Shown here: piece after piece, positions 1 to 64,000 of the stretch
How the letters are laid out: each line of letters begins with the position of its first letter
Position numbering within the stretch: position 1 is the first letter of the stretch
Assembly (NCBI GenBank): GCA_016869285.1
Contig: VGEN01000001.1
Coordinates: 7,201 to 71,200 of the forward strand
Source of the DNA: Alphaproteobacteria bacterium
GTDB lineage: Bacteria > Pseudomonadota > Alphaproteobacteria > SHVZ01
DNA: 64,000 nt
Direction: 5' to 3'
Made by a program: the position numbers and the translations under genes
The notes under the pieces: model-generated
What the model was told of the DNA's origin: nothing
The model's input: the letters and a program-made list of their open reading frames with translations, nothing else
Databases searched by the model: none

Positions 1-377
1 ACCAGGATCAAGGGGATCGAGAGCCGGGCCGTGATCGTGAAGAGGACGATATCGTCGATACGGCCGCCGAAGAAGCCGCCGACAACACCGAAGGCAACAC
101 CGATGATGCCCGATGTCACCACCGTCGCGATGCCGATCAGCATCGAGATGCGGGCGCCGTAGACCAAGCGCGCGAAGTAGTCGCGGCCGAGTCCGTCCGT
201 GCCGAGAAAGTGCTCGGACCTGCCGCCTTCCATCCAGGAAGGCGGCACCAGGCGTTTGCTCAGATCCTGGGCAAAAGGGTCCTGGGTCGCGACCATCGGG
301 GCGAAGATCGCGATGAACAGCGTAAAGCCGACAATGAAGGCACCGAGCCAAAGTCCCCAGGCACGCCACCCCTTCAT
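1..377 (-). CDS. ABC transporter permease, DppC/OppC-like (N-terminal 125 aa only; gene runs off the window start)
   Basis: Reverse translation from ATG(377) gives MKGWRAWGLWLGAFIVGFTLFIAIFAPMVATQDPFAQDL..., typical N-terminus of the second permease of peptide/nickel importers; ATGA overlap with stop of upstream permease at 374. Confidence 0.6.
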   Translation of the reverse strand, partial: MKGWRAWGLWLGAFIVGFTLFIAIFAPMVATQDPFAQDLSKRLVPPSWMEGGRSEHFLGTDGLGRDYFARLVYGARISMLIGIATVVTSGIIGVAFGVVGGFFGGRIDDIVLFTITARLSIPLIL

Positions 378-1291
378 GCGGCGCGAAGCCTCGGGTCGAG
401 CACGGCGTTCAGCAGATCTGCGCCGAGCGTGAGCAGGGTGTAGATGATCGCAAGAAGCAAGACGACCGCCTGCACCGTCGGGAAATCGTTCTTGCTGATC
501 GACTCCCAGGCGAGGAATCCGACGCCGTGAAGCGCGAAGACCGTCTCGATGACGATCGAGCCGCCGAGCATGAAGCCCAGTTGTACCGCCGCGATCGAGA
601 CGACCGGCATCGCCGCGTTGCGAGCCGCATGCTTGAGCACGATCGAGGTTCGCGACAGCCCCTTGGCACGCGCCGTTCTTATGTAGTCCGCCGACATCGC
701 GTCGATCATCCCGCTGCGCGTCAGTCGCATGAGCGCGGGGATCGCGGAGAAAGCCAGGACAACGCCCGGCATGACGAAATGCTGCCATGTGCCGGTGCCG
801 GAAATCGGCAGCCAGCCGAGATGAAGGCCGAAGGTGATCATCAGCACGAGGCCGAGCCAGAAGGACGGCATCGCCTGGCCAAGCAGCGCCACCAACGAGA
901 TGATCCGATCGATCGGGCGGCCCTCGCGCAGCGCCGAGATCACCCCCAGCGGCAGCGCCACCGACAGCGCGATGCCGAGGCCGACCAGGCCCAGGGTCAG
1001 CGTGATCGGAAGCCTGCTGAAGATCAGCGTCGAAACCTTCTCGCGGAAGAAATAGGAGCGGCCGAAATCGCCAACCATGGCGCGGCTGACCCAGTCGAAG
1101 AACTGTTCCACGAGGGGCCGGTCGAGACCGTAGGCCTTGCGCACGACCTCGATGTCGGCGGCGGTCGAGTTCGGCCCGGCGATGGAGATGGCAAGATCGC
1201 CCGCAAGACGCGTGAGCGCGAAGGCGAAGGTCAGCACGGTGAGGCAGACGAGAAGAGCAACCAAGAGGCGGCGCGCAAGAAACTGCAGCAT
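374..1291 (-). CDS. ABC transporter permease, DppB/OppB-like (peptide/nickel/opine family)
   Basis: 305 aa ORF, 6 TM profile, conserved permease EAA-like loop (IRTARAKGLS), C-terminal ...DPRLR motif typical of DppB family. Confidence 0.85.
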   Translation of the reverse strand: MLQFLARRLLVALLVCLTVLTFAFALTRLAGDLAISIAGPNSTAADIEVVRKAYGLDRPLVEQFFDWVSRAMVGDFGRSYFFREKVSTLIFSRLPITLTLGLVGLGIALSVALPLGVISALREGRPIDRIISLVALLGQAMPSFWLGLVLMITFGLHLGWLPISGTGTWQHFVMPGVVLAFSAIPALMRLTRSGMIDAMSADYIRTARAKGLSRTSIVLKHAARNAAMPVVSIAAVQLGFMLGGSIVIETVFALHGVGFLAWESISKNDFPTVQAVVLLLAIIYTLLTLGADLLNAVLDPRLRAA

Positions 1292-1335
1292 GGCTCAAGA
1301 CTAGCCATACGCGGCCCCGAGAAACAAGGAGAGGG

Positions 1336-3246
1336 TCAGGCCTTCCGGATCGGCAAGACGATATGCGAAGGCCGCGCCCGGTCGAGCCAGAGCGTGTTGT
1401 GGGTCTTGACCGTGTGGGTATGGCACCCGAGCGGCTCCCCCGTACCGGGGTTGATGTCGAAGCGCGGGAAGTTCGACGAGGCGATATCGACCCGAATCCG
1501 GTGCCCGGTGGCGAACAGGTTGGCCACCGGCGGCAGCCGGACGGTAATCGCATATGCCTTGCCCGGCTCCAGCAACCGCTCCTTGTCGAAGCCGCCGTGA
1601 AAACGAAGGCGCAGAATGCTGTCGACGAGCGGCATGTGGAAGCTGTCGGGATAGTCGAGGCTCGCCGGGTGAACGTCGAGCAGCTTGACGGTGATGTCGG
1701 TATCAGGCTGCGAGGACGACACCCAAAGCCTCGCCTCCATGTTTCCTGCGATCTCGACCGCAGCTTTCAGCGGTTCGGTCTGGAACACCATGACGTCCGG
1801 TCGCTCGGCCAGCAGCGGCCAAGGTGCACGGCAGCCGACCTGATCGGGTCGCTCCTTCTGATGCAGAGGCCCGTCGGGCACGAGCGTCCGCATGCGGCCG
1901 CGCGGATGGATGTAGCGGCGGTCGACATCGTCCGGGACTTTCGACCACTCATAGAAGCCAGTGACCGCGGCACCGAGAGTCGGCACCGGATGCTCCGGAT
2001 CGTGCACCCATCGCGCCGGCTCGGCTTCTGCCGACGGCTCCTCCGGCTCAAGCCTGCCGCCTGAGATCAGATACCAGGGCGTCGGCGTCACGTCCGGCAA
2101 CGGCCAGGTCCTTGCCTCGATCCACCGCCCGCCGTGATTGATCCGCCCTTGGCTCTTCTTGCCGTCGCCGCCGCCCATGACGAAGACGCGGACGGGCGGT
2201 TCGTTCTCGACGCCGGTCGGCACGTCGCGCAGCCAGCGCTCGAACCAGCGCAGCCGCTCGCGGTTGTAGACCGCATTGCCCCAGGCCGCCTCCGGCCCGA
2301 ATTCGACCTCGCCGACATGGGAGGCGCCGTCGCCCTTCATCGAGCCGTGGTTCCACGGCCCCAGGAGAAGCTGGGTGGTCGACTTGTTCTGCTTCACGAG
2401 GTCGACGAATTCGCGCGCCATGTCGAGCGCAAAAGGGTCGTACCAGCCGCTGGAGAGGATCACCGGGATGTCTGCGAAGCGCTTGATGTGGGGGTGCAGG
2501 TTCATGACCGGCATCCGCCACCAATCATCCTCGACACCGTTGCACTGGTAGCGGAGCAACAGCTCCTCGAAGTTCGGGTTGGGCGTGAGCGGCGTATGGC
2601 CGGGCTTGAACGGGATGCGATAGAGCTGGTCGCGCAGCGTCTCGACAGCCGTCTCCAGGCGCTTCCGGGCGGCCATGTCGTCGCGGATCTCCTGGGCATC
2701 GAAACCATGCAGGAAGAGCGCGCCGAACATATGGAGCGCCTGTGCCCCGCCTTCACGGGCACAGCCGTCGAAGAACTTGGTCGGTGCGACATCGACCCAG
2801 AGCGCCTTCAGATGCGGCGGCCGCTCCATCGCTGCCGCGTTCTGAACAATGCCCATATGCGAGCTGCCGAGCATGCCGATGCGCCCGTTGCACCAGGGCT
2901 GTGCCGCGGCCCATTCGATCGTGTCGTATCCGTCGCGGCCTTCATTGATGTTGGCGACGTGGAAATACTGCCCCTTCCCTTCCGACCTGCCGCGGCCGCG
3001 GAGGTCTTGAAGCAGACAGACATAGCCGCGCGGCGTGAAGAAGCGCGCGACGGGCTCTATGTGGGCGACGGCGTTCGATTTGTCGTAGGAGGTTCGGTAG
3101 ACGAGCGTCGGGTACGGCCCCGGCAGGGGCGTTCCGTCGGGTGCAGCCGGGCGGTAGATGTCGGTCGCCAGCCGCACGCCATCCCGCATCGGGACCATGA
3201 CATTCTCGGCGATGACGGTTCCGCAGGTCGGTCCCGGAAGGTTCAT
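1336..3246 (-). CDS. CocE/NonD family hydrolase (S15 X-Pro dipeptidyl-peptidase-like alpha/beta hydrolase)
   Basis: 636 aa; N-terminal ...VPMRDGVRLATDIYRP... and GxSxxG nucleophile elbow (GMLGSSHMG) characteristic of CocE/NonD. Confidence 0.8.
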   Translation of the reverse strand: MNLPGPTCGTVIAENVMVPMRDGVRLATDIYRPAAPDGTPLPGPYPTLVYRTSYDKSNAVAHIEPVARFFTPRGYVCLLQDLRGRGRSEGKGQYFHVANINEGRDGYDTIEWAAAQPWCNGRIGMLGSSHMGIVQNAAAMERPPHLKALWVDVAPTKFFDGCAREGGAQALHMFGALFLHGFDAQEIRDDMAARKRLETAVETLRDQLYRIPFKPGHTPLTPNPNFEELLLRYQCNGVEDDWWRMPVMNLHPHIKRFADIPVILSSGWYDPFALDMAREFVDLVKQNKSTTQLLLGPWNHGSMKGDGASHVGEVEFGPEAAWGNAVYNRERLRWFERWLRDVPTGVENEPPVRVFVMGGGDGKKSQGRINHGGRWIEARTWPLPDVTPTPWYLISGGRLEPEEPSAEAEPARWVHDPEHPVPTLGAAVTGFYEWSKVPDDVDRRYIHPRGRMRTLVPDGPLHQKERPDQVGCRAPWPLLAERPDVMVFQTEPLKAAVEIAGNMEARLWVSSSQPDTDITVKLLDVHPASLDYPDSFHMPLVDSILRLRFHGGFDKERLLEPGKAYAITVRLPPVANLFATGHRIRVDIASSNFPRFDINPGTGEPLGCHTHTVKTHNTLWLDRARPSHIVLPIRKA

Positions 3247-3266
3247 GGCATTCCCCCTCGACGGCG

Positions 3267-4112
3267 TCAGGCCGCCCTGTATTCCTCTTTCTTGACCGTA
3301 TCGGCGAACAGCATCGCCGCACAGCCGTCGTCCGCCTCCTCGCCGACATCGAACTTGTACATGGCGCGCGTCGCCAGATCCGTGTCGATATCCGCGATGA
3401 CCAGCTGCTCCTGCTTGAGCTCGGACTGTGCCTTCACCACGCCGTCTGGCGAGATCACCATGGTCCGGCAGTTCTGGTGCTGGTCGTGGCAGATGTTGGT
3501 GGTGAGGAACCAGACGGTGTTCTCGGCGGCCCGTGTCGTCGCCATCGCGTGATGCACCGGGATCTTCCAGTCGTTTGGCCGCGTCGTATTGTTCTGCGGA
3601 TGGAAGATCACCTGCGCGCCCTTGGCAACGCAGGCGCGTGTCGTCGAGGCGAAGCGGAAGGCCTCATAGCAGATGACGACGCCGATCTTGACGCCGAACA
3701 GCTCGTAGACGTCGAAGCCTTCGCCTTTCGAGTAGGCGACAGCATCGAGCGGCGTCAGCTTGGTCTTATGGTGAACGCCGAGGATCTTGCCCTCGGGCGA
3801 GATCGTCAGCGCCGAGTTGAAGGGCTTGCCGCCGCCCGGATTCGGCGTTTCGGTGCCAAGGATGCAGGCCATCTTGAGCTCGCCGCAGCGCCTGGCGACG
3901 CGCGCATGCAGATCCTTCAGACGCTCAGGCTCGACCGGCGCATCGGTCGGCGTGATGTCGACGCGATAGCCTACGGTCTGGGTCTCCGGAAAGCAGAGGA
4001 TCTGCACACCCGCCTTCGCCGCCTGCTCGATGAAGCGGAAGATCGTGGCCGCGTTCTTGTCGAAGGAAGCGCTCTGCCGCGTCTGCGCCAAGCCGACCTT
4101 GAGAATGGGCAT
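3267..4112 (-). CDS. carbon-nitrogen hydrolase (nitrilase superfamily amidase)
   Basis: 281 aa; Glu (CFPE), Lys (HHKTKL) and Cys (VVICYE) catalytic triad positions of the nitrilase superfamily. Confidence 0.8.
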   Translation of the reverse strand: MPILKVGLAQTRQSASFDKNAATIFRFIEQAAKAGVQILCFPETQTVGYRVDITPTDAPVEPERLKDLHARVARRCGELKMACILGTETPNPGGGKPFNSALTISPEGKILGVHHKTKLTPLDAVAYSKGEGFDVYELFGVKIGVVICYEAFRFASTTRACVAKGAQVIFHPQNNTTRPNDWKIPVHHAMATTRAAENTVWFLTTNICHDQHQNCRTMVISPDGVVKAQSELKQEQLVIADIDTDLATRAMYKFDVGEEADDGCAAMLFADTVKKEEYRAA

Positions 4113-4244
4113 GACAGGCTCCCGAGGTTCGAGGAAAGCCTATCCGGCCGGAAATGCCGGTCAACCCGAGGCCGGAATCCGCGAACCTATTGACGGCCGG
4201 GCGCCTACCCTCGTCTGATCCCTTCGACCAAGTCGCGGGGGATC

Positions 4245-5360
4245 ATGGCCAGCAACCGTCTCGGCGTCGGCGTACTCGGAGCCCATGCCTGGGCCAACAA
4301 GGCGCACCTGCCGGGCTTCAAGTCCTGCGAACGCATGGACCTCGTCGCCATCTGCGATGTCGTCAAGGATCGCGCCGATGCGCTCGCGCAGAAGTTCGGC
4401 ATCCGCAAGGTCTACACCGACCCCAGGCAACTGATCGCCGATCCCGAGGTGCAGATGGTCGATGTCTGCACCCCGACGGACACGCATCTCGAGCTCAGCC
4501 TCGCGGTAATCGCTGCCGGCAAGCATGTTCTCTGCGAGAAGCCGATCGCGCGCTCGGCGGCCGACGCCTATCGCCTGCACGAGGCGACCCAGGCCAAGGG
4601 GCTCCGCAGCAAGACCGGCTTCACCTTCCGCTACTCGCCGGCGCTCCGCCAGATCCGCGCCTGGATCGAGGACGGCACCATCGGCGAGATCTTCCATATC
4701 CACGGCTTCGAGCAGAACAGCCAGTTCCTCGATCCCTACTTCCCGCTCCGCCAGGTGCCCGCCGGCGCGGACTTCGCCAAGCTGAGCCCGCAGTCGATCG
4801 TCGGCTATGGCTCGCACCTGGTCGACCTTATGCGCTGGATGGGCGGTGAGTTCGGCGCGGTCTCCGCCAGCATGAAGAGCTACGTGCCGGAGCGCATGGT
4901 GCGCGGCTACGAGGGGATGCAGAAAATTCTCGCCGATGACGGCACGGTCGGCATCGTCGAGTTTGCCTCGGGCGCGCAGGGTGTCTTGCAGACCTCGATC
5001 GTCGCCGTCGGCAACTATCCCGGCGTCGAGATCCGCGTCTACGGCTCGAAGGCCGCGGCGATCGGCCGCCTCGTGACCGAGCGCGGCGACGCCGAGACGC
5101 TGCGCTTCGCCCGTGCCGATGCGGTCGAGTTCGAGCCGGTGACCCTGCCGGCCAACCACTTCCCGCCCGGCACCTCGGTCAAGACAATGTGGGCGGAACT
5201 CTACTATCAGAATCTCGCGCGCCACTGGGCCGACGAGATCCTCGATGGCGGCCGCCCGGAAGCCACGTTCCTCGACGGCGCCCGCAGCCAGGAGATCGTG
5301 GACGCCTGCGTCGCCTCGCATTTCGAGCGGCGCTGGATCTCTCTACCCAACTATGACTGA
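4245..5360 (+). CDS. Gfo/Idh/MocA family NAD(P)-dependent oxidoreductase
   Basis: 371 aa; N-terminal Rossmann GVGVLGAHAWANKAHLPGF and EKP motif (VLCEKPIA). Confidence 0.8.
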   Translation: MASNRLGVGVLGAHAWANKAHLPGFKSCERMDLVAICDVVKDRADALAQKFGIRKVYTDPRQLIADPEVQMVDVCTPTDTHLELSLAVIAAGKHVLCEKPIARSAADAYRLHEATQAKGLRSKTGFTFRYSPALRQIRAWIEDGTIGEIFHIHGFEQNSQFLDPYFPLRQVPAGADFAKLSPQSIVGYGSHLVDLMRWMGGEFGAVSASMKSYVPERMVRGYEGMQKILADDGTVGIVEFASGAQGVLQTSIVAVGNYPGVEIRVYGSKAAAIGRLVTERGDAETLRFARADAVEFEPVTLPANHFPPGTSVKTMWAELYYQNLARHWADEILDGGRPEATFLDGARSQEIVDACVASHFERRWISLPNYD

Positions 5361-6966
5361 GCCGCTCGACAGGCTGGTCGACGACTTCCTCGACCATCAC
5401 GCGCGATTCCACCCGGTCGACGCGACCTTCATGGGGCTTGCCGGCAGCAATCATCGGCTGCCGCCGAGCGATGCCGAGGCTCCTTCCCGCGAAGCCGGGG
5501 CGCTCGAGGCGCTGATACGGCGCCTCGATGCAGCGAAGGTGGACGACACGCCGGGGCATCGCATCGAGGCGAAGATGCTCCGCGCTGCCCTCACTCATGC
5601 CCGCGCCGCGCTCGATCATTGGCCGCGCTACGGGCAGCCGAGCTGGTACACGGGTGAGGTTGCCTTCGGGCTGATCTCGCTGCTCCTGCCTTCCCAGCCG
5701 ACGAGCGCCGCCGAATCGCTGCCGGCCCGGCTCGCCGCCATCCCGGCCTTTCTCACGGGCGCACCCCATCATTTAAGAAGGCGCCCGATACCGGCCGACT
5801 GGTCGGAGCGCGCGCTCAAGGAAGTCGCGGCGCTCGGCCGGTTGTTCGCGCAAGGCCTGCCGTTGCATCCGCTGTGGCAGCCTGCCTGGCAGCCGCTGGT
5901 CGAAGCTGCCGGCGAGTCTCTCAAGCAGTTCGCCGAGGGACTGAACTCCTCGCCCGAGGCACGGCCCGCCTGCGGCCGGGACTATCTCGCCTTTCTCATG
6001 CGCGACGTCCATGGCCTTCCCTGGACGCCCGATGAGGCCATCGCGATCGCCGAAGACGCCTTCACCCGGCTTGGCGACCGACTCGCGACCGAAGCGGAGC
6101 GCATCGATCCGTCGAAGGCGTGGCAGGAACAGCTCGCCGAGCTTTCGGCGATGCATCCCACCCTGGACTCTGTCGCAGCCACCTATCGCCGCTGGCACGA
6201 GCGTGCGCTCGATGAGGCAAGCAGGCTGGTGACGCCTGCAGCCGGCTATGAGCTCGACTTCGTGATCCACGAGCCCTGGGCGCAGCCGGTGATCGGCGAT
6301 CTCTACTTCCTCGCCTATCGCTCGCCGCCGGCGCTGACCGCCGGGCGCGGCAGCATCTACTGGATACCGGCGCCCGGTGCCGATGCCGCCGCCTATCTCC
6401 GAAGCCAGGCCACCGTCACGGTCAAGCAGACTCATGCCGTGCATCACGGCTCGATCGGCCATCACACGCAGAATGCGCGAGCCCGCGAAGCCCCGTCTCG
6501 GCTGGCGAGGCTCGCGGGTACAGACTGCGCCTCCGGCATCGCGTTCCTGTCGTCAGGCACCATAGTCGAAGGTTGGGCCTGCTATGCGACCGAGCTGATG
6601 GCCGAGGTCGACGGCTTCTACACGCCAGGCGAGACGCTGGCGTTGCTTCAGGCCGACCGCCGCAATGCCGCCTCCGTGCTGGCCGACATCAAGCTCCACA
6701 CCGGCGCCTGGTCGCTGGAAGAGATGCGCACCTTCTATCGCGACCAAGCCGGCTTCCCGGCAGCGCGTGTCTGGGGAGAGACGACGCGCAATTCGCTGCT
6801 GCCCGGCACGCGGCTGATGTATTTCCTCGGCACGGAGCAGATCAAGGCGCTGCGTTCTGAAATCGGCGGCGAGCCGAAGCCGCTCTTCGATGCACTGCTC
6901 GGCCACGGCCACGTACCGATCGCCTGGGCCGCCGAGGAGATCCGGCGCGCAGCGCCTAAGGCGTGA
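5353..6966 (+). CDS. DUF885 family protein (putative metallo-hydrolase)
   Basis: ATG at 5353 overlaps stop of upstream gene (the longer 5245 ORF is an overlap artefact); HxxH..GHH-like motif VHHGSIGHH; size and composition fit DUF885. Confidence 0.55.
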   Translation: MTEPLDRLVDDFLDHHARFHPVDATFMGLAGSNHRLPPSDAEAPSREAGALEALIRRLDAAKVDDTPGHRIEAKMLRAALTHARAALDHWPRYGQPSWYTGEVAFGLISLLLPSQPTSAAESLPARLAAIPAFLTGAPHHLRRRPIPADWSERALKEVAALGRLFAQGLPLHPLWQPAWQPLVEAAGESLKQFAEGLNSSPEARPACGRDYLAFLMRDVHGLPWTPDEAIAIAEDAFTRLGDRLATEAERIDPSKAWQEQLAELSAMHPTLDSVAATYRRWHERALDEASRLVTPAAGYELDFVIHEPWAQPVIGDLYFLAYRSPPALTAGRGSIYWIPAPGADAAAYLRSQATVTVKQTHAVHHGSIGHHTQNARAREAPSRLARLAGTDCASGIAFLSSGTIVEGWACYATELMAEVDGFYTPGETLALLQADRRNAASVLADIKLHTGAWSLEEMRTFYRDQAGFPAARVWGETTRNSLLPGTRLMYFLGTEQIKALRSEIGGEPKPLFDALLGHGHVPIAWAAEEIRRAAPKA

Positions 6967-7962
6967 GCGCCTCGCGCGCGACCACATCTCCCGCGTAGTG
7001 ACAGGCGGACCAGCGGTCGGCGCCCAGCGAGACCTTCGGCGGTGCGGTCGTCTTGCAGAGATCGGTGGCCAGAGGGCAACGCGGATGGAAGCGGCATCCA
7101 GAGGGCAGCACCTGCACCGACGCCGCATCGCCGGCGAGGCGGATGCGCCTGCGCCGCGCACCCGGCCGGTGCTCCGGTACGGCGGCGACGAGAAGCTGCG
7201 TGTAGGGATGACCGGCGCGCGCGATGAGGTCCTCGGTCGGTCCCTCCTCGACGATGGCGCCGAGGTACATGACGGCGATGCGGCCCGACATATATCGAGC
7301 CACGGCAAGGTCGTGCGTGATGTAGAGATAGGCGACCTCCGTACGATCGCGCAGCGCCAGCATCAGGTTCATCACGCCGGAGCGGACCGAGACATCGAGC
7401 ATGCTGACCGGCTCGTCGGCGACGATCAGCTTCGGCTCGAGCACCAGCGCGCGGGCGATCGAGACACGCTGAAGCTGCCCACCGGAGAGATCGGCGGGAT
7501 AGCGCTCGGCGAAGCGCGCCGGCGGCAGCTCGACACGCGCCAACGCAGCTTCGGCTCGATCGCGGCGTTCACGCGCGTTGCCGATGCCGTGAATGGCCAG
7601 CGGCTCCGCCACGGTATGAATGACACGATGGCGCGGATCTAAGGATTCGAACGGGTTCTGGAAGATCATCTGCACGCGCCGCCGATAGGCCTTCAAGGCG
7701 GCACCGGATAGATCCGCGATGTCGCTGCCGTCGAAGCGGAGCGTACCGCCGCTCGGCTGTTCTTGGCGCGTGATCAGCTTGCCGGTCGTCGTCTTGCCGG
7801 AGCCGCTCTCGCCGACGAGCGCCAGGATCTCGCCGGGCTTCATGATCAGGTCGATACCGTCGACGGCACGCAAGGTCTCGGTCCCGATACCGAGAAGGCT
7901 GCCGAGCCAGCCGCGGCCGAGCGCGTAGTGCTTGCTCAAGGCGCGGGCCTCGATCAGCGGCG

Positions 7963-7966
<4 letters not shown>
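6956..7966 (-). CDS. ABC transporter ATP-binding protein, DppF/OppF-like
   Basis: Walker A GESGSGKTT, signature LSGGQLQRVSIARAL, Walker B LIVADEP, C-terminal oligopeptide-type extension; start at internal ATG giving MTPLIEARAL (ATGA overlap with upstream stop). Confidence 0.8.
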
Positions 7967-9818
<1,852 letters not shown>

Positions 9819-9819
<1 letters not shown>

Positions 9820-10784
9820 CAGAGAGCGACCCTGGGATCGAGCGCGGCGTAGACGAGGTCGGTGATCAGCGAGGCGAGCGCCACCGTCAGCGACATGACG
9901 ATGAAGGCGCCCATGATCACGGGCGTATCGCGCGCGAGGATGGCCTCGTAGATCATGCGGCCGAGCCCCGGCCAGGAGAACACGGTCTCGGTCAGCACCG
10001 CACCGGTCAGCACCAGACCGAGCTGGAGCCCGAGCACGGTCACCACCGGCAACAGAGCATTCCTGAGCGCGTAGTGATGCAGCACGGTCCGCTCGGGGAA
10101 GCCGATGGCGCGTACCGTGGTGATGAAATGCTCGCCCAGCACGTCGGCGACGGAGGTGCGGGCAAGGCGCACGTACTGGCCGACGGAGACGGTCATCAGC
10201 GCGGCCACCGGCAGCACCATGTGCCGGGCAATGTCGAGGATGTAGCCGGGGCCCGAGCGCGGGCCGTCGAGGCTGGTCATTCCCATCGCCGGCAGGATCG
10301 GGATCTCGACCGTGAAGAGCAGGATCAGCATCAGGCCGAACCAGAAGACCGGCACGCTGAAAAGGGCGACGGCGGCGAAGCTGACGGCGCTGTCGAGAGT
10401 CGAGCCGGGCCGGCGCGCGATCCAGGTGCCGATCCAGGTGCCGATGGCGACCGAAAGTGTCAGGCTGGTGCCGACCAGCAGCAGGGTTGCCGGCACCTTT
10501 TCCAAGATCTCGTCGAGCACCGGCTGGCGCGAGCGGAAGGAAAGACCGAGATCGCCCGATCCGATCTGTATCAGGTAGCGCCAGAGTTGCTCCAGGAACG
10601 GCTTGTCGAGGCCGAATTTCTCGCGCACCAGCGCGAGGTAGGCCGGATCGGCGTTCTCGCCGGCGAGCAGCAGCGAGATGTCGCCGGGGGCAAGGTGGAT
10701 GAGCAGGAAGTTGAGCACGATGACGACGAACGTCACCGGCACGAACTGCAGCACGCGCAGGAGCACGTAGCGCCGAAGGCGCAT
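9819..10784 (-). CDS. ABC transporter permease, DppB-like
   Basis: 321 aa TM protein ending ...ALDPRVAL; stop overlaps start of downstream fused gene. Confidence 0.85.
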
Positions 10785-10827
10785 CGGCCGACCCTACCCT
10801 GCCCCAAACGTGTCGCGCGGGCGCCGT

Positions 10828-12405
10828 TCAGCGCCCGGGCGGCTTGACCGCGTAGAAGCCGAACCAGGTAAGCGACTTGTCGAAGCCCGACTCCTCGATG
10901 TTGAACCCGTCCCAGCCGGCGCGAAGAAGAGTGGTTTTCTGCTCGTTGAACAGGTTGATGTAGGGCAGTTCGCTGACGACGATCTCCTGGATGCGGTCAT
11001 AGGCCTTCTTGCGCTCGGCCCTGTCGCGCGAGACCGAAGCCTTGGCTGCGATCTCGTCGAGCTCCTTGTTGGAGAAGCTCTGGAAGTTGCGCCCGCCGCC
11101 GGTGGCGAAATGCTCGCGGAAGGCGTCCGGATCCGGCCCATAGCGGGTGAAGTAGCAGGAGATGTCGAAGTTCTTCTCGAACTGGCGGCGGAACCAGGTC
11201 GCCTGGTCGAACTGCTCCAGCTTGGCGTTGATGCCGACCTGGCGGAGCTGCTGGACGAGTACCTCCATCATCGCCTTGCAGTCGACGAAGTTGGGCGGCG
11301 TCACGGTGACGGCGAAACGCCAGCCATCGGCCTTGCGCGGCAGGCCGGCCTCGTCGAGCAGCTTCTCGGCCTTGGCCTTGTCGTGCTCGGGGAACTTGGC
11401 GCTGCGGTTGATCCATTCGCCCTGGCTCTCGACGCTGGCGTGGATCGCCGGCGTCCACAGGCCGTTGAAGGCGAGCTTGTTCATCGCCTCGCGGTCGATC
11501 GCATGCGCGATCGCCAGGCGGACTTCGCGCTTGTCGAGCGGCGGCCGAGCCAAGTTCAGCTGGATGTCGCGGCTGAAGTGGGAAGGCGTGAACACGACCT
11601 TGATGTTCTGGTTGCGCTTGAGCGCCGGCACCTCGGCCAGTGGCGGCGCGTAGTCATAGGGAAGATAGTGGAGCCGCCCCGCGTCGAACTCAGCGCGGGC
11701 GACGTTGATGTCGGCCATCGGCCGGTAGATCAGGCGGTCGAGCTTCGGCCTGCCGCGGAAGTAGTCCGGGTTGGCCTCGAGCTCGACGACGCCGCCCTTC
11801 TCCCAGCGCACAAACTTGAAGGGGCCGGAGCCGATCGGCGCATTGAGGTGCGGCCCGCCCTCGAAGCCGTCCTGCCCCTCCCAGAGATGCTTCGGATAGA
11901 TCTTGGCGGTCCAGGTCGACACCTGCGCCAGCATCGGCACGAAGCCGGTCTCAGGATCGGTCAGGTGGAGGACGACCGTGTGATCATCCGCCACCGCGAT
12001 CTCGCGCACGTTCTTCAGCACGACGAAGGATGGGTACTTCTTCCGGATGATCGTGTCGTAGGTGAACTTGACGTCATGCGCCGTCACCGGCTTGCCGTCA
12101 TGGAACTTCACGTTCTTGTGCAGCTTGAAGGTCACCGCCTTGCCGTCGGCGCTGGTCGTCCAGCTCTCGGCGAGGTCGCCATAGGCGGTGGTGCCCTTGA
12201 CGATCCCCCAGTCGAGCGCGACCAGATGGCTGTAGACATTGCTGCCCGGGCCGAAGGCGTGGGAGTCGGAGGCCATGTTCGGGCTCAGCGTCTTCGGCTC
12301 GCCGGTCTGCGGCACCACCAGCGTCGCCGGCTGCCCCTGCGCGAAGGCCGTCCCGATCAGCATCAACGCGCCCGCCGCGGCGAGCGCCAGAATCCGCGAG
12401 TTCAT
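10828..12405 (-). CDS. ABC transporter substrate-binding protein, family 5 (peptide/nickel/opine)
   Basis: 525 aa; Sec signal MNSRILALAAAGALMLIGTAFAQG; family-5 SBP size and composition. Confidence 0.85.
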   Translation of the reverse strand: MNSRILALAAAGALMLIGTAFAQGQPATLVVPQTGEPKTLSPNMASDSHAFGPGSNVYSHLVALDWGIVKGTTAYGDLAESWTTSADGKAVTFKLHKNVKFHDGKPVTAHDVKFTYDTIIRKKYPSFVVLKNVREIAVADDHTVVLHLTDPETGFVPMLAQVSTWTAKIYPKHLWEGQDGFEGGPHLNAPIGSGPFKFVRWEKGGVVELEANPDYFRGRPKLDRLIYRPMADINVARAEFDAGRLHYLPYDYAPPLAEVPALKRNQNIKVVFTPSHFSRDIQLNLARPPLDKREVRLAIAHAIDREAMNKLAFNGLWTPAIHASVESQGEWINRSAKFPEHDKAKAEKLLDEAGLPRKADGWRFAVTVTPPNFVDCKAMMEVLVQQLRQVGINAKLEQFDQATWFRRQFEKNFDISCYFTRYGPDPDAFREHFATGGGRNFQSFSNKELDEIAAKASVSRDRAERKKAYDRIQEIVVSELPYINLFNEQKTTLLRAGWDGFNIEESGFDKSLTWFGFYAVKPPGR

Positions 12406-12626
12406 GACGGTCCTTCCTCCGGCTGTTCCCCCTGCCCTGGCATCGAAGCCGGACAGTTGTCCGACAAGAGGTTAGCGCCCCTGCGGCTGGCCCACAATCG
12501 CCCTAGGCGCGCAAACCCCCTTGTTCGCGCGGCGTGCAATCGGCGTGACATCGCCGCGGCGGTGGTGAGATGGTCCGATCCAATGAAAGAGGAAGCGCTC
12601 CCTAGCTCGGCGGAGGCCTTGTCCGG

Positions 12627-13892
12627 GTGAACGATGCCCAGCGGCCGCCGGTGCTGGCGCCGTTCCAGACGCGCAGCTTCCGCTTCCAATGGCCCGCCGA
12701 TCTCGCCACCTCCTGGGCGCAGGAGATGGAGGGCGTGATCCTCGGCTGGTACATCCTGGTCGAAACCGGCTCGGTCATGATGCTGGCCGTGTTCGGCTCG
12801 GTGATGCTGGTCGGCACCTTGCTTGCGCCGATGTTCGGCGTCGTCGGCGACCGCATCGGTCACCGCAACCTCCTCTGCCTGATGCGTGCCACCTATTCCG
12901 CCCTCGCCTTCACGCTGATGGCGCTGATCTTCACCGGGGCGGTCTCGCCGCTCTGGGTCTTCGTCATTGCGACGCTGATGGGCTCCGTGCGCTCCTCCGA
13001 CCTCGTCATGCGCAATGCGATCATCGGCAACACGATCCCGACGCCGCTGATCGTCGGCGCGATGAGCATCTCGCGCACGACCGGCGACTCCGCCCGCATT
13101 GCCGGCGCGCTGGCCGGCGCCGGGATTGTCGCCGCGCTTGGCATGGGTCCGGCCTATCTCGTCATCGCGCTGCTCTACATGACGAGCTTCCTTTTGACCC
13201 TGGGGGTCGCCGGCAGCGGCCCTTCCGCGCACTCGATCGGCGAGATGACCGGGATGCCGATGCGCCCCTCGGCGTGGCGCGACCTCGGAGACGGCCTCGC
13301 CTATGTCTGGCGTACGCCGCATCTGCTGGCGGCGATGTTCATCGCCTTCCTGGTAAACCTAACGGCCTATCCCTGGTCGAACGGCCTGCTCCCCTATGTG
13401 GCGAGGGAGGTCTACCGCATCGACCAGACGGGCCTCGGCTACCTGGTGGCAAGCTTCGCCATCGGCGCCATCATCGGCTCGATCGGGCTCAGCACGCATG
13501 GCTCCGGAATCAAGCCGGCGCGCATGATGATCGTCTTCTCCGCGCTCTGGCACGCGCTCCTCTTCGTCTTTGCGCTCGTCGAGACCGAGGTCAACGGCAT
13601 CGTGGTGATGGCGCTCGCCGGCCTCTGCCAGAGCCTGTGCCTGGTGCCGCTGGCGGCCATGCTGGTGCGAACCTCCGAGCCGCGTTTTCGCGGCCGGGTC
13701 ATGGGCGTGCGCATGCTCGCGGTCTATGGCCTGCCCGTCGGTCTGATGCTGACCGGCCCTTTGATCGAGCGCTTCGGCTTCACGGCGACCGGGCTGCTCT
13801 ACTCGACGTTCGGCGTCGTCGCGACCTTTGCGATCGGGCTGATATGGCGCCGCGCCGTCTGGCCTGCCGACGCGCCTGGCAATGCGCGTTAA
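12627..13892 (+). CDS. MFS transporter
   Basis: 421 aa, about 12 TM; GTG start as given by ORF track (an internal ATG at about 12726 is an alternative). Confidence 0.7.
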   Translation: MNDAQRPPVLAPFQTRSFRFQWPADLATSWAQEMEGVILGWYILVETGSVMMLAVFGSVMLVGTLLAPMFGVVGDRIGHRNLLCLMRATYSALAFTLMALIFTGAVSPLWVFVIATLMGSVRSSDLVMRNAIIGNTIPTPLIVGAMSISRTTGDSARIAGALAGAGIVAALGMGPAYLVIALLYMTSFLLTLGVAGSGPSAHSIGEMTGMPMRPSAWRDLGDGLAYVWRTPHLLAAMFIAFLVNLTAYPWSNGLLPYVAREVYRIDQTGLGYLVASFAIGAIIGSIGLSTHGSGIKPARMMIVFSALWHALLFVFALVETEVNGIVVMALAGLCQSLCLVPLAAMLVRTSEPRFRGRVMGVRMLAVYGLPVGLMLTGPLIERFGFTATGLLYSTFGVVATFAIGLIWRRAVWPADAPGNAR

Positions 13893-13893
13893 G

Positions 13894-14793
13894 TCAGGCC
13901 GCCGGCGGGCGTCGATTGACGAGATAAAGACCGGCGAAGATCAGCGAGGCGCTGACAATAACGCCAAGCCCCACCGTCTCGCCGAAGAAGAGCCAACCCC
14001 AGAACAGGCCGGAGAGCGCGACAGCGTATGACGCCTGGCTCACAAACACCGCGCCGACGCGCCGCAAGAGGTCGAAATAGAGAATGTAGGAGCAGACCGA
14101 GACGAACATGACCGCGATCAGCGCCCATTCGCCGGGAAGCAGCGGCGGCCACGGCACGTAGAGCTGGTCCAGGGCGCCCGCGGCCGGAAGCAGAAAGCTG
14201 ATGGCACCGCCGAGCATGCCGGCGGCCATCAGGATAGGCGCGTTTCGATCGGTCGGTCTCAGCTTCACGCCGATGACGTTGCCGGTCGCATAGAGCACCG
14301 GGGTCAGGATCGCCTGCAGCAGCCACGGCAGCAGGTCCGGCGAAGGCAGGGCCACGCCGGGGCTGACCAGCACGACGACGCCGCCCAATCCTACCAGGAT
14401 GCCTAGCGCCCGTGGCATCGAGAAGGCTTCCAACCGGATGACGACCGCGATCGCGTAAGTGACCACCGGCGACAGATTGACCAGCAGCGACATCAGACCG
14501 GCCGGGATGTGCTTCACGCAGAAAGCCATGTTGGCGTTGGGCAGCGCGATGCTGAAGATGCCCATGGCCAGGTAGAAGCGAAGGTGCTCCCAGCCATAGC
14601 CGAGGCTCAAGCCTCGCCAGGCGGCGAGCGCCAGCAGCAGCGCGCCCGCCCCCGTCGACTGCCAGAGCGAATAGCTGACCGGCGGCACGCCGGCGCTGGT
14701 CGCCAGCTTGGCGAGCGACATCATCAATCCCCAGAGCGATCCGAGGCAGATGATGCCGGCCGCGGCATGGAGCGGGCTTGTCGGTGCGGTCAT
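13894..14793 (-). CDS. DMT superfamily (EamA-like) transporter
   Basis: 10-TM profile with two EamA-like halves; start taken at internal ATG (MTAPTSPL...). Confidence 0.7.
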   Translation of the reverse strand: MTAPTSPLHAAAGIICLGSLWGLMMSLAKLATSAGVPPVSYSLWQSTGAGALLLALAAWRGLSLGYGWEHLRFYLAMGIFSIALPNANMAFCVKHIPAGLMSLLVNLSPVVTYAIAVVIRLEAFSMPRALGILVGLGGVVVLVSPGVALPSPDLLPWLLQAILTPVLYATGNVIGVKLRPTDRNAPILMAAGMLGGAISFLLPAAGALDQLYVPWPPLLPGEWALIAVMFVSVCSYILYFDLLRRVGAVFVSQASYAVALSGLFWGWLFFGETVGLGVIVSASLIFAGLYLVNRRPPAA

Positions 14794-15097
14794 CGGGCGC
14801 CCGGCATAGCAGATATGTGCCGCGGTGCCAGCAAAGACCGCACCAAGGTGCGGTACGGCGTTGAACCGCGGCAGCGACAACGACCGGCCCTCTCACCAGC
14901 GCCCTCCAAGCCCCGTTCCGAGTACCGGCGAATCTCGACCATCTCCTCCTGTCGGCGGCCCATAATGCGAAAGGCAAGGCTGCTCGATTCCGTCGCCCAA
15001 CGTCGCAGGCAAGCGCTTGGGGCGCCGGCGATTGTGCGAACAAGCCTCGCCGTGTAAGTCTTTGCCTCCGACGTTCCCGCCGCCCGATCCGAGCCCG

Positions 15098-16351
15098 ATG
15101 AGCCGCTACTCCGTCTTCCGCCTCTTCCGCGAGGGCCTGCGCAACCAGACCGGCTGGACGCGGGCATGGCGCGCCCCGGAGCCGAAACCCGCCTATGACG
15201 TGATCATCATCGGCGGCGGCGGGCACGGGCTTGCCAGCGCCTACTACCTCGCCAGGGAGCAGGGCATCACCAATGTCGCGGTGCTCGAACGCGGGCAGAT
15301 CGGCCTCGGCAATGTCGGCCGCAATACCACGATCGTCCGCTCGAACTATCTCTTCCCGGAGAACAACCTCTTCTACGAGAAGTCGCTACAGCTCTGGGAA
15401 GGCCTCGAGCAGGATCTGAACTTCAACGTGATGATGAGCCAGCGCGGCGTCATCAACCTCTACCATTCCGACAGCCAGCGCGACGCCTACGCCCGCCGCG
15501 GCAACTCGATGCGGCTCAACGGCATCGATGCCGAGCTGCTCGACCGCGATCAGGTGCGCGCGCTTGTCCCCGTGCTCGATTTCGACAATGCACGTTTCCC
15601 GATTCACGGCGGATTGATCCAGCGTCGCGGCGGCACCGCGCGCCACGACGCCGTCGCCTGGGGCTTGGCGCGCGGCGCCGACCGGCTCGGTGTCGACATC
15701 ATCCAGAACTGCGAAGTGACCGGCATTCGCCGCGACGGTGGCCGCGTCGTCGGCGTCGAGACCACGCGCGGCTATATCGCCGCGCCGAAGATCGGTATCG
15801 CCGTAGCCGGCCATACCTCGCAGGTTGCGGCCATGGCCGGCATCCGGCTCCCGATCGAGAGCCATGTGCTGCAGGCCTTCGTCAGCGAAGCGGTCAAGCC
15901 GGTGCTTGACCATGTCGTCACCTTCGGTGCCGGACATTTCTATATCAGCCAATCGGACAAGGGCGGCCTCGTCTTCGGCGGCGGCCTCGACGGCTACAAT
16001 TCCTTCGCCCAGCGCGGCACGCTTCCCGAGGCCGAGCATGTGATCAACGAGGGAGTCGCGCTGATGCCGCTGCTGTCGCGTCTTCGCGTGCTGCGCCAAT
16101 GGGCCGGCGTCATGGACATGACCTTCGACGGCACGCCGCTGATCTGCAAGACGCCGGTGCAAGGTCTCTACATCAATGGCGGCTGGTGCTATGGCGGCTT
16201 CAAGGCGGTCCCCGGCTCCGGCTGGTGCTTCGCGCATACCGTCGCCAAGGACGAGCCGCATCCCTTCAATGCGGCGATGACGATCGAGCGCTTCCGCGAC
16301 GGCGCGATGGTCGACGAGAAGGGCGCCGGACCCTTCCCCTGGCTCCAGTGA
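15098..16351 (+). CDS. soxB: sarcosine oxidase subunit beta
   Basis: FAD dinucleotide fold YDVIIIGGGGHGLASAYYLA; full-length similarity pattern to heterotetrameric SoxB; followed by soxD-soxA-soxG in canonical order. Confidence 0.9.
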   Translation: MSRYSVFRLFREGLRNQTGWTRAWRAPEPKPAYDVIIIGGGGHGLASAYYLAREQGITNVAVLERGQIGLGNVGRNTTIVRSNYLFPENNLFYEKSLQLWEGLEQDLNFNVMMSQRGVINLYHSDSQRDAYARRGNSMRLNGIDAELLDRDQVRALVPVLDFDNARFPIHGGLIQRRGGTARHDAVAWGLARGADRLGVDIIQNCEVTGIRRDGGRVVGVETTRGYIAAPKIGIAVAGHTSQVAAMAGIRLPIESHVLQAFVSEAVKPVLDHVVTFGAGHFYISQSDKGGLVFGGGLDGYNSFAQRGTLPEAEHVINEGVALMPLLSRLRVLRQWAGVMDMTFDGTPLICKTPVQGLYINGGWCYGGFKAVPGSGWCFAHTVAKDEPHPFNAAMTIERFRDGAMVDEKGAGPFPWLQ

Positions 16352-16358
16352 GCGACCG

Positions 16359-16634
16359 ATGCATCGCATAGACTGTCCCTGGTGCGGTGTTCGCGACGAA
16401 GCGGAGTTCAGCTATCGCGGCGACGCGACGGTAAAGCGACCGCCAGCGGATGGCGGCGCCGAGGGCTTCTACGCTTACGTCTATGACCGCACCAACCCGA
16501 AGGGCTGGCACGTCGAGTGGTGGCATCACGTCGCCGGCTGCCGACAGTTCCTGAAGGTGGTGCGCCATACGGTGACGCATGAGATCCGGTCGGTGGCCAA
16601 AGCCACGGACGAAGTGGCGGCGCCGCCGGCATGA
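16359..16634 (+). CDS. soxD: sarcosine oxidase subunit delta
   Basis: 91 aa with CPWCG...C zinc-ribbon-like N-terminus typical of SoxD; position between soxB and soxA. Confidence 0.85.
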   Translation: MHRIDCPWCGVRDEAEFSYRGDATVKRPPADGGAEGFYAYVYDRTNPKGWHVEWWHHVAGCRQFLKVVRHTVTHEIRSVAKATDEVAAPPA

Positions 16635-19582
16635 CTCAGACGCATCGCCTCGCCCAAGGCGGCCGCATCGACCGCAGCCGCACGCTCCGCTTCACCTTCG
16701 ACGGCCGCCGCTATGAAGGCCATCCCGGCGACACCCTCGCTTCGGCCCTGCTGGCCAGCGGCGAGCGGCTGGTCGGGCGCAGCTTCAAGCACCACCGTCC
16801 GCGCGGCATCGTGACCGCTGGGCCTGAAGAACCCTGCGCCCTGGTCGAGCTTCGCTCGGGCGCTCGGCGCGAGCCCAACACGCGCGCAACCGTCGCCGAG
16901 ATCTACGACGGCCTGGAGGCGACGAGCCAGAACCGCTGGCCCTCGCTCGCCTTCGATGTCAGCGCGATCAACCAGCTCGTCGGCCGTTTCCTGCCGGCCG
17001 GCTTCTACTACAAGACCTTCATGTGGCCGGCGTCGTTCTGGGAGAAGGTCTACGAGCCGATCATCCGCCGCGCCGCCGGCCTCGGCCGCGCCGCGATGGC
17101 GCCCGATCCTGACGAGTACGAGTCGATGCACGCGCATTGCGACGTGCTGGTGGTGGGTTCCGGCGCCGCCGGCCTTGCCGCTGCGCGTGCCGCCGGCGCA
17201 GCCGGCGCCCGCGTCATCGTCGCCGATCAGGATTTCGAGCTCGGCGGCGGGCTCCTGCTCGAGCCGGAGCAGGAGCCGTGGCGTCAGGGGATGCTGGCCG
17301 CCCTTTCCGGCATGCCGGAGGTGCGCCTTCTGCCACGCACAACGGTATTCGGATTCTACGAGCATGACGTGCTGGGCGCGGTCGAGCGTGTCGCCGATCA
17401 CCTGCCGGTGCCGCCCGAGCACGGCGTGCGCCAGCGCGTCTGGACCATCCGTGCCAGGCAGACGGTGCTCGCAACCGGATCGACGGAGCGGCCGATCGCC
17501 TTCCCCAACAACGACCGGCCCGGCGTCATGCTGGCCTCGGCGGCGATGACCTATGTCCGGCGCTTCGGCGCGCGCCCCGGCGAGCGCGCCGTCTTCTTCG
17601 CCAACAACGACATCGCCTACGACGCTGCCTTCGCGCTTCACCATGCCGGCGTCAGTGTCGCGGCGATCATCGATGTACGGAAAAAGGACTCGAAACGCGC
17701 TGCAGCCGCCGCCGATCGCGGCATCGCGGTCAAGCTCGGCTCGGTCATCTCCGATGTGAAGGGCGGCCGCAACGTTCACGGCGTCTCTTTCCGCACCGCC
17801 AATGGCAGCGTCGAGCGCGTGCTCGACGCCGATCTGCTCTGCGTCTCCGGCGGCTGGAACCCGGCCGTCCATCTGCAAAGCCACACCCGCGCGCGTCCGA
17901 TCTGGAACAACGACCTCGCCGCCTTCCTTCCCGGCAAGCCGGTCCAGGCCGAACGCTCCGCCGGCAGCGCGGCCGGCGTCTTCGGTATCGCGCACTGCGC
18001 TACCGACGGCGCCAAGGCGGGGCGCGAGGCCGCGGCGGCCCTCGGCTTCCGCGACGGCGCGGCCTTCGAGCTGCCGGCGCCAGATGCTGAAGTCGATCCC
18101 AGGGTGAAGCCGTTCTGGGAGGTGAAGGCCAAGGGCAAGGCCTTCGTCGATTTGCAGAACGACGTCACTGCCGACGACATCCGCCTCGCCCATCGCGAGG
18201 GCTACACGCATATCGAGCACGCCAAGCGCTATACCACGCACAGCATGGCGACCGACCAAGGCCGCTTCTCGGGCATCCTTGGCACCGCCGTGCTCGCCGA
18301 GGCGCGCGGCGAGACGATCGAGACGGTCGGCGTGCCGACCTTCCGCCCCTATGTCACGCCGGTCACTTGGGGGGCCATGGCCGGGCGCCATGCGGGCCAT
18401 CACCTGCAACCGGTAAGGCGCTCGCCGCTGCACCCCTGGCATGTCCGCAACCACGGCATCTTCCTCGAGACCGGGCTGTGGATGCGACCGCTCTACTACT
18501 CGGCGACGCGCGAGACCGGCTGGGACCCGATCCTCAAGGAAGCGCGCGCTGTGCGCCAGGCGGTTGGCATCTGCGACGTCTCGACCTTGGGCAAGATCGA
18601 CATCCAGGGCCGCGATGCCGGCATTCTCCTCGATCGGCTCTACACCAACACCTTCTCGACGCTCGCCGTCGGCAAGGCGCGCTACGGCCTGATGCTGCGC
18701 GAGGACGGCATCATGTTCGACGACGGCACCACCTCGCGGCTTTCCGAGCACCGCTACCTGATGACGACGACCACGGCGAAGGCGGCCGAGGTGCTGGCCC
18801 ATATGGAGTTCTATCACCAGACCGTCTGGCCCGAGCTCGATGTGCGCTACTGCACGGTCACCGACCAATGGGCGCAGATGTCGGTCGCCGGGCCGAAGAC
18901 GCGGCTCGCGCTGCAGGGCTGCGTCGAGGGACTTGATCTCTCGAACGAAGCTTTTCCATTCATGGGCGTCTGCGATGCGACCGTCGCCGGATGCCCGGTG
19001 CGCCTCTACCGCGTCAGCTTCTCGGGCGAGATGGCCTATGAGGTCGCGACGCCGGCCGGCTATGGCGAGCGCGTCTGGGAGGCGATCCTGGCGGCCGGCA
19101 GGCCGCACGGCATCCTGCCCTACGGGCTCGAGGCGCTCGGCCTGCTCCGCATCGAGAAGGGCCATGTCGCCGGGCCCGAGCTCAACGGCCAGACCACGGC
19201 GCGCGATCTCGGCTTCGAGAAGATGCTGAAGAAGAAGGGCGACTATGTCGGCCGCGTCAACGCCGAGCGGCCGGCGCTGGTGGCGCCCGACCGGCCGCGG
19301 CTGGTCGGCATCCGCGCCGTCGATCCTTCCTTCGAGAAGCGGCTGCGCGGCGGCGCGCACATCGTCGACAGGCCGGACTCGAAGGCGAGCCTCGGCTGGG
19401 CCACCAGCATCACGCGCTCGGTCGAGCTCGAGCGCTGGCTGGGCCTGGCGATGATCCGCAACGGCCCCGAGCGGATCGGCCAGCGCCTCTACGCCACATA
19501 TCCGCTCAAGAACGAGGTGGTCGAGATCGAGGTCTGCTCGCCGCACCATGTCGATCCGGAGAACCTCCGTGTCCGCGCCTGA
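16631..19582 (+). CDS. soxA: sarcosine oxidase subunit alpha
   Basis: 983 aa; N-terminal 2Fe-2S-like/NAD domain, C-terminal GcvT-like folate-binding domain; ATGA coupling to soxD. Confidence 0.9.
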   Translation: MTQTHRLAQGGRIDRSRTLRFTFDGRRYEGHPGDTLASALLASGERLVGRSFKHHRPRGIVTAGPEEPCALVELRSGARREPNTRATVAEIYDGLEATSQNRWPSLAFDVSAINQLVGRFLPAGFYYKTFMWPASFWEKVYEPIIRRAAGLGRAAMAPDPDEYESMHAHCDVLVVGSGAAGLAAARAAGAAGARVIVADQDFELGGGLLLEPEQEPWRQGMLAALSGMPEVRLLPRTTVFGFYEHDVLGAVERVADHLPVPPEHGVRQRVWTIRARQTVLATGSTERPIAFPNNDRPGVMLASAAMTYVRRFGARPGERAVFFANNDIAYDAAFALHHAGVSVAAIIDVRKKDSKRAAAAADRGIAVKLGSVISDVKGGRNVHGVSFRTANGSVERVLDADLLCVSGGWNPAVHLQSHTRARPIWNNDLAAFLPGKPVQAERSAGSAAGVFGIAHCATDGAKAGREAAAALGFRDGAAFELPAPDAEVDPRVKPFWEVKAKGKAFVDLQNDVTADDIRLAHREGYTHIEHAKRYTTHSMATDQGRFSGILGTAVLAEARGETIETVGVPTFRPYVTPVTWGAMAGRHAGHHLQPVRRSPLHPWHVRNHGIFLETGLWMRPLYYSATRETGWDPILKEARAVRQAVGICDVSTLGKIDIQGRDAGILLDRLYTNTFSTLAVGKARYGLMLREDGIMFDDGTTSRLSEHRYLMTTTTAKAAEVLAHMEFYHQTVWPELDVRYCTVTDQWAQMSVAGPKTRLALQGCVEGLDLSNEAFPFMGVCDATVAGCPVRLYRVSFSGEMAYEVATPAGYGERVWEAILAAGRPHGILPYGLEALGLLRIEKGHVAGPELNGQTTARDLGFEKMLKKKGDYVGRVNAERPALVAPDRPRLVGIRAVDPSFEKRLRGGAHIVDRPDSKASLGWATSITRSVELERWLGLAMIRNGPERIGQRLYATYPLKNEVVEIEVCSPHHVDPENLRVRA

Positions 19583-20159
19583 CCGCCTCTCGCCCTTCGG
19601 CCCCGAGGCACGGCCCGGCCGTCACGGTGCCGCCGGCGGTTCGCCGGTGTTGATGACCGAGCGCAGGGTCGACATCGTCCAGGTGATGGCGAGCCGCGAT
19701 GCCGAAGCGGCGGGGGGCGTCAGGGATGCGACCGGCCTCGCCCTTCCCGGCCCGCGCAAAGCCGAGATCGCCGGCGACGCGATGGCGGTCTGGATACAGC
19801 CTTCCGGCTGGCTGGTGATCCGCCCGCGCGGCGAGGAAGGCGCGCTGGCGAAGAAGCTCGGCGGCAACGAAGCGATGGCCGTGGTCGATCAAAGCCATGG
19901 CCGCTGCGTGCTGCGCCTGTCCGGCGCGCATGCCGGCGGGGTGCTCGCCAAGGGCAGCCGCGTCGACCTTCATCCCCGCGTCTTCCCGCCCGGCAGCGCC
20001 GCCACCACGAGCATCGACCACCTCACCGTCACGATCGTGAAGGTCGATGCAGTGCCCAGCTTCGATCTCATCCTGCCATCGAGTTTCGCCGAAGCCTTCC
20101 TCGACTGGCTCCGGACGTCGGCGACTGAGTTCGGCTACGAGATCAGACCGTCGACGTGA
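19548..20159 (+). CDS. soxG: sarcosine oxidase subunit gamma
   Basis: About 200 aa ORF overlapping soxA end; canonical position; exact start (19548 ATG or in-frame GTG 19569) uncertain. Confidence 0.75.
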   Translation: MSIRRTSVSAPDRLSPFGPEARPGRHGAAGGSPVLMTERRVDIVQVMASRDAEAAGGVRDATGLALPGPRKAEIAGDAMAVWIQPSGWLVIRPRGEEGALAKKLGGNEAMAVVDQSHGRCVLRLSGAHAGGVLAKGSRVDLHPRVFPPGSAATTSIDHLTVTIVKVDAVPSFDLILPSSFAEAFLDWLRTSATEFGYEIRPST

Positions 20160-20230
20160 AGGTTTCAGGAGAGCTGGGCAACCACTTCCCGGCATGGCAC
20201 GTTAAGCTCGCGACGACTCTCTAAGGAGCG

Positions 20231-21805
20231 TCAGAAGTCCGTCTTCACGCCGCCCTCTTCCTTGCGCCTGGAGACGAAGGCATCGATGGCCTCGGCCGCT
20301 GCCGAATCCATCGGCGGTGGCTGGTAGCGGGCCAGCGTCTCCTTCCAGATCCGGTTCGATCGCTCCATGGCCGTCGGCGACCCGGCCTCGCGCCAGCTCT
20401 CGAAGTTGCGCCAATCGGAGACCAGCGGGCTGTAGAAGGCCGTCTTGTAGCGGCTCTGCGTGTGCACGGCGCCGAAATAGTGGCCGCCCGGCCCGACCTC
20501 GCGGATCGCATCGAGCGCCAGCGTCTCGTCGCTCACCTCCAGCGGATCGAGGTACTGGGAAACCATCTGCAGGAGGTCGACATCGACGATGGTCTTCTCG
20601 AAGGAGGCGGTAAGACCGCCTTCCATCCACCCGGCCGAGTGCAGGATGAAGTTCCCGCCGCCCATGACCGCACCCCAGAGCGAGAACACGGATTCATAGG
20701 CCGCCTGTGCATCGACGGTATTGGCGGCGCAGGTGTTCGAGGTGCGATAGGGCAGTCCATAGCGGCGCGCGAGCTGGCCGCCGACCGTTGCCGCCTTCAT
20801 GTACTCCGGCGTACCGAAGGCCGGTGCCCCCGACTTCATGTCGACATTCGAGGTGAAGCCGCCATAGACCACCGGCGCCCCCGGCCGGACGATCTGGGTC
20901 AGCGTAATGCCGGCCAACGCCTCGGCGTTCTGCTGCGCCAGCGCGCCCGCGACCGTCACCGGCGCCATTGCACCGGCGAGCGTGAACGGCGTCATGATGA
21001 CGACCTGGTTTCTCGCCGACATCTCCATGATGCCCTGGAGCATCGGCGCGTCGAGGCGAAGCGGCGACGAGGAGTTGATGACGGTGATCAATGAGGGCTC
21101 GCGGTCGAGCTGCTCTTGCGCGATGCCGCGGGCAAGCCTGACGACCTCCAGCGCGTCGCGGTTGCGCTGCCGGCCCAGCGAATAGGCATGGAAGGCCTTG
21201 TCGGTCAGCTTGGCGAGATCGGAAAGGCAGTCGAGGTGCCGGATCGACGCATGCAGATCGACCGGCTCGACCGGGTAGCCGCCGGTCATGTGGATGACAT
21301 TGAAGCTCTGCGCCAGCTTCACGAGGTTGCGGAAGTCCTCATGATTGCCGGGCCTCCGGCCCTTGTCGGCATCCGAGCAGTTGGGGGCGCTTGCGACCTG
21401 GGCGAAAATCACCTTGTCGCCGCCGAAGTCGAGATTGTGCGCGGGATTGCGCGCATGCAGCGTGAAGGTCGAAGGCGCGGTCCTGATCCTCTCCTCGATC
21501 AGGCCGCGATCGAAGCGCACGCGCTGCTGGCCCGGTCTGGTCTTCGCACCGGCCTTGGCGAGCAGCGCGATCGCGTCTGTGTCGAGGAAGTCCATGCCGA
21601 TCTCTTCGAGGATCGTGAGCGAGGCGTTGTGGATCGCCTCGAGTTCGTCGGCGCTCAGGATCTCCACCGGCGGGAAGCGCCGCCGCGGCTGACGAAAGGG
21701 GAACGCATCCGCCGCCGCATCCGCCGCCGCCCGGCCGGCATGACGCGCCCGCCCGCCGCGCCGCTCGCGCCCCTCGCCGCCTTGCCGTTCCGACGGCTCG
21801 GTCAT
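20231..21805 (-). CDS. MttB superfamily (non-pyrrolysine) methyltransferase, trimethylamine/glycine-betaine:corrinoid methyltransferase-like, paralog 1
   Basis: 524 aa from internal ATG (MTEPSERQ...); TIM-barrel MttB hallmarks, no in-frame amber; strongly similar (same motif blocks, e.g. ...GGFTSNVDMKSGAPAFGTPEY...) to paralog at 30296. Confidence 0.85.
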   Translation of the reverse strand: MTEPSERQGGEGRERRGGRARHAGRAAADAAADAFPFRQPRRRFPPVEILSADELEAIHNASLTILEEIGMDFLDTDAIALLAKAGAKTRPGQQRVRFDRGLIEERIRTAPSTFTLHARNPAHNLDFGGDKVIFAQVASAPNCSDADKGRRPGNHEDFRNLVKLAQSFNVIHMTGGYPVEPVDLHASIRHLDCLSDLAKLTDKAFHAYSLGRQRNRDALEVVRLARGIAQEQLDREPSLITVINSSSPLRLDAPMLQGIMEMSARNQVVIMTPFTLAGAMAPVTVAGALAQQNAEALAGITLTQIVRPGAPVVYGGFTSNVDMKSGAPAFGTPEYMKAATVGGQLARRYGLPYRTSNTCAANTVDAQAAYESVFSLWGAVMGGGNFILHSAGWMEGGLTASFEKTIVDVDLLQMVSQYLDPLEVSDETLALDAIREVGPGGHYFGAVHTQSRYKTAFYSPLVSDWRNFESWREAGSPTAMERSNRIWKETLARYQPPPMDSAAAEAIDAFVSRRKEEGGVKTDF

Positions 21806-21884
21806 AGTGTGCCTCTCGTCATCTTCGGCCGCGGCGCAAGGTAGTGCAACGCCGCGCTTCAAGCCACCTCGCTCCGGACATTGC

Positions 21885-23030
21885 ATGAAGACCCTGCTCC
21901 CGGTCCCGGAAATCGCTGTCGGCGCCGACCGGGTCGACAAGATCGGCGCCGATCTCGCCGCCCTCAAGGAAGCGCCAAAGCGCGTCCTCCTGGTGATCGA
22001 CCGCATGCTCTCGCACGGCGGCGTCGGCAAGCGCGTCCGCGAGGCATTGGCGACGACCCGTCACGAGACGGCGCTGTGGGACGGGCTTGCCGGCAAACCG
22101 ACTGGCGCCCAGATCGATACCGCCGCCGCCCTGGCGCGGACGCATACGGCAGAGGCCGTCATCGGGGTCGGCGGGGGCTCCGCGCTCGATGTCGCCAAGC
22201 TCGTGGCGGCGATCGCCGGCGCTACGGACAGTGTCGAGCGCTACGCCTTCTGCGCCAACCCGCTGCCGACAATACCGCTGCCTGTGATCTGCGTGCCGAC
22301 CACCGCCGGCACCGGCTCCGAGACCACCCACACCGCGGTCTTCGCCAATGCCGCCGGCAAGAAGGCCTGGGCCTGGGGGCCGGAGCTGGCGGCGCGCAAA
22401 GCCGTCCTCGATGCGAGCCTGACAACCTCGCTGCCTGCGCCTCTGACTGCCGCGACCGGCATCGATGCGTTGATTCATGCCGTCGAATCCTGCACCAATG
22501 CCAACCGCTTCGAAGCCAATGACGTGATCGCGCATGCCGCGATCCGGCTGATCGCGCGCCATCTGCCCGCAGCCGTCCGCGAGCCGCAGAACCTTGAGGC
22601 GCGTGAAGGCATGCTGGTCGCTTCCTGCTATGCCGGCATCGCCATCAACAACACCGGAACCGCGATCGCGCACAACATCGCGCATGCGCTCGGCAGCATC
22701 GGCAAGGTTCATCATGGACGGGCTGCCGGGCTCGGCCTTCGTGCTTCCCTGCCCTGGAGCCTGTCCGCCAGCGAACGCGCCTTTGCCGATGTCGCCGAGG
22801 CGATGGGAGGACCGCGTGACGCCGGCGCCCTGCCCGGCCTCGTCGATCGGCTCATCCGAGCCGTCGGCTTGAAGGTGGCGCTGGCCGACGAGCTGCCAGG
22901 CGTCACGCCCGAGCGCCTCGCCGCCGAAATGGCTCTGCCCGAGAACGAGGCGATGCGGAAGTCGTCGGCACGACCCTCAACCGAGCGCGACCTGCACGAT
23001 CTTGCGCGCGCCGTGCTGACAGCGAGCTGA
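21885..23030 (+). CDS. iron-containing alcohol dehydrogenase family protein
   Basis: GGGSALD glycine-rich NAD motif and His-rich metal site (HxxxH-type, AHNIAHALG); start at internal ATG MKTLLPV. Confidence 0.8.
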   Translation: MKTLLPVPEIAVGADRVDKIGADLAALKEAPKRVLLVIDRMLSHGGVGKRVREALATTRHETALWDGLAGKPTGAQIDTAAALARTHTAEAVIGVGGGSALDVAKLVAAIAGATDSVERYAFCANPLPTIPLPVICVPTTAGTGSETTHTAVFANAAGKKAWAWGPELAARKAVLDASLTTSLPAPLTAATGIDALIHAVESCTNANRFEANDVIAHAAIRLIARHLPAAVREPQNLEAREGMLVASCYAGIAINNTGTAIAHNIAHALGSIGKVHHGRAAGLGLRASLPWSLSASERAFADVAEAMGGPRDAGALPGLVDRLIRAVGLKVALADELPGVTPERLAAEMALPENEAMRKSSARPSTERDLHDLARAVLTAS

Positions 23031-23034
23031 AACA

Positions 23035-24165
23035 ATGAAGATCACCGCCATCGAGATCACCCAGCATCAGCTGCCGCTGGACCCGCCGTTCCACCCAAGC
23101 TGGTCGTCGCGCCCGCGGCTCAAATTCGATGCGACCCTGGTGCGCGTCCACACCGATGAAGGGATCACCGGGATCGGCTCGGGCGACTACATGCTGGGCT
23201 TCGCCGGTCACGAGCATCTGTTCATCGGCGAGGACCCACTTCGCCTCGAGCGCCATTGGCGCGTGATCGACCATATCGGCTTCCACTACGGCCGCTGCTG
23301 GCCGCTCGACCTCGCGCTCTGGGACATCGCCGGCAAGGCGGCGGGCCAGCCCTGCTGGAAGCTGCTCGGAGGCTACGCCAATAGGCTTCGGTGCTATGCC
23401 TCCTCCGGAACGCTCCGCAACGCCAAGGCGCTCGCCGACCTCGCCGAACGCGTGATCGTACGCGGCTTCAAGGCGATGAAGATCCGCTTCCGCCGCGGCT
23501 CCTGGCGCGACGACATCCGCGCGCTGGAGGCCGTGCGCGAGCGCATCGGCACCCGCCTCGAACTCATGGTCGACTGCAACCAGGGTTGGCGGTTTCCGTG
23601 GGACACGATGGCCGCCTGGACCCTCAAGGATGCGATCGCCGTCGGGCGCGAACTGGAAAGGCTGCACGTCTACTGGATGGAGGAGCCGCTGCACCGTGCC
23701 GACCGCCGTGGCATGCGCACGCTCAAGGACACGCTGGATGTCCGCATCGCCGGCGGCGAGCTCAACCGCGAGATGAGCGAGCTGCGCGACGTGATCCAGG
23801 AAGGCTGCCTCGACGTCGTGCAGCCCGACGTGGTTTCGATCGGCGGCATCACGGGCCTGGCCAAGGTCGCAGCGATGGCGAATGCCAACAACATCGTCTT
23901 CACGCCGCATACCTGGGGCAACGGCATCGGACTCATGGCCAACGCGCATGTCGTCGCCGGCACCACCGATCCAAGCTACCTCGAATTCCCCTGGGATCCG
24001 CCGGAATGGACCAATGAACGGCGCGACTACCTGCTAACCGAGCCGATCGACCTCGACGCCGAGGGCAATCTGATCCTCAGCGACAGGCCGGGCCTTGGGA
24101 TCGACCTCGACGAGGCGGTGCTGAAACGCACCCTGGTCGATGGCATCGTCAAGTCGAATAACTAG
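23035..24165 (+). CDS. enolase-superfamily enzyme (mandelate racemase/muconate lactonizing family; proline-betaine/hydroxyproline-betaine epimerase HpbD-like candidate)
   Basis: 376 aa; capping domain + barrel with metal-ligand Asp/Glu positions (MVDCNQGW, WMEEP, DVVQPD) and KxK-type general base region. Confidence 0.75.
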   Translation: MKITAIEITQHQLPLDPPFHPSWSSRPRLKFDATLVRVHTDEGITGIGSGDYMLGFAGHEHLFIGEDPLRLERHWRVIDHIGFHYGRCWPLDLALWDIAGKAAGQPCWKLLGGYANRLRCYASSGTLRNAKALADLAERVIVRGFKAMKIRFRRGSWRDDIRALEAVRERIGTRLELMVDCNQGWRFPWDTMAAWTLKDAIAVGRELERLHVYWMEEPLHRADRRGMRTLKDTLDVRIAGGELNREMSELRDVIQEGCLDVVQPDVVSIGGITGLAKVAAMANANNIVFTPHTWGNGIGLMANAHVVAGTTDPSYLEFPWDPPEWTNERRDYLLTEPIDLDAEGNLILSDRPGLGIDLDEAVLKRTLVDGIVKSNN

Positions 24166-26189
24166 TCGCGCCGTCGCCGCCGGCGTCCCTCGCCCGCCGC
24201 GGCGGCCTCCTTCCGCTCGGGCATCTTCACTGCTGCGGTCAGGTTCGGGAACGGCTCGACGCGGTTCGGGAAACCGATCGCATTGACGAAGTGCTCCTGG
24301 AAGCGCGGCTCGACCGCGGTTTCGATCTTCTCGATGCGCCGAACCAGGCCTTCGATCTCGCGGCGGTGGCCGCGATTGAGCAGCGCCATGCGGGCACCTG
24401 TGCCGGCGGCGTTGCCGACCGCTGAGACCTTGTCGAGGGCGCAATCCGGCACGAGGCCGATGATCATCGCGTGCTTCGGATCGATGTGGCTGCCGAAGGC
24501 CCCGGCGAGCTTGATGCGATCGACCTTGTCGATGCCGAGCTTGTCCATGAGCAGCCGCGAGCCGGCATAGAGCGCCGCCTTGGCGAGCTGGATGGCGCGG
24601 ATGTCATTTTGGGTGACCTTGATCTCGACGGGTTCCGTCCTCAGGACATAGGAGTAGGTCCGCCTGTCCGGCACAATCCGCGGCGTCCGCGCCGCAAGCG
24701 TACCGTCGATCATGCCGTCATGCGTCACGATGCCGGCGAGGAACATCTCCGCCACCGCCTCGATGATGCCTGAGCCGCAGATGCCGGTGACGCCGACCCT
24801 GTCGATGCCAATATCGAACCCCTCCTCGTTCGACCACGGGCCGACGTCGATGACCTTGATGCGCGGCTCAAGTGTCTCTGGATCGATGCGCACGCGCTCA
24901 ATCGCACCGGGCGCCGCGCGCTGACCTGAGGAGATCTGCGCGCCCTCGAAGGCCGGACCGGTCGGCGAGCTCGCGGCGAGCAGGCGGTCGGCGCTGCCGA
25001 GCACGATCTCCGCATTGGTGCCGACATCGATGACGAGCGTGATTTCCTGCCCCTTGTGCGGCGCCTCGGCCAGCGTCACCGCTGCCGCATCGGCGCCGAC
25101 GTGCCCCGCGATGCACGGAAGGACGTAGGCACGGCCAGACTTCAGGATCGGTAGGCCCAGGCCCTGCGCGCGGAGATCGAGCGCCTGCGAGACCGCGAGC
25201 GGAAACGGCGCCTGGCCCAGCGGTGTCGGATCGATACCGAGATAGAGGTGATGCATGATCGGATTGCCGACCAGCACCGCCTCGACGATCTCTTCCTGCG
25301 CGACTGCGCCCTGGCCGGCGACGCGGCCGATCAACGTGTTGACGGCATCGCGCACGACATCGGTCAGTGCGCCGCGACCCTCCGGATTCATCATCACATA
25401 GGAGACCCGCGACATCAGGTCTTCGCCGAAGCGGATCTGCGGGTTGGCCGTACCAGCGGACGCCACGGTACGCCCCGACATCAGATCGACGAGATGGCAG
25501 GCGATCGTGGTCGAGCCGATGTCGACGGCTACGCCGAAGAGGCGCTCGCGGTAGCCGGGCCAGACGCCGACGACCCGCGGCCTTCCGCCATCCTGGTGCA
25601 CGGCCACCGTCGCCTTGTAGCCGCCCTTGATCAGCGCCGGCTGCACGTCCGGCAGGATGGCGACATCGACGAGCACGTCGCGGATGCCCCATTTCTCGGA
25701 CAGGTGGCCGATCACGCGATCGAGATCGCCTTGCGGCTTCGCCATGTCGGGCGGGTCGATCTCGATATAGTGGAGATGCGTCGCGAGATCGCGCACGATT
25801 GCGCGGGTTTCGGCGCGTTTGCGCACGACCTGGGTGTTGACGGCGACATCGGCCGGTACGTCGATCACGACATCGCCCTCGATCTTCGCCGAACAGCTCA
25901 GGCGCCGGCCCGCCGGCAACGAACGGATATCGGCATAGCGCTGCTCGGTCTCCGACCGCCCGCTCAAGCTGTCGGCGCGAGAGGTGATGCCGTGCTTGGC
26001 AAAGACGCCTTCGGCGACCTCGATCTGGCAGCGCCCGCAAAGGCCGCGGCCGCCGCAGACGGACTCAATGTAGACGCCGAGCGAGCGCGCCGCATCGAGA
26101 ACGGACATGCCGATGGGGAAGCGGCCGCGGCGCCCGCTCGGCATGAAGATGACGAGCGCGTCGTCGGTCTTGGCGGGGGTGTCTGGCAC
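24162..26189 (-). CDS. ASKHA-domain corrinoid reductive activator (RACE/RamA-like) with N-terminal 2Fe-2S ferredoxin domain
   Basis: 675 aa; N-terminal plant-type ferredoxin cysteines (CGGRGLCGRCQ...C), followed by large ASKHA ATPase-like domain as in corrinoid activation enzymes. Confidence 0.8.
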   Translation of the reverse strand: MPDTPAKTDDALVIFMPSGRRGRFPIGMSVLDAARSLGVYIESVCGGRGLCGRCQIEVAEGVFAKHGITSRADSLSGRSETEQRYADIRSLPAGRRLSCSAKIEGDVVIDVPADVAVNTQVVRKRAETRAIVRDLATHLHYIEIDPPDMAKPQGDLDRVIGHLSEKWGIRDVLVDVAILPDVQPALIKGGYKATVAVHQDGGRPRVVGVWPGYRERLFGVAVDIGSTTIACHLVDLMSGRTVASAGTANPQIRFGEDLMSRVSYVMMNPEGRGALTDVVRDAVNTLIGRVAGQGAVAQEEIVEAVLVGNPIMHHLYLGIDPTPLGQAPFPLAVSQALDLRAQGLGLPILKSGRAYVLPCIAGHVGADAAAVTLAEAPHKGQEITLVIDVGTNAEIVLGSADRLLAASSPTGPAFEGAQISSGQRAAPGAIERVRIDPETLEPRIKVIDVGPWSNEEGFDIGIDRVGVTGICGSGIIEAVAEMFLAGIVTHDGMIDGTLAARTPRIVPDRRTYSYVLRTEPVEIKVTQNDIRAIQLAKAALYAGSRLLMDKLGIDKVDRIKLAGAFGSHIDPKHAMIIGLVPDCALDKVSAVGNAAGTGARMALLNRGHRREIEGLVRRIEKIETAVEPRFQEHFVNAIGFPNRVEPFPNLTAAVKMPERKEAAAAGEGRRRRRRD

Positions 26190-26193
26190 GGAG

Positions 26194-26493
26194 CTATCCT
26201 GTTCGCCCGTTTCCGGCGACCAGCGCCTTCAAGCGCTCGGCATCGTAGGTGGCTTCGAGGGAGGCGACCGCCGCATCGGCCTCGGCCTTGAGGTCGTCGC
26301 CGCAAGCCTCGGGATCGCCACGCCGCCACTCCGCGAGATAGGCATCGCTGTCGCGGGCCCCAACCTTCATCGCGCAGCGGTCGATCGCCTGGATGAAGCG
26401 CTCCGGCAGCTCGCGCTTTTCGGCCGTTCTCCCCTGGCGCACGATCACCTGTGCTGGTATGTCACGCCAATACACGATGATCCGCTGCGCCAT
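26194..26493 (-). CDS. small conserved protein of the family often annotated 'virulence factor', co-transcribed with RACE
   Basis: 99 aa, balanced composition, N-terminus IIVYWRDIPAQVIV; 4-bp gap to RACE start. Confidence 0.45.
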   Translation of the reverse strand: MAQRIIVYWRDIPAQVIVRQGRTAEKRELPERFIQAIDRCAMKVGARDSDAYLAEWRRGDPEACGDDLKAEADAAVASLEATYDAERLKALVAGNGRTG

Positions 26494-26523
26494 AGAGCCG
26501 AATTCCTAGGATACGAGGGCTGG

Positions 26524-27534
26524 ATGTCGAGTCGTCTCGAAGAGCTGCTGAAGGCACGGGGCCGCCTGCTCGCCGACGGCGCGACCGGAACCAACCTGTT
26601 CGAGATGGGCCTCTTGTCGGGGGACGCGCCCGAGCTCTGGAACGAGACGCAGCCGGAGAAGATCCGCGCGCTGCACCAGAGCTTCGTCGACGCCGGGGCC
26701 GACATCATCCTTACGAACACCTTCGGATGCAACAGGCGCCGCCTGATGCTTCACAAGGCGGAAGGCCGTACCCGCGAGCTGAACCGGCTGGGCGCCCAGA
26801 TCGCCCGCTCCGTCGCGGACAAGGCTGGACGGACGGTGATCGTCGCGGGCTCGGTCGGACCGACCGGCGATCTGCTGATCCCGCTCGGACCTTTGAGCGA
26901 GGAAGAGGCCGTCGACGTCTTCATCGAGCAGATCGAGGGGCTGAAGGCCGGCGGCGCCGACGTCGTCTGGATCGAGACCATGTCCGCGATCGAGGAGATG
27001 CGCGCCGCCGCGCAGGCCGCGATCAAGGTCGGCATGCCTTATACTGTGACCGCGACCTTCGACACGGCCGGGCGCACCATGATGGGTGCGACGCCGGAAG
27101 CGGTTGCTACCTTCCTCAGGGGCCTCGAACCGAAGCCGATCGCGATCGGAGCCAATTGCGGCGTCGGCGCACCCGACCTGATCTACTCGGTCATGCAGAT
27201 CACCGAGGCGGCACCGGACGCGGTGGTCATCGCCAAGGGAAATTGCGGCATCCCCAAATTCGTCGGCACCCAGGTCGAGTATACGGGCACTCCGGCGGTC
27301 ATGGCTGAGTATGCGCGGCTCGCGCTGGACACGGGCGCGCGTATCGTCGGCGGCTGCTGCGGAACCTCGCCCGGTCATCTCGCCGCCATGCGTCAGGCCC
27401 TCGATACGCACCGGCCAGGCGAGCGCCCCGACCTGGCAAAAGTGATCCAATGCATCGGCCCGCTAACCGCTCCGCCGGCCGACACCGCGGCCGAGCCCGT
27501 CAAACGCCGCGCCGGGCGACGCCGGAGCGGCTGA
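26524..27534 (+). CDS. homocysteine S-methyltransferase domain protein (MetH N-terminal-like / BHMT-like)
   Basis: 336 aa; zinc-binding Cys motifs GANCGVG and GGCCGTSP at canonical spacing of Hcy-binding (S-methyl_trans) domains; first gene of the corrinoid operon. Confidence 0.8.
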   Translation: MSSRLEELLKARGRLLADGATGTNLFEMGLLSGDAPELWNETQPEKIRALHQSFVDAGADIILTNTFGCNRRRLMLHKAEGRTRELNRLGAQIARSVADKAGRTVIVAGSVGPTGDLLIPLGPLSEEEAVDVFIEQIEGLKAGGADVVWIETMSAIEEMRAAAQAAIKVGMPYTVTATFDTAGRTMMGATPEAVATFLRGLEPKPIAIGANCGVGAPDLIYSVMQITEAAPDAVVIAKGNCGIPKFVGTQVEYTGTPAVMAEYARLALDTGARIVGGCCGTSPGHLAAMRQALDTHRPGERPDLAKVIQCIGPLTAPPADTAAEPVKRRAGRRRSG

Positions 27535-27655
27535 ACCGCCCCAGCGGCCGATGTCGCCCTCGGCCTCATGATGGTCGCAAATGCGGTGAATCGGCATCGG
27601 AACGCGACTAGGCTTGGCCCAAAGCCGACCCCGCTTCCGGGGCCGAAAGCGAGCG

Positions 27656-28906
27656 ATGGCCCAAGTCTTCAAGGACCCGCGGAAACGCGCCTTCCTCAAT
27701 CCCGACGGAGCCGACAAGCCGCTGAAAAGCCCGGTGCCGCCGGCGACGCTCAAGGCCGCTCGCGCCTATCGCCTCAGCCGTATCCGAGACCAGCTCAAGC
27801 GTCACGACTGCGCCGCCATCCTACTCTACGACCCCGTCAACATCCGCTACGCGCTCGACGTCTCCAACATGCAACTCTGGATGACGCACAACCCGTCGCA
27901 CTACGCGGTGATCTGCGCCGAAGGGCCGGCGATCGACTTCGAGTACAAGGGTTCCGAGCACGTCGCTAAAGGCATTGAGACCATCGATGAGATCCGTCCG
28001 GCGATCTCGTGGTTCTACTTCTCTGCCGGCAACAACCTCGCCCGGCGCTGCGACAAATGGGCGGACGAGATCGCAGACATCGTCCGCCAGCATGGCGGCG
28101 GCAACAAGCGCCTTGCTGTCGACAAGCTGGAGCCGCTTGGCGTCGATGCGCTCCGCAATCGCGGCATCACGCTCGTCGAGGGCCAAGAGCTGACGGAGCA
28201 CGCCCGCTGCATCAAGAGCCCGGCCGAGCTCGAGCTGATGAGCTGGACCGTGCGTGTCTGCGAAGCGGCGATGGCGCGCATGTACGAGCGCTCCGAGCCC
28301 GGGCGCACCGAGCAGGAGATCTGGGCCGAGATGCATTTCGAGAATATCCGCTCCGGCGGCGAGTGGATCGAGACGCGGTTGCTCGCCGCCGGCCCACGGA
28401 CCAACCCCTGGTTCCAGGAGTGCTCTGACTATATCTGCGAGGAGGGTGACATCCTCGCCTTCGACACGGACCTGATCGGCCCCTACGGCTATTGCGCCGA
28501 TCTCTCGCGCTCCTGGACCATCGGCCACACGCGCATGAGCAACGAGCAGCGGACGCTCTATGCCGCCGCGGTCGAGCAGATCGACCACAACCTCTCGATC
28601 CTCAAGGCCGGCATGAGCTTCCGCGAGTTCAACGAGAGATCCTGGAAGATCCCTGCGAAGTACATGGAGCGCCGCTACTCGGTCGCCTTGCACGGCGTCG
28701 GCCTGGCCGACGAGTGGCCATCGGTGCCGCTCCACCCCGACTTCGCCCGTGCCTATGACGGGCGGTTCGCGGAGAACATGGTGGTCTGCGTCGAGAGCCT
28801 GATCGGCGAAGAGGGCGGACGCGAGTGCATCAAGCTCGAAACCCAGGCCGTGATCGGCGCCAACGGCGCCAGGCGGCTTGACAGCTTCCCTTGGGAAGAG
28901 GTCTAG
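27656..28906 (+). CDS. M24 family metallopeptidase-fold hydrolase (creatinase/Xaa-Pro aminopeptidase-like)
   Basis: About 415 aa; pita-bread fold metal ligands (D..D..H..E..E pattern: FDTDLIGPYGYCAD, HGVG, CVES); start 27656 preferred over 27614. Confidence 0.7.
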   Translation: MAQVFKDPRKRAFLNPDGADKPLKSPVPPATLKAARAYRLSRIRDQLKRHDCAAILLYDPVNIRYALDVSNMQLWMTHNPSHYAVICAEGPAIDFEYKGSEHVAKGIETIDEIRPAISWFYFSAGNNLARRCDKWADEIADIVRQHGGGNKRLAVDKLEPLGVDALRNRGITLVEGQELTEHARCIKSPAELELMSWTVRVCEAAMARMYERSEPGRTEQEIWAEMHFENIRSGGEWIETRLLAAGPRTNPWFQECSDYICEEGDILAFDTDLIGPYGYCADLSRSWTIGHTRMSNEQRTLYAAAVEQIDHNLSILKAGMSFREFNERSWKIPAKYMERRYSVALHGVGLADEWPSVPLHPDFARAYDGRFAENMVVCVESLIGEEGGRECIKLETQAVIGANGARRLDSFPWEEV

Positions 28907-28944
28907 AGATCAGCGGCTTACACGAATGCTGGGGATTTAAGGTC

Positions 28945-29646
28945 ATGGCCGACGGCGACGACATCGTCCTGGAAGAGCTCAATGACAGCGAGCTCGTCAA
29001 GCAGATGCATGACGACCTCTATGACGGTCTCAAGGACGAGATCGAGGAGGCCGTCCACATCTTGCTGAGGCGCAAGTGGGAGCCGTACCGGATTCTCACC
29101 GAGGCGTTGGTCGAAGGCATGCGCATCGTCGGCATCGACTTCCGCGACGGCATCCTGTTCGTGCCGGAAGTGCTGATGTCGGCCAATGCGATGAAGGCCG
29201 GCATGGCGATCCTGAAGCCGCTGCTGGCCGAGACCGGGGCGCCGCGCGTCGGCAAGATGGTGATCGGCACCGTCAAGGGTGACATCCACGACATCGGCAA
29301 GAATCTCGTCACCATGATGATGGAAGGCGCCGGCTTCGAGGTGATCGACCTAGGCATCAACAACGCGGTCGAGAAGTACCTGGACGCCATCGCCGAGCAT
29401 CAGCCGGACATCCTCGGTATGTCGGCGCTGCTGACCACGACCATGCCCTACATGAAGGTCGTCATCGACGCCCTCAAGGAGAAAGGCATCCGCGATGACA
29501 TCGTCGTGCTCGTCGGCGGAGCGCCGTTGAATGAGGACTTCGCCAAGGCGATAGGCGCCGACAGCTATTGCCGGGACGCCGCCGTCGCGGTCGAGACCGC
29601 CAAGCAGTACATGATGCGCAAGCACAACCAGCGCGCTGCCGGCTGA
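28945..29646 (+). CDS. cobalamin-binding corrinoid protein (MtbC/MtgC-like)
   Basis: 233 aa; B12-binding DxHxxG motif GDIHDIGKN followed by Rossmann-like B12 domain, N-terminal helical cap. Confidence 0.85.
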   Translation: MADGDDIVLEELNDSELVKQMHDDLYDGLKDEIEEAVHILLRRKWEPYRILTEALVEGMRIVGIDFRDGILFVPEVLMSANAMKAGMAILKPLLAETGAPRVGKMVIGTVKGDIHDIGKNLVTMMMEGAGFEVIDLGINNAVEKYLDAIAEHQPDILGMSALLTTTMPYMKVVIDALKEKGIRDDIVVLVGGAPLNEDFAKAIGADSYCRDAAVAVETAKQYMMRKHNQRAAG

Positions 29647-30299
29647 TGCCAGAGGACGCCACCACGCGAGCGACGCGGCGTCAGCTCATCCTTGCCTGCG
29701 GCGCGCTCGCGCGCGAGGTCAATGCCGTGATCGCCGCCAACCATCTGCACCATGTGACCGTGCAGTGCCTGCCGGCTGGGCTGCACAACCGGCCGAAAGA
29801 GATCCCGGCGGCGGTCAGGGCTGCTGTCGCTGAGCATCGCGACGAGTACGACGACATCCTGGTCGGTTATGCCGATTGCGGCACCGGGGGGGAGCTCGAC
29901 AGGGTGCTCGACGAGCTCAGGCTGCACCGCCTGCCGGGCGCGCATTGCTACGCCTTCTTCTCCGGCGTGGCCGAGTTCGGCCGCCGCGCCGACGAGGACA
30001 TGCGCGCCTTCTTTCTGACCGACTTCCTGGTCCGGCAGTTCGAGACGCTGGTGATCGAGGGGCTCGGCCTCGACCGTCACCCCGAGCTTCGGGATGCCTA
30101 TTTCGGCCACTACGAGAAAGTCGTCTATCTGGCGCAGACCGACGACCCGCGCCTGAAGCGCGAGGCGGAGGCCGCGGCGAAGCGGCTTGGCCTCGGCTAC
30201 GAGCACCGTCTTGTCGGCCTTGGCGAGCTTGTGCCGGCGATCGTCGAATTCGCCGAAGAGCCGCTCAGACCGAGAGAAAAGAGGATGAGCGAACGATGA
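29646..30299 (+). CDS. DUF1638 domain protein
   Basis: 217 aa; TGATG overlap with corrinoid protein stop and ATGA overlap with downstream MttB; family recurrently found in MttB/corrinoid loci. Confidence 0.65.
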   Translation: MPEDATTRATRRQLILACGALAREVNAVIAANHLHHVTVQCLPAGLHNRPKEIPAAVRAAVAEHRDEYDDILVGYADCGTGGELDRVLDELRLHRLPGAHCYAFFSGVAEFGRRADEDMRAFFLTDFLVRQFETLVIEGLGLDRHPELRDAYFGHYEKVVYLAQTDDPRLKREAEAAAKRLGLGYEHRLVGLGELVPAIVEFAEEPLRPREKRMSER

Positions 30300-31852
30300 C
30301 CGCTGAACGCAGCGTCGAACGCGGGGCCGGCGATCGTCGGGCACGTCGCAAGGCCGAAGCGAGCTCAGGCGTACTGCAGCCGCCTTGGGCGCCGATCCGC
30401 AACCCGATGCCGCCGCTCGAGCTGCTCGACGAAGACGGCGTGCGGCGCATCGACGACACGGCGTTGCGCGTGCTCGAGGAGCTTGGCATCGAGTTCCTCA
30501 ACGACGAGGCGCTAGACGTCTTCGAGAAGGCCGGCTGCAAGGTCGACCGCTCGACCAAGCTGGTGCGCTTTGACCGCGGCATGCTCAGGGAGACGATCGC
30601 CAAGGCGCCGCGTCAATTCCGCCTGTTCGCGCGCAATCCCGAGCGCAACCTCGTGATCGGCGACAACACCATCAATGTCGGCCCGGTCGGCAGCCCGCCG
30701 AACGTCTCTGACCTCGACCGCGGCCGCCGCCCCGGCAGCTATGAGGACGTCGTCAAACTGATCAAGCTCAACCAGATGCTGACCTGCGTTCATCACTCCG
30801 GCGGCACGCTGACCGAAGCGCTGGACCTGCCCGCTGACTCGCGCCACCTCGACCTCTACCGCGCACACACCTTCCTTGCCGACCGCTGCTTCATCGGCCG
30901 CGGCATCGGGCGCGAAAGGATCACAGACGCGATCGAGATCGTCTGCCTCGCCCGCGGCATCGGCCGCGAGCAGCTGATGGCGGAGCCGACGCTGACCACG
31001 GTGATCAACGTCAACTCGCCGCGCCGCGTCGACAAGGAGATGATTGCGGGATTGATGGCGATGACCGCTCATGGCCAGCCTTGCATCGTCACTCCCTTCA
31101 CGCTCGCCGGCGCCATGAGCCCGGTGACCATCGCCGGCGCGCTGGCGCAGCAGACCGCCGAGGCGCTGTCGGTGATCGCGCTGATCCAGATCTTGCGGCC
31201 GGGCACGCCGGTGATCTTCGGCGGCTTCACCTCCAATGTCGACATGAAGTCCGGCGCGCCGGCCTTCGGCACGCCGGAATATGTGCGCTCGACCATCATC
31301 GGCGGCCAGATCGCGCGGCGCTGGGGCCTGCCCTATCGGTCGAGCAACGTGAACGCGTCCAACTGCGTCGATGCGCAGTCGACGCATGAATCGCTGATGT
31401 CGATCTGGGCCTGCGTCATGTCGCACGTACATTTCATGCATCACGGCACCGGCTGGCTCGAAGGCGGCCTCGTCGCCTCCTACGAAAAGGTCATCGTCGA
31501 CGCCGAGGCGCTGCACGCGATGGCCGCGTGGCTGAAGCCGATGGACCTTTCCGACGACGCGCTCGCCTTCGAGGCGCTCAAGGAAGTGCCTCCCGGCGGG
31601 CATTTCTTCGGCGCAACCCACACCATGGCCCGATACGAGCACGCCTTCCATCAACACCTGATCGCCGACTGGCGAAACTTCCAGTCCTGGCAGGAAGCCG
31701 GCGCCCTCAACGCGACGCAACGCGCCAACGCTGTGTGGAAGAAGCTGCTCGAAAGCTATGTCGAGCCGCCGCTCGATCCCGGCAAGAAGGAGGCAATCGA
31801 CGCCTTCGTCGCCAGGCGCAAGACCGAGATCATGCAGCGCGGGATCGTTTGA
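30296..31852 (+). CDS. MttB superfamily (non-pyrrolysine) methyltransferase, paralog 2
   Basis: 518 aa; same conserved blocks as paralog 1 (...MTPFTLAGAMxPVTxAGALAQQ..., ...GGFTSNVDMKSGAPAFGTPEY...); no amber codon. Confidence 0.85.
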   Translation: MTAERSVERGAGDRRARRKAEASSGVLQPPWAPIRNPMPPLELLDEDGVRRIDDTALRVLEELGIEFLNDEALDVFEKAGCKVDRSTKLVRFDRGMLRETIAKAPRQFRLFARNPERNLVIGDNTINVGPVGSPPNVSDLDRGRRPGSYEDVVKLIKLNQMLTCVHHSGGTLTEALDLPADSRHLDLYRAHTFLADRCFIGRGIGRERITDAIEIVCLARGIGREQLMAEPTLTTVINVNSPRRVDKEMIAGLMAMTAHGQPCIVTPFTLAGAMSPVTIAGALAQQTAEALSVIALIQILRPGTPVIFGGFTSNVDMKSGAPAFGTPEYVRSTIIGGQIARRWGLPYRSSNVNASNCVDAQSTHESLMSIWACVMSHVHFMHHGTGWLEGGLVASYEKVIVDAEALHAMAAWLKPMDLSDDALAFEALKEVPPGGHFFGATHTMARYEHAFHQHLIADWRNFQSWQEAGALNATQRANAVWKKLLESYVEPPLDPGKKEAIDAFVARRKTEIMQRGIV

Positions 31853-31996
31853 GCCCCCTCTCCCGGCGAAGCCGGGGGAGGGCCGGGGTGGGGCCGGCGC
31901 GAAGCGACGGGTGGTGGTCCGTCCACATGATACCGACCGTCGCTTCGCGCCGGCCTCCACCCTACCCTGCCCCACGCCTTCGGCGCGGAAGAGGGT
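31853..31996. repeat. REP/RIME-like palindromic element, copy A
   Basis: Hairpin CCCTCTCCCGGCGAAGCCGGGGGAGGG followed by perfect 18-bp inverted repeat GCCGGCGCGAAGCGACGG...CCGTCGCTTCGCGCCGGC; shares core with copies at 49143 and 53215; lies between convergent genes. Confidence 0.7.
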
Positions 31997-32014
31997 TTAC
32001 GAAAGCGGATCTCG

Positions 32015-34441
32015 CTAGGCGCGCATCCGCGCGCCAGCCGGGTCGTAGGGCGGCTCCTTGAGAATTCGCGCCGGGCGGCGGTCGCCGATGATCTCGATCT
32101 CGAAACCGCCGAGCGCGGAGACGAGATCCTTCGGCACGTAGCCAAGCGCAAGAGACTTTGCCACGGTGTGGCCGTATCCACCCGAGGTGACCCAGCCGAC
32201 GACCTTGCCGGCGTGCCAGATCGGCTCATCGCCGAAGGCGTCGCCGTCGCGGGCGTCGACCTCGAACAGGACCAGGCGCCGCTCGCCGCCCGACTTGCGC
32301 TCGGCCTCCGCCGCAGCACGGCCGACGAAGTCCTTCTTCTCCAGGCGCACGAAGCGTCGCATGCCCGCCTCCTCCGGCCCGTAGATCGGCCGGTACTCGC
32401 GCGCCCAGGTCCCGTAGCACTTCTCCAGGCGCAGCGACAGCAGCGCGTGGGTGCCGAACTGCATGAGGCCGAGGTCGCGGCCGGCATCGAGGAGCGTCCG
32501 GTAGAGCAGCCGCTGATGGTCGGGCGCGCACCAGAGCTCATAGCCGAGCTCGCCGGTGAAGCTGATGCGCGAGACGATGCAGGGGACCATGCCGACCGAC
32601 ATCTCGCGGATCGACAGGAACGGGAAGGCGTTCGACGACAGCTCCTCGCGCACGAGGCGTCCGAGCAGGTCGCGCGCCTTCGGGCCGGCAATGGCCAAGC
32701 CGGACAGCGCGGCAGTCATCGGCCGGATCGCCACCTGGAGGCTTCCGCGCTGCCGCTCGAACCAGCGGAGATGATAGGCCTCGGCCGGGCCGGAACCGAT
32801 GATGAAGAAGCGGTCCTTGGCGAGCCGGCCGACGGTGAAGTCGCCGATCAGCTTGCCCTGCTCGTTCAGCATCGGCGCCAGCACGATGCGGCCCTCCTCC
32901 AGCATGCGGTTGGCGAGGATGCGCTCGAGGAAGGCCGCGGCATCCGGCCCGCTCACCTCGTAGCGTCCATAGGCCGAGGTCTCGATCAGGCCGACGCCGC
33001 TCCGCACCGCCTTGCACTCGGCGGCGACGACCGGAAAGGCATTCGATCGGCGGTAGGTGACCGTTTCCTCGGCCGGCGTGCCCTTGGGCGCGAACCAAAG
33101 CGGATATTCGAGGCCGTAGGAGGCTCCGAACACCGCATTCTCCGCCGCGAGCTCACCATGGATCGGCACGGTCCGCAGCGCCCGCGCCGCCGGCAGCTCC
33201 TCGTTGGGGAAGCGGATGCGGAAGCGGCGCGAGTAGTTCTCGCGCACCTTGGCGTTGGTATAGGCCATGGTCGCCCAGTCGCCGTAGCGCGAGACGTCCA
33301 TGCCCCAGACATCGAAGCCCGGGTCGCCCTGGATCATCCAGTTGGAGAGCGCCAGGCCGACGCCACCGCCTTGGCTGAATCCCGCCATGACGCCGCAGGC
33401 GACCCAGTAGTTCTTCAGGCCCCGCACCGGCCCGACAAGCGGATTGCCGTCGGGCGTGAAGGTGAAGGGACCGTTGACCACGCGTTTGATGCCGGCACGC
33501 CCGATCGCGGGAAAGTGGCGGAAGCCGGTATCGAGGCTGGCGGAGATGCGATCGAGGTTCTCCTGCAGCAGCTCAGGCCCGAAATCCCAGGAAGTCGTAT
33601 CCGGCATCCACGGCACGCCTTCGCGCTCGTAGCTGCCAAGCAGAATCCCTTTCCCTTCCTGGCGAAGATAGAGCTCGCCTTCGAAGTCGATGACATGGAC
33701 CAGCTCCTTGCCGGTCCAGGCCTCGATCTCGGCGACCTCCGCTGAGTCCTCGGTGACGATGTAGTGGTGCTCCATCGCCAGCACCGGCAGCTCCAGGCCG
33801 ACCATGCGGCCGACCTCGCGCGCCCAGAGACCGCCGGCGTTGACCACATGCTCGGCTGTGATCGTGCCCTTGTCGGTGACGACGTCCCAGCTTCCCTCAG
33901 GCCGCAGGTTCAGCTCGATCACGCGGGTCTGGCGGTAGATCTCGGCGCCGAAGATCCGGGCTGCCTTGGCATAGGCATGCGTCGTGCCCGAGGGATCGAG
34001 ATGCCCTTCGAGCGGGTCGTACATGGCGCCGATGAAGTATCTCTCATCGATCAGCGGCAGCCGGCGCTTGGCCTCGGCCGCATCGATGATCTCGGTGTCC
34101 ATGCCGAGATAGCGGCCCTTGGCATGCGCAAGCTTCAGGAAGTCCATGCGCTCGGGCGTGCCGGCCAGCATCATGCCGCCGGTGATGTGCAACCCGCAGG
34201 ACTGGCCTGAGATCTCTTCGATCTCCTTGTATAGCTGCACCGTGTAGCTCTGCAGCTTGGCAACGTTGGGGTCGCCGTTGAGCGTGTGGAAGCCGCCGGC
34301 GGCGTGCCAGCTCGAGCCCGAGGTCAGCTCCAGGCGCTCGATCAGGCAGATGTCCTTCCAGCCGGCCTTGGCCAGATGGAAGAGCACACTGCAGCCGACA
34401 ACGCCGCCGCCGATCACGGCGACGCGGACATGAGACTTCAT
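32015..34441 (-). CDS. dimethylglycine dehydrogenase / sarcosine dehydrogenase family protein (FAD oxidoreductase fused to GcvT-like folate-binding domain), paralog 1
   Basis: 808 aa; N-terminal VAVIGGGVVGCSVLFHLA FAD fold; C-terminal aminomethyltransferase-like domain. Confidence 0.85.
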   Translation of the reverse strand: MKSHVRVAVIGGGVVGCSVLFHLAKAGWKDICLIERLELTSGSSWHAAGGFHTLNGDPNVAKLQSYTVQLYKEIEEISGQSCGLHITGGMMLAGTPERMDFLKLAHAKGRYLGMDTEIIDAAEAKRRLPLIDERYFIGAMYDPLEGHLDPSGTTHAYAKAARIFGAEIYRQTRVIELNLRPEGSWDVVTDKGTITAEHVVNAGGLWAREVGRMVGLELPVLAMEHHYIVTEDSAEVAEIEAWTGKELVHVIDFEGELYLRQEGKGILLGSYEREGVPWMPDTTSWDFGPELLQENLDRISASLDTGFRHFPAIGRAGIKRVVNGPFTFTPDGNPLVGPVRGLKNYWVACGVMAGFSQGGGVGLALSNWMIQGDPGFDVWGMDVSRYGDWATMAYTNAKVRENYSRRFRIRFPNEELPAARALRTVPIHGELAAENAVFGASYGLEYPLWFAPKGTPAEETVTYRRSNAFPVVAAECKAVRSGVGLIETSAYGRYEVSGPDAAAFLERILANRMLEEGRIVLAPMLNEQGKLIGDFTVGRLAKDRFFIIGSGPAEAYHLRWFERQRGSLQVAIRPMTAALSGLAIAGPKARDLLGRLVREELSSNAFPFLSIREMSVGMVPCIVSRISFTGELGYELWCAPDHQRLLYRTLLDAGRDLGLMQFGTHALLSLRLEKCYGTWAREYRPIYGPEEAGMRRFVRLEKKDFVGRAAAEAERKSGGERRLVLFEVDARDGDAFGDEPIWHAGKVVGWVTSGGYGHTVAKSLALGYVPKDLVSALGGFEIEIIGDRRPARILKEPPYDPAGARMRA

Positions 34442-34463
34442 CGCCTACCCCCCCCGAAACCCT

Positions 34464-35522
34464 TCACTCGGCCGCCTTGACGCCTCTCGGCGTGCGCATC
34501 GCTTCGAGCCCGCGGAACTCGACGAAGCGCGTCATTGCCGCCCAGAGGTGGTCGCCGTAAAGGAACGGCTCGAACGGCGCGATGCCCGGCAGCGGCAACG
34601 GTACGATCACCGCGTCGACACGCGGCTCGTAGAAAAACGGGATCGAGAAGCGCTCGCGGTCCGGCCCGATGACTCGGTGCTCGGTCGCCTTGATCCGCCC
34701 GCCGGTCCAGCGTTCGAGCACACCGCCGAAATTGACCGCCAGCGTGCCTTCGGTCGGCGGTACGTCGATCCACTCGCCGCTCGCCGTGCGCGCCTGCAGC
34801 CCTTCGATCCCGTCTTGCGCGAGAAGCGTGACGAATCCTGAGTCGACATGGGCACCGCCGATCAGGTTACGCCGCCGGCCCTGGTGATCGACCAGGATCG
34901 CGCTCATGTCGCCTCCGACGAAGGACTCGGGCGGGCGCACCGGGTAGCGGATCAGGCGCAGCGTCGAGTTGCCGCCGGCAAAGGCAGCGTCGAAGTGCGC
35001 CTCGGCAAGACCCAGGCCGCGAGCAACCGATGCCATCAGCAGGCGCCCGAGCCGTTCCATGCCGCGGTAGTACTGCGCCACATCGGCGCGCCAGCCCGGA
35101 AGTTGCTTCTCCTCCGGCAACGGGGTCGGCTCGGTCAGAGGATCGCTCGGATCGGGGAGGAAGGCCGGATCGGCGACGTCCGGCCCCATGTCGATGCCTT
35201 CCTTGTAGGTCATCGCGCCGTTCTGAAGCGGAAACCAGCCGTGATAGATGTTGGGCTGTGCCGGATCGAACTTTCGCCGCCACAAGCGGCGCTTGATCGG
35301 CTCCGGCAGCGCGAAGACCCGAAGGAGACCGGCACGCACCGCGGCGCCATGCGGGATCTCGGAAGGCAGCCCCGAGATCGCCAGGAACCCGACCTCGCCG
35401 GCGGCCGACAAGATGCGCAGGTCCGTCTCCTGTCGGAGCCGCGACGGCGGGCCCAACAATGGCCCGATGTCGATGGTCGGGATCACACGCGACAGTCGAG
35501 GCGCGGAGGCAAGCAAAGTCAA
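34464..35522 (-). CDS. 2-oxoglutarate/Fe(II)-dependent dioxygenase (isopenicillin-N-synthase-like)
   Basis: 352 aa; HxD...H facial triad (AHVDSG ... TEHRV) and C-terminal RxS-like 2OG-binding region. Confidence 0.7.
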   Translation of the reverse strand: MTLLASAPRLSRVIPTIDIGPLLGPPSRLRQETDLRILSAAGEVGFLAISGLPSEIPHGAAVRAGLLRVFALPEPIKRRLWRRKFDPAQPNIYHGWFPLQNGAMTYKEGIDMGPDVADPAFLPDPSDPLTEPTPLPEEKQLPGWRADVAQYYRGMERLGRLLMASVARGLGLAEAHFDAAFAGGNSTLRLIRYPVRPPESFVGGDMSAILVDHQGRRRNLIGGAHVDSGFVTLLAQDGIEGLQARTASGEWIDVPPTEGTLAVNFGGVLERWTGGRIKATEHRVIGPDRERFSIPFFYEPRVDAVIVPLPLPGIAPFEPFLYGDHLWAAMTRFVEFRGLEAMRTPRGVKAAE

Positions 35523-35687
35523 CCGCCTTCAAGGGCGAAATCGCGACAGCCATGGTCGCTGCTCGACCACTTGAAAGGCCTGCCGGGCTTGCGCCCCTCG
35601 GTGCCGGTGGACTAGCCTCAACTCACCACTTCTGCGTCGAAACCGCCGCTCAAGGCCGGGTCAGCGCGGATCAACGGGGAGACCATC

Positions 35688-37355
35688 ATGACCGACAAGC
35701 TTCACCCGATCATCGAGAAGGCTGGCCGCGAATTCGCTGACGGCAAGCTCGGCCGCAGAGAGTTTCTGCGGATTGCAGTTTTGCTCGGCGTCGCCGCGCC
35801 CACCGCCTATGGCATGGTCGGCCTTGCCGCGCCGGCAATGGCCCAGGGAGCGCCAAAGAAGGGCGGCACCATCCGCCTTGGCATGCGCGTGCAGGACATA
35901 TCGAGCCCGCACACCTATTCCTGGATCGAGTCCGCGAATTCGGCCCGCCAGACCCTCGACTACATGGCTGTCACCGGCATCGACAACGTGACCCGGCCGT
36001 CGCTGGTGCAGAAGTGGGAAGCCACTCCCGACCTCAAGACCTGGACGTTGCAGCTCCGCCGCGACGTCAAGTGGCGGAAGGGTCGCCAGTTCAACGCCGA
36101 CGACGCGATCTGGAACCTGAAGCGGGTGCTCGACGACAAGACCGGCTCCTCCGTCGTCGGCCTGCTCAAGGGCTTCATCCTGACCGAGTTCGATGACGGC
36201 CAGAAGGACGCCAAGGGCAACCCGCGCAAGTCGGTCAAGCTCTGGGACGCGAATGCGATCCAGAAGGTCGACGATTTCACCGTGAAGCTCAACGGCCAGA
36301 CCGCCAACCTGGCGATCCCGGAGGCGCTCTATCACTATCCGCTGCTGATCTGCTCGCCCGAGGATGGCGGCAAGTTCGGCATCGGCAGTGACGGCACGGG
36401 CGCCTACGAGCTCGTCGAGCACGAGGTCGGCAAGCGCTCGCTCTACGTCGCCACCAAGACCGCCCACTGGAGCGGCATGGGCCCGAATGTCGACCGCTTC
36501 GAGATCATCGATCTCGGCGACGACGCGGCGGCGCAGGTCTCGGCGCTCGCCTCCAAGCAGGTCGACATGATCTACCAGGGCGCGATCTCGACCCTGCCGA
36601 CGGTCGAACGGCTGCCGCATGTCCAGGTCAACACGGTCGACAGCGGCTATACTGCCGTCGCCCGCACGCATCCGATCAAGCCATTCGACGACAAGCGGGT
36701 GCGCCAGGCGCTGCGTCATGCAACCGATACCGAGGCGGTGCTCAAGGCCGCCTATCGCGGTCTCGGCAAGCCTGGCGAGCACCATCACGTCGCCCCGGTG
36801 CATCCGGAGTACGCGAATATCGGCTTCATGAAGCAGGATATCGCCAAGGCGAAGGCCCTGCTGGCCGAGGCCGGTCACCCGAACGGCATCGACTGCCAGA
36901 TCGATTGCCGCCCCCAGCCGGACTGGGAACTCCTGGCGGTCCAGACCATGGTCGAGCAGTGGAAGGCAGCCGGCATTCGCGCCAAGATCAACGTGATGCC
37001 CTCGGCCCAGTACTGGGAGAACTGGACCAAAGTCCCGTTCGGCTTCACCACCTGGGCACACCGCCCGCTCGGCACCATGGTCCTCGGTCTCGCGTATCGT
37101 TCGGGCGCAGCCTGGAACGAATCCGCCTGGTCGAATGCCGAGTTCGACAAACTGATCACCGAGGCGGAAGGCTATCTCGATGTTGAGAAGCGCCGCGCCG
37201 TGATGGCCAAGATCCAGCGCATCATGCTCGACGAGGGCCCCGCCGTCGTCCCGCTGTGGCGTGCGGTCTTCAACTACTCGGACAAGAAGATCAAGGGCTA
37301 CAAGATCCATCCGAGCATCTACATCGACATCAAGGACCTCTGGATCGACGCCTAA
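35688..37355 (+). CDS. ABC transporter substrate-binding protein, family 5, Tat-exported
   Basis: 555 aa; twin-arginine signal GRREFLRIAVLLGVAAPTAYG...AMAQ. Confidence 0.85.
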   Translation: MTDKLHPIIEKAGREFADGKLGRREFLRIAVLLGVAAPTAYGMVGLAAPAMAQGAPKKGGTIRLGMRVQDISSPHTYSWIESANSARQTLDYMAVTGIDNVTRPSLVQKWEATPDLKTWTLQLRRDVKWRKGRQFNADDAIWNLKRVLDDKTGSSVVGLLKGFILTEFDDGQKDAKGNPRKSVKLWDANAIQKVDDFTVKLNGQTANLAIPEALYHYPLLICSPEDGGKFGIGSDGTGAYELVEHEVGKRSLYVATKTAHWSGMGPNVDRFEIIDLGDDAAAQVSALASKQVDMIYQGAISTLPTVERLPHVQVNTVDSGYTAVARTHPIKPFDDKRVRQALRHATDTEAVLKAAYRGLGKPGEHHHVAPVHPEYANIGFMKQDIAKAKALLAEAGHPNGIDCQIDCRPQPDWELLAVQTMVEQWKAAGIRAKINVMPSAQYWENWTKVPFGFTTWAHRPLGTMVLGLAYRSGAAWNESAWSNAEFDKLITEAEGYLDVEKRRAVMAKIQRIMLDEGPAVVPLWRAVFNYSDKKIKGYKIHPSIYIDIKDLWIDA

Positions 37356-37449
37356 GGCGTGGTCCCAGCGGCTTCGCCCTGCGGACGTACGACACGTCCG
37401 CAGGGCCGCCGGCCCCTTTTCAGTCCTTTAACGCCTACCGCCCGGAGCG

Positions 37450-38391
37450 GTGATGCTGCGATATTCGGCGAAGCAGCTACTGAACATGGCGCTGACGCTG
37501 TTCGCGGTGTCGTTCCTGGTCTTCGCCTTGAACGAGCTGTCGCCGGGCGACGTCACACGCAAGATCCTCGGCCCCTATGCCTCGCAGAGCCAGGTCGACC
37601 ACCTGACCCGAGAGATGGGTTTGGATCGCCCGGCCCTTGTCCGCTACTTCGAATACATGGGCAAGGCCCTGACAGGGAACTTCGGCAACTCGATCTACTA
37701 CCGCCAGCCGGTCTCGGAGCTCATGTGGGACCGTCTCGGCAACACGCTGCTGCTCGCCGCCATCTCCTTTGCCGTCATCGTACCGATTTCGGTCCTGCTC
37801 GGCGTGCTGGCCGGCATGCGCGAACGCGGCTGGTTCGACCGCGCCGTCTCGATCTTCTCCTCGATATGCGCCTCCATCCCGGAATTCGCCATGGGCGTCT
37901 TCCTGCTCGCCATCTTCGTCGTCTGGCTCGGCGTGCTGCCAGGCACCTCGCCGCTCCGCGGCGATGCCGGCTGGGCGATCTGGATGCAGTTCGTCCTGCC
38001 GGTGCTGGTCGTCACCTTCTATGACGCCGGCTATCTGATCGCGATGGTGCGCTCCTCGATGGTCGAGGTCATGCGCCAGCCCTATATCCGGACCGCGCTG
38101 CTCAAGGGCAATTCTTTCCGCAATGTCGTTGCCAAGCACGCGCTCCGCAACGCGCTGATCACGCCCTTCACCGTGATCCTGCTGCAGCTCAACTACCTCG
38201 TCTCCGGCCTCGTCGTCGTCGAGACGCTGTTCGCCTATCCCGGCTTCGGCCGGCTGATGCTCGAAGCGGCGCTGGCCAAGGACATCGCGGTGCTCGAGGC
38301 CGGCACTCTGGTCGCCGTCAGCGTCACCATGCTGACCCAGCTCTTCGGCGATCTCGGCTACATGGCTCTGGATCCGAGGATCCGCGTATGA
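37450..38391 (+). CDS. ABC transporter permease, DppB-like
   Basis: 313 aa TM protein, ...ALDPRIRV C-terminus. Confidence 0.85.
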   Translation: MMLRYSAKQLLNMALTLFAVSFLVFALNELSPGDVTRKILGPYASQSQVDHLTREMGLDRPALVRYFEYMGKALTGNFGNSIYYRQPVSELMWDRLGNTLLLAAISFAVIVPISVLLGVLAGMRERGWFDRAVSIFSSICASIPEFAMGVFLLAIFVVWLGVLPGTSPLRGDAGWAIWMQFVLPVLVVTFYDAGYLIAMVRSSMVEVMRQPYIRTALLKGNSFRNVVAKHALRNALITPFTVILLQLNYLVSGLVVVETLFAYPGFGRLMLEAALAKDIAVLEAGTLVAVSVTMLTQLFGDLGYMALDPRIRV

Positions 38392-39296
38392 CCGAGGTCA
38401 GTCACGACCTGGCGGGCGGACGCGTCGGCAGCTTCCGCGGCACGGACGCCGCCGCCGCGTCGCGCGGCTGGGCACGCAAGATCTACGATCTTCTCACCCG
38501 TTCCCCGATCGGCACGATCGGCGCCGCGATTCTGCTGACCTGGACGATCCTCGCCGTCTTCGCGCCGTGGATCGCCCCCTACTCGCCGACCAAGATCGAT
38601 CCGGCGCTGATTGCCGATCCCTACCCCTCCGCCCAGCACTGGCTCGGCGTCGATCATCTCGGCCGCGACATCCTCTCACGCCTGATCTGGGGTGCCCGCA
38701 CCGTGCTGACCGTGGCACCGACCGCCGTACTCGGCGCCGTGATCCTCGGCACCTTCCTCGGGCTTCTCGCCGGGTATCGCGGCGGCATCGTCGATGCCGT
38801 CATCATGCGGATCGGCGACACGCTACTGGCCTTCCCCAAGATCATCCTCTACCTGATCATCATCGCCAAATTCGGTGCCTCGGCCTTCAACATCATCGCC
38901 GTGATCACGCTCTCCTCGGCGCCGATCATCGCGCGCATCGTCCGCGGCGTGACGCTCGACATCAAGAACCGCGACTATGTCGCCGCCGCTCGCATGCGCG
39001 GCGAGAGCGCCTTCTTCATCATGTTTGTCGAGATCCTGCCGAACGCTCGAGGCCCGCTGATCGTCGATTTCTTCCTGAGGCTGGGATATACGACGATCGC
39101 GATCGGCGTGCTTGGCTTCCTCGGCGTCGGGCTGCCGCCGCCGGACCCCGACTGGGGCGGCATGGTCAAGGAAGCCTACGGCATGATCTTCGTGTGGCCG
39201 CACATGACGATCATCCCGTCGCTCGCCATATCCTCGCTCGTCATCGGCGCCAACTTCCTTGCGACCGGGCTTCGCGAAGCCTCGCTCGATGGCTGA
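38388..39296 (+). CDS. ABC transporter permease, DppC-like
   Basis: 302 aa, 6 TM, overlaps upstream stop by 4 bp. Confidence 0.85.
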   Translation: MTEVSHDLAGGRVGSFRGTDAAAASRGWARKIYDLLTRSPIGTIGAAILLTWTILAVFAPWIAPYSPTKIDPALIADPYPSAQHWLGVDHLGRDILSRLIWGARTVLTVAPTAVLGAVILGTFLGLLAGYRGGIVDAVIMRIGDTLLAFPKIILYLIIIAKFGASAFNIIAVITLSSAPIIARIVRGVTLDIKNRDYVAAARMRGESAFFIMFVEILPNARGPLIVDFFLRLGYTTIAIGVLGFLGVGLPPPDPDWGGMVKEAYGMIFVWPHMTIIPSLAISSLVIGANFLATGLREASLDG

Positions 39297-41343
39297 AATC
39301 CTCGCGTTCGAGCATGCCTCGATCGCCTATGACGGGCGTGCCGGCCGCCAGATCATCCTGAACGACGTCGATTTCTCGATCGGCGAGGGCGAAGCGCTCG
39401 GCCTCGTCGGCGAGTCCAGCTGCGGCAAGTCCACCGTGGCGCTCGCCGCCATGCGTTACCTTCCGCGCGGCATGAGCGTCATCGACGGCCGCATCCGCGT
39501 CGAAGGCCGCGACATCGCCGGGCTTACCGACCGCGAGCTCTCGCGCATCCGCGGCAACCGGATCGCCATGGTCTACCAGGACCCGATGTCGAGCCTGAAC
39601 CCGGTGATGCCGATCGGCAAGCAGCTCATGGAAGTCCCGCTGCTTCATGGCGAGACCGACGAAAACGCCGCGTTCCGCCGTGCCGTCGCGATGCTCGAAG
39701 AAGTCCGCCTCCCCGCCGCCGCGGCGATGATGGAGCGCTACCCGCACCAGCTCTCCGGCGGCCAGCAGCAGCGTGTCGTCATCGCCATGGCACTGATGGC
39801 GAAGCCCGCACTCCTGATCATGGACGAGCCGACCACCGGCCTCGACGTCACCATCGAGGCCGCGATCCTGGAGCTGGTCCGCGAGCTTCGCGCCAAGTTT
39901 GGTACGGCGATCCTGTTCATCTCGCACAACCTCGGCACGGTCGCGCGCATCTGCGACCGAATTGGCGTGCTCTATGCCGGGCGCATGGTCGAGACCGGCC
40001 GGATCGGTGCGGTCTTCCGCTCCCCCTCACACCCCTACACACGCGGCCTGCTCGGCGCGCTGCCGCGCCTGAGCGGCGGAGGACGCCGCGGCCGGCTTCG
40101 ACCGATCGAAGGCACCATCGCCGCCGCCGATCGCGCCCGGCCGGGTTGCGCCTTCGCGCCGCGCTGCAGCTTTGCCGCCCGCCACGAATGCGAAGAGCGT
40201 CCGATCCTGATGGTCGAGCTCGGCGACGGGCATCTTGCCCGCTGCGCGCGGCTCGACGCCGTCCGCGCCAGCGCCGAAGACGATCGTGCGGCCGCAGCTT
40301 CTGCAGCCACGGATGGTGCTCCCATCGTCCTCCGTGTCCGCAAGCTCAGCAAGGAGTACAAGCTGACCGGACTCTTCGGCGGCGAGAAGAAGGGCGTCGT
40401 CCGCGCCGTGACCGATGTCGATCTCGATGCCCGCGCCGGCGAAACGCTGGCGATCGTCGGCGAGTCGGGCTGCGGTAAGTCGACGCTCGCCCGCATCGTC
40501 TCGGGCCTGCTCGCCGGTACCTCGGGCGAGGTCAAGCTCGGCGAGACCGATCTGGCGAAGCTCGAAGTCGATGACCGCCCGCCCGAGATTCGTCGTCAAA
40601 TCCAGATGGTGTTCCAGAATCCGGACTCAACGCTGAATCCCAGCCACTCCATCGCCTACGCCCTGTCGCGGCCGCTGCGCATGCTGCGCAACCTTGCCAG
40701 CGGCGACGCCAAGACCGAAGTGTCGAAGCTCCTGGCCCAGGTGCGGCTACCGGTTGAAGTGGCCGAGCGCATGCCGCACCAGCTCTCCGGCGGCCAGCGC
40801 CAGCGGGTGGCCATCGCCCGCGCGCTCGCCGGCAAGCCGAAACTCGTCGTCGCCGATGAGCCGGTCTCCGCCCTCGACGTCTCGGTCCAGGCGGCGATCC
40901 TCAATCTGCTCGGCGAGCTGCTCGAGCAGTCGCGGCTCGGCCTCGTGCTGATCTCGCACGACCTGGCCCTGGTCCGGCACATGGCAGACTGGGTCGCGGT
41001 CATGTATCTCGGCCGCGTCGTCGAGTACGGGCCGGTCGCGCAGGTCTTCAGCCCGCCCTTCCATCCCTACACCGAAGCGCTGCTGCGGGCCGCACCGACG
41101 CCCGATCCCGATGCGGCGCCGCCGACGGCGGCGCTTGAAGGCATGATGCCGAGCCCGACCGAGATCATCGTCGGCTGCGCCTTCGCCAGCCGCTGCCCGA
41201 GCCGTATCGCCGAGCAGTGCGATACGACGCCGCCGCCGGTGCGCCAATTCGGCGAGCACCGGATCGCCTGCCACCTGGAGCTTGGCCGTCAGGCGCCTGC
41301 AGAACGCGGCGGCCGCACCGAAATCCGGTCGTCGATCTCGTAA
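39289..41343 (+). CDS. tandem (duplicated) ABC ATP-binding protein, DppD-DppF fusion
   Basis: About 685 aa with two complete NBDs: Walker [10 protein letters not shown] and GESGCGKST, signatures [12 protein letters not shown] and [12 protein letters not shown], Walker B IMDEPT and VVADEP. Confidence 0.85.
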
Positions 41344-41684
41344 TAGTCGCCGGCATCCTCGGCGAAGATCTGCAACGTTGTCCTGAGGCCGGTCGGTTCG
41401 TCCAGGCTGCCGGCGGCGACCGAAACCATGTCCGTGCCGAGCCGTTCCCAGAACAGGCTCGAACCGCAGCCGCGGCAGAAGCCGCGCCGGGCGAGCTCCG
41501 AGGAACGGAACCAGGCGACGTCGCCCTCGACCTTCAGGTCGACCTTGGCGACGCGTGTGTACGCGCCGACATGACCGTGCCAGCGGCGGCATTGGCTGCA
41601 ATGGCAGACCACGACGTTCCTCAAGCCACCGCTCAGGCGGAAGCGGATCGCGCCACAAAGGCACTGCCCCTCGATTTCGCTCAT
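41289..41684 (-). CDS. GFA family protein (glutathione-dependent formaldehyde-activating enzyme / CENP-V-like zinc protein)
   Basis: 131 aa from internal ATG; Cys pattern CLCGAIRF...CHCSQCRR...CRGCGS typical of GFA domain. Confidence 0.7.
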   Translation of the reverse strand: MSEIEGQCLCGAIRFRLSGGLRNVVVCHCSQCRRWHGHVGAYTRVAKVDLKVEGDVAWFRSSELARRGFCRGCGSSLFWERLGTDMVSVAAGSLDEPTGLRTTLQIFAEDAGDYYEIDDRISVRPPRSAGA

Positions 41685-42283
41685 GCTCGTGTCTCCGTCA
41701 TCGTCGCGTAGACTTCGACATTGCCGGTCCAGCAATAGAGCGCCAGCAGCGGCTCGTCGCTCGTCCGCATGGCATGGCGAACCATCGGCGTGTGATGGAT
41801 GACCGAGCCAGGCGGCCTCATTCGCCAGCCCTCCCCTTCCCGCCACCATTCCGCGTTACCGGCGACGACGTGATAGATTTCCTCGGCCGGATGCGCGTGG
41901 TCCGGGTAGTGCATCTCCGGCCCCAGCAGCAGCAGGCCGACGAGCAGATCGGTGCTCTCGACCGGGCGTCCAGGCCCGATCAGCTCGACATAGCCGTAAC
42001 GGTCGTCGTAGCCGGGCCCCATGCCCTCGACCGAGTAGTTCGGATTCTGCAGCCAGGTCGCCAACGGCTCGACCGCCGCAAAGGCCTCGGCGACTTCGGC
42101 CAGCGGCCCGCGACGGCCGAGTTCGACCGCCTGCCCGACGAATTTCGCCACCGGTTTGCGGCCAGCCCGGCCGAGTTGCAGATCCCGGTCCTTGACAACG
42201 GCGATGCGCGCGCTTGCAACCGCGAGCGGACCTTCGCTTGCTTCGCGATAGACCGCCTCGATCGCGCGCAGCAGCGTCAGCAT
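41681..42283 (-). CDS. cupin domain protein (possible DddL/DddQ/DddW-like DMSP-lyase-type cupin)
   Basis: 200 aa from internal ATG; cupin metal motif HYPDHAHPAEEIYHVVAG...H; ATGA overlap with GFA gene. Confidence 0.5.
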   Translation of the reverse strand: MLTLLRAIEAVYREASEGPLAVASARIAVVKDRDLQLGRAGRKPVAKFVGQAVELGRRGPLAEVAEAFAAVEPLATWLQNPNYSVEGMGPGYDDRYGYVELIGPGRPVESTDLLVGLLLLGPEMHYPDHAHPAEEIYHVVAGNAEWWREGEGWRMRPPGSVIHHTPMVRHAMRTSDEPLLALYCWTGNVEVYATMTETRA

Positions 42284-42285
42284 TG

Positions 42286-43101
42286 TCAGGTGATCTGCGC
42301 CAAGCCTCGCGCCTCGGCGGCCTGCGCCCAGTCCTCGGTGATCTGGTAGCCGGACTCGGGAATGCGCGCGAAGCCGAGGATGCAAAGATCGTCGCGCAGC
42401 GCCGCCTGGCCCGGATCGTCGCCGAAGCTGGTGAGCGTCTCGCCGAGACGCTCCACGATGTCGGATGGCGCGCCTTCCGAGGCCATGAAAGCCGGAATCG
42501 GCACAACGTCTGTCGAGGCTATGATGCGAGTGCGCCCCGCCACCTCCGGCCAGTGCCGGCGCAGCAGCGCATAGGCGAAGGAGTCGAGGGGGCCGACATC
42601 GGTTTTGCCTTCGACGATCGCCTCGACCATCAGGCGCGGCGTCCTCAAGGGTCCGACGATCTCGCGATAGAGCATCTTGGTCACGCCCTTGCGGTAGGAA
42701 AGCAGATGGTGCCGCGGCGCGTTGTAGCCCGAATGCGAGTCCGGGATCGTGTAAGCGAAACGATGGCCGAAGGTGTCTTCCAGCGTCTTGAACGGCGCGT
42801 CGTCGCGGACGACGAAGTGCGAGCAGTAGACCGCTCGTCCCCGGGCATAGGCAGCGCTCGGGATCGGCGCGGCGACGACCTGGTGGATCGCGCCGTAGCG
42901 CATGAAGGGCCAACCGCACATGAAAGTGCAGGCGAGGTCCTTCCTGGACCACAGCTCGTCGAGCGAGGCCGGGAAGGCATGGTCGATCACCGTCATGTCG
43001 AAGCCCGACCGCTCCTGGAGCCAGGCGAAGAGCCGCTTCCACGCCGCGGCCGCGCCCGGCGCGACCGAGTACATGCGGGCATTGGCGATGAGATCGCTCA
43101 T
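42286..43101 (-). CDS. PhnD/SsuA-like periplasmic-binding-protein-fold protein lacking a signal peptide
   Basis: 271 aa from internal ATG MSDLIANARMYSVAP...; type-II PBP-like composition, no N-terminal hydrophobic signal; ATGA overlap with DMGDH paralog 2. Confidence 0.55.
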   Translation of the reverse strand: MSDLIANARMYSVAPGAAAAWKRLFAWLQERSGFDMTVIDHAFPASLDELWSRKDLACTFMCGWPFMRYGAIHQVVAAPIPSAAYARGRAVYCSHFVVRDDAPFKTLEDTFGHRFAYTIPDSHSGYNAPRHHLLSYRKGVTKMLYREIVGPLRTPRLMVEAIVEGKTDVGPLDSFAYALLRRHWPEVAGRTRIIASTDVVPIPAFMASEGAPSDIVERLGETLTSFGDDPGQAALRDDLCILGFARIPESGYQITEDWAQAAEARGLAQIT

Positions 43102-45509
43102 CCGCGCTGGCGACCGCCATTGGCGTCGAAGAGCGGCTGGGTCTGCACGATCGCCAGGCAGGCTTTGCCGAAGATCAGCACCGAGAGCTCGGCGCCGTCC
43201 TTGGCGTAGTCGGCATGGACATAGGCCATCGCCATGCTCTTGCCGGCCCAATGCGCATAGCCACCCGAAGTCACCTGGCCGACCGCTTCGCCGTTCCGCA
43301 TCACGCTCTCATAGCCGACGACTTCGGTATCGGTATCGACAATCAGCGGCACCAGCTTCTTCTTCGGTGCTGCCGCTCGGTCTTTATGCGCCGCCTCACG
43401 GCCGATGAAGTCCGGCTTGTCATAAGCGACGAAACGGTCGAGGCCACTTTCCATCGGCGTGTAGTCCGGACGGAACTCGCGGAAGAAGGCGCCATAGGCC
43501 TTTTCCAGGCGCAGCGACATCAGCGCACGGTTGCCGAAATGGCGGAGGCCGAGATCCTTGCCGGCCCCGACCAGCGCCTCGTAGAGCGTTACCTGATAGT
43601 CGGGCGTCACCCAGATCTCGTAGCCGAGATCACCGGTGTAGCTGGCACGGAGCACCGTCGCCGGCGCCAGGCCGACAACCATCTCGCGCGCGGCGAAGAA
43701 CTTGAAGGCCTGGGCCGAGACATCCTCGAAGACGAGGCGCTGGAGCAGCTCGCGCGACTTCGGGCCGGCGATCATGAAGCCGGTCAGCGCATGCGGCAGC
43801 GGGCGGATATAGGTTCCGGCCGGCGGCGGATGCTTCTCGAACCAGCGCATGTGGTAGATCTCGGCGACGCCGGAACCGATCATCAGGAAACGGTCCTCGG
43901 CGAGCCTCGCCACCGAGAAGTCGCCGATGATCGTGCCGCGCGGGTTCAGCATCGGCGCCAGCACCATGCGGCCCGGCTTCGGCATCTTGTTGGCGAGCAT
44001 CCGGTTGAGCCAGGACTCGGCCTCCGGACCTACCACCTCGTATTTGCCGAACCCCGAGATCTCCATGAGACCGACGGCGTTGCGGATCGCGTGGCACTCC
44101 TCCCTGACGATCGGGAAAGCGTTGGATCGGCGATAGGTCGGGTTCTCGTAGGGCTCCATGCCTTTCGGCGCATACCAGAGCGCGACCTCGAGGCCGAAAT
44201 TGGCGCCGAACACGGCGCCTGCCTCCTTGAGCCGGTCATAGACCGGCGTGCGGCGCAGCGGGCGTGCGGCCGGCATCTCCTCGTTCGGATAAGCGATGCG
44301 GAAGCGCCGGCTGTAATTCTCCGGCACCTTGATCAGCGTATACTGGTGTGTGGCGAACTTGCCGAAGCGCGCTACGTCCATGGCGAAGATGTCGGAGCCT
44401 GGATCGCCCTCGACCATCCAGCGCGAGAGCGCAAGGCCGACGCCGCCCCCTTGCGCGAAGCCGGCCATGACGCCGCAAGCCGACCAGTAGTTTCGCAGGC
44501 CCCGGACCGGCCCGACCAGCGGGTTGCCGTCGGGGGCGAAGGTGAAGGGGCCGTTGACCACCTTCTTGATCCCGGCGCGGCCGACCGCCGGGAAATGCTT
44601 GAAGCCGATCTCGAGATGCGGCGTCAGACGGTCGAGATCGTCCGGCAGCAGCGCCATCGAGAATTCCCAGGGCGTGGTGTGCGGCGACCACACCCGGCAA
44701 TCCTTCTCATAGGTGCCGAGCAACACGCCCTTACCTTCCTGGCGCATGTAGATCTCGCCGAAATAATCGGTGGTCGGCAGGACCTCGCGGCCATGCGCCA
44801 CGACCTCGGGGATCTCCTCGGTCACCACATACATGTGCTCCATTGCCAGCACCGGCAGCTCGATGCCCGCCATGCGGCCGACTTCGCGCGCCCAGAGGCC
44901 GGCAGCGTTGACGACATGCTCGGCATGCACATTGCCCTTGTCGGTGATCACGTCCCAGGAACCGTCGCGGCGCTGCTTCAGCGCCGAGACCTGGGTAAAG
45001 CGATGCACCTCGGCGCCCGCCTTGCGCGCGGCGATGGCATAGGCGTGAGCCACGCCGTTCGGGTCGACATGGCCGCCATCGAGGCGATGCAAGGCGCCGA
45101 CGAACTGCCCAGGGTCGAGCAGAGGATTGAGTTTCCTGGCCTCGGCCGGCGAGATCAGATGCGTCTCCATGCCGAGATACTTGGCACGCGAGTGCATGAG
45201 CTTGAGGTTGTCGAAGATCTCGTCGGTAGCGGCGACGACCATGTTGCCGGTGGCGTGGATGCCGCAGCTCTGGCCGGAGATCCGCTCGATCTCGCGATAG
45301 AGGTCGATCGTGTACTTCTGCAGCCGCGAGACGTTGGCGTCCGAATTGTAGGTATGCACGCTGGCCGCCGCGTGCCAGGTCGAACCCGAGGTGAGCTCGT
45401 GCTTCTCGAACAGCGCGATGTCGGTCCAACCGAGCTTGGTCAGATGGTAGAGAATGCTGGCGCCGACGACCCCGCCGCCGATCACGGCCACACGATACTC
45501 GGTCTTCAC
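43098..45509 (-). CDS. dimethylglycine dehydrogenase / sarcosine dehydrogenase family protein, paralog 2
   Basis: 803 aa; VAVIGGGVVGASILYHLT FAD fold plus GcvT-like C-terminal domain; colinear with paralog 1. Confidence 0.85.
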   Translation of the reverse strand: MKTEYRVAVIGGGVVGASILYHLTKLGWTDIALFEKHELTSGSTWHAAASVHTYNSDANVSRLQKYTIDLYREIERISGQSCGIHATGNMVVAATDEIFDNLKLMHSRAKYLGMETHLISPAEARKLNPLLDPGQFVGALHRLDGGHVDPNGVAHAYAIAARKAGAEVHRFTQVSALKQRRDGSWDVITDKGNVHAEHVVNAAGLWAREVGRMAGIELPVLAMEHMYVVTEEIPEVVAHGREVLPTTDYFGEIYMRQEGKGVLLGTYEKDCRVWSPHTTPWEFSMALLPDDLDRLTPHLEIGFKHFPAVGRAGIKKVVNGPFTFAPDGNPLVGPVRGLRNYWSACGVMAGFAQGGGVGLALSRWMVEGDPGSDIFAMDVARFGKFATHQYTLIKVPENYSRRFRIAYPNEEMPAARPLRRTPVYDRLKEAGAVFGANFGLEVALWYAPKGMEPYENPTYRRSNAFPIVREECHAIRNAVGLMEISGFGKYEVVGPEAESWLNRMLANKMPKPGRMVLAPMLNPRGTIIGDFSVARLAEDRFLMIGSGVAEIYHMRWFEKHPPPAGTYIRPLPHALTGFMIAGPKSRELLQRLVFEDVSAQAFKFFAAREMVVGLAPATVLRASYTGDLGYEIWVTPDYQVTLYEALVGAGKDLGLRHFGNRALMSLRLEKAYGAFFREFRPDYTPMESGLDRFVAYDKPDFIGREAAHKDRAAAPKKKLVPLIVDTDTEVVGYESVMRNGEAVGQVTSGGYAHWAGKSMAMAYVHADYAKDGAELSVLIFGKACLAIVQTQPLFDANGGRQRG

Positions 45510-45553
45510 TCAGATCCCCTGCACATCGACTGGCTCACGGGCAATACGGCAAT

Positions 45554-46513
45554 TCACTCCGACCGCGCAACCGCTCCGGCATCGCCGGCCCCGCGCCGGC
45601 CGCGACGGCGGCCGCCCGCCCCCTCCCCCGCAGCAGCCGGGTCACGGTTGGCGCGGAGCCAGGCCATGCAGTCGGGGTCGAAGCCATTCAGCGTATTGGC
45701 GGCGCGGATCGCATCCATATCCTCCTTGTGCAGCGGGTTCATGATGGCGCTGGTCATGCCGATGGCGGCGGCCATCGACAGGAAATGCGCATTCATGACC
45801 CGGCGGTTCGGGATGCCGAAGGAGATATTCGAGGCACCGCAGGTGGTGTTCACCTTGAGCTCCTCGCGCAGCCGGCGGACGAGGCGAAAGACCTGGGCGC
45901 CGGCCGAGTTGAGCGCGCCGATCGGCATCACCAGCGGGTCGATGACGATGTCGGCAGCCTTGATGCCGTGATCCGCGGCACGCTCGACGATCTTCTTGGC
46001 GACGGCGAAGCGAACATCGGGGTCGTAGCTGATGCCGGTCTCGTCGTTGGAGATCGCAACCACCGGCACATTGTACTTCTTCACCAGCGGCAGGATGGTC
46101 TCGAGCCGGTCTTCCTCGCCGGTTACCGAATTGACCAAGGGGCGCCCCTTGGCGACCGCGAGACCGGCCGCCAGCGCCGCCGGCACGGAGGAGTCGATCG
46201 AGAGCGGCACGTCGACCAGCGACTGCACCAGCTCGATGGTCTTGGCCAGCAGCGGCGGCTCGGTGAGGTTGGGATCGACCGCGGTGACGCCGGCATTGAC
46301 GTCGAGAACCAGCGCACCGGCCGCGACCTGGGCCAGCGCGTCGGCGGTCACGGTCGAGAAGTCGCCGGCCATCATCTCGGCCGCAAGCTTCTTGCGGCCG
46401 GTCGGGTTGATACGCTCACCGATCACGCAGAATGGCTGATTGAAGCCGATGATTGCGGTCTTGGTTGCTGAATGCAGGACAGTCTCGGTCACGGAATTCC
46501 CCTTCCCACCCAC
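45554..46513 (-). CDS. pterin-binding methyltransferase (methyltetrahydrofolate:corrinoid methyltransferase, MtrH/AcsE/MtgA-like)
   Basis: N-terminal IIGERINPTGRKK motif typical of pterin-binding (DHPS-like) methyltransferases; ORF-track start is GTG; an internal GTG at 46492 overlapping the MTHFR stop is an alternative. Confidence 0.75.
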   Translation of the reverse strand: MGGKGNSVTETVLHSATKTAIIGFNQPFCVIGERINPTGRKKLAAEMMAGDFSTVTADALAQVAAGALVLDVNAGVTAVDPNLTEPPLLAKTIELVQSLVDVPLSIDSSVPAALAAGLAVAKGRPLVNSVTGEEDRLETILPLVKKYNVPVVAISNDETGISYDPDVRFAVAKKIVERAADHGIKAADIVIDPLVMPIGALNSAGAQVFRLVRRLREELKVNTTCGASNISFGIPNRRVMNAHFLSMAAAIGMTSAIMNPLHKEDMDAIRAANTLNGFDPDCMAWLRANRDPAAAGEGAGGRRRGRRGAGDAGAVARSE

Positions 46514-47382
46514 GAACCTCGTCCAGTCAGCCAGGCCGTCGCGGCGGCTAGCCCACCGAAAGCATACACATGCAGCTGCCGGATCAGCCGCGCCTCGCCG
46601 GCAAGGACTCTACGCTCAATCGCGCGGACATGCGCCTCGGGCTCATAGTTGCCGAGCAGCGAGGTCAGCTGAGTGCCGCGCTTGAGCGCGAAGGACATCG
46701 AGGTCCGCACGCCGCACAGCGCCGCGAATTTGAGAAGCCGCGTCATGGTCGTCGGCCCGGCGACGCCGAGATGGATCGGCAGGCTCACCCCTTCATCGCG
46801 AAGGCCGTTGGCCCAGGCGATGGCCAGGCTCGGATCGAAGCCGAATTGCGTGACCAGCCGGACATCGATGCCGGTGCGCTTGGCGAAGTCAATCTTCCAA
46901 CGCAGCGCCTCGACGATGACGGTCGGCGCGATATCGGGCGAGCCCTCCGGGTGCCCGGCGACGCCGATGTGACGGATTCCGTATTGCTCGAACAATCCGG
47001 TCGACAGCACATCCATCGACGAGCCGAAGGGGCCGAGCGGTCTGGCTATGTCGCCGCCGATGATGAGCGCGTCGTCGATCGCTGCCGCCTCCGCCATCGC
47101 GCGCAGACGCTCCTCGATCTCCTCCAGGCTCCTCAGACGACGGCAGGCGATGTGCGGGACGGGGCGAAGGCCGGCCTCGGCGAGGATGCGGCAGGCGCTG
47201 CCCCACTCCGAAACCGGCGTGTCGCCGCCGTCGACCAGATAGATCCGGGTCGCCTCCGGGATCGCCTTCAGCGGCGACGGTTCCTTGATGACGCCTTTGG
47301 GCGACAGCTCGATCGAGGCCGGCAGTGCCCGGCTATCCTGTCGGCCTGCGATCTCGACCATCGGTCCTCGAACCTCGCTCAT
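46489..47382 (-). CDS. methylenetetrahydrofolate reductase (MetF-like)
   Basis: 297 aa TIM-barrel flavoprotein pattern of MTHFR family (..PHIACRRL..; ..LVTQFGFD..). Confidence 0.75.
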   Translation of the reverse strand: MSEVRGPMVEIAGRQDSRALPASIELSPKGVIKEPSPLKAIPEATRIYLVDGGDTPVSEWGSACRILAEAGLRPVPHIACRRLRSLEEIEERLRAMAEAAAIDDALIIGGDIARPLGPFGSSMDVLSTGLFEQYGIRHIGVAGHPEGSPDIAPTVIVEALRWKIDFAKRTGIDVRLVTQFGFDPSLAIAWANGLRDEGVSLPIHLGVAGPTTMTRLLKFAALCGVRTSMSFALKRGTQLTSLLGNYEPEAHVRAIERRVLAGEARLIRQLHVYAFGGLAAATAWLTGRGSWVGRGIP

Positions 47383-47472
47383 GCCGCCTCAATCGCATGG
47401 CCGGGCACGGGCAGCGGATTGGCCCCCGACCGGTTCCCTTCCATTGGCGACAAGTTCCTACTCCGTTCGCGC

Positions 47473-49113
47473 CTAGCCGACGCGATCAAGCCTTATATCC
47501 TTCATGCGATCGGAGCTGACCAGCAGGCCGACGACTCTGCCGCCATCGCGTACCACGCGCACGGCATGGACAACGCGCCAGCCGGGCCAGAGCATGGTGG
47601 TGCCGATAAAGCGGTCAGGTTCGAGCGCCTCCAGCGAAACCAGGGCGCCACGGTGGAAGCCGGGCCCGAGCTTGAGCACAAGGCCGCCATCGACGAGGCG
47701 TAGCTCGAATGTGGTCGCCAGCTCCTCGCTGGCATAGCGCCCGACCAGCGCCGACAGGGCCGACGCCGAAGGCCGATACTCGGGCGCCGGATCGAAGACG
47801 CAGCGCTGTCCGCCGAAATCCATGCGGATCACCGGCCCGCCATTCGCCCTTTTCTCGATCTCGGCCGTCGTATCGACATTCGCCCAGCTCTCGAGGAAGC
47901 GGTTGCCGCCGATCGGCCGAAGCATGAGCGCATGCCCGTGCTTGTCCGCCTCGATACCGGACTCGGTGACTTTCAGAGTCAGGACTTCGCCGGAGTCGCG
48001 GTCGACATAGCGACCATTGACCGCGGAGAGGTCGAGTCCGGGGATCGCAACCTGCTTCATGCGCTCCTTGCCAAGCGTCACCGGCGAAGGCTCGGTAAAC
48101 TCATCGGCCAGCGCCACATCGGCGATCTCGGTGAAACGACGGTATGGATCGGCATCGTCACGGTTGCAGAGGAGCACGACGCCGAAGTCGACGCCCGGCA
48201 TATACGCGAAGACCGAGCGGAAACCCGGCAGCCCGCCGCCATGCGTCCAGAGATCGAGTCCGCGATACTTTCGGACGCCGAGACCGAGGCCGTAGTTGGT
48301 CGGGCTGCCATCGGCGAGCTTGCCTGTCGTCGTCATGTGGCGGACGAGCTTCTCCTTGCCGATACCGCCGGCGCGGAGCATGCCCTGCCAGCGGACGAGA
48401 TCGGGCACCGAGCTGATGAGCCCACCGGCACCGCCCAGACCGATGGTGAAGATACCCTTGCGCCAGCCGCCGCCCGGCTTCGGCAGGTAGGAGCTGGCCA
48501 GGTCCTCGGCGACATCGTCGGCATCGTCGCGCATTCGCGTCGCCGCGATGCCGAGCGGCACCAGCAGCTCGTCGTCCAGGAACGTCATGAAGGGCTTGCC
48601 CGACCGGCGCTCGACCACCAACGCCATCAGGATGAAGTTGATGTTGGTGTAGACGTTGCGCGCCCCGACCGGGAAGCTGAAGTGGCGCTGGTTGAAGGCG
48701 ATGTCGAGATAGTCTTGGACCGTACGCGCCTGATCGGTGCCGACGCCGGAGAGCTGCATCAACTCCCAGGAGTCGCGGAGCCCGCTGGTCATGCCGAGAA
48801 GGCGGCGCAACGGCACCGGCCGGTCGACCTTCAGCTCCGGTACGATACCCCGCACATCCTCGTCGATATCGAGCCGGCCGCGTTCGACCAGAAGGGCCGA
48901 TGCCGCACCGACGAAGGTCTTGGTGATCGAGGCGATGTGAAAACGCGACTTCAGACTGACCGGCACGCCAAGCTCGATGCTGGCGAGGCCAAAGCAGCGC
49001 GAATGCACGATCTCGCCGCCGCGGACCAGAGCCAGCGCGCCTCCCGGCTGACCGGCCGCGTCCCAGCCGGCGAAGAGATTGTCGATCGCGTTGGTACGCA
49101 GAGTTGTCGGCAT
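47473..49113 (-). CDS. beta-lactamase-fold serine hydrolase (class C / D-aminopeptidase-like) with C-terminal extension
   Basis: 546 aa; SxxK active-site motif SITK near N-terminus, class C-like fold. Confidence 0.75.
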   Translation of the reverse strand: MPTTLRTNAIDNLFAGWDAAGQPGGALALVRGGEIVHSRCFGLASIELGVPVSLKSRFHIASITKTFVGAASALLVERGRLDIDEDVRGIVPELKVDRPVPLRRLLGMTSGLRDSWELMQLSGVGTDQARTVQDYLDIAFNQRHFSFPVGARNVYTNINFILMALVVERRSGKPFMTFLDDELLVPLGIAATRMRDDADDVAEDLASSYLPKPGGGWRKGIFTIGLGGAGGLISSVPDLVRWQGMLRAGGIGKEKLVRHMTTTGKLADGSPTNYGLGLGVRKYRGLDLWTHGGGLPGFRSVFAYMPGVDFGVVLLCNRDDADPYRRFTEIADVALADEFTEPSPVTLGKERMKQVAIPGLDLSAVNGRYVDRDSGEVLTLKVTESGIEADKHGHALMLRPIGGNRFLESWANVDTTAEIEKRANGGPVIRMDFGGQRCVFDPAPEYRPSASALSALVGRYASEELATTFELRLVDGGLVLKLGPGFHRGALVSLEALEPDRFIGTTMLWPGWRVVHAVRVVRDGGRVVGLLVSSDRMKDIRLDRVG

Positions 49114-49142
49114 CTAGATGACTTTCTTTGAGATCAGGCTTT

Positions 49143-49282
49143 GACAGCCCCTCGCTTCGCTCGCCCCCACCCCATCCCTCCGCCGCTTCGCGGGAGAGGG
49201 GGCACGAGAAGGCAAGCGCCTCGTGTCCCCTCTCCCGCGAAGCGGCGGAGGGATGGGGAGGGGGAGAGCGCGGCGAGGGTCG
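49143..49282. repeat. REP/RIME-like palindromic element, copy B
   Basis: About 60-bp imperfect inverted repeat arms (...CCCCATCCCTCCGCCGCTTCGCGGGAGAGGGGG / CTCGTGTCCCCTCTCCCGCGAAGCGGCGGAGGGATGGGG...) around centre AAGGCAAGCGC. Confidence 0.7.
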
Positions 49283-50380
49283 TCATCGAGCTTCGGCGGC
49301 GAGGCCGCGGGCGATGCGGTCGAGCAGGAGTCGCGACTGCGCCACCACCATCTCACGCCAGGAATCGTGGTCGGGCGCGAAAGCACGCAGCAAACGCTGC
49401 TTCACCGACTGCACCGAGGCGTCGTGCCAGTCGTTCCTGCCCCGCTTGTGGAGCACATGCTCGGCACGCAGCGAATCGATCACCTCCTCATGCGGCACGG
49501 TGCCGTATTCGAAGCTGACATAGGCCGAGTGCAGGCCGCAACTCTTCTCCCAGAGCTCCGAGCTCAGGCCCTGCTGCGGCGGCGTCGCCGCCTTACCTTC
49601 GCGCTGGATCGTCATCGCCGGACCGATCCAGCGTTGCAGCCGGTCGCGGCCGGGATGCGCCGGATCGCCGGAATAGATCGGCTCGCAATAGCCGAACGGG
49701 CCGGCGCCGGTATGGAAGTCGATGGCGGCGACCAGCTTGCGGCCCCTGAGGTCGTAGTCGGCGAGGATCGCCTCCATGGTCTTGCGCGACCAGGTCGGGC
49801 CGGTGCCGCCGTAGAACCAGCCATCCGGCCGGGCGTATTGACCGCCTGACTGTGCGATCGCCAGCGCCGCACGGCCATGCTTGTCGCCATAGGACTTGAT
49901 GCGCGCATCCGCGGCCTTCCATGTCGCCTCGCTCGCATCGCGCGGCACGAAGTCGTCAGCGAGCTCTTCATAGCCGTGATTGACCGGAAGCGGTTTCGAG
50001 AAGTCGGCAAAGTTACGGTTAATGTCGACATTGTCCTCGTTGGTGCGGCGGAGCCAGGCGGTGCCGTAGGGATTTACGGCATGGATCAGCAGCGCGGCAA
50101 CGTCCCCATAGCGCGCGATGTCGAGATCGAGCAGCGCATCGACCTGCGCACCCGAGCCGCAGAACAGCTCCGGCCCATGCACGCCTGAAGTGACCACCAG
50201 CACCGACTTGGCCTTCGGGTTGCCGAGAAGGGCGACATCGGTCGCCAGCTCCTCGCCGTCCGGCCCGGTCATCGGGTGCTTGCAGGCGCGCGTTTTGACG
50301 CCGGCGAGATCGGCGGCAAGCTGAAACTTGCGGCGGGCTTCGGCATAGGTGAGCGCGAAGCGGTTGTTGACGCTGAGCAT
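49283..50380 (-). CDS. M14-family zinc carboxypeptidase-like protein (DUF2817 / succinylglutamate-desuccinylase-aspartoacylase-like)
   Basis: HxxE zinc motif HGPE, NRNF arginine motif, downstream zinc His (DFHTG); start at internal ATG MLSVNNRF. Confidence 0.65.
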   Translation of the reverse strand: MLSVNNRFALTYAEARRKFQLAADLAGVKTRACKHPMTGPDGEELATDVALLGNPKAKSVLVVTSGVHGPELFCGSGAQVDALLDLDIARYGDVAALLIHAVNPYGTAWLRRTNEDNVDINRNFADFSKPLPVNHGYEELADDFVPRDASEATWKAADARIKSYGDKHGRAALAIAQSGGQYARPDGWFYGGTGPTWSRKTMEAILADYDLRGRKLVAAIDFHTGAGPFGYCEPIYSGDPAHPGRDRLQRWIGPAMTIQREGKAATPPQQGLSSELWEKSCGLHSAYVSFEYGTVPHEEVIDSLRAEHVLHKRGRNDWHDASVQSVKQRLLRAFAPDHDSWREMVVAQSRLLLDRIARGLAAEAR

Positions 50381-50382
50381 GA

Positions 50383-52374
50383 TCAGCTCTTCACCCTGAA
50401 GCGGTCGAACCAGCCGAGCATGATAGAAACCTCGGCCGCGAAGAGCGACGGTCGCATGACCCATGACGAATGGCTGGTGTTGGGGAAACGGACGAGCGAG
50501 GTCTCGACGCCGGCGAGCTTGAAGGCGGCGTACATCTGATAGGCTTCGGTCGGCGGCGTTCGCGAATCCGCCTCGCCCGCCATCAGCATGGTCGGCGTCT
50601 TCGCCCTATGCGCGAAGGCGAGCGGCGACCGCGCGCGGTACTTGCCCGGATTCTCCCAGGGCCTTTCGTTGCCCATCCAGACGAGCCCGTTGGTGATGCC
50701 CATGTCGGCGGTGAGCAGCCAGCTCTCCCACGCCGCCACCGGCTTGATCGAGCAGGCGGCGCGGAAGCGATGCGTGTGGGTGACCGTCCACAAGGTCAGC
50801 ACGCCGCCGCCGCTGACGCCGGTGACGAAGAGGTTCTTCTCATCGATGTCAGACCGCGCCGAGGCGACATCGACTGCCGCCATCAGGTCGTCGTAGTCGG
50901 GGCCGGGGAAGCGGTCGTGCAGCGCATTGGCGAAAGCTTCTCCATAGCCGGTCGAGCCGCAGGGATTGGTGAACAGCACGGCGTAGCCGGCCGCAGCCAG
51001 GAGCTGGTACTTGATCGAAAAGCGGTCGCCATACTGCGCATAGGGGCCGCCATGGATCTCGAGGATCATCGGGTGCGGTCCGGCGCCCTTCGGCTTCATC
51101 AGCCAGCACTGGACCTTGCGGCCCTCGCCGCCTTCGACCCAGAACATCTCGGCGCCATGGAAGCCGTTGAGGTCGCGCGCGAGATCGCCGTTGATCTGGC
51201 TGATCGTTCGCGCCGGGCCCGAGGGCGGGATCACCGCGATCTCGGCCGGCACGTCGACGGCCGAGCGCACATAGGCGACGGTGCCGTCGCTGGAGGCGGA
51301 GAAGCCGCCGCTGGCATAGGGCATCTCGATCGAGGCGCCAACATCCTTGGCGATCGGCGTCACCTTGCCGTCGAGCGTGACGCGGGCGATCTCACGTCGT
51401 CCCTCGGCCTCGTAGGTCACGAGCAGTTGCTTCCCGTCCGCGGTCCAGGCGACGTCCTCGATCGAGCGATCGAAGCCGGAAAGGATCTCCTTCCCGGCGC
51501 CACCGCTCATCGGCATCACATAGAGACGCCGGCGCTTGAACGAAAAGCTGCAGTCATCGGCGACGGTGTAGGCGAGCGACTTGCCGTCCGGCGAGGCCGC
51601 CGGATGGCTGACTCGGCCCGATTGCTTCGTCACCTGCCGCGTGCCGCTGCCGTCGGCGCGCGCGGCATGGATGTCAGTATCCGAGGGCTTCGCGTCCCAG
51701 TCGGGGCGGTTCGAGCCGGTGAACAGGATCTCGCTCGAATCGGACGACCAGACGAGGCCCGGCGGATTGAGATGCGGCATGCCGTTCCACCAGATGCCGG
51801 CGGTCACCTGCTTCGCCGGTGCCAAGCCGTCGGACGCGGCGACCAGGATCTGATAGCTGCCCTCCGGCCACTCGCCATAAGAGTCGTGGCGCCAGAAGGT
51901 GCGCTCGGTGACCTTGACGGGCGGCGACCAGACTGCGCCCGCGGGTGCCGTGACAAGACCGAGCCAGTTGGGCAGAGGCTCGTCGACGCGCATCTGGAAA
52001 GCGACGCGCGTGCCATCGGGAGACCAGGCGAGCTCGCGCATCGGCGCCGCGCTCTCATGCAGGGTTTTCGCAGTACCGCTGGCGGTGTCCAGGATCGCGA
52101 CCGCGGTCTTGCCGCCAGACTTCCTCAGCATCGCAATCCGGCGGCTGTCGGGCGCCCAGCGTGCGACCAAACAGCCCCTTGTCTCGGGGATCTCCTTCCA
52201 GCTCGCGCGGTCGCCTGAGAGCATCAGCGAATTCACCTTCTCGTCGACGGATATGTCGCGGATCGTGTGCAGGTACATGATTTGCCGCCCGTCCGGCGAG
52301 ATCTGCGCGTCGGCCGCGCTCTTGAAGGCGAAAACGTCAAGCGAGGTGAGCCGGCGCTGCGTGGCATCGTTCAT
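50383..52374 (-). CDS. S9 family peptidase (prolyl oligopeptidase / acylaminoacyl-peptidase-like: beta-propeller + alpha/beta hydrolase)
   Basis: 663 aa; GxSxG nucleophile GVSGGG, C-terminal Asp/His region. Confidence 0.8.
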   Translation of the reverse strand: MNDATQRRLTSLDVFAFKSAADAQISPDGRQIMYLHTIRDISVDEKVNSLMLSGDRASWKEIPETRGCLVARWAPDSRRIAMLRKSGGKTAVAILDTASGTAKTLHESAAPMRELAWSPDGTRVAFQMRVDEPLPNWLGLVTAPAGAVWSPPVKVTERTFWRHDSYGEWPEGSYQILVAASDGLAPAKQVTAGIWWNGMPHLNPPGLVWSSDSSEILFTGSNRPDWDAKPSDTDIHAARADGSGTRQVTKQSGRVSHPAASPDGKSLAYTVADDCSFSFKRRRLYVMPMSGGAGKEILSGFDRSIEDVAWTADGKQLLVTYEAEGRREIARVTLDGKVTPIAKDVGASIEMPYASGGFSASSDGTVAYVRSAVDVPAEIAVIPPSGPARTISQINGDLARDLNGFHGAEMFWVEGGEGRKVQCWLMKPKGAGPHPMILEIHGGPYAQYGDRFSIKYQLLAAAGYAVLFTNPCGSTGYGEAFANALHDRFPGPDYDDLMAAVDVASARSDIDEKNLFVTGVSGGGVLTLWTVTHTHRFRAACSIKPVAAWESWLLTADMGITNGLVWMGNERPWENPGKYRARSPLAFAHRAKTPTMLMAGEADSRTPPTEAYQMYAAFKLAGVETSLVRFPNTSHSSWVMRPSLFAAEVSIMLGWFDRFRVKS

Positions 52375-52384
52375 GGATTTGCTT

Positions 52385-53209
52385 TCAGATCGAAGGAAAA
52401 GGCCAGACGCGAGGGAACAGAGCGCAATCCATTCTGTCGCCGTGCTTCAGGCCCGGATCGGATGTGGGGATCGCGACCTCGCCGGAATGCACGCAGTAGC
52501 GCGCATCGTCGCCGGTCCAGCGCGTCGCCAGCGCGCGGCGCCGATGCGTCATCGAGGCGTTGCCCGGCGCTCCATGGACGATCATCGCCTGGAAGACGAG
52601 GCAGTCGCCCGGCTCCATCTCATAGGCGACGATGTCGTAGGCCGAGCGGTCGACATCGATATCCGGCATCGCCTCCAGCGCGCGCTCGCGATAGGGGCTG
52701 CCATCGCTGAAGTGGTAAGGCAGGAAAGTGCGGTTCCACTCATGCGAGCCGCGGACATACTCTACTGCGGTCGGCTTCGGGACGGGATCGAAGGGAAGCC
52801 AGATCGAGCAGACCTGGCGGCCCGAAACCGCCCAATAGGGCTGGTCCTGGTGCCAGGGCGTGCGCTCGGCCGTTCCTGGCTCCTTCACCAGGAGCTGGTC
52901 GTAGAAGAAGTTGACCTTGGACGCGCCCATGACGCGCGCGGCGATCTGAGCCGCCGGCGACTCGAAGACGAAGCGGCGGAAACGCGGCAACCGCTGCCAC
53001 ATATCGAGATCGCCGAAGAAGCCGCCGGGGTTGCCGGGCTTGGTATAGCTCTCTCCATGCCGGCCGGGCTTCGCCATCGCCTCGGCGACGGCCGCCGCCA
53101 TGAAATCGATCCAGTCGCGATCGAACATGCGGCGGAGGCACACGACGCCGTCGCGCTCATAGGCGGCAACCTCGGCCTCGCCGATCGGGCTCAGCGGGTC
53201 GCGGTTCAT
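52385..53209 (-). CDS. phytanoyl-CoA dioxygenase (PhyH) family Fe(II)/2OG oxygenase
   Basis: 274 aa; HxD motif in WHQDQPYW and distal His (IVHGAPGN region). Confidence 0.75.
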   Translation of the reverse strand: MNRDPLSPIGEAEVAAYERDGVVCLRRMFDRDWIDFMAAAVAEAMAKPGRHGESYTKPGNPGGFFGDLDMWQRLPRFRRFVFESPAAQIAARVMGASKVNFFYDQLLVKEPGTAERTPWHQDQPYWAVSGRQVCSIWLPFDPVPKPTAVEYVRGSHEWNRTFLPYHFSDGSPYRERALEAMPDIDVDRSAYDIVAYEMEPGDCLVFQAMIVHGAPGNASMTHRRRALATRWTGDDARYCVHSGEVAIPTSDPGLKHGDRMDCALFPRVWPFPSI

Positions 53210-53214
53210 CGGTT

Positions 53215-53390
53215 CGTCTTCGTGTCCCCTCTCCCGCGAAGCGGGGGAGGGCTAGGGAGGGGGCGAGCGCAGCGTGGCGAACGCCGTCCGCATGACGACC
53301 GACGCCATATGCCACTCTCAGTCACGTCGGCAGGAACTCCTCGCTTCGTTCGCCCCCTCCCCGCTCTCGCCCGCTTCGCGGGAGAGTAGG
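53215..53390. repeat. REP/RIME-like palindromic element, copy C
   Basis: Left arm TCGTGTCCCCTCTCCCGCGAAGCGGGGGAGGG (25-mer identical to copy B right arm) and inverted partner ...GCCCGCTTCGCGGGAGAG about 70 bp downstream. Confidence 0.7.
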
Positions 53391-53481
53391 TACGATCACG
53401 GAAGCAATGCATCCGAACGGATCGGACGCTAGCCTAGGAACCGGGCCGGGCGAGCGCAAGGCGCGGACACCCTGGGTGGAA

Positions 53482-54678
53482 ATGGTCGATAGGGCGAAGA
53501 TCAGGGCGCTTCTGGACACAAGGAAACCCGGGCACACGCTGCCCCAGGAATTCTATCGCGATCCCGAAATCCACGAATCCGATCTCGACGCGATCTTCGG
53601 CCGGACGTGGCTGTTCGCCGGCCTCGATCTCGACATACCGAAGCCGACCGGCTGGGTAACGGTACAGATCGGCCGCAGCTCGATCCTCCTCATCCGCGGC
53701 CATGACGGAAAGCTCCGCGGCTTCTTCAACACCTGCCGCCATCGTGGCGCGCAGATCTGCAGCGAAGCGAGCGGGCGCGCGAGCCGGCTCATCTGTCCTT
53801 ATCACCAATGGACCTACGGGCTCGATGGCAGCCTGCTGACCGCCGCTGGCATGCCCCAGGGCTTTGACCGGGCGAGCCATGGGCTCAAACCTGTTCATCT
53901 CGAAGAGGTCGCCGGCACGCTCTTCCTCTGCCTCGCCGAGAAGCCGCCCGATTTCGCGCCGATCCGCGCCGGCCTCGAACCCTTGCTGGCGCCGCACGCG
54001 CTCGGCGATGCCAAGATCGCGCATGAAACCTCCATTGTCGAAAAGGGCAACTGGAAGCTCGTGATGGAGAATGCGCGCGAGTGCTACCACTGCCCGGCGC
54101 AGCATCCCGAGCTGATGAAGTGCTTCCCGGAGATCCCCCGGAAGAAGCACCGGACCGACGAGCCGGCGACGGCCGCGTTCATCGAGAAGTGCAAAGCGCA
54201 GGGACTCCCGACCGGCCCCTTCACCCATGACGGCTTCGAGGCGAACCGCTTCCCGCTTCGCAACGGCGCGCGCTCCTTCACCCTCGACGGCAAGCCGGCG
54301 GTGAAAAAACTGCTCGGCAATGTGGGCGACGGCGATGTCGGCTCGCTCCGCTTCGCCCTCGACCCCAACAGCTTTGCCCACGCGGTCGGCGACTACGCCT
54401 TCATCTTCTGGTGCTGGCCGAAAGGACCGGAGGAAACGCTCGTCCACATGAAGTGGGTGGTGAACAAGGAAGCCGTCGAGGGCGTCGACTATGACCTCGC
54501 GCGCCTGACCCAGCTCTGGCAGACGACCAACGACCAGGATCTCTGGCTGGTCGAGAACAACCAGCGCGGCGTCAACTCACTGGGCTTCCAGCCCGGCCCC
54601 TACTCCGCCGACTCCGAACGCACTCTTATTCAGTTCACCGACTGGTACGTGACCCAGACCCGAAAGGCGCTGCGCTAA
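53482..54678 (+). CDS. Rieske non-heme iron oxygenase alpha subunit (GbcA/Stc2/CntA-like N-demethylating oxygenase candidate)
   Basis: Rieske CxH...CxxH (CRHRG...CPYHQW) and mononuclear iron region (NARECYHCPAQHPEL); start at internal ATG MVDRAKIR. Confidence 0.8.
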   Translation: MVDRAKIRALLDTRKPGHTLPQEFYRDPEIHESDLDAIFGRTWLFAGLDLDIPKPTGWVTVQIGRSSILLIRGHDGKLRGFFNTCRHRGAQICSEASGRASRLICPYHQWTYGLDGSLLTAAGMPQGFDRASHGLKPVHLEEVAGTLFLCLAEKPPDFAPIRAGLEPLLAPHALGDAKIAHETSIVEKGNWKLVMENARECYHCPAQHPELMKCFPEIPRKKHRTDEPATAAFIEKCKAQGLPTGPFTHDGFEANRFPLRNGARSFTLDGKPAVKKLLGNVGDGDVGSLRFALDPNSFAHAVGDYAFIFWCWPKGPEETLVHMKWVVNKEAVEGVDYDLARLTQLWQTTNDQDLWLVENNQRGVNSLGFQPGPYSADSERTLIQFTDWYVTQTRKALR

Positions 54679-54829
54679 GGAGCGACACCGCCACCTCACC
54701 CGCCTCGGCCCGTTAATCCGACCCCTGTCAAAGGCCGGACCCTCTGCCCAGGATAATTGTCCGCGAAAATCGGCTTTACTCGCCAACGGAATTTATCCCG
54801 GAAGTCTATGAAGCTCAGTCGTTCCTCCT

Positions 54830-54850
54830 CCCCTGCGCAGCAGGGCGGGG
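54830..54850. terminator. weak GC hairpin between convergent Rieske oxygenase and aldo/keto reductase genes (candidate bidirectional terminator)
   Basis: CCCCTGC-GCA-GCAGGGCGGGG stem-loop; no U-tract. Confidence 0.2.
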
Positions 54851-54870
54851 GTACGAGGAAGGCGCTCGCC

Positions 54871-55899
54871 TCACACCGGCGGCGGATTGCGGTCGAGGCT
54901 GGTGCGGCGCTGGTGCCAGTAGGGATAGGCGAGCGGGCGCGCGCTCACCTCGTCGAGGCGCTTGATCTGATCCGGCGTCAGCTTGAACTCGACGGCGCCG
55001 AAATTCTCCTTGAGCTGGGCTTCGGTGCGGGCGCCGACGACGACGGTCGAGACCGTCGGCCGCGACATCACCCAGTTGAGCGCGACCTGGGAGACGGTCT
55101 TGCCGGTCTCCTTGGCGATCGCCTCCAGCATGTCGACGATGTCGTAGAGCTGCTCGTCGGGGATCTGCGGGCCCATGGCGCCGATCTGGGCAACGCGGGT
55201 TCCTTCCGGCGCCTTCTGCCTGCGGTTGATCTTGCCGGTGATCTTGCCGCCGGCGAGCGGGCTCCACACCACGGCGCCGACTTTCTCGGCGATCCCAAGC
55301 GGCATCAGCTCCCATTCGTAGTCGCGGCCGATCAACGAATAGTAGACTTGGTGCGCGACATAGCGGCTCCAGCCGTAGCGGTCGGCGACGCTCAGCGACT
55401 TCATCAGGTGCCAGCCGGAGAAATTCGAGCAGCCGACATAACGGACCTTACCTGACGTCACCAGGTCGTCGAGGGCGCAGACCGTTTCCTCGATCGGCGT
55501 CTTGGCATCGAAGCCGTGCATCTGCCAGAGATCGATATGGTCGATCCTCATGCGTCTCAGGCTCGCCTCGCAGGCGGCGATCAGGTGGTGGCGCGAGGAG
55601 CCCACCTGGTTCGGGCTCGGGCCCATGCGGAAGGTCGACTTGCCCGAGATCAGCAGCCGGTTGCGCTTGCCGGCGATCGCCTGGCCCAGGATCTCCTCGG
55701 CGGCGCCGGCCGAGTAGGCATCCGCCGTGTCGAACAGGGTGACGCCGGAATCCAGGCACATGTCGATCATGCGCGTCGCCTCGGCGACGTCGGAATTGCC
55801 CCAGGCGCGGAAGAAGTCGTTGCCGCCGCCGAAGGTGACCGTGCCGAAGCTTAAGACAGGCACGCTGAAGCCCGATCCGCCGAGCAGACGATGTTCCAT
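54871..55899 (-). CDS. aldo/keto reductase
   Basis: 342 aa; AKR catalytic tetrad region (DTADAY..., ...HGFD..) and typical length. Confidence 0.85.
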   Translation of the reverse strand: MEHRLLGGSGFSVPVLSFGTVTFGGGNDFFRAWGNSDVAEATRMIDMCLDSGVTLFDTADAYSAGAAEEILGQAIAGKRNRLLISGKSTFRMGPSPNQVGSSRHHLIAACEASLRRMRIDHIDLWQMHGFDAKTPIEETVCALDDLVTSGKVRYVGCSNFSGWHLMKSLSVADRYGWSRYVAHQVYYSLIGRDYEWELMPLGIAEKVGAVVWSPLAGGKITGKINRRQKAPEGTRVAQIGAMGPQIPDEQLYDIVDMLEAIAKETGKTVSQVALNWVMSRPTVSTVVVGARTEAQLKENFGAVEFKLTPDQIKRLDEVSARPLAYPYWHQRRTSLDRNPPPV

Positions 55900-55987
55900 G
55901 GGAGGTAGTCCGTTACGAGTGAGAGGAAATAGCTTAGCCGAACGGGGGCGGAGACGGCTAACATGCTAACGTAGATCGTGGAGGCGC

Positions 55988-56374
55988 ATGGCAAGGATCC
56001 TGGTCATCGAGGACGACAACGCTCTGTGCACGGCGCTGGGCATGATGCTCACCAGGGCCGGGCATGAGCCGGTGCTGTTCGAAAGCGCCATCCCGGCGAT
56101 GGAGAGCTTCGCCTCGGACAGCGCCTTCGATCTCGTCGTCACCGACATCCTGATGCTGGAGATGGACGGCATCGACGTGATCCGAGCGTTGCGGAAGCGC
56201 GGCGACACACCGCTTATTCTCGCGATTTCCGGCGGCGCCTCGGCGCTCCACGGCGACCTCCTGAAGGCCGCGCTCAGCCTCGGCGCCCAAGGCACGCTGC
56301 TGAAACCCTTCACCAAGGACGTGTTCCTGAAGAAGGTCGCGGACCTGCTCGCCGGCCCGGCGAACAGCGCCTGA
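55988..56374 (+). CDS. single-domain response regulator (CheY-like receiver)
   Basis: 128 aa; acidic pocket (IEDD), phospho-acceptor Asp in DLVVTDILM, conserved T/S and K (LKPF). Confidence 0.8.
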   Translation: MARILVIEDDNALCTALGMMLTRAGHEPVLFESAIPAMESFASDSAFDLVVTDILMLEMDGIDVIRALRKRGDTPLILAISGGASALHGDLLKAALSLGAQGTLLKPFTKDVFLKKVADLLAGPANSA

Positions 56375-56464
56375 AGGCACCGTCGCCGGGGCGGCGGGCG
56401 CCCGGAAGGGGAAGGCGCGCCCCTGCCCTTTGCGATCTCCCCCCTGCCGCGATAGCGTCGGCGC

Positions 56465-57607
56465 ATGTCAGCGGAGACCTCGCCGTCGATCATCGCGCTC
56501 GCTAACCGCTTCGCCTACGACCCGGCCGACTCCGACGATGTGCGATCGGAAAAGAACGCGATTCTTCTGCTCGCAGGCTCCTGCTGCCTCGCCGGCCTCA
56601 TCTGGTCCTGGGTCTACCTTTCCTTCTTCGGTCCCGGCCTGACGGCAGCGCTGCCCTTCGCCTTCACAGCGATCGTCGGTCCGGCGCTGGCCGTTTCGCA
56701 TGTCACGCGCAACCATCGGATCGCGATCTACGCCCAGATCGTCTGCATCATCTACGTCACGACCCTCGTCCAGTTCAGCATCGGTGACGTGCTCGACTCC
56801 GGCTTCGTCATGGTGTGGGCGTTCCTCGGGCCGCTGGTCGCGCTGATGTTCTTCTCCGTCGGACAGGCGGCCGTCTGGTTCGCGCTCTTCCTGCTGAACG
56901 TCCTCGCCGCCGTCCTCTTCAGCGACTTCTTCGCCGCGCATGGACAGTCGGTCGTGCATGGCCAGCGGCTCGCCTTCTTCGCGATGAACCTCGGCATCTC
57001 GTCGTCGATCATCTTCGCCTTCGCCACCTACTACGTCAGGACCGCGCTGACCGAGAAGCAGAAGGCGGACCGGCTGCTGCTGAACATCCTGCCGGCGAAG
57101 ACGGCGCGAACCCTCAAAGTGCGCGAAGGCGTCATCGCCGAGGAGTTCGAGAGCGTCAGCGTGCTGTTCGCCGACATCACCGACTTCACCGAATATGCGA
57201 GCGGAAAAAAGCCGACGGAAGTGGTGTCGAAGCTGAACGAGATCTTTCATCGGTTCGATCAGCTGGCGGATCGCTACGGCCTGGAGAAGATCAAGACGAT
57301 CGGCGACGCCTACATGGCGGTCGGGGGCCTGTCGGAGCCGAGCGAACGACATTGTCATGCCATCGCGGGGATGGCGTGCGCGATGATGGAATCGATCAAG
57401 GCGGTCGATCGCGGCGGAGGCCGGACCTTCTCGATCCGCATCGGCATCCATACCGGTCCGGTGGTAGCCGGCGTCATCGGCACGAGAAAATTCGCCTACG
57501 ATCTGTGGGGTGACACGGTCAACGTCGCAAGCCGGCTCGAATCCAGCGGCGTCCCCGGACGCATCCAGGTCAGCGAGGAGGTCTACAGGCGCCTCCAGAC
57601 CGACTAA
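56465..57607 (+). CDS. membrane-anchored class III adenylate/guanylate cyclase, interrupted by an in-frame TAA 26 codons before the natural end
   Basis: 6-TM N-terminus then CHD domain (VLFADITDFT, KTIGDAYMAVGG, GIHTGPVVAGVIG, WGDTVNVASRLES); in-frame continuation 57608-57685 encodes VFEKRGTVILKGKGAIDTYFLIAPR, the conserved CHD C-terminal strand. Confidence 0.75.
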   Translation: MSAETSPSIIALANRFAYDPADSDDVRSEKNAILLLAGSCCLAGLIWSWVYLSFFGPGLTAALPFAFTAIVGPALAVSHVTRNHRIAIYAQIVCIIYVTTLVQFSIGDVLDSGFVMVWAFLGPLVALMFFSVGQAAVWFALFLLNVLAAVLFSDFFAAHGQSVVHGQRLAFFAMNLGISSSIIFAFATYYVRTALTEKQKADRLLLNILPAKTARTLKVREGVIAEEFESVSVLFADITDFTEYASGKKPTEVVSKLNEIFHRFDQLADRYGLEKIKTIGDAYMAVGGLSEPSERHCHAIAGMACAMMESIKAVDRGGGRTFSIRIGIHTGPVVAGVIGTRKFAYDLWGDTVNVASRLESSGVPGRIQVSEEVYRRLQTD

Positions 57608-57715
57608 GTGTTCGAGAAGCGAGGCACGGTAATCCTGAAAGGCAAGGGCGCGATCGACACGTACTTCCTGATCGCCCCCAGATGAGGGCCTGGCGCGCCG
57701 ACGCGGTGACCGCTT

Positions 57716-57738
57716 GACCTTCCAGTAAGTGGAAGGTC
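57716..57738. promoter_or_regulatory. CueR/HmrR (MerR-family) copper-responsive operator within copA promoter
   Basis: Perfect dyad GACCTTCCA-GTAAG-TGGAAGGTC overlapping a TTGACC -35 (57714-57719); arms ACCTTCC / GGAAGGT with 7-bp spacer match the E. coli PcopA CueR box. Confidence 0.65.
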
Positions 57739-57745
57739 CATATGA

Positions 57746-64000: not shown

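Follow-up and report, generated by a model that had tools for sequence, protein, structure and literature searches.

The class III adenylate cyclase gene described here is cut by a nonsense mutation: an in-frame TAA at codon 381 removes the conserved end of the cyclase homology domain. The same gene with TAC at this codon occurs alongside it in Lake Tanganyika, and TAA/TAC is a segregating nonsense polymorphism of one natural lake population. We consider it very probable that the interrupted gene is an ordinary polymorphic pseudogene, that is, a null-type allele of a membrane adenylate cyclase of ≈406 residues, with decay of the gene in progress. The gene lies in a stretch of 64,000 nucleotides, called the window below.

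A premature stop in a class III cyclase gene

The cyclase ORF comprises 380 codons and closes with GAG GAG GTC TAC AGG CGC CTC CAG ACC GAC TAA, or EEVYRRLQTD*. Past the TAA, the same frame stays open for 25 codons, VFEKRGTVILKGKGAIDTYFLIAPR, which take in the peptide GAIDTYFLIAPR, before it reaches a TGA at 57683-57685; the DNA following the stop reads GTG TTC GAG AAG CGA GGC ACG GTA ATC CTG AAA GGC AAG GGC GCG ATC GAC ACG TAC TTC CTG ATC GCC CCC AGA TGA. The features of this gene, with the evidence on which each was called, are the following.

56465..57607, plus strand: truncated allele of a membrane class III adenylate cyclase (ORF, PF00211 match, AF2 model of the intact allele, PDB relatives)
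57605..57607, plus strand: premature TAA stop at codon 381, with base 57607 polymorphic A/C (allele comparison, and a homolog column of F/Y)
57608..57685, plus strand: orphaned in-frame tail of 25 codons, VFEKRGTVILKGKGAIDTYFLIAPR, with the ancestral TGA (frame, Pfam, alignment, AF2)

The match to PF00211 assigns the product to the class III nucleotidyl cyclases. As encoded in the window, the 380-residue protein scores 197.9 bits (E = 1.5e-58; cut-off 21.9), the match extending over profile positions 3-156 of 183. When the tail is added, with an X in place of the stop, the match extends over positions 3-182 of 183 and rises to 219.3 bits, and this gain in coverage identifies the tail as the missing end of the cyclase domain. 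A complete PF00211 domain, including its last two strands, is therefore found in the intact allele and is lacking from the window allele. The original prediction that an in-frame TAA cuts the cyclase just before its conserved C terminus is confirmed by the reading frame, by the Pfam gain, and by the alignment of homologs.

For that alignment, we used the best 120 database proteins, of which 119 are non-self. Almost all of them (117 of 119) reach query position 403 or beyond, the tail aligns with the C termini of the same number (117/119), and the glycines of its KGKG motif are invariant. Orthologs that stop at the same position had been proposed as a check that could overturn the prediction; none of the 119 close homologs aligned ends where the ORF ends, and 117 of them run on to the normal terminus. 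The 380-residue architecture is absent from all 119, which excludes the idea that the family naturally has such a short form. In the column of the stop, every homolog that covers it (118/118) has an aromatic residue, Phe in 110 and Tyr in 8. The homologs more distant than the intact allele have Phe (TTC) at this codon position, and TTC is the codon in the two nearest of them (73-74% identity). Among the best 120 database proteins, the next relative is only 74% identical, and the best matches in a scan of GTDB genomes, to Hoeflea poritis and a Rhizobiaceae MAG, are only 54-55% identical. Going by these matches, GTDB contains no genome close to that of the host, which can only be described as an uncultured alphaproteobacterium.

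The AF2 model of the intact allele, made with 38 homologs (mean pLDDT 88.8), has six long helices in its N-terminal part, followed by a helical linker and a single cyclase homology domain (CHD) that starts at residue 224. DSSP places helices on the model at residues 24-55, 59-81, 85-106, 116-129, 132-159, and 165-208. This layout of six putative transmembrane helices, a linker, and a single CHD is that of the mycobacterial cyclase Cya/Rv1625c, and insertion into the membrane would be expected from it. The last two strands of the model span residues 381-391 and 395-405, with a pLDDT of 92-96 for the block. It is precisely this pair of modeled strands, with the K392-G393-K394-G395 turn that connects them, that the product loses through the stop at codon 381; in the homolog alignment, G393, G395, and L402 do not vary.

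Class III cyclases use eight key catalytic residues, namely two metal-binding Asp, a base-specifying Lys and Asp, a ribose-binding Asn, and a phosphate-binding Arg/Arg/Lys set (PMC6005667 Table 1). Seven are kept in the truncated product (D237, K277, D281, R325, D346, N353, and R357), all of them invariant or nearly so in the alignment. The remaining one is a lysine in the KGKG turn that binds phosphate, Lys1065 in AC-II C2 (PMC6005667 Table 1; PMC9223806). We set this residue at K392 from the Arg+35 spacing of RhoGC and Cya2 (PMC6005667 Table 1), RhoGC aligning with the query over equal lengths; it lies beyond the stop, and all eight residues are present in the intact allele only. The Lys/Asp pair of the sequence predicts specificity for ATP. 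Because the modeled fold loses two strands along with a catalytic lysine, the truncated product is most likely inactive or unstable, and the truncated allele, on this structural reasoning, is most likely a loss-of-function allele. The best PDB matches come from mammalian membrane adenylyl cyclases, in their C2 domains (E from 4.6e-76 to 3.2e-69), followed by the mycobacterial Cya/Rv1625c structures 7YZI, 7YZ9, and 4P2F (E about 1e-55).

Two alleles in Lake Tanganyika

We located the alleles in public assemblies by exact-protein look-ups. The exact 380-residue product is encoded on contigs of five assemblies (JGI 3300020193, JGI 3300020198, ENA ERZ27247963, Logan SRR7990526, and Logan ERR14822405), the contig in JGI 3300020193 being 99 kb long, and the 281 nt around the stop are 100% identical across all five. 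A near-identical 380-residue variant is present in JGI 3300020084, and the NCBI entry for the 380-residue protein is MBM3531453.1, from an 'Alphaproteobacteria bacterium' MAG. The TAA allele thereby stands on at least seven contigs from separate assemblies. A search with a 41-nt pattern around the stop, written with NNN at the codon, gave no match in a metagenome contig collection, which evidently lacks these contigs.

The intact allele (P0122) is a protein of 406 residues in the same 90%-identity cluster; it has Tyr at codon 381, continues into the tail, and is otherwise identical. It is encoded in JGI 3300020197, on a contig of 13.7 kb, and in Logan ERR14822406, ERR14789950, ERR14822410, and ERR14789947. 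Compared base by base, the DNA flanking the gene on these contigs is at least 99.9% identical to the window. Between the truncated and the intact gene, the sole difference is base 57607, which is A in the window and C in the intact allele, giving TAA and TAC. This single-base difference supports the nonsense mutation that had been suggested among other readings, and it corrects two particulars: the variable base had been put at 57605, whereas it is 57607, the third codon position, and the stop had been derived from GAA or CAA, whereas the intact allele of the same population has TAC (Tyr), which makes the change C to A.

Four of the assemblies come from JGI samples, each a separate cast, in the set of 24 metagenomes that Tran et al. 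2021 described from Lake Tanganyika (PMC8245535):

3300020193, Kigoma Offshore 120 m (KigOff120): truncated
3300020198, Mahale Deep Cast 65 m (MahCa65): truncated
3300020084, Kigoma Deep Cast 1200 m (KigC1200): truncated
3300020197, Kigoma Deep Cast 65 m (KigCa65): intact

The read sets behind the ENA, Logan, and JGI assemblies may overlap, so that independent observations are fewer than contigs; even then, they include four distinct JGI samples as well as several ERR runs.

The population thus contains an intact allele that is identical in all other respects, and the stop interrupts a region that is conserved in relatives, the two features by which we recognize a polymorphic pseudogene. The truncated allele in JGI 3300020084 differs from the window at two further SNPs, 56295 C to T in the upstream receiver gene and 56920 C to A in the cyclase (F162L), and the TAA allele therefore occurs on more than one background. 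Being the consensus in several samples and on slightly different backgrounds, the truncated allele is not under strong counter-selection; it could be neutral or even advantageous.

The genes on either side

The cyclase gene stands between a receiver gene and the remains of a gene for a copper pump, the latter preceded by a palindrome.

55988..56374, plus strand: stand-alone CheY-like receiver gene, 91 nt upstream of the cyclase (PF00072, E = 3.4e-17)
57716..57738, no strand assigned: perfect 9-bp palindrome GACCTTCCA-N5-TGGAAGGTC, with arms at 57716-57724 and 57730-57738, between the cyclase and copA
57746..59976, plus strand: pseudogene of a copA-like copper P-type ATPase, immediately downstream (frame analysis, 3RFU alignment)

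The receiver and the cyclase had been read as a signaling pair. They do adjoin physically, but their adjacency is not conserved: with tblastn (E <= 1e-5), a receiver match was found in the flanks of only 3 of 87 other cyclase-homolog loci, just upstream of the cyclase in two and downstream in one. The two nearest cyclase homologs (P0002 and P0005, 73-74% identity) have other neighbors, and a synteny comparison with them was abandoned, as their different surroundings offer no orthologous locus to compare.

The receiver gene is itself polymorphic. Its codon 57 (56156-56158, with the SNP at 56157) is CTG, for Leu, in the window and CCG, for Pro, in the four ERR assemblies that have an intact cyclase. 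Receivers canonically have Pro here, at D+4 (..DxxMPxMDG), as the three best PDB receivers do. Several short Logan contigs start just upstream of this SNP, no more than about 30 nt away, one at 56127 and four at 56140-56155, which is the behavior expected of a de Bruijn graph at a within-sample polymorphism; both receiver alleles may therefore coexist inside single samples. There are no contig breaks near 57607.

Three haplotypes are found as assembled: Pro57 with Tyr381 in the four ERR assemblies with an intact cyclase, Leu57 with Tyr381 in JGI 3300020197, and Leu57 with the stop in the window and in those other contigs of the truncated allele that include codon 57. The series suggests a stepwise degeneration. 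Of 10 SNPs among the compared assemblies, over the 17.5 kb or less that they cover, 8 are non-synonymous or nonsense (the two changes in JGI 3300020084 having been read by eye), a spectrum that fits young, weakly selected variation.

Damage to the copper ATPase gene is plainer. The gene leaves its frame after ..RRLSR through the loss of 1 nt at about 59783-59785, a TAG stands in the true frame at 59875-59877, and the true frame would end at a TGA at 59974-59976. Once repaired, the C-terminal part of the protein aligns end to end with residues 549-736 of Legionella CopA (3RFU; E = 7e-71). All assemblies that extend to the site share the 1-nt deletion; the TAG is polymorphic, being TGG in ENA ERZ27247963. 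Gene callers had given a copA product of 714 residues, with an out-of-frame tail. The copA gene of Escherichia coli has a programmed frameshift near its N terminus. We rejected programmed frameshifting for the present gene, where the 1-nt deletion sits in the last transmembrane helices with the TAG after it, whereas the E. coli event is N-terminal.

The palindrome, in the region 57714-57744 (cTTGACCTTCCAgtaagTGGAAGGTCcatat), overlaps a TTGACC hexamer just upstream of copA. It resembles a copper-responsive operator of the MerR/CueR type, and is a candidate operator of copA. If it is a CueR-type operator, an intact operator still stands before a dead copA gene. The palindrome was also considered as a terminator of the cyclase gene, and this was rejected. 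A scan for promoters and terminators around the cyclase gene was empty, with no terminator-like site in 55800-57900, and neither Rfam (the whole window at the gathering threshold, 55000-62500 at E <= 0.1) nor ARAGORN reported any RNA gene.

Farther downstream, between a small cytochrome c gene (59973-60416) and cox-like genes (61650 onward), ≈1.2 kb at 60416-61650 hold no convincing ORF. This interval has no gene called in public assemblies, no Rfam match, and no tRNA; it could represent one more decayed gene or else an extended regulatory region. Elsewhere in the window, a GC3-based survey finds long, dense ORFs almost everywhere, and an apparent gap at 8114-9818 is the ORF of a 618-residue ABC transporter. 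Since coding is dense and normal in the rest of the window, the decay looks local, and a genome-wide load of pseudogenes is rejected as far as the window shows.

Probable decay and its alternatives

We propose the following course of events. The gene would have encoded a six-helix membrane cyclase of class III, ≈406 residues long and working as a homodimer in the manner of Cya/Rv1625c. Where its second-last strand begins, homologs conserve an aromatic residue, which in this lineage is a Tyr encoded by TAC. A single C to A transversion at 57607 then turned TAC into TAA (Y381*), and the truncated product, folding poorly or catalytically dead, would make this a loss-of-function allele that now coexists with the intact one in the water column of Lake Tanganyika. 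The mutation would be young, given that the 25-codon tail is still undamaged, with the caveat that a tail of this length is too short to separate a young pseudogene from a tail that is still translated. The cyclase would form part of a small patch of decay, along with the adjoining copper ATPase, dead in all haplotypes seen, and the receiver, which carries P57L on the stop haplotypes. Selection on the region is probably relaxed.

This reading has to be weighed against three others. That the TAA is a sequencing or assembly error, the true base giving a sense codon in this genome too, was allowed for by the original prediction, and with a TAC allele in related assemblies, a miscall would give the same pattern. 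Yet the same TAA recurs on the seven or more contigs, produced by different pipelines (JGI, ENA megahit-style, and Logan) from different samples, among them three Lake Tanganyika casts, as well as in the MAG protein at NCBI. In short-read data, which we assume from the pipelines, a substitution error does not strike one site in sample after sample. With the TAA found repeatedly in different samples and by different pipelines, an error is excluded for practical purposes, and we give it next to no credence. Recoding, either by readthrough of the UAA or by reinitiation at the GUG of UAAGUG to yield a 25-residue peptide that complements the truncated domain, would draw on the GTG at 57608, directly after the stop, and on the tail frame, intact to the ancestral TGA. 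The stop, however, is missing from the sister haplotypes and from all relatives and is therefore not a conserved recoding site, which also speaks against the naturally split or regulated product that had been entertained. In addition, the 20 nt that precede the GTG show no Shine-Dalgarno-like sequence to the eye, and Rfam has no match near the stop. UAA is generally the least leaky stop codon in bacteria. In the window it is an ordinary stop, ending 5 of the 36 confident ORFs, and on the same count of high-confidence ORFs we rejected a reassignment of the codon. Recoding is, in our judgment, very unlikely.

Somewhat less remote, and still improbable, is a truncated protein that is functional and selected, as a dominant-negative or regulatory partner pairing with other cyclase domains or through residual activity, or else a loss of the cyclase that is adaptive in part of the stratified water column. 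Several samples, taken between 65 m and 1200 m, have the TAA allele as their consensus, on backgrounds that differ slightly, and the truncated product keeps 7 of the 8 catalytic residues and the whole membrane domain; positive support for such a role was not found. Against this stand an architecture that occurs in 0 of 119 homologs, a missing hairpin that contains invariant residues and is modeled with high confidence as the last two strands, and neighboring genes that are plainly decayed, which relaxed selection fits better than a new function. A nonsense allele kept at appreciable frequency, whether as an advantageous switch-off or dominant-negative subunit or through termination and reinitiation at UAAGUG that makes two complementing pieces, likewise seems to us a slim prospect. 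We retain the polymorphic pseudogene as the explanation of the TAA allele.

Implications and known systems

Beyond annotation, the finding has little importance. MBM3531453.1 was deposited as an ordinary 'adenylate/guanylate cyclase domain-containing protein' and is really a truncated allele of a 406-residue enzyme. The 380-residue protein should be flagged as such, and the adjoining copA as a pseudogene; both are mis-annotated as intact. As a case study, the region offers a haplotype series of three steps that segregates in one lake population, a receiver P57L followed by a cyclase Y381* beside an already dead copper pump, and this series could serve to mark strains and to gauge how fast signaling genes are lost in the wild.

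The locus resembles the segregating pseudogenes of natural bacterial populations in that the habitat still contains the intact allele beside one with a single nonsense SNP, the sequence after the stop is undegraded, and the adjoining genes are damaged as well; no feature found here is unusual for this class. Among cyclases, the closest PDB sequences are mammalian C2 domains (AC8 8BUZ, AC5 8SL3, AC9 7PD4, and AC2 1AZS_B), with which the tail shares ..F..RG...VKGKG...TYFL, the hairpin that bears Lys1065. The mammalian enzymes, however, are pseudo-heterodimers of C1 and C2 on 12 transmembrane helices, whereas the single domain found here must homodimerize. In this respect it is like Mycobacterium Cya/Rv1625c (PDB 7YZ9, 7YZI, 4P2F, and 1YK9), a membrane cyclase of six transmembrane helices with one class III domain that is active as a homodimer. 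The likeness rests on the catalytic domain and linker, aligned over query residues 196-404 (E about 1e-55) with the tail included, and on the arrangement of six N-terminal helices, helical linker, and one CHD in the AF2 model, the membrane domain here being without a Pfam match. The intact allele also has all the residues of an ATP-specific (Lys/Asp) class III enzyme. Unlike the full-length mycobacterial protein, the window allele stops 26 residues early.
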